Below, piece after piece: positions 1 to 64,000 of a DNA stretch of 64,000 nt (position 1 is its first letter; the number at the start of each line of letters is the position of its first letter). The notes under the pieces were generated by a model. The model worked only from the letters and a program-made list of their open reading frames with translations, was not told where the DNA came from and did not search any database. This stretch comes from Anolis carolinensis (lineage: Eukaryota), in NCBI RefSeq assembly GCF_035594765.1, contig NC_085846.1, positions 19,517,190 to 19,581,189 on the forward strand, given 5' to 3'. Position numbers and translations under genes: made by a program.

Positions 1-921
1 CCTTCATGCATGCCTGTGCATGGAAATCTATGGTTGTGGTCAGGAAGCGTTTTGCTGTACTCCTGATCTTTTAACGTATATGCTGTACTTATTTCTTTAT
101 TAAAAGATGTATATTCTGTGCTTCCTTGTGAGATCTTTGTGTGATATACAAGTCAAATATTGGTAGAAGGTCAAATGATTCCAGTTTTGAAAGAATAACT
201 GTATTTAAACAGCATAAAAACATACCAAACATGTTAAGAAGTTGAAATTAGTTAAGAGGTTAATCAGTTAAAACTACAAATACGTACATTTAAAAAAATA
301 AATTAGGCTCAAGGGTAGCTGTGTGTGTTCTTGGCATTGGAAAGAAACAATTATCACCACCATTTGCTATTTCACAAATACGGCATCATAAGAAGAATAT
401 TGGCATGTCTGCAATGTATTATTACACTGGTGGTACACAGAAGTAGACCTGTATAAAGATAGAGGCTTTTTTCAAATAGCAAGGTCCCAATCTATTTATT
501 GCCCTGAAGTTTTTGTGTGCCTTCACGTGGTTTCAACTTATGGCAAATCTAATGTTAACCTATCATGCAGTTTGTTGTGTCAAAGATCACTCAGTGGGTT
601 TTCCACAGTCATAGTCGAATACTCACAACACTACACTGTACTAGCCCTCAAGTCATCTCTAATATCTTAAATGAATACTAGATGTGAATTGGGAACCAGT
701 CCACCTGCTTTATGATTGTTGTGATGTTAGTGATTTTGCAGCCATATTTTGTACTAGCTGTAGTTTTTGAATAATTTCCATAGGAAGATCCATCTAGAGC
801 ACATTATAATAATCTATATAGGACATTTCCAGTGTGTGAACTCCTGTATGTATGCCACTCCCCACAAAGTCTGTAGCTCTCAGACCATATACTCCTGTCC
901 ATGGTATCTACTTGAGTCTTC
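1..921 (+). repeat. Segmental duplicate of the V2R-C 3' flank (paralogous to about 45606..47054)
   Basis: Collinear similarity visible throughout, e.g. CCTTCATGCATG.CTGTGCATGGAAATCTATG at both 1 and 45606. Confidence 0.9.
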
Positions 922-2535
922 AGTTATAGTTTTAGAAGACTTTTAGATGTCTTAGGACTTCATCCCTCAGGATAAGTCAAACAGTTCAGAGAGTTGGTTA
1001 AACTTTGCCAAACCCCATTTGTAAATTAGATGAAAAATTTTCCTATCCCATCACACTAATCCTCCTCTCCAATTTCTTTAAGATTTATCCATTTGATTTG
1101 CCATCACACGGTAAATACTTGTTTTCCCCACTGTCCCTCCCCCATTTTTTTTTTTAAATTCTTTCTAATCTCAAGAGTTCAATTTACAACCCAAAAACTC
1201 ACAAGGGGTTATTTTTATATTGCAGAATCCAGAACAGGATGGAGGGGAAAATGAAGTTTTAGGTCTCTTATATGTTTCTCTTTGCTAGCCTTTTGATAGG
1301 CAAAACAAAATCCTGACAGCACAGCAGGAGTTTCAGGGAGGCAATTGTGAATGTTGAAAGAGGAGTTTGCTAAGTTTACAAAGACATTAGAAGAAGCACA
1401 GGATTTGCATGCTTGCTATTGTCTCCTAAATGTTTTGCATATGTGTTTTGCATATCTTTACTATATCTCCTCAGTCGCAAAATGGTAATGGTGGCAGAAA
1501 AGAATCAATTCTGCCCATCTCGGCTCCTCCCTCCATGATGAGGTCATTGTTATCTTTACAAGCAGTCAAGGGATAATTCACATCACATGGTAAATTGGGA
1601 GTATTTACAAGTCTCTATGTGGGGAATTGACTTAGGAATCATGGGAAAACTCACACTTTAGAAATGTAAAGATACCTCTACCCCATATTTGAAGCTTGCA
1701 TCATGTGAAGAGCACCAACTGTTTCACTTGAGCCCTGAAACACCCTTTCACCACAAACCACAATCTGTCCATGTAGTCTAGCAGGTTAAAGTTTATTAAA
1801 AGAAGAATATATAAGGAAATAAGAAAATATATAAAGAAGCATCAATGTTCAAAAAGCCAATTCAAAAGAATCTCAGAAGCCCAAAATTCATTCAAACACA
1901 GTCTCAACAATTAATCCACAGATAGATCCATAAACCTGGTAGCAGGAGTCCAAGGCAGGCTGTTTTAAACCATCCATGAAACTAGAAACAGGAACAATCT
2001 TGTAAACTTGAAAAATGTAACCAAAACCTAGGGACATGAACCGAGAGCTGCTTCCTCTTGACATCAACATTGCTCTCACAAAGGATTGTACAAGCAGAGA
2101 CCACTTAAAAGGCCTCAATCCCTCCTGTGACATCACTTCTCACACAACTGCTCTTTCTCTCCTTATCTCTAAGCCATTGAGAAAATAAACTTATCAGGTT
2201 CATATTTTTTCTAGAAGAATATCTACCTTTCAAGCATAACAGTGATGTGGACTTTATTTCCACTTAAAAAATCTATATATTTCCAAGGCTCATTGTTTAT
2301 CTTGATGTAAAAATCCTGAAAAATGCATATGCATGTATATTTTTAATGTACACAAAATGCACAAATCCTCAGCTCTCTAAAAAAATCCCATCATGTGTTT
2401 TGGATTCAATAACTTTAATATTAAATTACTTTTGTTGGGAAAACCATGTTTATTTCTGCATAGAATAACTATTCTGAAATTCTTCAGGGTGTGCAAATTC
2501 CAGGCAGAATGTTGCAAAACGCTTGTCTCTGTAAT

Positions 2536-3476
2536 TCAGCCAGATAAATGTGCACAAGATTTCAGTCTAGGGGTCTTACTAATTTTTCTTACTAGTTGGC
2601 CCTTACAATTCAGCTCAGATCTCATAATAAGTATGTAGCATTTGGGGAAAAAGATGCAAACCAGGAACCCCACACTAACGGCCAGTATGGAAAAGATCTC
2701 CACAATTGCAAAGTGTTTTCCCTTGATGCTTGAGTAAGCTGATAGAAAGCACAACAAAACACTGCAAAACACCAGCATGCCAAAAGTTATGAGTTTGGCT
2801 TCATTGAAAGTAGCTGGCAGCTTTCTGGCAACGAAAGCCATAAATAAGCTGGCAAGAGCAAGAAATCCAAGGTAGCTGAGACCACAATAAAACATGATAA
2901 CTGAGCCCTCATTGCATTCTAATATGATTTCTTTAGACAGAGAATGCATATCAACATCTGGAAATGGTGGGAAAATGAGTAACCATAATGTGCAAATGAT
3001 AACTTGAATAGAAGAGCAACCAAGAAGAATAGAGTTTGCCAGTCTTTTTCTTACCCAGTTCTTCATTCTGGATCCTGGTTTGGTGGCCATGAAAGCCACA
3101 ACCACTATAATGGTCTTTGCCAATATGCATGAAATAGCTACTGTGAAAGTCACAACAAAACCAATTTGTTGTAAATAGCAGCTCACTGTGTGAGGCACAC
3201 CAATAAATAGCAAGGAGCAGAGGAAGCAGAAAAACAAGGAGACAAGCAAGGTGAAAGAGAGATCCACGTTGTTGGCTTTGACAATGGGAGTGCTCTTGTT
3301 TTTGGTGAATATTACTAACACAATAGCTGTGACCAGAGAAAAAAACAGAGATAAAACAGTTGAAATGATCCCCAAAGGTTCTGAGAAAGAGAGGAAGTTT
3401 AAAGTCTTCAGATTGCATTGATCTTGCTTCTTATTTGGATACTGACCTTCTGGGCATGTGATGCAGTCATCCATAT
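2536..3476 (-). CDS. V2R-A exon 6 (end of cysteine-rich domain plus 7TM)
   Basis: DMDDCITCPEGQYPN...7TM...stop TGA; TTTCAG acceptor. Confidence 0.95.
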
Positions 3477-6400
3477 CTGAAAATATAAAACAAACAATAT
3501 GTCTATACTTGTCATCATTACTCTTTTGATATGTAACAACAGTTCCATAATGATTAACTCTCTGAAGTTTCATGTTTGACTGCTAAAATATGTTTTTCTT
3601 AAATGCCGTTTTGCTCTAATCATGTAAATCTTTACTTCATCTCACATGCAAGCACAAGTAACTCCAAAAATGTTTCTAACCACTATGTGATCTTTGGTGC
3701 AATATGATGATTGCTCAGATTGTTGGGGAAGAAACGTACTTCAAAAGTCTTTGTTTTGTGCAAAATCCATTTTGTTGAAAAACACACACACACCCCGCCC
3801 CCCAGGACAACTGCAACAGAATTACAAAAGTTTCAAAAATGTGAAAAACCTTGTGGAATTTCACCATTTTCCAAGTGGAGCGTTTCAATCTATTGATATA
3901 TACTTTCTCAACACTGATGTGAGTACATCCTACTCAATTACACAGCCCAACAAAAACAAAACAAAAATTCTTGGTGCCTTCATTTTTAGACCTGTTCCTG
4001 GGGTTATTTGAGGTGTTAATTCAGAAAATAACTTTGGGTAGACTTCATCCACTCTAGTTTCTTAGATGTTGTTACCATGATTTTCTATGGGGAAACAAAT
4101 AGTATATGTCCTATATTCTGTATCTCAAAAAGTAGAGCTGATCGCGGGAAACTGATGCCATTCTCGGGAGCAACTGGTAAAATATACCCAGAAACCAAAT
4201 TAACATTTGAGGCACCAAATTGTGTGTTGGATAGTGTTATTAAGACACACATATTTGTCACAAGGGCACATATTTGGGATGCCACGAGTCCAGACGAACA
4301 TGCATACTTGATGATTACTAAACTAGTCACAGTCTTTGTTCGATATACAGTCAGTCTCCACATTCACTGGGATCCCTAACACAGGACCCCCATAAGAGTG
4401 GAAAAAGAGATTTCCTCAAGGAATTTCTGAGTCCACCTGCATGACTCCTGGGACAACTTCTTCTGGAAACCAACCATAGAATTGCACTGTATGTTCTAGA
4501 GATTCCTAGAAAGGGAATTACTGATTTCTCCAGTATGACTGCTGGCATATTAGGATCAAGAGTTTCCTATAGAGAACATTTACATGAAATCTGTGAATAG
4601 TAAATCCATAACACTGTGGAGAGCCAACTGTATTTCCAAATGTGGAAGATGACAGATCTTTGTCAAGATGGCACAGCACTTTGGAAATTAGTTGTCCAAC
4701 TGGATAACATTGCAAAACATGGAAACAACTCCAAAATTTTAAATGCCAGAAGCCCCAAAGCTTGGGCAAAACTTGGAAAATGTATTCTTTATCAGGAAAT
4801 TAAGAGAGGCTAGAGGTGTAAGTCTACACAATTTTCTTCCCACTGTGTGAAAATCGTTGGAAAATGTGCAGTTTAAAGACTACCTGCTGTTTAAGTACAG
4901 TATTATTTTATATAAAATGTATAAGGCAAAGGTAAAAGTTTTCTCCTGACATTAAGTCTCGTCCTGTCCAACTGGGGGAGTTAGTGCTCATTCCCATTTC
5001 TAAGCCGAAGAGCCCCTGTTGTCCGTAGACACCTCCAAGGTCATGTAACCGGCATGACTGCATGGAGCACCATTACCTTCCAGCCGGAGCAGTACCAATT
5101 GATCTACTCACATTTGCATGTTTTCGAACTGTTACATTGGCAGAAGCTGGGGCTAACAGCGGGAGCTCACCCCACTCCCCGGATTTGAATTGCTAATCTT
5201 TTGGTCAGAAAGTTATACATTATTGTTTTTCATAGAAAACAGCATTTTGCAGACAAAATATAATATCTTTTCACAGAGGTATATTTTTCTGTGCACAAAC
5301 TGCTAATTTCTTCACAGAAAATGCCATCATTGTGAGATTCTTCTACACAAAATCCACATTATTTTCATGCACAGTAAACAGCATCAATTGTGCAAGAAAT
5401 AGCATGTCCAATGCAAAAAAAAATTGTCTTTGCAAATTACTTTAGCAAAGAAAATGCTGTTTCCTGTGCAAAAAAATTTTTGATCTAGTTCTGATCCTCA
5501 TCGGACAGGATATTTCTTATCTTCACATCTTGCCAGATGAGTAGGAAAAATATTCATTGGGTAGGATGGATTCACAATTAGCGGATCTTTGTGGCCACTG
5601 TCCCAGATTCCAGCCAGTTTCTGGGATGCCTGTGTAGATGCTCTGCAGGGAACCAAATTCATTTAATCCACACCCTGATCTGGGACCTCATCACATGAGG
5701 AATTTTTATAATCTTAGAACACTTCTGCCCCAGTTGAGTGACAGAGCCCCACCCCACCTATTACATGAAGTAGCCTCACTTCTGGCAGGGCTCCATTTCT
5801 CAACTGGGGCAGAACCATGGTAGGGCACTGCATTGTCAACACAGGAACTTCCTTGTGAGATGGGGAAGACTCACTGGTGACCAGGTGGGGAGTGGGGCAT
5901 TGGGATTGCCTCACTGCTCAGCCAATTCACCATGGAGACTGGCAGAGTAGCATGGGGAAACTTCATCATTGTGATGATGTCCTGGTTTAAATGGCTGTGT
6001 AGAAGCAGCCAGGGAAGCTAAGGAGGGTCGGCCCATGTCATTACTTGGATGTGATACTACCAACATACACCAGATGCTATAGATTACATTTCAGAGGAAG
6101 GAACTGAAAAAACTCCCTGAGAAATTGAAAGGATCACCATAAGTCAACAAACAACTTGAAGGCACATTCAATTATTTGTTTTCCAGATTTCAACACTATT
6201 TATCCATCAGTACTAGTAGATTGGAGTTATTAAAACAATTAGTGATATCCGCCTGCAATTATTCCAAGAAAACTGAGACATGAGTTGGAATCCTATTGGC
6301 AGTTAGAATAATCCTCCTGAACCAATAGTTCATTATTAAATAGGTGATTCTATTTTTGGCTGTTAACAATCAATGTTTGGTCTGTTGGTCATATTAAAAC

Positions 6401-9400
6401 CAGGAATTGGCAAAATCACCTCAGATTATTCCTTGCTTAAGAATACCCTATGAAATTAATGGGATGGCAAGAGGCCAACAGAAGATTTGAAAGCACATAC
6501 AATCATATATACATTTTTTCATAATTGCAAGCATATAAAATATTCCAAGGATTTGGAGCATGACTAGATTAATATAATCTCTATCCTTTCAATATCCTTT
6601 TAAACTACTGACAAAAGAAAGTCCATGTGAAAGGTTACATTTTAAAATCCAAATTAATGATGCCTACCTTTCCGGTCTGAGAATTTTCCATTTGCACATG
6701 GAACACAATCAAAGCAACAAAATGGTCTTCCCTCTTTCTTATTTTTTCTGCTACCTGGGTGGCAGTTCTCATTACAGAGTGCGGTAGGCTGCACCTGTCC
6801 ATAAAAATATACTGTAATGCCTTCTAACTTATAAACAAGTAGGGATATAGTGTAACAAGCTTTTAGTCAGCACTGTCTGAAAATTCCACACCTTCTCCCA
6901 CCCAATGTTTGGTAGAATTATAAGAAACAGAGGGCCCATCTACATGGACCAAATATCCTGAAGCGGACTAGCAATTGCTGCATTGTGTCCATATGACGTA
7001 TGGAGCCTTCTTGCCCTCAGTGTGGGATAACATCACTTAATACAGCTTTATTCCACATTAGGAATACTCAGGGAAATGCTTTGGAACTTCCCTGAAGCTC
7101 CAGAGCAGTTCTGTACTTCAAACTGGCCCTATTGTTCACATGGCCTGGTGCCACCACCTGTGTCTCCCATGCTCTGCAGTACAGAGACATTTACCTGTGT
7201 CATTTTTCATCTTTGTAGCAGAAGCCACAGAGATCCAGAAAGGGGAAGAGGATCATCTACAACAGGCATGGGCAAACTAAGGCCTGGGGGATGGATGTGG
7301 CCCTCTGAGCTCTTACCTCAGGCCCTCCACATTTTCCCTGTCCTCTTGGCATAAGGACATTGGCAGCCCGATGTGTCCTTATGCCAAAAAGACGGAGGAG
7401 GAAGGCACGCAGAAGCTGAGAGCCCTATGGAGCACTCAGTCACCACGTGTCTTGCCCTCCTCCCAGCATAAAGACAGTGCGAGCAGCCTTGTCATTATGT
7501 CAGGAGGATGGCTCGTGGAAGACGTACAGCAGCTGAGAGCCCTTTGGAGCACTCTTGCCGCTGCCTGTCTCATCCTCCTCCCAACAGAATGCCAAGAGGA
7601 CAGCCCGAGAATCGGGGGAGGAGTATCAGGGCCATTGCCGCATGTCCCGCCTTCCTCCCGGCATAAGGATATGGTAAGCAGCCCTGTCCTTATGCCAGGA
7701 GGACAACCTGAGGATGACCCGGACCCTGCTCTGCCCCCTCTTGACCCTGCCCTCTCTTCCCCCCCCTTCTCCCTAGTGTGTGACCTGCCATTCTCTCTCC
7801 CAGCCTGGCCCGGTCCCCTTCTAGCCAGACCCACAATGCATCCCCAAAGCAAAAAGTTTTGCCCATGCCTGATCTACAATGACTATATAATGGGGTTCAA
7901 TCTGCATTATAATGGCAGTGTAGATGGGCCTTGGTTGACATACAGATTCCTTCACATTGGGGCTGAGATGTAGTGAGGGTTGTAGTTAAATAGAAGCTAT
8001 CAGGACTGTGCTGATTTTGTGAGGCCAGCACTTCAGCACACGAGTAGAATTTTTCTAAAGAGTAGAACTCATATATTATCAGAGGTACGATTTCAAAAAA
8101 GGACCAAATAATACAACAAATATTGCTGCTGTGTAATTTTATAACATTTCAGAATCCTCTGTAAGAAAAATTCAGCCTTAGTTTGGATACATATATTGTA
8201 ATCTTTGTATCATCAATACATTTGTGACAAGCAGATATAAGACTTTTGCTTGTTTGCTTGCTTGCTTTTTCACCATAGGACATTGTTACTTTGCACACAT
8301 TTCCATTGTGCCGACATAAATTTCATTGAAGGCAGGCATCTGTTGCACCAGTTGAAATTTCAAAAATCTCAACAAGACTAGATTTTTTATTAACACATTT
8401 CACTTCTTTAACTTTGAACTTAAAACAGCATCACACTGTCCACATTTTCCACTAAACTGTCATAAATTTGGAGAAACATATTTTGTTCAAGTTTCAGCAT
8501 GGTATAATACTTTAGGAATTGTTTCAGAATATCAAGTGTGCCGTTCCATGGTACCAAACCACAATACTTTGTAAGGATTGAAATTACAATGAATGACACA
8601 ACAAAATGGCTCATTCTCATTTAGATTTGCTCTAAAGAAAGAAGAATAGAAACCGACCTGATTAAAATTCATGTGCCATGAGACGGCCTCCTGGTGAAGA
8701 ATCAGTTCTTGGTTTGGTAAAATCCTTCCTACTTTCACACTGGAGAAAGATTGATTTGGGAAAGTAACCCAGTTGATAAGATCAAATCCAGCTGCTAATT
8801 CACCGTTCTTATCAAAGGAAATAAAGTCACCAGCACTGTTGTTAAATGAGATGTCCTTGAGGAAAGAATGAAGCTAAATTTTAAGAAATCAAGGATATAT
8901 TTTACAAGATATATGGAAACAGATATCAGTGTTTATAGATTATGAAGCAAAAGCTTGAATGGGGTATAACATGACCATAGAATCAATGGAATTTGACAGA
9001 AATTAAACTATAAGGGCTCAATGCTATGGAATCATGGGAACTGAAGTTTAATAAGGTCTTCAGCCTTCTCTGCCAAAGGGTGCTGATGCCTTAATGACCT
9101 ACAAATCCCAGGATTCCATAGCATTCAGCAGTGGCAATTAAACTGATGTCAAAATGCATTAAGTCTATAGTGTAGATGCTTAGGCGCTTAGGCGATCCCT
9201 CGTAGTTCAAGGATGATGATCTACTGTCTCTGTTGTATTTTTCTTGGAAGATGCTTGTGCGTGATTTTTTTTTTAATGTGTGGAGGTCGGTGCATGGCCG
9301 ATCAACACATAGTCTTCACAGAGTAAGGTCCCAGCAGTGGTGTGATTAACACAACAGGAGTGGTTTCTCAGTCTGTTGCAGCCTTTTTCTGCCTTCACAG

Positions 9401-12400
9401 CTGTTGTAACATGTACTATGTTATCCTCCGCCTGCTCCGCCATTGAGGTCTTAGGGTCTTTGGATTGTTCTTAGTCTGGATCATCCCCTGTGGCCACTCC
9501 TGGGAGTGCATGACTCCAGTGGTTGTGCCCTCAGGTTCATTGGAACACGCAAGCCCCCTCACCACGGCAAGGTGGCAGTCCATCGAGGGGGATGGAGTGT
9601 AGATGCACCCAAGTTACAAGCCAATGTAGTAAGAATTTGATGCCACCTTATGAGCAGGAGTTGAAAAACACCCCAAAATCTTTCATTGGTGCCAGTAAAG
9701 TACTCCGATCTTCTAAGACCTTTTGTTGCTGAATCAGCCTTGGAGTGTTACAGTTATGGGTTGATTCCTCACTATCTTTATGATGTTCCTGCACTTCTGG
9801 TGATTATCCTTGTTTTACTCCACTTCAGGCAAAGTTGGGAGATTCTCTCAAGTTTACTTAATACTATAAAGCAGTGGTTCTCAATCCATGGGTACCCAGA
9901 TGTTTTTGGCCCTCAACTCCCAGAAATACTAACAGCTGGTAAACTGGCTGGGATTTCTGGGAGTTGTAGGCCAAAAGAATTTCTGGGGACCCCAGATTGC
10001 GAACCACTTCTATAGAGTATCCTGTTATTTTGGAGTAGTGTGGACACTAAAGAAAGGTTCTTTGTCCACATGAGATATTGTTCATCAGCCAGGAGAAAAC
10101 CAGTATTGCAAGTGTCACCACTCCCAGCTGACCATCCATCCAAGCTTCTGGACATTGTGAGCACCTTGTTCTGAAATCAACGGAGATGCCCATGCAACCA
10201 GTGAGAAGTTAGGGAGATAGGCCCTGTTTTTTTACTGGTTGAACATTAGCCTCTACTGATGTCAAAATGGGATGCCCACAATTGCCAGGAGCTCATACGG
10301 AGTTCTGTGGCCAGCTGGAAACAGAAGATAAGGTGATGGCCTTGCTAGTCAATGCAGACTTGTCCTGGCTGAACTGTGTGGATGCCAAACTGCTACCACA
10401 GATAGTTCTGCAAGGTACCCTGGGCCAGTTCTGGGCCCAGTCGAGATCATTTCTACTTCAGACTGACCATGGATTTACAGTCCAGGTAGACCTGTCCTAT
10501 ATTTCCCCACTGAATATGAACTTCCTACCATGTTTCCTTGAAAATAAGACAGTGTCTTATATTAATTTTTGCTCCCAAAGATGCGCTAGATCTTATTTTC
10601 AGGGGATGTCTTATTTTTCCATGAAGAATTCACATTTATTGTTGAACAAAAAAATGAACATTTATTATATACTGTACAGTAGTTGTCATCACAAACCAGC
10701 ATAATCAGACAAACTGTGAATCCTATCAAGAATTTCTTGTTACTACCAATATTTCCATGCACAACACTCTATAGTATGTACATTTACTGATCCTGCATGC
10801 TCTGGTGTTCTGTTTGGCGAGCATGCTTCCCAACAAAAACTTTGCTAGGTCTTACTTTCGGGGGAGGCCTTATATTTAGCAATTCAGCAAAACCTCTACT
10901 AGGTCTTATTTTCTGTGGATGTCTTATTTTAGGGGAAACAGGGTATGTATTCACTATGTATTTCTCCGGTGGATATAGGCCTCTACTCTAATATATTAAA
11001 TAGTGATCCTTTTTTAAACTGGACAAAAACATTAGCCTCTCGAGCTCATTGAATTGCCCATCCAGTCACAATCTTAACACATTATCCTACTGCCGAAATC
11101 TCTTTCTGCCATTCAGTTTTCTCTCCAGACCCCTCTCTTTTAACAGTCCTAGGGCTGTAGTAGGCTAAACCACAGGAGACAGTGGACACTGGCTTTGCCA
11201 TCATGGAAAACTATCAAATATTATTTTATCTGATTTCAGTGGGATAATACCTTCAGTTAAACTGGTGGCAAAAAGAAAAGGCAATAAGGAAATATATATA
11301 TAATACATTTTGTATGCTCCATCAAATGTGTAGTCTCAAAAATTAAATTATTAATTGTTGGGGAGATGGTTGAGCATCATTACCTGCCAAGGTTGAAGAT
11401 TTGGAGAAAGTCGCCTGTATTCATTCATCACAGCTGTGGGCTTACGCTTCAATATCTTATGGAGAGCATGTGCAATAGCATAGACTGCATTATAGATACT
11501 GTAACTTTTACCTGTCATGCCCATTTCAAAAAGAACTCTAGGAAGCCTCTCCAGGTTTTCCTTCCCAGTGCAGTTAACACTGAATTTATTAAAACTGATT
11601 AATGAGCAACTGAAGACGTCTTCCCAGAAGATACTTAAAAAATTATCACCTTTTTGTGAGCCAGTGTGTAGCATTTGAAGGAATTTCAGAAATCCCATCA
11701 CTTCGTGGGTTTGAATTGCAAATGATAATGTACCAGAGAAAGCTTGTATATTGAATGCCTTTTGCATTGTCTCTGTTGAGAAATCCCATTGGGCTGTCAT
11801 AATCCACACTTTTCCAAAAGCAGTATATGTCGTACCTTCAAACATTGAGTACAAATAAATAAACCATTTCAACCATGTTGTTGTCTGTGGCTCAGCGTTA
11901 ACGATGATGACATTAATTTGTGGATTGGTTAAGGAAGCAGCTTTGGCTTGGATTCTGCTCAACGATCCTACTGTCTCCGTAACTTGAGATAGGCCTGGCG
12001 TTTTTTCACTGAAAGCAGTACAGATTCCATACTGTGAAAACATTGAAGTCAATGTCTGCACAAATATTTCTCCATCATCATTGTCCAATACAACAATCCC
12101 CACCCATGTCCACTGGAAATGCAAAAGCAGCTGGACAATTCCTGTGTACTGGTATATTTCATTGGGGACCATTCGGTAAAAAGCAGGAAGCTGTGCTTGA
12201 ACTCTTATTGCTGGAGCTAATACACTGTAGGCAATCTATGAAAAATAAATGTATTAATTTTTTTTCAGGATAAATGCCATATCTTGTGATGGACTTAATA
12301 ATTTACCACAGATTTCTGCTGAGATGGCAAATTTCAATATATACTTGATTTGTAACATATGGACTCATGTATAAGTTGACCCGATGTATAAATTGAGGGG

Positions 12401-14880
12401 TGATTTGGGGGCCAAAATTATGACTTTTGATACAACTAATGGTTAAGTCAAGTGTCTTTCCATGGAGCGGTGAATTAACTTCCCTCCCCCACGCAGCTGG
12501 GGGCAGGAAGTGCTTTGCCACCCCCACTGATGGAGAGACAATTAGCTCTCCATAAAATAGCTCCAGAAGGAGTATTATCTGGAGAGTGGAGCTGCAGTTG
12601 TTACCAGATGCCCTCTGAGTTCAGTTCAACCAGCAAGCTGATCCACTCACCTGCCCAGTAACAGTATAATTAATAGTTTGCCTTCGGGGCTGAGTAGGAA
12701 TTCTCCACCCTCCTCTGTTCTAGTGGGGCTTTTTGCCTACCATATACTGTTCATAAAAGGGCAAATTGGGAAGGTGCAATTTTAAATAGGACACATGCAG
12801 AAAATTGCACGGAATTGCACTATGTTTGTGTGTAGGCCAGGAACGGAAACCCTCCCCTGTGGTTCAAATAACCAAGGTGAGGGTGAACGGAAATGGCCTA
12901 GGAACGGGAGAGTCTGGCTTCAATAAATCATTGGGGAAGATTTCTCCATTACATTTCCCTTAGTGGTCGCCCAGAATTATTTCAGCCAAGAACCCAAGTG
13001 TTTCACCCAAATTAGCCGAGGAGTAGGTCTGGGGTGGCCGCTACTTTGGCTTTATCCACACCAAGTTCAGGCCACACTTTAGAATTATCTACAAGTTATA
13101 AAATTTAATTTGGTAATATTAATAAAAGTTGCCCATAGTATAACCCATATTTGTTGTATGGTCTCGTTATTTCGGGGATTGGATAGCAAGCACCAATGCC
13201 ACAACAAGGGGGGCAGCTGCCTTGGCCACCGCTGCTATTTTCTGCCCAGGGATTCAAAAAGGCAAGAAGTGGTACTATGACAGAAAGAGTAAAGCCTTTT
13301 GGTGCTTCTTTTAGGTTCTCTCGGGGTGGACTAAAATCTCACCTATCATCACTTTACTCAGAGCAGCAGATGGTTCCTTTTTTTGATAGTAATAAAGGTA
13401 CAGTACTTACTTTGACCCCTTGATAAGTCAACCCAGTCTTTTGGGTTGATTTTTCAACTTAAATTTCTAGATTTATTCATAGGTATATACAGCACACAGG
13501 TTTCATTCTTACTGTATATGTATAAAGGCTTCAATAGGAAGCAAAGTATTTGATGTTAATTCTATAACATTATCAGTGGTCATTAGAGCAAACCTGTTAA
13601 TGCACCAGCTTTAGCTTTCCAGTTCCTGGCATCATGAAGTTTGAGATAGCCTTAACATGTCAGAAAAATACAGGGGTTTTATTACTCCACTCATTTTTTT
13701 CCTTGTGTAATATCAATATGTGTTGTATGGCATCAAATTGTGCTTTTTTGTGCATTGCTCTGAGTCCCCTTCAGGGTGAAAAGCGCAGCATATACATATG
13801 GCAAATAAATAAATAAAAATAAATATTCAGTTACCTGTGGAATTTTGTAGGTGCCCAAAAGAGTAGCCATATGAAAGGAGATTTCTGATTCAAGTCCTCC
13901 AATTACTGCTATCAAATTCTTTCTTGTATCACATTTGTAGTTAGGGACAATTCTTTCTGGGCTGGAAAGAAGTTTCAGGATGTTCTGATGAGTTATCCTT
14001 GCACTTCTGTAACTATCATAGATCTCAAAACCCAAGCTTACATTTGAGAGAATGTTTGGGTTCTCATTGATTTCCTTTACAGCAAATTCCAAGGAAAGGA
14101 CATGCAGATAGTTCTTTGGTGTTTGCCTAAAGCAAAAATTATATTATACATTAATTCATGTATAGTATGTATATGCCACAGTGCAGCCGAAAGATTTTTA
14201 AAGTGGCTAACATAGGAAAGACATTCATTGCAACCTTTCCTGAAATTGTTTTGCGTGTTTCAGTATATTATCATAGCAATCTATATTTTTAAAATGAAAT
14301 CTACAGATCTTTAATAAAACTGAGAGAAAAATAAGCAAGAAGAGATAAATCAAATTACTGTAGTCTTTCCCAGCTTTTGGCCACATTAATATTCTAAACT
14401 TAAAATGAAATAATAAAGAAGTAATGGAACAGAGAAATATGTAGAATTTAGAATAGTCATGAAGTAAATCATCAATACAAAATTATTCAGAATAAGAACA
14501 TACTTTTATAATCAGTTATAAAATTTGAATAAGACAAAAATAGTCATATTCACACTGGTTTGGGAGATATACAGTAAGTGCTTGTCTGTTGTATTCATTA
14601 TATGATCTGTCTATTCTACATAACATTATAGAGCAAAATTATTTCCTTACGCAATTTCATCCACTTTACTTGTTATGGGATGTTCAGTGAAAGATACTTC
14701 CTCAAATATACAGATAAACTGAGTAGTAATTGCTCCAATTATGAAATCTCCTATCTGATAATACTTTGCTGGGAGATAAAAGGGATCAGTTATGGTACCC
14801 GCAAGGGAGTGTGAAATGCATTCAGTAGGATGCATCTGCAGCCAAAGAAAAAGCAGCATCAGAAGAAACACCTCTGCCAT
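2536..14880 (-). CDS. V2R-A: vomeronasal type-2 receptor (class C GPCR), complement(join(2536..3476,6668..6794,8658..8873,11384..12235,13835..14126,14651..14880)), about 885 aa
   Basis: Six GT-AG exons total 2658 nt with an open frame. Signal peptide, Venus-flytrap motifs (NPNILSNVSLGFEIYDS, QLLLHFQWTWVG, YSIYNAVYAIAHALH), nine-Cys domain and 7TM ([24 protein letters not shown]). Confidence 0.93.
3941..4236. mobile_element. Non-autonomous DNA transposon with CAC...GTG termini (Chapaev3-like)
   Basis: Imperfect terminal inverted repeats (TIRs) CACAGCCCAACA / TGTTGGATAGTG; TTA on both flanks (3-bp TSD). Confidence 0.55.
4923..5213 (-). mobile_element. Sauria SINE, 5'-truncated
   Basis: AAAGGT-type tail on the plus strand and a recognisable Sauria core (GTCCGTAGACACCTCCAAGGTCATG, GATCTACTCACATTTGCATGTTTTCGAAC). 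Confidence 0.8.
6668..6794 (-). CDS. V2R-A exon 5 (127 bp, cysteine-rich domain)
   Basis: VQPTALCNENCHPG...PFCCFDCVPCANGKFSDRK; not in ORF track, read by hand. Confidence 0.92.
7263..7871. mobile_element. Non-autonomous hAT element
   Basis: TIRs CAGGCATGGGCAAA / TTTGCCCATGCCTG; perfect 8-bp TSD ATCTACAA (7255-7262, 7872-7879). Confidence 0.88.
8658..8873 (-). CDS. V2R-A exon 4 (216 bp)
   Basis: [16 protein letters not shown]...FDLINWVTFPN...WHMNFNQ; AG/GT flanks. Confidence 0.92.
9180..9595 (-). mobile_element. Short non-autonomous RTE-clade-derived retroelement
   Basis: 11-bp TSD AGTGTAGATGC (9169-9179, 9596-9606); short tandem GCCTAA tail; 5' motif CCACCTTGCCGTGGTGAGGGGGCTTG resembling RTE/BovB 5' UTRs; no ORF. 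Confidence 0.6.
9872..10009. mobile_element. hAT-type MITE
   Basis: CAGTGGTTCTCAA TIR, internally palindromic; TSD CTATAAAG/CTATAGAG. Confidence 0.8.
10528..10943. mobile_element. Tc1/mariner-superfamily MITE (copy 1)
   Basis: TIRs CC(A/G)TGTTTCC..GAAAATAAGAC, TA on both flanks; closely similar to 46471..46888. Confidence 0.88.
11384..12235 (-). CDS. V2R-A exon 3 (852 bp, Venus flytrap)
   Basis: IAYSVLAP...FYRMVPNE...NLQPWQ; in frame with ORF 11351..12172. Confidence 0.93.
13835..14126 (-). CDS. V2R-A exon 2 (292 bp)
   Basis: KNYLHVLSLEFAVKEINENPNIL...YKIPQ; TTTAG acceptor, CAG|GTAA donor. Confidence 0.93.
14651..14880 (-). CDS. V2R-A exon 1 (signal peptide, N-terminus)
   Basis: MAEVFLLMLLFLWLQ...YYQIGDFIIGAITTQF; phase-2 donor GC|GTAAG. 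Confidence 0.88.
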
Positions 14881-15345
14881 TTACAGGCAAATATTTATAA
14901 TATTCACTTTCGGTCTTCTACCGTCAGCCTGCATGCAGCACCTTTCCTTCAGTGGCTCCAGATTCTTTGGATATTGGGAAAGTTGTATGGATAAGGAAAA
15001 TACAAACTTGTCTATTCACATTATGTTCCCCGAGACTTGAATACTACAGGAATATCTTATATATACTATCAGAATGTGCTATTGATTTCAGCCTTGGAAA
15101 ATACATCTGGGGTTTAGTGTAAGAGAAAATGAATACTGATAATTGTTCCAATTATATCATAAAAGCCATATCCTTTGGAGTAATGTGTTTTGCGAAAGAC
15201 CAGTTGAAGCACAAAAATAGAGGAAAACATGTTTGTCATATCTTTCCATAGCATACAGAGCAAAACAACATGCATGTATTCTTGGAAAGATAGGCCATTG
15301 CAATCCGTTGACCTTACTTCAAGTATGTCTGCTCTGCAAGTCTAA

Positions 15346-15565
15346 GGATGCATCTGTACTGTAAAATTAATGTCATTTAACAGTGCTTTAACTATCATGG
15401 CTCAAAAGTGTGGCTATTGGGAGCTGTAGTTTTACAAGGTCTTTAGCCTTCTCTGCCAAAGAGTTCTAGAGCCCCACCAAACTGAAGTATCCAGGATATC
15501 ATAGTATTGAGCCATGTTACTTACAGTGGTGTCAAACTGGATCGGTTTTACAGTGTAGATGCATT
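15346..15565. mobile_element. Palindromic MITE (CATCT...AGTGTAGATG family, probably PIF/Harbinger)
   Basis: Long imperfect inverted arms; related copies at about 8975-9179 and 56685-56850. Confidence 0.55.
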
Positions 15566-16244
15566 TCAAGTTCTGAAGTCATGAAAAAACATTATTTGAA
15601 TTAGTCCCATCAAAATTATTGAGGTTTTCTTGTAAGCACACATAGTATTGCACAGAAAAGGAAACATGGATGTTGGCCCTGTGCGACTACTGCCATATGG
15701 AAAAGAATCAGAGCAATATAATATGTTCTGCATGGATGGAAAAAGTTTTAAAAGCTGACCTGGGTATTAGAGGAATCATCACACTCCTTGATTCGTATTG
15801 GTATATTTGAAAAGCCCACCAAAATACACAGGAGTTATCAAGAAGGCTCATGAACAGCTCTGTGCTTTGTTGCAAAAAACATATGTACACCCAGCTTTCC
15901 CTTTGATCCTCGTTTTTTGGTGAGCTGATATAGAATCATATAATAAATGCAGATATACTGCAAACACAACATGCAGGCAGATACTTTCACATTTAGCCAA
16001 TGATCCTTGGAACTGATAGAAATGCGTAGAGCTGACAGCCAAAATTCCATCTCAGAGACTCTTACCTGACATTTCACAAATAAAAACTGCCAGGAGCCAA
16101 AGAAAGAGATCAGTGAAGAAGCCAAAGGCACATCAGCCGCTCCCACTGCTCCCTATTCATCTAGGACCTCTTCACACAGGCCCAAATTCGGTGGTGGTGA
16201 AGGGTGTTTTGTACTTTCACCACAGAACCCAACAGCTCCCATCA

Positions 16245-16495
16245 CATGGGAGCACAGGAGAAGTCCCAGTAGATTGTAGGAGGGCAAATGTGGTTCTATC
16301 CTGGGCCGATTCTGTTCAACATTTTATTAATGACTTAAATGAAGATTTAGAAGGCATGATCATCAAGTCTGAAGATGACTCCAAATTGGGAGGGATAGCG
16401 AATACTTCAGAAGACAGGAGCAGAATTCATCTTAACAGATTAGATGGGCTGAAACTAATAAAATGAAGTTCAACAGGGACAAATGCAAGATACTT
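16245..16495 (+). mobile_element. CR1 LINE ORF2 (reverse transcriptase) fragments
   Basis: TGEVPVDCRRANVV and FINDLNEDLEGMIIKSEDDSKLGG (degenerate FADD), MKFNRDKCKIL. Confidence 0.75.
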
Positions 16496-19400
16496 TTGGA
16501 AGTGGGGGGGGGGGGGCTGAAAACAGGACCCAAAATGGCACGGGGTTTTGCCATGTCCCACACCCCTACTGGTAAATATTATTCTCTAAAGCACATAGTA
16601 CGCCTGATCCCAAACTTCCTTGAATCTTTCCTCAAACCAAAAATTCTCCATCCATGAATCATCCATAAAATCACCTTTTCCTTAACTCCATTCTAATTGC
16701 AACACTTTCAAAAGCATACGCAAATAGCTGTTCTCCTCTGGCAACCTACATACTTTAGCCTTTTAACTGATTCAAACCTTTCCTTTCCTATTCCTTTGAT
16801 TTAACTACTGTCCTTAAGACTTTTATTTGCACTTTTAAACTTTACACTTTTACTTGTTTCTTTTCCTATTCCATCCAACAATGAATCCATCTCCCCTGGA
16901 CATTTATTTTTTATAGAATGGGGACTTTCCTGTTCCCTCATCCTCAGCTTTTTTTCTTAAGTTTGATCTAGACCTTTCTGCTTTTCCAGTTAGCCATACT
17001 GAGCATCTACCTCACTGCTCTATGTAACTCTAACACATTTCTGTTTTATGTTAAGAAATCACTCTGCTTGCTATGCCAAATATGTCATACTCTGTCTTCA
17101 CTGTCAGAAATCCTGCTAACTATGCCAAATATGTCATGAATACTTTTTAAACATTAAAAATATTCTTTCATTCCATTCTCAGTGAGACAGAGTATATCAG
17201 GCACCTTACTGAGAAAGAAGTAGACACACACAGACTATATATCACTACATTGGTTACAAAAACAAAGGGGATATTACATTACTCAGCATTCACACACATA
17301 TAAACATTCACTCCACATGCATACTTTCCATCCCTTCTTCAATCTCCTGGAGAAGAGAACCAAAAGTGGGCCAAATTGTGTTCACAAATCTGCCATTCTC
17401 CAAATACACCATCCTCTTCTGTCCCCTGGAGAAAGCGGTGGGTCATCAGACTCTGCTATCTGCTACATTTTTGGATAGTAAAAGGGTCTCTTATATTGCA
17501 ATTTTTTGCTGTAGTTGTACCAAAAAGTTGTAAATGACTGATAGGTTGTTTTCCACCTAAAATAGGCTGATTCTATCAGTTTCAGACAGATGTCAGTTTT
17601 CCTTCTTAAATAGGGTGCATTGTATTTGCTTCCTTAAATTAAAGAATCATTGTTTTTGACTATGTAAACATGTTGTTTTCACCTCAAGAGTTAATCATTG
17701 TCTATGGTCATGTCAGCAGTTCAGCAGTTCATGAATTCTTTACCTTTTTTCAGTTTTCCATAATGCCATTACTCTTAGGATGGTGTCTTCAGTTTTTGCC
17801 AGAATCCAGTCATACACCTTTCATTCAGTTTCATTGAATCCACATATCATATTTATCACATTCTCAATAGAAAGGAATTGAGACCCTGCCTTCCAGGCCA
17901 ATCCACAGTAGGTAGCGTGCCCAAAAATGAACAGATATGAATGCACATGGACTTCACAGACCATCTGGATCAGACCTGGGCAGACTGAAACAACTCTTGA
18001 AAATACAGTTAGATGTAAAACTGTCAGTACACTATGAGTAAGACTGGAAAAGGATAACAACATTGCAATTAGACCATTGTGGTGGGCAGCTCCAACTAAT
18101 CCACCTTTGGTAATATCATGAATTGATAGTGCATAGACATCAGTGTCCATCAGAAACCATTAAACCTCTCTATCAAAGCACCTAGACCTATGTGTTATAA
18201 TTGTCCTAAATCACAACATTGCTGGTATGTGAAATAAGTTAAAATGGGCCCAGTCAGTGAATACATTAATACACTTATTTGCAAAGATGTAATAGATCTC
18301 CTCCCTACAAAGTCTTTACTGCACTGTCTAGAACTGCAAAACCATTACAGTTGTACTAGGGGATCAATAAATTATACAAAAATTAGTAATTCTGATGTGA
18401 CAAGTTTTACTTCTTTTAAAAATTCAAAATTTGGTATGCAGTCAGCTTATTTCATGGGTAGAATAGCTTCACCAGTTTGTGGCCCTCTTTTCTCTTTAAA
18501 GCACTCATACATTCCCTAAATCTGTCCTCTGGAGCAGATGTTGTGGTGGTATTGGGGCATTTAAAAGTGGAATGATGAAGGAAAACTTTTGTATGTGCAA
18601 GTCTCGTTATGTCACATTCGACAAAAAGGTCATTCAGGTATTCTAGGGTTTCCTCAATCATCCATTTGTTCTTTGTCTAGATCTTTATTTAGACATTGTC
18701 AAAAGATATAAAAAACATTTTCTCTTCTGTCGCATAACTTAGTTCTACAGGTTTATCATACTTGGTCATACTAAATCCATGTACTCCTACACTCATTAAG
18801 AAATAGAAATTAAGAAATCTCAACAAAAAAGTAAAACATTTCTCTGAGTCCCCTTGGGGAGATAGGGTGGGTTATAAATAAAATTTATTATTTATTATTT
18901 TTACACTTCTGTGCATTCAAAAACAATTTTCACCACACTTAAGGATGTGACCTTGAACACTGTAATTATCTCATAATACTAGAAATTAAAATTACCCTTC
19001 ATCATGTTAGTTCTCTGTAAATTTTCTGTCATCTTTTCAGTTATCTATAAAAAATGGGCAATTGAAAACAAAAGAGACAAGAGGACAGACAGGATTATGT
19101 AAGTTAATCTTTTATTTTGCCATAAAAATGTAATACCACTGAAGATGAGTGCTATATTTGGGACCTCAGGATCTTCAAGGGCTGTTTGCTCTGCACTTTA
19201 AGGAATCAATCCAGAATGTAATTCCGTGACTAATACAGGGGTTGGAAGACGTGATCTTCCAGACCACATTACATGAGAAAATCCTTGGTTCAAAAATGGA
19301 TAACAGCATGCATAATATAAAGAGAGAATTGATATGAAAATGCCTAGGAGGAAATATGTGTATTTTATTAAAAAAAATGTATGATAAATGCTTTTACCAG

Positions 19401-19634
19401 GAGAAATTATTGAAAAGTGATATTTTAAGAAAATACTTTAAATAATATTTTACTTTGATTTTTGCGTACATATTTTTAAACGTTGAACTGATGTAGGATA
19501 GCATAAGATAGATTTATGATTGAATGCAGGCACATCTAACTTTTACCAGTTAATATTAATCTGATCTGTTCATATATACTGTTTAACAACAGTTAACCAA
19601 ACAAACTTTGAATTTCTCATTAGAGTTACATGCC

Positions 19635-19858
19635 ATGGAAGGTTTCCTCCTGATACAGGCTCTGTTTTGGATAGTATTGCTGCCTACAACTGAATGCACA
19701 GGACTCACTGCAAAGTGCAACATGGCTGATTTATTCCAGATCCCATACAAATACAGTGTAAGAGGAGACATAATCGTTGGAGAGATTACTACACAGTTTG
19801 AGAGCATATTTCAAACAATGTCCTTCAGTCAACACCCCAAGTTGATAGACCAACTCAT
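19635..19858 (+). CDS. V2R-B exon 1
   Basis: [16 protein letters not shown]...[13 protein letters not shown]; AT|GTAAG donor. Confidence 0.9.
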
Positions 19859-22800
19859 GTAAGGAAATACTTTGTTTTTCTGCTATGTATATTAACAAAT
19901 CGAAACATATCTTTCGAATATATTCCTCACAGTTTAATCTTCCTAGTTCTTTCTGCCTTTCTCCTTGTACTTTTACAGTAAATGCCAATACTAATGCAGT
20001 AACAACGTATTTGAGAGAAAGGGTGATGGTGGTGGTGTCCATCTGGACAGGGCTTCAGGCTGAATCTGGCTCAATTAAGCTATCCAGGCTGCCCCAAAGC
20101 CAAGGTTACTCCAGTTTTAAGCAAACTTTGGCTAACCCCCTGACTTCTCCTAAAGCAGGGCAAAGTTGGTTTAAAGTGTGCATGCTGAGGAGGATGGGAT
20201 GCTTACCAAAAAGCCTATGCCAATAGTCTATTTGCAGCGAGTACAGGGTTTTTGGCTCATGTAGACAAGTCTTTTTTAACAGGAAGATTTTTAAGGATAT
20301 TTGCTGGGAACTGGTGGTTTTTTTTGTTCTTAATACCATGTGTGTTCACCATCCTTCATCTCATCAGAAGCCAAATTTCATTTCTCCTTTAATAACACTT
20401 TATCCAATCCCATTCTTCCTTTAGTGTGTTTATTTATTCATTTATCACTTGTAGTTTTACTAGAGGCATTTCTTTTTACTTTCCATCTGGGTTATGTGTT
20501 TTCCTTGCATCAGAAGAGCTGAGAAACATTCAATTAAAGATGCCAAGAGTTGAAACTACAACTCCCCCCCCCCCCCTTCCAGTCTAAAATTGAGAATTGG
20601 GGAAAATTGAAGAATTTGGAAAATTTGCAATATTCAAAACTGTGATTTTTACATTACTATTGAAAGGGAAACAACTCCACATGCTCTTCATCACAATTTT
20701 GGGTTTTGTTTTGAATTGATTTTATGGGACAATCAGTATGTATTTTTCCTAAGAGATCAGTGGATTTCTCTTTGCCTAGCTCCACTTGTTGGCCTTCTTA
20801 TTGTTTGTAATATTATTTATTGTTTATTATATAGCCTAAATAATTTTAAATATATGACATTAGTAAATGTTTCCAAAGGACTATATCTCTGCAAACAATA
20901 TAGTTCACAAAGTGGCATTTTCTGAAAAATTATTTTGGCTGATGCATCCTAATATGTGTCTGTCTAGCTTTCATGTGTCTTGTAGTATAGTGGCTTATCA
21001 TTTATTTAAAGCTAGCTATGCATATTAATATAAGGCTATTTATTGCGTGCATTATATTACTCTTTCTTTAGTGCGAAGACAAAAAATTACCAACATGTCC
21101 TTGCTTTGGTCTTTGCGGTGAAGGAGATCAATAAGAATCCAATCCTTTTACCAAATATCAGCCTAGGGTTTCATATCTATGACACTTTCAGTGCTAGGAT
21201 GGCTCATCATAACACGTTGAAGCTTTTATCTGCTCAAAATAGGATTGTTCCCAATTATATCTGTGACAGACAGTATAATCTGGTATCCGTCATTGGAGGA
21301 CAAAGTTCTGAAATTTCTCTTCACATGGCTACTATCTTAGACATCTACAAGATTCCACAGGTACAATGAGTATGTAAACCATAGAATTTTTCATTTAAGT
21401 AAAAAAAAAAGTTTAATAATTATTTGATACATTCCAACAATTAACAAAATTTTTGCGATGCATGTCTTATTTCAATATACATAATACCAAAAGTAACGAT
21501 CCTTTGAAATGTATCACCCACCCCCCTACCCTCCCCCCGTTCCCCCCTCCCGCCGGAACAGCAATTCAATATATTATCATTGTATCATTTTAACTGTGTG
21601 GAACGCCTGGTTCAAGGTGGTGTATTTTTCGTCTCCATCTATTTTGTCAATTAGGACTGACCATTTCCTGAACAACTCTTGTTCTTTTAGGCTATTTGTA
21701 TATTTTCTTTTCCTTTGATTAATGAAATCATTAATTATATATTCTGATATATAAGACCACCAAGTTTCTACATGCCATTTAAGTTAAGTTTTTATTTCAT
21801 TGATATTTTCTGGACTTTCTGTCTGTCTCTTATGTCTCATTTGGAAAAAAGAGAATCTGGATGGGGAATTCTTAGGGTATTTAGTTAAAGCATGGCAGGC
21901 GGAGATATAAGCCAATATATACTATAATTCCTGTCTAAAAGTGGGGTTTTTTTTCATTTTAGATTGGCTACTCCATTTTAGCACCAGTGATTGGTGTTAA
22001 AGAAAAGCTCCCTTCCTTCTACCGCATGGTCCCTGGTGAAAAATGGCAGTACATGGGAATTGTTCTTCTCCTTCTGCATTTTCATTGGACTTGGATTGGA
22101 ATCATAGCATCACACGATGACAAAGGAGAAAACTTTGTGCAAACAATATTGCCAATGCTTTTCCAACATAAGATCTGCACATCTGTGATTGAAAGGACAC
22201 AATCTATAGCAGATATTTTAGAGAATTCCCAGGTATTACATGACATCTTAGCTATTGCAGATTCGCTAACCAGTTCTACTGTCAAAGTATATATCGTAAA
22301 TGCAGATTTCATTACTGTATCATGCTTGGAATGGCTGATATATCTTTATGAAACAGTATCAGGCATTATACAGTTATCGAGAGGCAAAATGTGGCTTATG
22401 ACAGCCCATTGGGATTTTTCATCAGACATGTTTCACAGAAATTTTGATATACGTGTCTTCCATGGTGCCTTGTCTCTGGCGAGTCACTCAAATGAGGTGC
22501 TGGGATTTGCAAAATTCTTGAAGGAACTCCATCCTAACTCGCCAAAAGGAGATGGCTTTATCAAAATAATCTGGGAGCAGGCATTCAACTGCTTGTTTTC
22601 TGATTCTGAAGAGGCAACAGAGAATAATATTTGTACTGGTGAAGAAAAACTGGAGATGCTCCCTGGAACTTTTTTTGAGACGAGCATGACTGCCCAGAGC
22701 TATAGCATCTATAATGCAATCTATGCCATAACTCATGCTTTAGACAAGATGCTCTCATCATCTACATCTAAACTCAAAACAACAGCAAATAGACGTAGAC

Positions 22801-25800
22801 TGCTTGCCCAGAATCTGCAATCTTGGATGGTAATGTTTCTAATTGTACAGATTCTGCCATGTCTGCTCTAGCATCTGGTTTTGAGAATCTCAAAAAACCA
22901 AAATTGCTACAGAAACTATTGCATGCTTACCGTAGTTTTATGGCGATCACATGCAATCCCCCCCATTTCCAGACAGTTCATAGATAAAGCAACGGTTCAA
23001 AGCAGATATATGGTAGTGCAAAAGGGGCCATGGGTTGCATCATATGACACAAGAGGACCTCTGCCTCCTGCCCATACTTCTTCGTCTGTGAACTGTCTCT
23101 GAAGTGTAGGGAAACAGGGGGAACTGGAGCTAGTTAGAAAGTATCTTGTGAGCTCTTGATGCATGTAGAAATGTGAGAAAGGAGGGGAAAACACATGGAA
23201 TGGGATCTGTCAAATTTGCCCATGTTGAATCGCATCAGCGATGTGGAGTAATGGGAGTTCCCCTATCAAGAATTGACATTTTTATCCCAAAATATTTCTT
23301 CATGAGCTTGGCATGGAATTTTTAAAAATTCATTTACTGATAATTAGTAGAAATACCACAATTTTAAGATATCACCACTTTGTTTTCCCTGTTATTTCTC
23401 CTTCACAGTAATCTTGGCTTTTGAAATTGCACTACTACTAACCTTTTAATTTTGTTTTCCCTTTTTTAACCAACTACAGTAGATTCTAGTGCCTAGTGCA
23501 TTTTAGAGTTCCTCCATTGAGAGTAAGGAGATTGGGAGGGAAAGGAGAGAAGCTCAGAAAAGAAATGTCTGCCATAAGAATGATGCCTTCTTTCTCCTCT
23601 ATGAATGGTTGAGCTAGAAGTGGAAGGGAGGCGATCCTGTATGATGGAGTTAAGTACATTCTCTGTCTTCTTTAAAGACGGAATCCCATACAAAGAAGAT
23701 GATTCTACATGCAAGGAAGAGAATTTTCTTTGCTTTCCCCCATTTTCTCCAGTTCCATCTGATCAAGTCTCTAGACTTGCATGGAAGACTCTGTGCCTTG
23801 TAGAGGTGCGCAATTCAGCTGAAAGGCATGCCATTTGGGGGTCCATTTTTGGCTAAACTCTCATCCTGTTTACCGGGAAGTTACTCGAATCGGGAGAGGT
23901 GTTGCCATTTTCATTCAGCAAAGACTTGGCCCATTGGCTACAATGGGAAAATTTAAAGGCTCAATCCTCTGTCACTTTAAGGCCTATCTGTATGAAACAT
24001 ACTTCAGTTTTAGACCCCATTTACAACTGCAAACCTGCCAAGTTTCAAAACAATTAATGAATCTAGTGATATTTTAGAATTATTTTAAGTTTTTACCCTA
24101 ACTTTTTTTTAAATAAGACAAATAGCAAGAGAGGGTTCTGGGAATTGTAGTCACTAGTTGTGTCCATTCTCAGCCAATCAGAGAATGGACACAACCAGGC
24201 TTTTTATTGGCTGAGAAACAGAGAAAGAGAGAGAGAGAAACTTCAACTCCCTTCATGCTCCGAGTGGAACTCAGAGACTTTTCAATGCCTGCCCCATGCA
24301 AGTGCTGCTGGGAAAGCGAGTTCCCAGCAGAGCCCTCTCTGGAGGAGGAGCCTAGGAAACTTTCCAAAAAGAAATGGACGGACGCTGCTGCTGCCGGGGA
24401 AGGAGAAAAAGACACTGCAATAATCCCATCTTCTCCAGGAGCCCCGCAGCAGACCTCTGCCTCAGGTATATTGCAGACTTAACTCCATCCTCTGTAGGAA
24501 TCGATAAAATTCAGCTCCCTTAATCCGTTTTGGTCAGCTTTTCAGTTCCCTCCTCCCAATTCTGTTTTTGAAAGTTATACAAAATGGACCAGACCACCGA
24601 ATATTACATATCATTTTAGTTCAAACTGTTTTGGGCTCAAGCCTAGAGCCTTGCAAACTATTAACTTAATGGTGTTTTATTATGGTAACTTGGTCAATTG
24701 GGTTTTATCTTTTTATCATGTTGTTAGCTTTATCTTGTTTTCACCTTGTTGTAAGTCTACTTTGTCCCGTGTTGGGGGGGGGGGGGGATAGAGAGAGAGA
24801 GAAAGGAAGGAAGGAAGGAAGGAAGGAAGGAAGGAAGGAAGGAAGGAAGGAAGGAAGGAAGGAAGGAAGGAAGGAAAATGAGAAAAGGGCTGCGACAGCC
24901 ATTTTGACTCCCAGAGAAAACAATATCTAGGATCCCATCTGCACTGGCCATTTAATTCATTTCAAAACTAATGTCAAACTTCAGTGGCTATATAACAAAC
25001 GGATATGAAAGCAAATGAAAATAGCCCTAAATTCACATCAGTGCTCTGTGGTTTGTATAATCACTATCTTATCCTTAAATTGGTTCCAGTATTTCCTATG
25101 TAATCACCTACAAAGCAAAACCACTTCAATACCACTTTGAAACCATTTTAAACGGTTACTGTTGATTTGCCCTGAGTTTATATTTATTGTTGCATTTCTT
25201 CCAGTCACTTCCAACTTATAATTAACGTAAGGTGAACATATCATGGGGTTTTCTCTGCAAGATTTGTCCAGAGGTAGTTTGTCATTGCCAGTTTCTGAGG
25301 CTTAGAAAGTGAAATTGCCCAAATCCTAATCTTGAAGTCCAACACTCAAGCCACTGTACTAGTCAACATTTATTCCAAGGTTTGCCATTGCTTTCCTCCA
25401 AGGCTAAGAGTATGATGGTATACCCCTTTAATATTAAAAGTATTTCTAAATCACCTTTTTAGCCTTTAGATTCTCCTCCCCCATCACAAAAAATATTCAA
25501 AAGACATTGATATGAAAAATGTTGCAAATAAATTTAAACACCCATTTTCAGAAACCAAACATCAGAGAGGGGTAATGATTTTTAATTACTCACAAGAACT
25601 TCAGCAGAAATGACCCCAGCCTGACCACTTGAGCAGCAAAAGAGATTATAATTTTGACATGGTCATTGTATCAAAACATTTCAGAAACCATTTCCCTGAA
25701 CATGTTTGAAAGTTTCTAGGGGTGTTTATTTCTTTGGATTTTAGAAAAGATGAAGAATGAGTGGATGGGATAACTTACCTTTAGACCTCACTAAAATAGA

Positions 25801-38597: not shown

Positions 38598-39852
38598 GTA
38601 AAGCAAGGGAGTGTGTCATTGCTCTTGTGCAGGGGGTGGAGGGTTAAAACTACATTTCACCTTTCATGTTACACTCAGGATATTCCCTACTTTTTTCCTC
38701 TGAAAAAATATCCGCAACTAATTAAAAGGCATGTGGGCTTGCTCCAAAGAAATACTGTATCAAAATTGCAAGAAAAACTTTTGGTAATAGTCCTTTCATA
38801 GTGCGTGTGAAACATGAGATTATGTATCATTTCGGAAGTCTATATTTCCAAGTGGTCATAACATATAGGGCAGCGGTTCTCAACCTAGGGTTTACCAGCT
38901 GTTAGGATTTCTGGGAGTTGAAGGCCAAAAACATCTGGGGACCCCAGGGTGTTGTGATGGTGCACTGCTCATTTTAGATAAGATTAGATTTTCCCTCCAT
39001 ATGTATCTCTGATTAGGATTATTTGTTTAACTAGTAAAGGAATAGTGGTTTTATCTCTAAGAAAGAATTGTTGTGTTCAGGAGAGGTTGCTTGATAAAGC
39101 AAGATAGATCTGACAACCTTCCTTTTCTAACAAGTACCCATCTTCAAAGTAGGTTATACTGAATTGAAAATACTAAAAAATAGAATAATGACTGAAGATA
39201 TGACCTCTTCACATGGGCACCCACTGAGCCAGCCGGTCCCCGTCAGATGATGCCAACAGGGCTCAATGGGTGAAGGAGGGCATAGCTGGTACCCGGGCAA
39301 CATGGGAGGGCTTCATGGTGCTATTGGAATGCATGGGGGGAAGCCGAGCACTCACACTTCCCCATCTGATCGTCCTCAGATGGAGCCAGGTGATTCCAGG
39401 CATGGGGCGACAGGTTCCCTACACTCCTTCATGAAGCAGAGCACCTCCAGCAGCCATGTGACAAGTTCATAATAAGTCACAGGCCAGATTGGGATAATAG
39501 CAAGGTACAGCATCCCAAAGCACTGGAAGGCCAGGTTCAAATCCCTGCCCAACAACAGAAACCTTCTGGATGTATTTGGGGAAGTCACCCTCACTCACCT
39601 CAGAAGAAAGCAATGGCAACGCCTTCTTAAAAATATAGTAACTTTAGGATGTCTGTAAGTCGGAAAAGATGGAAAGCACATAACACAGAGTAAATGAAAG
39701 AAAAAGACAGGTAAAATGAGAACACTTAAACATAACAGTTGGGTGCCGCCACTACTGCCAGGGCAAGAAATATAAACTTAAGGTTCCCAGTTTACATATA
39801 TCACAGGTACTTTAAATCAATCAAATATCTTGCCAGAGTGATTTGCTAAGTA

Positions 39853-40160
39853 CAGTAGAGTCTCACTTATCCAACATTCTGGATTATCCAATGCATTTTT
39901 GTAGTCAATGTTTTCATTGCATTGTGATATTTTGGTGCTGAATTCGTAAATACAGTAATTACTACATAGCATTAATGTGTAATGAACTACTTTTTCTATC
40001 AAATTTGTTGTATAACATGATGTTTTGGTGCTTAATTTGTAAAATCATAACCTAATTTGATGTTTAATAGGCTTTTCCTTAATCCCTCCTTATTATCCAA
40101 CATATTCGCTTACCCAACATTCTGCCAGCCTGTTTATGTTGGATAAGTGAGACTCTACTG
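39853..40160. mobile_element. Tc1/mariner (Tigger/pogo-like) MITE, inverted relative to the 28007 copy
   Basis: Same TIR CAGTAGAGTCTCACTTATCCAAC, TA TSD. Confidence 0.92.
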
Positions 40161-40324
40161 TAGTATGAAATAACACTAGTGTCTCTGAGTGTTCTGTAAG
40201 ATGTAAAAAAATGCTGATTATTCACTGAAAAATAAAATATATATTTGAATCTAATAGAAAAAACTTAAGACATGACAACCCATACCATATTGTTGCTATT
40301 AAAAGTCAGTTTCTTTTGTTCTAG

Positions 40325-41192
40325 ATTGGCTACTGTGTATTGGCTCCAGTGATGAGTGAAAAACCTCAATACCCTTTTTTCTATCGGATGGTCCCAAATG
40401 AAGTATACCAATACCAAGGGATTGTCCAGCTCCTTCTGCATTTCCAATGGACTTGGGTTGGGATGATGGCAGCTGATGATGACAATGGAGAAAAATTTGT
40501 GTAAACATTGGAAAAGATGCTTTTCCAGGGTGGCATATGCACTGCTTTTAAAGCAAAAACAAAAAAACATAGCTCAGTTAATGGAAAATGGATCAGCTTT
40601 TGATGTCTTTCCATACTTATGCCGTCTACTAACCAATGCCAAAATAAAGGCAGTGATTATCAATGCAGAGCATCAGACTATATCAAATTTGAAATGGCTG
40701 ATTTACGTTTATGTCGTTTTAAGAAACGTAGATACACTCGGATCAGTGTCTAAAGTGTGGATTATGACAGCTCACTGGGATTTCTCATCACAAGCTGTTC
40801 ACAGGTTTTTTGATATACAAGCCTTTGATGGTACACTGTCTTTTGCAATTCATTCAAAAGAAATACTGGCATTTTCAGAATTCCTTCAGAAACTTCATCC
40901 AAGTTCAGCAAAAGGAAATGATTTTCTTAAATTGTTCTGGGAAGAGGCATTCAGATGTTCTTTTTCTGAATCTAATGAAGAAGAGGAGAGGCCTACGTGC
41001 ACTGGGCAAGAAAGGCTGGATGATCTCCCAAGAGTTCTTTTTGAAGAAAGCATGACAGGCCAAAGCTACAGCATCTACAATGCAGTTTACATGCTAGCAC
41101 ATGCTTTAGAAAGGGCTTATAAATCTAAGACAAATAAAAAAGGAATGGCATACCCAGGTCCACCAGATCGTTCAAATCTTCAGTCATGGCAG
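40325..41192 (+). pseudogene. V2R-C exon 3 (disrupted)
   Basis: ...GEKFV*TLEKML..., then the V2R homology continues in the +1 frame (ORF 40476..41273). Confidence 0.9.
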
Positions 41193-41684
41193 GTAGGATT
41201 TCACATCACATGTAGCACTGATATCAAATGTTTAAACAACTATCTTGAAATGAGCATACAAGATATATATTAATGATTTGTTTGACTTACAAAAGTATAG
41301 AGGGGGAGATGAAGTCCATAATAATATGCACTAAAAATGCTGGTCTACTATTTAATATTGTCACAATATCAATGGCAGGGAAATTACCTGAAGGAAAAGA
41401 AAAAATGCAATGGTTTAATGAAATGGCGAATCCATGGGTTCCTAGAGAGTGGTGTGAAAAAGCCACCACTCCGCACCCCGCTTCACCCACCTCACCTTCT
41501 TTCTTATCCCATGGGGTTCCCCCATTGAAGGGAAGGCTCCCGTGTTGCCGCAGCAGGCACTGGTTCACCTCCTTTTTAGGCACAGAGCCCGGCCAGTCAT
41601 CCCTGTATGTCATGTGAAGGGCTATGTGCCGAAAAGGGAGGTTGAAGCAGCGTACGATGGGCAAATCGGCCCATCTTATCCGCA

Positions 41685-41818
41685 NNNNNNNNNNNNNNNN
41701 NNNNNNNNNNNNNNNNNNNNNNNNNNNNNNNNNNNNNNNNNNNNNNNNNNNNNNNNNNNNNNNNNNNNNNNNNNNNNNNNNNNNNNNNNNNNNNNNNNNN
41801 NNNNNNNNNNNNNNNNNN
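41685..41818. other. Assembly gap (134 N)
   Basis: Run of N. Confidence 1.
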
Positions 41819-42656
41819 AATATGTAATAATAACATATTGTATATACATATAATATTCATAATATTATATTGTAATACAATATAATACTAATAATACAAT
41901 ATAATAATATTAATTATATATCATATTTTACATGTAATATTACTAATAATATTACAATATGTTGATACAGTACAATATAGTAATTTGTTACCAGTATTGT
42001 ACTATACTAAGATAATATTGTATGTAAATTTAATTTGTAGGCCGCTCTGAGTCCCCTTCGGGGTGAGAAGGGCGGCATATAAATGTAGCAAATAAATAAA
42101 TAAATAAATCTTATGAGGTGGTAAGTAACTATTAAATGTGATGACAGGAATCCCTTATGGCACAGAGAGACAAATAGGGCATCTACATTGTGGCATAAAT
42201 GCAGAATGGACCACACATTAACTAACATGGCTCAGTGCTATGTAATCATGGGTATTTTCATTTTAGAAGGTGATTAGCCTACTCACATAAAGATTGTAGG
42301 TGCCTCACAAAAAAACAGCTCCAAATAAAATGGTGTCAAACTCATACATTCTGCAAAAGGAGATGTACCCCTTATCATCCTGGAATCATGCAGATAGGCT
42401 TGATGGAAAGAGAAGTAACAAAACAGCAGTAAGATTTTGAAAAAGAAACCAGAAAGCCACCAATTGATCATTTGGTGAGAAATGTGAAGCAAAATATGAT
42501 TGCCCATAGGACCATTCTAAAAAGACTGTGTCATGACTGAGAAGTCTTTGCGTTTCTTACTGATATGTGTAAAAGGTTAAAGTGAAGTAGGAATCTCACT
42601 ACCTTCCTCTTTATAATAATTTCCCACCAATTCATCATTTTCGTCTTTCAATCTAG

Positions 42657-42884
42657 CTTCATTCTTTCTTGAGGAGTGTCATATTTAACAATAGTGCTGG
42701 AGACACTGTGGCTTTTGATGAGAATGGGGAATTAGCAGCTGGATTTGATATTATGAACTGGGTTACTTTCCCAAACCAATCCTTCTTAAAAGTTAAAGTA
42801 GGAAGTTTGGACTCTCATGCTTTCTTGGGCAAAGAGTTCAGCATTAATGAAGAGGCCATCACATTGCACAACATCTTCAATCAG
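42657..42884 (+). pseudogene. V2R-C exon 4 (228 bp)
   Basis: LHSFLRSVIFNNSAGD...LHNIFNQ. Confidence 0.9.
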
Positions 42885-43271
42885 GTTGGGTCTATTCAAA
42901 ATTTCTTTTTAAAAGCAAGGGTAATTCAAAAAATTATAATGTACTGATCCTGGGTAGATGGTGGTGGTGCAATCCCATTCACCAGAAATTAGTTGTTCCT
43001 CTTACATAATAAATTGTTGCTATGTTCCTTTCGACATCATAGGAAGTCAATAACACACCTATTTCAAGCAAATCTTACAGAGAAAATCCTGCAATGGATT
43101 TACCTTAAGCTTACCATAAATCAGAATCAACTTGAAGTCTCACAATGATGGGAAGGAATTATCCTTTTCCTTTTTGAACTCATTTCTTTGCAACAACAAA
43201 GCTTTTTCAACAGCTCTGTTCATGTGGTTTTTCAACAGCTCTGTTCATGTGGTTAAAACTGTATTACCATA

Positions 43272-43494
43272 GGGTTGTTGTATGTTTTCCAGGCTGTATG
43301 GCCATGTTCCAGAAATGTCTCCTAACATTTTGCCCACATCTATGGCAGGCATCCTCAGAGGTTCTGAGGATGCGTCTGAGGATGCCTGCCATAGATGTGG
43401 ACAAAGCATCAGGAGAGAATACTTCTGGAACATGGCCATACAGCCCGGAAAACATACCCTGTGATCCCGACCATGAAAGCCTTCAACAACACAT
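43272..43494. mobile_element. Penelope-like inverted-repeat insertion (decayed hammerhead motifs)
   Basis: Inverted arms; 12-bp TSD TGTATTACCATA (43260-43271, 43495-43506). Confidence 0.85.
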
Positions 43495-43587
43495 TGTATT
43501 ACCATAATCAATGACGTTAGATTGAGTATTTTAGTTACTGTTGTTAACATGGAAAATTAATATACTGTCTCTCCTTTCTGTGGGTAG

Positions 43588-43714
43588 GTGCTGCCTATTT
43601 CACTGTGTACTAATAGATGTCATCCAGGTTACATGAAAAAAAAGAGGGAAGGGGAATTATTTTGTTGCTATGATTGCATTCCGTGTCCAGATGGGAAATT
43701 TTCAAACCAAAAAG
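43588..43714 (+). pseudogene. V2R-C exon 5 (127 bp)
   Basis: VLPISLCTNRCHPG...[12 protein letters not shown]. Confidence 0.9.
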
Positions 43715-44059
43715 GTGGGCAGTTTAATATGTAGTTATGATAAAGAACATTGTTGAGAAATGTAACTTATTGGCAACAACCCCAAACAATACAGGTAGAT
43801 CCTTTGGACATATGAAGACAAATAGAAGAAGCAAAATGGTTTCATATTTTCTCATTGATTATTCGCATTTCTATCTTGTATTTCTTCACCGGAAAGCAAC
43901 CACCTCTACTTTTTCCACCTAACTTTCTGCTCATATTAATCCCGATGCAGATTAAGCTGAGAAGCAGTTGCTTGTTGGGCTGAAATGAGTTGAATGTTTC
44001 AATGAGTACTTAAGCTTGAGTTTTCTGCAAAATTAAAAGTTGCGTGTTTTATTTTTCAG

Positions 44060-44951
44060 ACATGGTTGAATGTTCAAAGTGTCCAGATGATCAGTATACC
44101 AACAAGAACCACGATCAATGCCTTCCCAAAAGTATACATTTTCTCTCGTCTACAGAACCTTTGGGAATAACTCTAACTTGCTTGGCTCTCTCCCTTTCTC
44201 TGATCTTGGTGCTCAAGATATTCATCATCAACAAGAACACTCCTATTGTCAAGGCCAATAACCGGAACCTCACTTACTCTCTTCTCGTTTCCCTATTACT
44301 CTGCTCCCTCTGTACATTTCTGTTCATTGGCCAGCCTAAAACAGTGACCTGCTATTTGCGACAAACCATTTTTGGCATTGTCTTTTCAGTAGCTGTGTCT
44401 TGTGTATTGGCAAAAACCCTAACTGTGGTTGTTGCTTTCATGGCTACCAAGCCAGGATCCAGGATGAGGAAATGGGTGGGAAAAGGATTGGCAAACGCTG
44501 TAGTTTTAAATTGTTCCCTTATTCAAGCCAGTATGTGTGCTGTATGGCTGTGTATTGCGCCTCCATTTCCAAATTTTGACATGCACACATTAGCCAAAGA
44601 AATAATTTTGGAATGCAATGAAGGATCCGTCACAATGTTTTATTGCATTATGGCCTACCTGGGATTTCTGGCCATGGTTAGTTTCACAGTGGCTTTCTTT
44701 GCCAGAAAGTTGCCAGACAGTTTCAATGAAGCCAAATTCATTACTTTCAGCATGGTAGTGTTTTGCAGTGTTTGGTTGTGTTTTGTTCCATCTTATCTGA
44801 GCACTAAGGGGAAATACATGGTGGCTGTGGAGATTTTCTCCATTTTAGCCTCTAGTGCTGCTTTATTGGGTTTTATCTTTTTCCCCAAATGTTTCATAAT
44901 TGTCTTGAAGCCTGAACTGAATTGTAAGGACTACCTAATCAGAAAAAAGTG

Positions 44952-44952
<1 letters not shown>
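44060..44952 (+). pseudogene. V2R-C exon 6 (7TM, open frame)
   Basis: [13 protein letters not shown]...LIRKK stop; 2-aa deletion in TM1 relative to V2R-B. Confidence 0.92.

Positions 44953-45020
<68 letters not shown>
44953..45020. repeat. (GATA)17 microsatellite
   Basis: Begins immediately after the V2R-C stop codon. Confidence 0.97.
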
Positions 45021-46106
45021 TATTCTTGTAGAGGGGTTCTATTATAATTTTAACCTTAAGATGCACTGTTTATTTGTGGAGACAGGCATAGAATTGCAAT
45101 TAGAGATTCCTTTGAAGTTGTAAATGGAACCCAGTACCTTCCCGGTGTAGAGGGAAATAACCATACATGGAGATACATTATGCTATGTGAATAACAACAT
45201 TGTGAAATATATGTCTAATCTGCTGTCACTTTGGAGCAATACCTTTGGATTTCCATGATTCATGCAAATTTTGCTCATATTCTTCACTATGTAAACATAT
45301 GCACTGTTCTTATTCTCTTACATTATGCATTTCCATACACATGTCTATATTAAATAAACATATATTCAAACAGAGCCATGCCCACATATATTGTAACACA
45401 TTCCCACACACAATCACATATTCTGAACACACGTACACACATACACACATATACTCACTTCCGAACCAGCCCCTTAAAACCCGAGCTCTCCCACTTTTAG
45501 GTGAGGAAGTAGTGATAGGCAAATAGATAATGTTGCTCCATTTTGCATGTTGATTTAATTCTTTAAAGAAGAACCTGAAAAGGACTTGAACAATCTTGTC
45601 ATCCACCTTCATGCATGACTGTGCATGGAAATCTATGATGGTGGTCAGGAAGAGTTTTGCTGTACTCTTGGTCTTCTAACATATATGTTGTACTTTTTTT
45701 AATTAAAAGATTTATATTCTACCCTTCCTTGTGAGAGCTTTGGGTAATATATGAGTCAAACTATTGTTAAAAGTTCAAATGATTCCAGTTTTGAAACAAT
45801 AACATTATTTAAGCAGCATAAAAACTTAGTAACCATGTTAAGAAGTTGAAACTACTTAAAAGATTAAACAGTTAAAATCATGAATAAGTACATTTTAAAA
45901 ATAAATTAGGCTCAGGGGTAGTTGTGTATGGTATAGGCACTGAGAAGAAACAATTATCCCCACCATTTGCTAAGTCACAATAGGGCATCATGGTAGCAAT
46001 AATGGCATGTCCTGCAATGAATTATTACGTTGGTGGTACACAGAAGTAGGCCTATATAAAGACAGAGCCTTTTTCAAATATTAAGGTCCCAAGCTATGTA
46101 TTGTCC

Positions 46107-46108
<2 letters not shown>

Positions 46109-46154
<46 letters not shown>

Positions 46155-46190
46155 ACTTATATACCGCTACTCCCGGTTTGGCTCGGAGCG
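46109..46190 (-). mobile_element. Extremely 5'-truncated L2-type 3' end with (AAT)n tail
   Basis: 6-bp TSD GTCCTA (46103-46108, 46191-46196); absent from the paralogous site near 500. Confidence 0.7.
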
Positions 46191-46470
46191 GTCCTAAAGT
46201 TTTGTGTGCCCTCAAGCTGTTTCAACTTATAGCAAATCTAATGTTAACCTATCATGCAGTTTTCTGTGCCAAAGATCATCCAGTGGATTTTCCAAGCCAA
46301 ATGGGGAACCAAACCCTGGATTCCACAGTCCAACAGTCATAGCACTACATGGCACTGGCCGTTAAATCATCTCTAACACTTTGAATTAATACTAAATGTG
46401 AATTTGGAACCAGTTCACCTCCTTTATGATCATTGTAATGTCATAGATTTCGCTGCCATATTTTGTACTA

Positions 46471-46888
46471 CCGTGTTTCCCCGAAAATAAGACAGTGTCT
46501 TATATTATTTTTTGCTCCCAAAGATGTGCTAGGTCTTATTTTCAGGGAATGCCTTATTTTTCCATGAAGAAGAATTCACATTTATTGTTGAACAAAAAAT
46601 GAACATTTATTATATACTGTATAATAGTTGTCATCACAAACCAGCATAATCAGACAAACTGTGAATCCTATCAAGAATTTCTTCTTACTACCATTATTTC
46701 CATGTACAACAATCTATAGTACGGACATTTACGGATCCTGCATGCTCTGGTGTTCTGTTTGGCGGGCATGCTTCCAAACAAAAACTTTGCTAGGTCTTAC
46801 TTTCAGGGGAGGCCTTATATTTAGCAATTCAGCAAAACTTCTACTAGGTCTTATTTTTCGGGGATGTCTTATTTTCGGGGAAACAGGG
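46471..46888. mobile_element. Tc1/mariner-superfamily MITE (copy 2)
   Basis: TIRs CCGTGTTTCCCCGAAAATAAGAC / GTCTTATTTTCGGGGAAACAGGG; TA TSD confirmed by the empty paralogous site GTACTAGCTG at 751-760. Confidence 0.93.
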
Positions 46889-47489
46889 TAGCTGTAGTTT
46901 TGGATCATTCTCAAAGGAAGATCCATCCAGGGCACATTATAGTAATCTATATGGGACATTTCCAGTGTGTGAACTCCTGTACGTATGCTACTCCTCACAA
47001 AGTCTGTAGTATTCAGACCATGGACTCCTATCCATGGCATCTTTTTGGGTCTCCATTAACACAGATGGTCTTTGGAATACTTCCAAGCTGCACGACTGCT
47101 CCTTCAGGGGACTACAAACTCATTTACAACAGACCATCGCCCATGGTTTACATTACAGAACTCAGTGCAGACCAGCCTGTGCAACATGTGGCCACAAAAT
47201 TAGTGTTTTTTTTATTTCTCACACAAAGCTGCTCAAATGAGGTGTGCTGTACTGATTGGATACTGATCAAGGCTTAATGTGTTACACACTGACAAAGAGA
47301 ACAGTGGTATCATAGGGACTGGATTCAATCCAATATGTTAACTCATCCTGTCACTACCCTTCAGCCTTGGTGAGTAGAAGCCACCAGTGGAGGGAGTGAT
47401 TGCTTGCTTCACTCTACCATCTGTGGGGCAAGAAGACAAAAAGAAGGGAGCCTGGACTGACTCCAGGTATCATTATAAGAATAATGATA

Positions 47490-47811
47490 CAGTAGAGTCT
47501 CACTTATCCAACATAACGGGCTGGCAGAACGTTGCATAAGTACAAATGTTGGATAATAAGGAGGGATCAAGGAAAAGCCTATTAAACATCAAATTATGTT
47601 ATCATTATACAAATTAAGTACCAAAACATCATGTTTTACAGTGAGTCTGCCACTTGTTTGGGAGCGTGGCTGCACTTGTATTGTTGTTGGACGTGTTGGT
47701 CTGCTGCGCGTTGCTGCCTAGAGAAATAGCTGTGGATCCAGGCGGGAGGCAGACTGCGACGGATAATACAGAACATTGGATAAGTGAAAGTTGGATAAGC
47801 GAGACTCTACT
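47490..47811. mobile_element. Tigger/pogo-like MITE variant
   Basis: Same CAGTAGAGTCTC TIR with a different internal segment. Confidence 0.8.
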
Positions 47812-49489
47812 ATTAGCAGTATTTCTTACTTGGCTGTCCTTGTGACTCGAGGCAGTTTACAACATAGCTGAAGCACATAATACATTTAGGCATATGCAAT
47901 CCATTCAAAAGTTTTAGTCTTTACAAAATTGGGGGGTGCTGGCATTTCATTTCTAAAGTGTTTCTAAAATATTATTAGTGAATTTTTTGTTACTATAACA
48001 AGATTAACAAAATTTTGTTACTTTTTAGTTAAGTAATTGGGGAAGTGGAGAAACTTCAGGGACTCCTTTCTCCCTTATTTTTACAGCTATTGAGGTGAAA
48101 CTTGCTACAATGGTAGAATACATTTACCACTGTGAGCCCACTGGATTTCAGAACATTTCACTTACCCATGAAATTTTGGGAAATTCCCAAAGTTTTTATA
48201 AACAACATTTTTTTAAAACTACAAGAACTATCTTTTTGAATTTTCTATACAATGACATAGGATAACAGGGGATAATTCCCCCCCCCCCCCCAGGTTTCAG
48301 AAATATTCACACATCTACTGATTTTAGGAAATTTTGTAAAGTTTTGACAACAATTTGTTTTTATTAATTCACAAAATTTATCTCATTGAATGCCTCTCAT
48401 ACAATATTATATGATAGATCCATGATCGGTTGAGTTTAGAGTGCTCTTTGATTGTGATACTGTGCAACATTTCTACCCAGAGTAACATAGAATCACACTT
48501 TGACACTGTCCCATTTTGCAAAAAGGTTCTGCTGCACATAGGGCAGCTTGCAAATGCATTTTCACAGAATTTTCCAATATTATGAACATCGTGGGAACCT
48601 GGAAGTTGTACTTTTACCTTCAGCCAGCTTCCATTTTCCAACCTTAGAATAAGTCTGTCTGTGAATTATAAAAGGGTGGCCTAAAATAGGCTCTGGGGTC
48701 ATTAAATGTGTCTCTTTTTGCACTGGCAGCACTGAAAATCTGGGCAAGATTAATTACTGAAATTGCAGTCTGCTGTTCTGGGGATGCTTTTCTCTCATTA
48801 TAATGTTTTTTGCTTAAGTTTTAATAATATTGAATTTTATTTGGTTTTTAACTATGCAAGAGCTATCTTATGTAGTATTTTAAGGGTGTGTCTCACCATT
48901 GTTTTATGTTGCATTACAATGGTTTATGTAGTATTTGAATTGTGTATTTCACATTGTATTTTAATAATCTGGTTTTTTTTTTGTATTTTTGTTTTTCCTG
49001 TATGTGAAACACCTATGGTCTAAGCATTAAATAAACCACTCAACCATTGGCAGGTTGGCCTTTGCAGATTGAATTAAAATGTTCTCTTTAGGAAACTCAA
49101 AATCCATTGTAATTCTATTATCAACTTTCTCCAGTCATGCTAGAGAATGTAGAGATATTAGAGAGAACAGCTCTCTGGGGCCCCTCCTACACTGCCATAT
49201 AAAATCCAGGATGTCTGCTTTGAACTGGACTATATGATAGTGTAGACTAATACAATCCAGTCTAAACAAGATAATGTGGATCAGTATATGGCAGTGTAGA
49301 ATCTCTGGTCTGGTAGTGTATAATCTGTGGCTTTTCAGGTATTTGGAACTCCAACTCCTAGAAGCCTTAGCCGATTTGTCAAATGGTTAGGAATTCTGAG
49401 AGCTGAAGTGCAAAACACCTGGAAGGCCACAGGCTGTGCTCCACTGCTCTAGGCTTTCCATGATCAAGGCTTTCCACTGCTATTCTATG

Positions 49490-50323
49490 CAGGGGCGGTT
49501 CAACCGTTAGGCTAACTAGGCCATTGCCAAAGGCGCCATTCCCTATGGGGTGCAGTTGAGGTGCTCCCACGTGCATGTGCATGCACACATGCGCGCGAAT
49601 GTGGGAGTGCCGCAACTGCACCCCTGGGAAGATGGCACCACCCCCCTCCTCCTGCTTCGGGCCTTCCGGACGGCGTGGTCCCACCCTGGGCCTTCCAGCC
49701 AGTGTGAGCCCGCCTTCCGACTGGCATGGGTCTGCCTTCCAGCTGGCGTGGGCCTGCCTTCCAGCCAGCCTAGGCCTTCCGACCAGCCTGGGCCCACCTT
49801 CCACTCTCCAGGAGGCTACCTCCTGCCAGGTGAAGCGGCCAGCAAGCACGCACTCCGCTGCTTCCGACGAGGTCTCCAGGCTGCCTGGCCATGTTCCAGA
49901 AGCATTCTCTCCTGACATTCACCCATCCTCGGAGGTTCTAAGGACTGTTGGAAGCTAGATAAGTGGGGTTTATATATCTATGGAAAGTCCAGGGTGGGAG
50001 AAAGAGCTCTTGTCTGTTTGAGGCTAGTGTGAATGTTGCAATTGGCCAGCTTGATTAGCATTTAATGGCCTTGCAGATTCAAAGCCTGGCTGCTTCCTTC
50101 CTGGGGGCATCCTTGGTTGGGAGGTGTTAACTGGCCCTGATTGTTTCCTGTCTGGATTTCCCCTGTTTGCAGAGTGTTGTTCTTTATTTAAGCTTTTCCT
50201 TAATCCCTCCTTATTATCCAACATTTTCGCTTATCCAACGCTTTTATTTTTCAGTGATTGATTTGAGGGAGTGCGCCAAAATTCTGTTCACCTACACTTG
50301 AAAATTACCTTGGGCCAGCCCTG
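49490..50323. mobile_element. Composite non-autonomous hAT-like element carrying Penelope and MITE fragments
   Basis: Ends CAGGGGCGG / CCAGCCCTG; flanks ATTCTATG/ATTTTGTG (6/8 match); internal Penelope-like piece (about 49880-50185) and Tigger-MITE piece (about 50190-50240). Confidence 0.55.
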
Positions 50324-50959
50324 ATTTTGTGGTCAGCCTTCAATGGAAGATGACCGTAGACTTGTGTTGGAGAACCTAGAAATTGGTAAAGAGGCATTAT
50401 CTCAGGTGAAAACAGTAGCAGCTTCTTTATGCACTGTTTTTCACTTCCATTGGGGTCCCGTGAATGTGGAGGGCAAACTGTACAATGACATTCACCACTT
50501 GAAATTTCTTATTTTAATGGGACATTTCAAGGGATAAAATGACACATGTTGTACAGCATTGGTGGCACAGCAACCTAGACACTCGACTAAATAATTTCTT
50601 TTCTCTAATCATCAACACAATTCAGAATAATTATTCTGCTCGCCGGTCCTCAAGGGATATCTGGAAGTCACAGAATAATACACAACAAGTCAGAAAGCAG
50701 TTATAAGACCACTTCTTAATGCTCTGAGCTAACAACAGAACAGGCAGGACTCCAATACTCTTGAGTTCTTATATTATGCTGTATTTAACAAATGTTTACT
50801 TTCACTGATTATCAAGAAATCAATTTTCCTTGTACAGATGATGGGACTATTTTCCTCTTCAATGAAAGTGTTGACGTTTTTCATCATGGTATCAACAGCA
50901 GCAGTCTAAGGCACTAAAGCTGCATCCACTTACCAAAATAGGAGAAAGAGACTCTAAAA

Positions 50960-51225
50960 ATGAGTTTTTTCCCTTCACATGTGGTGATGATTTCAGTGTT
51001 GTTACTTTGGTTGATACCTCATATTGTGGGAAGGATGCACCCCATTGATCGTAACATAAAACCACATTTGACTAATTGCAGAGTTAATGAAACCTTCCCT
51101 GTTTTGCGTGGATTTTCTCAACCAGGAGAATTTATCATTGCACAGATTTCTTTCCAAGGCTTTTACCTGAGGAACAGAACTTATTTCAACAAATATCCCT
51201 CTCAAAGTTTGAACAAGGACGTCAT
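50960..51225 (+). CDS. V2R-D exon 1
   Basis: Hydrophobic signal ([13 protein letters not shown]), ...[12 protein letters not shown]...; AT|GTAAG donor. Confidence 0.85.
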
Positions 51226-54200
51226 GTAAGGAATCTTCTTTATCTTTACAGTAGCATTCATATACTTAGAACATTAAACAATTTGAACATTAAACAATTG
51301 TTTCTTTCCAAATGAAATATGTAGGCTATATTTAATGCATGTAAGATTTTGAGGTCTCTGGGGGCTGCCAGAAATTGGAGTTGGCTTGGTGATAGAAATT
51401 GGAGTTGGCTTGATTTGTGGTTAACAACCACAAATCTAGTGTCAATCCTACTTATTGTATTTTCATTGAACTGTGATTGGAATTTCTTTTTGAACTTTGA
51501 ATTTAATTCATTATCATTTCCCTCCATGTATTTGTTCTTCCCCTATCATTGAATGTATGTTAATATCACAGAACAAGGATCAATAACAATTTCATTTCAG
51601 CTTGCTTTTCATATGATTTTGCCAATATTTATAATTAAATTCATATTTGGAGTTAAAAATACTGACCTTGAAATTTAAATATTGAACATGGGAAATGCAA
51701 TAGATTTATTCAGTCAGTCAATCAATCAATCACAGAGCTTTGCTTAAATATTAAAGGGCTGTATTTGGATCTCTATGTTTTCAGTCATGTTAGTGCTCAA
51801 CATGGATTGACACCCTTTATTTTAGTGGCACTTATCTTTTTCAATATCCACAGGCTGGAAAGTAGAGCATCTTCATCTTCATGGTGGCCAGAGGTGCCCT
51901 ATTGAATATTAGTCTTGTGCTTTCAGGGTAAACCTTGCCCTGTTTCATGTCCCACCTTTCATTTGGGGCCCCAATCTGTTTTCAAGAGCCTCCCAAAATT
52001 GGGATGGTAGATTGGGGCCCCAAAATTTGAACCATTATAGGGGGGCTTCCCATCCATTGTCTCCCCTTCCTGGCATTCTTCTTACTTCCTGGCACCTGCT
52101 GTTGCTCCTCTGAAGTAAGGCATTCAGCTGCAGGAGGGCTCCTGGCCTACCTGCACACCTTGCTGGCTGTCACACATGCCCTGCAAACAGGCCCAGAGCT
52201 TGGCTGCAGACCCCGCCAGCCGCCAAACACACCCTCCACACTCTCTGGGTGTGTTTTTGTGTGGCGGGGCTTGCAGGCAAGGAGGCAATTTTGGTTCGAC
52301 GTGAAAACAGGCTTTCCTGTTGAGCAGATTGCTGTGTCAGAAGGGAGCTTGCTCTTTCATGCTTCCAGATAAACTGAAGACACGAAAGAAACAGGAACAA
52401 CAGTAGGAACGAATTTTGCGCACATATCTATTGAATATACATAATTCAAGGGGGATGTGGAGGGGGATACTGCTGTTTCAGCAAGTTTCCCAAAGATATG
52501 ATCCATTACAGATTTCTAAAAGCTGAACTGAGAATTCATGTCTCCCAAGCTTTATATCACTTGATGTATTGTATTCCTGAACTAAAGTCTGCATTCAAAT
52601 CTAGCTTCTTTAAGGCTAGCTACAAACTTTGGAAGACAAAGCAATGTATAAATGTGTTGTCGAAGGCTTTCATGGCCGGGATCACAGGGTTGTTGTATGT
52701 CTTTCGGGCTGTGTGGCCATGTTCCAGAAGTATTCTCTCCTGACGTTTCGCCCACATCTATGGCAGGCATCCTCAGAGGTTGTGAGGTATCCATACCTCA
52801 CAACCTCTGAGGATGCCTCCCATAGATGTGGGCGAAACGTCAGGAGAGAATACTTCTGGAACATGGCCACACAGCCCGAAAGACATACAACAATCCAATG
52901 TATAAATGTTCCCTAAACTTCCAATGTTAATTTCAAATGCATGTCAAATTAACAATATATGAAGCTGTGACAACATGATTCAGAATCCCATGTAGATTTT
53001 AAATAGAAACAGCAAGTGTCATTGCCTTGCATATCTCAGAAGACTAGCAAATGCTTTATGAAGCATCTTATGTGCAATTGTCTTATTTAAAAAATGTAAG
53101 CTTTACTGTTGCTTCATATTTTTAGAATTTTGTTTAATAGACTGTATCATTAATTACAGCGTGGTGTCAAATTACTATCAGCAAGTTCTCGCTCTGGTAT
53201 TTGCTATAAAAGAGATCAATAACAATGACATGGTTTTACCCAATATTACATTGGGATTCCAAATCTATGACAATGCCTTCAATTTCCAGATGACGTATAA
53301 GGCCACCCTGGACTTGCTTTCCACACAGCATAAATCTGTCCCAAACTATAAGTGTGGCATCCAGAACCACTTGGTAGCTGTCACTTCAGGAATTCAGTCT
53401 GACTTCTCAGTTTACATAGCAGATATCCTTAGTGCCTACAAGATTCCACTGGTAAGTTTCTGGAGAGTGTAAAAAAGTATCACACAGTGAAACATTTCAT
53501 TCTCATTCACAGATTTTGTGAATCTCTGCTGGTGGTCAAAGTTTGTTTTTAATTATTATTCAAGTAACAAGGTGGGACTGCAAAGGAGATTCGCCCATGT
53601 AAAGTGAATCAGGGAAATACTTGTGGAGGCATATCCTTAGGAGGTTGTGATAAACTGCATCTGAACTGTAATCCATCAGGCATCTGGATATCAAAGTGAA
53701 GCCATTCTGTTTGTTTGGTTGGTTTCTTATACTTGCATCTAATGCTAATGAACATGGATAACTTTAATGCATGATTAGGAAAGTATGGTACTGTCCAATA
53801 TGGTAAACAATGTATTTGCAGAAATGCAGTTATTAATTATAGCTATTTGATAATGACCTTGTGGAGGCATATTCTTAGAAGGTTGTGATAAACTGCATCT
53901 GAACTGTAATCCATCAGGAATCTGGATATTCATTAATAAATGGATATAAACTATTAGAAAAATGAACTTTTATCATTTGGAGGGCCAAAGTTTGCCCATG
54001 CCTGGGTTAATGGTTCCTATTCTTTCCTTTGTCTGTTAGTCACTTGAAGGTGCCTAACTTTCTCACTAGCCCATTTTCACAATGATCCTGTGTCATAGCT
54101 CTGCTGGGCGAGAGTGATTTGCCCAAGTCATGCCACCTGCTTCTCCCGAGTCTTCATCTAATATTCAGGGAAGTCATTCTACCCCTCTATTCTGCCTTGG

Positions 54201-57200
54201 TCAGACCACACCTGGAATACTGTGTCCAATTATGGGCATCACAATTTGAGGGAGATGTTAACAAGCTGGAATGTGTCCAGAGGAGGGAGACTAAAATGAT
54301 CAAGGGCCTGAAGAACAAGCCCTATGAGGAGCGGCTTAAAGAACTGGGCACGTTTAGCCTAAAGAAGAGAAGGTTGAGAGGAGACATGATAACCATGTAT
54401 AAATATGTGAGGTGAGCTCATAGGGAGGAGGGAGCAAGCTTGTTTTCTGCTGCTCTGGAGACTACAGTGTGGAACAACTGATTTAAACCACAGTATGGGA
54501 GATTCCACCTGAACATTAGTAAGAACTTCCTAACTGTGAGAGCAGTTCAGCAGTGGAACTCTCTGCCTTGGAGTGTGGTGGAGGCTCCTTCTTTGGAGGC
54601 TTTTAAGCAGAGACTGGCTGGCCATCTGTCAGGGAATGCAATTTTCCTGCTTCTTGGAAGGGGGTTGGACTGGATGGCTCAAGAGATCTCTTCCAACTCT
54701 ATAATTCTAACCAACTGACTGTATAACACTGTCGTGCATCATGTAAGCAAGCTATTCTAACATAAATGCTTAAACACATTATTTCCAATACATTGATAAA
54801 ATAACTCTACATTTTATTTCAGTTTGCTTCTGAATCCCTTTCTCTAGACCAGCAGGACAAAACATCATTCCCTTCCTTGTACCAGATGGCTCCAAGTTTT
54901 GCTCAGCAGTGCGATGGAATTGTACAGTTACTTTTGCATTTCAAATGGACATGGGTGGGAATCTTTGTTATTGATAATACTGTTAGACAAAGGCTCCTCC
55001 AAGCTTTGGAGCCCAGGCTTTTGAAGGCTAACATCTGTTTTGCCTTTATAAAGACATTTCATAAAGTAACTTTTGTTGATAGAATGAATAATGCATTGGA
55101 TCGTGATTTTCCAGATTTTTTGCAATGCATGGAAAGCAATGCCAATGTGTTTATTGTTAATGGTGCACTTCCAGTCATGCTTAGAATCATCCAGTACCTC
55201 CAAATGGTACCCCCAGATTCGTATCAAGGAAAGGTGTGGATTGTGACAACATACTGGGATTTTATACCAAATAATGTCTGGAAGAGTCATGACATACAGG
55301 TTTTCCATTGCATGCTATCCTTCACTATCCACTCAAATGAACCAGTAAACTTCAGAAAATTTCTTCATGGCATTAATCCTTCATGGGCAAAAGAGGATGG
55401 CTTTATCCAGGGCTTCTGGGAGACGGCCTTCAATTGTTCATTGAAAGATGCCAGTTTTAGTAAGACACAATGCACTGGGGAAGAGAAACTGGAGAATCTT
55501 CCTGGACCTCTATTTGAAATGGGTATGACTGGTCATAGCTATGGCATTTACAATGCTGCACATGGTGTGGCACATGCTCTACATTCTATGAAGGAATCAA
55601 GGTCCAAACACAGATCACAGATAGCTGGTATGAAACTGGAGCCCCAACATCTTCTGCCCTTTCAGGTAACATTTTTGCATAATCTGGGAAGAGTCTTGTG
55701 GGAGTAGAGAAATTTAGCATTGTGTAATGGTTTGAGCACTGAACTACAAATTTGAAGATCAGGGCTTGATTCCGTGTTCAGCCATGGAAATGTACTAGAC
55801 AACATTAGGTAAGTCACACACTTTGAGACACAGAAGCCCTTGTGATATGTTCACCTTAGATTGCTTGCTGAAGCTATTCCATTATGACGAAGATCAGGTG
55901 TCACTTCACTGGTTGCTATTAATTTTTTTCAAATGAACAGCCAGCCAGTGAGTTGTTTAGAGTTGTCCTTTCCTAGACCAGAGTTAGAGGATAAAGAACT
56001 TATTAATCTAATTCAGTGGTTCTCAATCTGTGGGTCCCCAGATGTTTTGACCTTCAACTCCCAGAAATCCTAACAGCTGGTAAACTAGAAGGGATTTATG
56101 GGAGTTGTAGGCCAAAACACCTAGAGACCCACGGGTTGAGAACCACTGACCTGAGTGGTATACCACCACATGTCATTTCAAAAAATGTGGATTTCTTCAC
56201 AGTAGCAGCTGGGTGTACAGGATGAGTATCCCTTATCCAAAATGTTTGGGATCTGAACTGCTTTGAATCTGGGATTTTCTTTTCAGATTTTGGAATACTT
56301 TTGTGTGTTCATACACACATTAGAATCTTGGAAATGAAACTGAGGTCTAGACATAAACATCATTGACATTTCATATATCAAAATTTATACATTTGTGTAC
56401 ACTGAGCCATCAGAAAGAGGAGACGTGACTATCTCATTCATCCATGTGGACAATTTTGTATTTTTTAGTACAGTACTTCAAATTTCAGAATTTCATATGG
56501 AGGGGTGCTCAACCTGTATTGTGTGACCTCCAGTTGTCTGCAATGTTGTTACTTAGACACCACTATAGTGGTTTCATTGAGTCAATTGTAGAAATGCTGG
56601 TAAACTACAAGCAAATTCAGTTCACCCAAGGAAGCTAACCTAGTTGAAATAAATAATAGGATTTGGGGGCATATTTTTAGATGCATGCATACTGTAGAAT
56701 TCATGCAGATTGACACCGCTTTAAGAGCTGTGGCTCAATGGCATGGAATTCAAGGAATTTTAGTTTGGTGAGGCACCAGTACTCCTTGGCAAAAAAAAAA
56801 AGGCTATATACCTGTAAAACTACAGTTCCATAACATTGAGCCATGGTGGTTCATTATATGGTATAAATACACCTTTGATGAAGAATTAATTGGGCTGAAT
56901 ATATAGTGAGCTAAACCAATACAGGGAAGGGCTATCACAGTGCGCAATCCAAGACATTTTAGTCCCTTTCTATTTTTTTTACCCTCTGGTTTAGCTCCAC
57001 ACCTTTCTCAGGGGCCTTTCATTCAACAACAGTGCTGGAGAGACTATAAGATTTAATGATGACCGAAAACTGATTGCAGGTCTGGATGTTACAAACTGGA
57101 TAACATTCCCAAATCAATCTTTTGTTAGAGTAAAAGTTGGAAGCCTGGATCCTCAGGCTCCTCTCGGTGAAGGCTTAAAAATTTTCAGTGAAAGCATTAT

Positions 57201-58088
57201 CTGGCATCCAAAGTTTAATCAGGTGAGACTGACAAAGTATATTTCCACATTTTCATTTTTTTCAAACCTTGCAACCTTACCCTTTAATATGTGTGGTTTA
57301 ATAATATTTCATTGAAAAGTGTTAAGAATAGGATATTAATAATTTGTAGACTTAGTTTAAAAAAAAACCCCAAATTGGACCAAATCTTTTTAATCTAGCT
57401 TGCATACTATCAGAACTGTTCTTCTTTAGGGTTCCATATAGTCAAACAGCCATTTAGGGCATCCTCAGATTGAATGTGGCCTCCATTTCTATATGCTTCA
57501 AAGACAAAATCCCATGGATCCCATCAAATGATGTACAGCTTGTTCCATGGGTTGCCTATGAGATTCCACCTCTGTAGCATGTAGATTTTAAAGATGAGCT
57601 GGAATAGAATCCATTTGTCTTCCTGGACTTAAAAATGCTTAGAAATGGGTATTTTTTCATGGGTTAGAAAATGGCGCATTTAGCCATTTTCAAATCTTTA
57701 TTCTGATATTTCAGTGTGGACCTTCACGTGGGTAGTCTTTTCAAGTCCTTTGATGCTCCTTCTGCTGGTATTACTCTTAGGACTTCTATTCTTTTTTTGT
57801 GTTGCTGCTGTAATTGCACACTTTTTACCTTTGAAATTTTGCAATTGCACAAGTTATTTTTTTCAAAAACTGACGTGGGCAATCCACAGACAACAAAATG
57901 AAAAGAAACAACAGTTGCCTATATGATGTGGAATAAAGTGCATGGTTTAACTAGGAATAGGCAGAGGCACATCTTATGTGATGCGAGGTGAGTGAAGTCT
58001 CCACCTCCTTTTAAGATGGAACACCATGGAATGCAACACAAAGAAGATGCTACCTTCCGCTTACCCCCCTTGTGTGATGATGCTCTAA

Positions 58089-58146
<58 letters not shown>

Positions 58147-61100
58147 TGATATGCAACAAGATTAGTACACAGCAAACAAGATCACTATGCTCGCTGTTGT
58201 ATTGGATCACACATCAGACACTTCCCAAGTGTCTACGACTATGTGATATATCGGCGAATAATGCATGTAGATGTGAGTAGAATGGATGTTTGCAGCTGAC
58301 AGATGGTAATTTTGTCAGCGCTGATTGTTTTTGAGTGTTGGCCAAGATATTTTGGCACTGCACACAGTGTGCCGATCACCATTGGGACCACCCTTACTGG
58401 CTTGTGCCAGTTCAATCTTTAAATCTTCCTATCGTGTCAGTTTTTCCAGTTGCTTCTCGTCAATTCTGCTGTCTCCTAGGTCTACATCAATGATCCATAC
58501 TTTGTTTTTTAACACGATCATGAGTTCAGGAGTATATTTATGTTGTTGTTGTTGTTTATTCATTCAGTCACTCTGACTCTTCGTGACCTCATGGACCAGC
58601 CCATGCGAGAACTCCCTGTTGGGCATCACCACCCCCAGCTCCTTCAAGGTCAAGCCAGTCACTTCAAGGATACCATCCATCCATCTTGCCCTTAGTCGGC
58701 CTCTCTTCTTTTTTCCTTCCATTTTCCCCATTATCTTCTCCATGCTTTCCTGTCTTCTCGTTATGTGGCCAAAGTACTTCATCTTTGCCTCTAATATCTT
58801 TCCCTCCAGTGAGCAGTAAGGCATTATTTCCTGAAGTATGGACTGGTTGGATCTTCTTGTGGTCCAAGGCACTCCCAGAATTTTCCTCCAACTCTATAGT
58901 TCAAAAGCGTTCTCTCTTCCTTCGCTCAGCCTTCCTTATGGTCCAGCTCTCGCATCCATAGGTTACTATGGTAACAGAGAATATCATTGTTTTAACTATG
59001 CGGACCTTTGTTGCCTGTGTGATGTCTCTACTCTTCACTATTTTATCGAGATTGGCCATTGCTCTCCTCCCAAGAATTAAATATCTTCTGATTTTTTTTA
59101 TAAATTCTGATTTATTTGTTTATATTTATTTATATATTTATTTATACCTTGCTTTATCTCTCCTGGGGAAGACTCAAAGTGGCTAGTTTTCTCTTCTCCC
59201 CTTCTGTTTCTGTTTCTGTTGCTGTTGTCATTACTATGTTCCTTGAAGCTGACTTTGATCTATGGCAACTCTATCAGAGATGTTTTCAAATAAAGTTCTC
59301 CATTGTCTTCCTTTGAAGTTGAGAATCTATGATATGTCTAAGGTCACCAAAGGGGTTTCTATGATTTAACAATTATTGAAATTCTGCTCTCCCAGAATCC
59401 TAGTTCAACACTCTAACCACCATACCTTCATTCACAGCTTTAAAGCTGAACTATGTCCAGCAATCATTGTCCTGCAATCATGGTAGAAATGACACCAGTA
59501 TAATTGAGAGTAGAACTGTCCATGATGAATTTACTCTCCCATCCCTTGCTTATGCCTGTTTTTTCTTTTATAGTCTCAATATTTCTGCAATTGAGGTCTC
59601 AAGTTTAAATAAATACCATGTCTCTGTCATGTCGTGAGTTTGTCTCCCTATACTTGCTTCCTGACCAAAGAGTCTCCAACCACAGGGGAAACTATGGAGC
59701 CACACAGCTGGCCTGGTCATCAGAATCATTGAATTTTTCCAGAACTGTGCATGGACACCTATACCTGTACACCTCCATAGAAATGGGACCAGATTCCTAT
59801 CAATGACCTTGGGTTATATGTACCTATATTTTATTTTAGATGTTGTAAAAAGAGGCAGTCAGTACTTTTTTGTTTCTGTCACACTCACAGCATCTTCCAA
59901 GAACTTCAAGCAGTGCCAATTACTGAAAGTCAAATCAAAGCCAAGGTGATTTGCCATAACATCAACCATATTCTTGACAGTGGCAGACAGGCATGGCATC
60001 CTGTAAACTGGTTACACTATGTAACAAAATTTGAAAAATGTTCTGTTCTTGGTTTGAAAGTGTTATTTCCTGCTTAATGTACAGTACTTACTTTGAAAGT
60101 AGTTGTTATACTTGGGGACCTTTGTTTTTGTGGCTGCCACAAATTATGTTCAATTGGTTGAAACTCACTGAAAAACTATAGCAAAATGTGCTGCAGGATG
60201 TCCCGCAAAAACAATTTCTTTTGCAGTTTAATAAACTTTGTCCATGCTTTTATGATAGAACCAATTAGGAAATGACATTTATAACCCAGGAACAAAAATC
60301 ATGTTGTACTTACCATTTACAGTGTCCATCCCAACCACAGCATCTTCCAAGATAAATATTGACAAATATTGACAAATAAACACAAAATCATTTTAAAGAA
60401 GGAAAGGAGATTCCACCTGAACATCAGGAAGAACTTCCTCACTGTGAGGGCTGTTTGACAATGGAACTCTCTCCCCCGGACTGTGGTGGAGGCTCCTTCT
60501 TTGGAGGCTTTTAAGCAGAGGCTGGATAGCCATCTGTCGGGGGTGCTTTGAATGTGATTTACCTGCTTCTTGGCAGGGAGCTGGACTGAATGCCCCATGA
60601 GGTCTCTTCCAACTCTATCATATGATTCTATGATTCTAAGAAGTAAATAGAAGTAAAATGTCTATAGTGCTCCTCCCAATTTCAACCTTAATGCATAATA
60701 AGTTTTGGAATAGCTCATTTCCTCATCATATCTCTCATATTTATAATGGGTTGCTTCTTCATATGTCAATTTAAAACAAACATAAGAATATTTCCTCAAA
60801 TGTATTTTTTTCTATTGATGTTTCTGAATAGGTGCTGCCCATTTCTACATGTAATGAATATTGTCATCCAGGTTTCAACAAGAAAAAGCAGGAAAGCAAG
60901 CCATTCTGCTGTTATGATTGTATTCCTTGTCCAGAAGGGAGAATTACTCAGCAGAAGGGTAGGAGACAGACTTTTCATGATTACCAAGCACACCATAAAT
61001 TTTCCAGAAACCTGAAACAATTATTGTTGGATGTTATGTGGAAATAGAGAGGCATCAATAATCTTGGAAAATAATGCTGTGAGACAGGCTCTTATAATTG

Positions 61101-62530
61101 AGAACCAATCCTCTAGGTCACATTCAGACATGATAACCCTCAGTCATTATTTTCAACCATCAGAACCATTTCTATGGTTTACAGAAGACAGAGATGTTCT
61201 TCATAAATATTCCTACAAAGGAAGTTCAACAAAATACAAGATCAATAAACAATTGGGGCCACAATGCAAGCTTTCAAAGTTTCAGTGGCTTCTTCATCAG
61301 GCAAATATATTAAAAATTATACAGGAGCAAAATGATAATGATGTTAAAGTCACAAGGACATTATTTGCTTGAGGTTGCCAGTAAAAATTGATTCCAATGT
61401 AATAATCTGTGGACTAGAGACAAAGAGCTCAAAAAGATAGGTAACACAATTTCAGCTCCATTAACAACAGAAAAGCAACTTCTCTTAAGATCCTAAGCAA
61501 AGTTAGCTGGTCATTTCTTAGGAAGAGAACTCTGAACTTCTCAAGAAATATATGGGTGACTCTAAATTATAGAACTGATGCAGTTTGATACCACTTTAAC
61601 TATCGTTTTTGTTTTCCAGACATGGATAGCTGTAAGAGTTGTCCAGATTATCAATATGCAAACTTGTACCGTAATCAGTGTATTCCCAAGATTATAAACT
61701 ACCTTTCCTATGAAGAACCACTGGGAATCGGTATTACTCTGTCTGCTATCATTTTGGCTCTGATTTCAGCTTTGGTGTTGGGAACATTTATGAAGCATTG
61801 GGACACTCCCATAGTCAAAGCCAACAACAGGACTCTCAGCATTACTCTCCTTATCTCCCTCTTCCTTTGCTTCCTCTGCTCCTTGCTATTCATTGGACAG
61901 CCAACAAAGATGACTTGTCTTCTCCGCCAAACAACATTTGGAATCATCTTTACAGTCTCCGTTTCTTCTATTTTAGCAAAAACAATCACCGTGATTCTAG
62001 TGTTCATGGCTACAAAACCGGGGTCCAATGTGAGGAAATGGGTGGGGACAATGCTTGCAAATGCTATTGTCCTTTCCTGCACTTTTATACAAGCAGGTAT
62101 TTGTATTATTTGGTTGGGGACATATCCTCCGTTTCCAGATACAAATACACATTCATTGAACTTGAGTATCATCATGGAATGCAATGAAGGCTCAACGTTC
62201 ATGTTTTACTGTGTCTTGGGATATATGGGTCTCTTGGCTGTTGTCAGCTTTACTGTGGCTTTCCTAGCCAGGAAGCTGCCTGACAGTTTCAATGAAGCCA
62301 AATTTATAACTTTCAGCATGTTGGTGTTTTGTAGTGTGTGGCTGTGTTTTGTCCCAGCCTATCTGAGCACAAAGGGTAAACAGATGGTGGTTGTGGAGAT
62401 CTTCTCTATCTTAAGTTCTAGTGTTGGGTTATTGACTTGCATCTTTTTCCCTAAATGCTTTGTTATTTTGCTCAGGCCTGACCTGAATAACCGGGAGAAA
62501 ATCATGATTAAAAAATCCACTAACCTTTAA
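50960..62530 (+). CDS. V2R-D: vomeronasal type-2 receptor, join(50960..51225,53160..53451,54823..55665,56995..57222,60832..60958,61620..62530), about 888 aa
   Basis: Six GT-AG exons total 2667 nt with an open frame; the start could alternatively be the ATG at 50987. Confidence 0.92.
52739..52779 (-). ncRNA. Minimal type I hammerhead ribozyme motif (Penelope-type)
   Basis: CCU-CUGAGGA-U-GCCUGC-CAUAGAU-GUGGGC-GAAA-C-GUC-AGG. Confidence 0.75.
52804..52844 (+). ncRNA. Minimal type I hammerhead ribozyme motif (Penelope-type), sense to V2R-D pre-mRNA
   Basis: CCU-CUGAGGA-U-GCCUCC-CAUAGAU-GUGGGC-GAAA-C-GUC-AGG; one stem II substitution. Confidence 0.7.
53160..53451 (+). CDS. V2R-D exon 2 (292 bp)
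   Basis: [30 protein letters not shown]...YKIPL; donor GTAAG. Confidence 0.93.
53620..53929. repeat. Spaced direct repeat of about 72 bp (53620-53691 and 53858-53929)
   Basis: CTTGTGGAGGCATAT.CTTAG.AGGTTGTGATAAACTGCATCTGAACTGTAATCCATCAGG occurs twice. Confidence 0.9.
54160..54709 (+). mobile_element. CR1 LINE 3' end
   Basis: [23 protein letters not shown]...RRLRGDM; 3' end TCTTCCAACTCTATAATTCTA. Confidence 0.92.
54823..55665 (+). CDS. V2R-D exon 3 (843 bp)
   Basis: FASESL...SLYQMAP...[12 protein letters not shown]...HLLPFQ. Confidence 0.92.
56014..56148. mobile_element. hAT-type MITE (same family as 9872..10009)
   Basis: TIRs CAGTGGTTCTCAA / TTGAGAACCACTG. Confidence 0.8.
56218..56516. 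mobile_element. Old Tigger-like MITE
   Basis: CAGGATGAGTATCCC / GGGTGCTCAACCTG ends with TA flanks. Confidence 0.65.
56995..57222 (+). CDS. V2R-D exon 4 (228 bp)
   Basis: [16 protein letters not shown]...[10 protein letters not shown]...WHPKFNQ; not in ORF track, read by hand. Confidence 0.92.
58090..58540 (-). mobile_element. R4/Dong-like non-LTR retrotransposon 3' end with (TAA)n tail
   Basis: Minus strand reads TPELMIV..KVWIIDV...EKLTR...VVPMVIGTL...IIRRYIT stop (restriction-like endonuclease C-terminus), followed by a (TAA)n array at 58090-58146. Confidence 0.7.
58541..59090 (-). mobile_element. BovB (RTE) LINE 3' end
   Basis: [15 protein letters not shown]...KYFGH...GKKKRGR..RWMDGI; (CAA)n tail. 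Confidence 0.88.
60015..60308. mobile_element. Chapaev3-like MITE, degenerate right end
   Basis: TTA|CACTATGTAACAAAATTT start; right terminus eroded. Confidence 0.45.
60400..60638 (+). mobile_element. CR1 LINE 3' end
   Basis: [17 protein letters not shown]...; (ATTCTATG)n-type terminal octamer repeat. Confidence 0.9.
60832..60958 (+). CDS. V2R-D exon 5 (127 bp, cysteine-rich domain)
   Basis: [14 protein letters not shown]...[13 protein letters not shown]. Confidence 0.93.
61265..61303 (-). ncRNA. Second minimal hammerhead ribozyme motif (different Penelope-like family)
   Basis: UGC-CUGAUGA-A-GAAG-CCACUGAAA-CUUU-GAAA-GCUU-GCA. Confidence 0.55.
61620..62530 (+). CDS. V2R-D exon 6 (7TM)
   Basis: [13 protein letters not shown]...[12 protein letters not shown]...KKSTNL stop. 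Confidence 0.95.
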
Positions 62531-64000
62531 ATCAGATGTATGCTAGTCTATGTGTTTGTAATTTGATAAATTACTGCTCTACAAACATAGTGCTAATTGA
62601 GTAAGTATATTCTAGGATAGATAATGATCTGGATTGAAAGAGGTTTAGCTCTGATTTAATGTGGTTCTTTCTCCACCCTCTTCCCCACCATAATTTGTTT
62701 TGTTTGGATCTTATGCTGGTAGTTCTTCGCCAGAACAATAATTATTCAGATAACCCATTAGGTCACACCTACACTCACCAGTTTCCACAGGGCAAAATCA
62801 AAGATATGCTATGGACTTACTTTACAGGCCTTAAGGGTGCCCACATAACCCATATCTTATCCATGGTGGCAATAGAGTGGAGTCTACATGGTTCATCTTG
62901 GCCAAAACCGATTCAACCTGGCAGGAGCATCACCTTCCCTTCCCTTCCCTGTCACTGTCACTGCTGTGGTATTCTAGGAGATTTCCTGGCCATTGTGAGC
63001 ACCCCATGGTGACATCAGCAGAGGTATCTGCATTACCAGTAAGAAGGAAGAGACAATTTCATCCTTCTTCTCCCTGGTCTGTTGACGTCAGCAGATCCTA
63101 CCACACAATGGCAGAACATAAATCCATCTCCAGATTGGGAGGGTGGCAGCTGAGACTGCTCCCTCTGCCCAGCTGGTTTTCCACACAACAACAGCTAGAG
63201 ATGCAGTTCCATTTTTATGGTTTTTGATAAACTCTCTAGCATTAAAAGTTCTCCGTTCTTTCTCAGGCACATCTACACTGACACAGTTATCCTGCTTTGG
63301 GAGGAATTGGTTTCACTATACGGGTGACTAGATTGCCATGCCTGCAACTGGTTTGAAACCAGGAAGATGAATATATTGAATACAGAACCTGGCCTCAAAC
63401 CACTTTGCAGAGCCCCCCCACCCCCATTTCCAGGAGAGATACACATCAGTGCTCTGAAGACTATGGTTAAAAAGGCGGAAAGTGACAACCAAAAATGGAG
63501 GTAATCAATTACCCCTCCCAAGGGATTGATTAACCCCCTTCTGCCCAGCCATGCCCCTGAAGCATTTTTGACAGCCCCATTTGAGATACTTTACTGTGTT
63601 CAGCAGGGCCAGGGATCTACAATCCACTCTACATTTTGCAGCGTGGGTTGCATCTTGATATCTGCTGAACCACATTTTTTCCCTGAACTCAATTTGTGAC
63701 TTTTTAAAAATGAGCTGCTTCCAGCTTGATCCATGCTACAGCACACATTAGTGGTGTGCATTTTGTGGCTACTGCAATGTTGAATCAGCTTGGAGCTTCA
63801 TTACATGGTCTGTGTAGAAGGGCCTTCAATGATCGAGAGAGGCTGGAGCAAGTCCATCAGTACCCAGGGAGATAGAACTGCATCTGAGCACTAGAGTAAA
63901 GGTCTTGCAGATGGAAGTATTAGATGACAATAATAATAATAATAATCATCATCATCATCATCATCATAATTCTATTTCTTACTCGCCTCTCCTCATGGCT

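Follow-up and report, generated by a model that had tools for sequence, protein, structure and literature searches.

Known Penelope-like insertions and the identity of the palindrome

The closest described system is Poseidon_Ac (PAc), a retroelement of the Penelope/Poseidon clade of the green anole. According to the available text of PMC11167929, the PAc protein is predicted to be a dimer, cuts and extends both target strands in vitro, and uses two RT start sites that were mapped in vitro on the sense RNA and that bound the tail of the element. In the same text, the PAc hammerhead cleaves in vitro only in the presence of the PAc protein and is dispensable for insertion, and RNA-seq gave no ends at its cut. 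EN+ Penelope-like insertions, as presented in the available parts of PMC8557442 (legend of Fig. 2) and PMC3846280 (Pen2a_Av), comprise an inverted, 5'-truncated copy in head-to-head orientation, a tail of 30-40 nt at one end, a TSD, and TATA and Inr-like motifs in the pLTR, and the insertion described below is similar to them in these respects.

The palindrome is located at 52642-52909 of the window, which is the whole 64,000-nt stretch of DNA that was analysed, within intron 1 (51226-53159, + strand) of a V2R-type class C GPCR gene. An earlier note on this DNA had described a near-perfect palindrome with a hammerhead motif on each strand in that intron, and this was confirmed, as was its 14-bp TSD, which is found at 52642-52655 and 52896-52909. 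The arms had been given as 101 bp with one mismatch. This holds for their inner part only, as the full inverted arms (52687-52790 and 52793-52896) are 104 nt each, with a 2-nt spacer and two mismatches, at 52764/52819 and 52689/52894. The predicted fold of the palindrome has an energy of -225.9 kcal/mol (z -27.8), and none of 200 shuffles was equally stable. Two features were absent from the earlier note: the element is lopsided, since no arm but the left one bears the 31-nt tail (52656-52686), and stem II of the motif on the + strand contains the single inner mismatch.

The long arm, which carries the tail (52656-52790, - strand, 135 nt), is a 5'-truncated PAc copy that matches the PAc template RNA printed in the available text of PMC11167929 at 134 of 135 nt when compared by eye. 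It is 99% identical to a full-length genomic copy, and the tailless short arm (52793-52895, + strand), also 5'-truncated, is 97% identical to it; the sequence in question is the PAc pLTR-ORF junction. The tail, on the - strand, is the stretch between the two PAc RT start sites as defined in PMC11167929, and the short arm begins at the second of these sites. The last five bases of the left TSD pair with the element RNA just past the long RT start. The junction between the arms (52791-52792) consists of 2 nt from the template of the short arm, with a microhomology of 1-2 nt depending on the subfamily. A one-sided tail of 30-40 nt, which is a criterion of Penelope/Poseidon, is thus present at 52656-52686. 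The insertion resembles PAc, as described in the available text of PMC11167929, in its sequence, in the hammerhead overlapping the ORF start, in the two RT starts bounding the tail, and in the AT-rich target of which both strands are cut and extended. Unlike the full PAc described there, the copy is non-coding and measures 240 bp. The earlier note was right to propose a Penelope-like element that carries minimal type I hammerheads.

Full-length PAc copies in the genome exhibit open frames of 845-867 codons. An ORF of 846 aa matches RVT_1 (1.7e-13), and a GIY-YIG-like stretch was recognised by eye in its C-terminal part; Pfam gave no family for the C-terminal 232 aa. The parent copies (L152-L159) show tandem units of approximately 2,667 bp plus inverted copies, which is the pLTR-forming arrangement. 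One of these loci, L154-L155 (G000:C1:293258000-293268500), is a large PAc array with both inverted and tandem units, in which three frames of 864-867 codons are open at 99-100% identity, indicating very recent activity.

The palindrome is probably a short copy inserted by PAc, a Penelope-like retroelement of the Poseidon type, and a single event of two-ended priming likely produced it. The hammerheads would be passengers, with no activity predicted for them in the pre-mRNA of the receptor. The element, its ribozyme and its inverted shape are already published, and the site is an ordinary copy of an abundant element. The site itself matters little for this reason; the set of copies matters more, as it bears on the way in which inverted copies and the one-sided tail of Penelope-like elements arise.

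Two RT starts in inverted pairs

We collected PAc arms from the stretches around the first 100 listed C1 matches, from 20 evenly spaced 10-kb stretches and from 31 protein-search loci, which favour long copies; L001-L030 and L140 were excluded. Selection for a TSD of at least 11 bp gave 54 inverted pairs, comprising the one in the window, 33 from L031-L139 and 20 from the protein-picked loci, with lengths of 174-6,443 bp and TSDs of 11-19 bp. A long arm faces a short arm in 51 of these 54 pairs and an unclassifiable arm in the remaining three, and neither long-long nor short-short pairs occur among them. The pairs dropped for want of such a TSD are also mostly of the long-short type, with one short-short pair, whose arms are 1.8 kb apart and which has no TSD.

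Both outer ends pair with the continuation of the RNA, over means of 2.19 and 1.33 nt versus approximately 0.33 nt expected at equal base frequencies. This pairing above chance is as expected of primers. The two arms of a pair agree at subfamily sites (50/51, with 26.5 expected, 49/52, 49/51 and 51/52), and their agreement at a CpG is within chance; gene conversion could also produce the agreement at subfamily sites. Simple junctions are found in 41 of 53 pairs, the other 12 being complex. Among the simple junctions, there are 23 at which the short arm reaches further, 9 at which the long arm does so, and 9 at which both end within 10 nt of each other. As either arm can run further, neither is a plain fold-back copy of the other. 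The excess of junctions at which the short arm reaches further (23 vs 9) would not be expected under a symmetric model. The overlaps at the junctions are mostly of 1-8 nt, a length that BLAST may overstate.

Accumulation of 5' ends at an Inr-like motif

Arm ends accumulate 90-109 nt upstream of the short start, where 61 of 164 are found versus 21 in the 80-nt interval at 120-199 nt. Among the anchored copies, however, very short arms are left out by the choice of anchor, and the peak may be raised by diverged subfamilies. The point of accumulation coincides with what we take to be an Inr-like motif, about 20 nt ahead of the ATG. In reference copies, a TATA-like run is present 31-34 nt upstream of this point, and the long arm in the window ends exactly at it. 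Genome-wide, 1,482 matches (a raw match count) end at position +2 of the Inr-like point, and about half of those listed are palindromic junctions. The count at +1 (3,598) was set aside, as 65 of the 100 matches listed begin with two subfamily-variant triplets; when checked, true ends were 1 of 7 for the commoner triplet and 10 of 13 for the others. An upstream control (438 matches) was dominated by a subfamily variant and was not used as a number.

The hammerhead cut was also considered as a source of 5' ends and was rejected, since 195 matches end there, compared with 117 and 94 at positions offset by 3 nt, some of them resembling small indels, and with the 1,482 at +2 of the Inr-like point. 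The excess at the cut is at most weak, at 1.7- to 2.1-fold over the flanking positions. The accumulation of ends is consistent with run-off from a pLTR transcript, the start of which would be placed by the TATA-like and Inr-like motifs. In the available text of PMC2377424, the internal promoter of Drosophila Penelope is TATA-less, so the promoter type is not uniform within the group.

Two-ended priming and self-priming

The copies favour two-ended priming followed by run-off, rather than the self-priming proposed in the literature. In a first step, the PAc protein would cut both target strands approximately 14 nt apart, the cutting of both strands being known from the available text of PMC11167929 and the stagger being deduced from the TSDs. 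One cut end would then prime at the long RT start, which yields the tail, and the other at the short start some 31-34 nt upstream; both sites have been shown in vitro, and the use of both in one insertion is suggested by the copies. Both cDNAs would likely run off the 5' end of the pLTR-promoted transcript, approximately 104 nt upstream of the short start, and their ends would likely anneal by a few bases, after which fill-in would give the head-to-head arms. The hammerhead would be included because it is located between the 5' end of the RNA and the RT start sites.

As a general account, we lean towards insertion of Penelope-like elements as a dimer-driven two-ended priming, in which one subunit would use the long RT site on one target strand and the other the short site on the opposite strand, with the same RNA, so that most short copies would be run-offs to the element's own transcription start. 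If this is correct, the tail reflects the constant distance that separates two active sites, the template would seldom be delimited by the hammerhead cut, and the more than 1,800 palindromes of the genome are the fossil record of the process. The published PAc in vitro system allows a direct test of two-ended priming with two fixed starts.

In LINE-1 twin priming, both target strands prime cDNA, the inverted junction shows microhomology and the TSD is kept. The PAc pairs are similar in their two-strand priming, inverted microhomology junction and TSD. In contrast, LINE-1 primers copy different parts of the RNA, with a variable second site, whereas in PAc the same stretch is copied from two fixed starts, which results in a palindrome.

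Some observations limit this model. The available text of PMC11167929 reports RT start as equal between strands in bulk and calls it non-homologous to the cut DNA, which counts against two-ended priming; the same text does not describe the pairing of start sites within one insertion or the accumulation of 5' ends. A literature search, mostly outside subscription journals, found no published statement of two-ended priming from two PAc starts. Moreover, 32 of 94 sampled arms are without an inverted partner in the fetched stretch, some of them with a direct TSD, so two-ended priming is not the sole route.

According to the available parts of PMC3846280 and PMC8557442, the inverted arm would instead result from fold-back of an antisense template that primes itself, as for rotifer Penelope elements, and the tail would be left by endonuclease resolution. 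This could explain why both arms come from the same subfamily and why some junctions are perfect short palindromes, one such centre being common to 8 of the 50 listed. However, either arm can extend further by hundreds of bases, the tailless short arm cannot template the long one, and the outer ends correspond to the two RT starts identified in vitro with the sense RNA and pair with the target. The copies thus fit two RNA-templated cDNAs better than these proposals, and self-priming is an unlikely origin of the element in the window.

Host gene and predicted hairpin

Exons 1-4 of the host gene (50960-51225, 53160-53451, 54823-55665 and 56995-57222), labelled V2R-D in the earlier note, join into 543 stop-free codons; exons 5 and 6 were located as well, outside this joining. 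The gene matches ANF_receptor, and its last exon matches 7tm_3. The element ends 264 nt from the exon 2 acceptor, in agreement with the distance of about 265 nt given previously. A search for the empty site in paralogues, with 8/8 candidates scored, was negative; seven paralogues align over the exon only, and the intron site is not shown by them. Judged by long exons, 2539-62527 of the window contains four V2R-type genes, three of which are encoded by the + strand and the fourth by the - strand.

The prediction for the host pre-mRNA is a 100-bp hairpin between the two arms, for which no host role is required. Near-perfect duplexes of 100 bp are plausible ADAR substrates, and Dicer or cruciform effects are likewise possible. 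A-to-I editing, small RNAs, or altered splicing of exon 2 or expression of the receptor gene are therefore conceivable, with the duplex so close to the acceptor of a gene in which exons 1-4 are open. Nevertheless, such an effect is improbable: there is approximately one such pair per Mb and another in the intron of a neighbouring V2R gene, the copy is young, as indicated by its identity to the full-length one, the region of the exon 2 acceptor is intact, and a crude scan of the element revealed no acceptor-like site. Any editing of the hairpin would be a generic by-product. On the scale of the genome, the long RNA hairpins or cruciform-prone palindromes, at approximately one per Mb, are likely a background source of dsRNA.

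A microRNA precursor was rejected, since the best Rfam score was 61.7 bits versus a gathering value of 70, with a 77-nt insert, and the sub-threshold hits are due to the palindrome.

The pair in the neighbouring V2R intron (43268-43490) is also a head-to-head PAc pair and is older, with the short arm on the left, the long arm on the right, a TSD of 12 bp and approximately 87% identity to the full-length copy. Single decayed PAc fragments are present on the - strand at 37914-37991 (78% identity) and 49879-50190 (66%). Intron 1 also contains a perfect 16-bp inverted repeat with a 31-nt spacer (51962-52024), probably part of another repeat, and intron 2 contains a 72-nt direct repeat (53620-53691 and 53858-53929), the units of which are 96% identical and 238 nt apart.

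Abundance and variety of the copies

The genome contains 7,013 exact matches to a 36-mer taken from the arm. There are 1,847 short head-to-head pairs whose cores are separated by 30 nt or less, and the 50 loci listed show a wide variety of junctions; the palindrome is thus not a special feature of this intron. The junction of the window occurs in 75 exact copies, and the best 40 matches to the 268-nt stretch cover 240-268 nt at 95-100% identity. These two observations would be expected if the 240-bp palindrome moved as a non-autonomous unit in its own right, with master palindromes as its source. This is very improbable, since 75 is small compared with 1,847, junctions and lengths vary continuously, the side of the tail is reversed in 2 of 30 loci sharing the same junction, and a shared run-off point together with microhomology accounts for repeated junctions. 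A MITE or self-copying palindromic element was likewise rejected, given the lengths of 174-6,443 bp, the varied junctions and the lopsided ends.

Two independent 208-bp copies (L037 and L157:8768-8975) are joined via the same 15-nt internal self-complementary stretch, which points to a preferred site of annealing or else to a central deletion that has recurred.

Hammerhead motifs in the host pre-mRNA

The - strand motif (52739-52779), antisense to the host gene, is an intact minimal type I hammerhead motif with its cut position between 52742 and 52741. The + strand motif (52804-52844), on the strand of the host gene, has its cut position after 52841 and carries a G>C change at 52819. Both arms exhibit CCU, CUGAGGA, stem II, GAAA, CGUC and AGG, and they agree with the core CUGANGA, GAAA and UH with a palindromic stem III remnant defined in the available text of PMC4209133. 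Similarly to the minimal metazoan Penelope-like hammerheads described there, they have no real stem III, a palindromic 15.1-16.1 stretch, an extra base before stem II, and G10.1-C11.1. In contrast to them, stem I has just 3 contiguous bp (4-5 bp in PMC4209133) and stem II, which has 6 bp in the - arm (6-8 bp in PMC4209133), is interrupted in the + arm. This source also reports hammerhead pairs on opposite strands, 100-700 bp apart, in Schistosoma.

The change at 52819 makes stem II less stable in the + strand motif (-2.4 instead of -5.8 kcal/mol) and is private, being present in 1 of 101 arms. A stem III formed in trans is worth -1.7 kcal/mol. A further value of -4.8 from these calculations was ignored because it forces a non-canonical pair. 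The hairpin has a predicted energy of -239.7 kcal/mol versus -155.4 kcal/mol for the fold with the hammerhead forced, which corresponds to a penalty of 84 kcal/mol. From 52810 onward, the nascent right arm is predicted to be 94-98% paired, in line with the earlier argument that the antisense arm, made first in the sense transcript, should silence the ribozyme. The hammerhead-model search called for in the earlier note gave no match to Rfam hammerhead families at E up to 10, either in 50000-56000 or in 52790-52870.

Given the preference for the hairpin, the co-transcriptional pairing and the stem II change, cleavage of the pre-mRNA by the + strand hammerhead is unlikely in these predictions. 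The two-state switch between hammerhead and hairpin formerly proposed is not supported, in view of the 84 kcal/mol cost, the private stem II change and the inertness of the PAc hammerhead without PAc protein (PMC11167929, available text). Such a switch, with cleavage after 52841, is extremely improbable even though the core, the cleavage triplet and the 3-bp stem I are intact, the PAc hammerhead is active with PAc protein (PMC11167929) and occasional cleavage of the element RNA may account for the slight excess of copies that end at the cut, since to the energy penalty, the order of synthesis, the stem II change and the weak stem III in trans are added, in the available texts, the lack of cleavage by single minimal motifs (PMC4209133) and the 172 ORF nt required of a PAc template (PMC11167929), before which this copy ends.

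Four tandem short arms with a spacing of 173 nt are present in one TSD-flanked insertion (L056-L059, G000:C1:2664521-2664902), the tandem hammerheads of which could fold as dimers.
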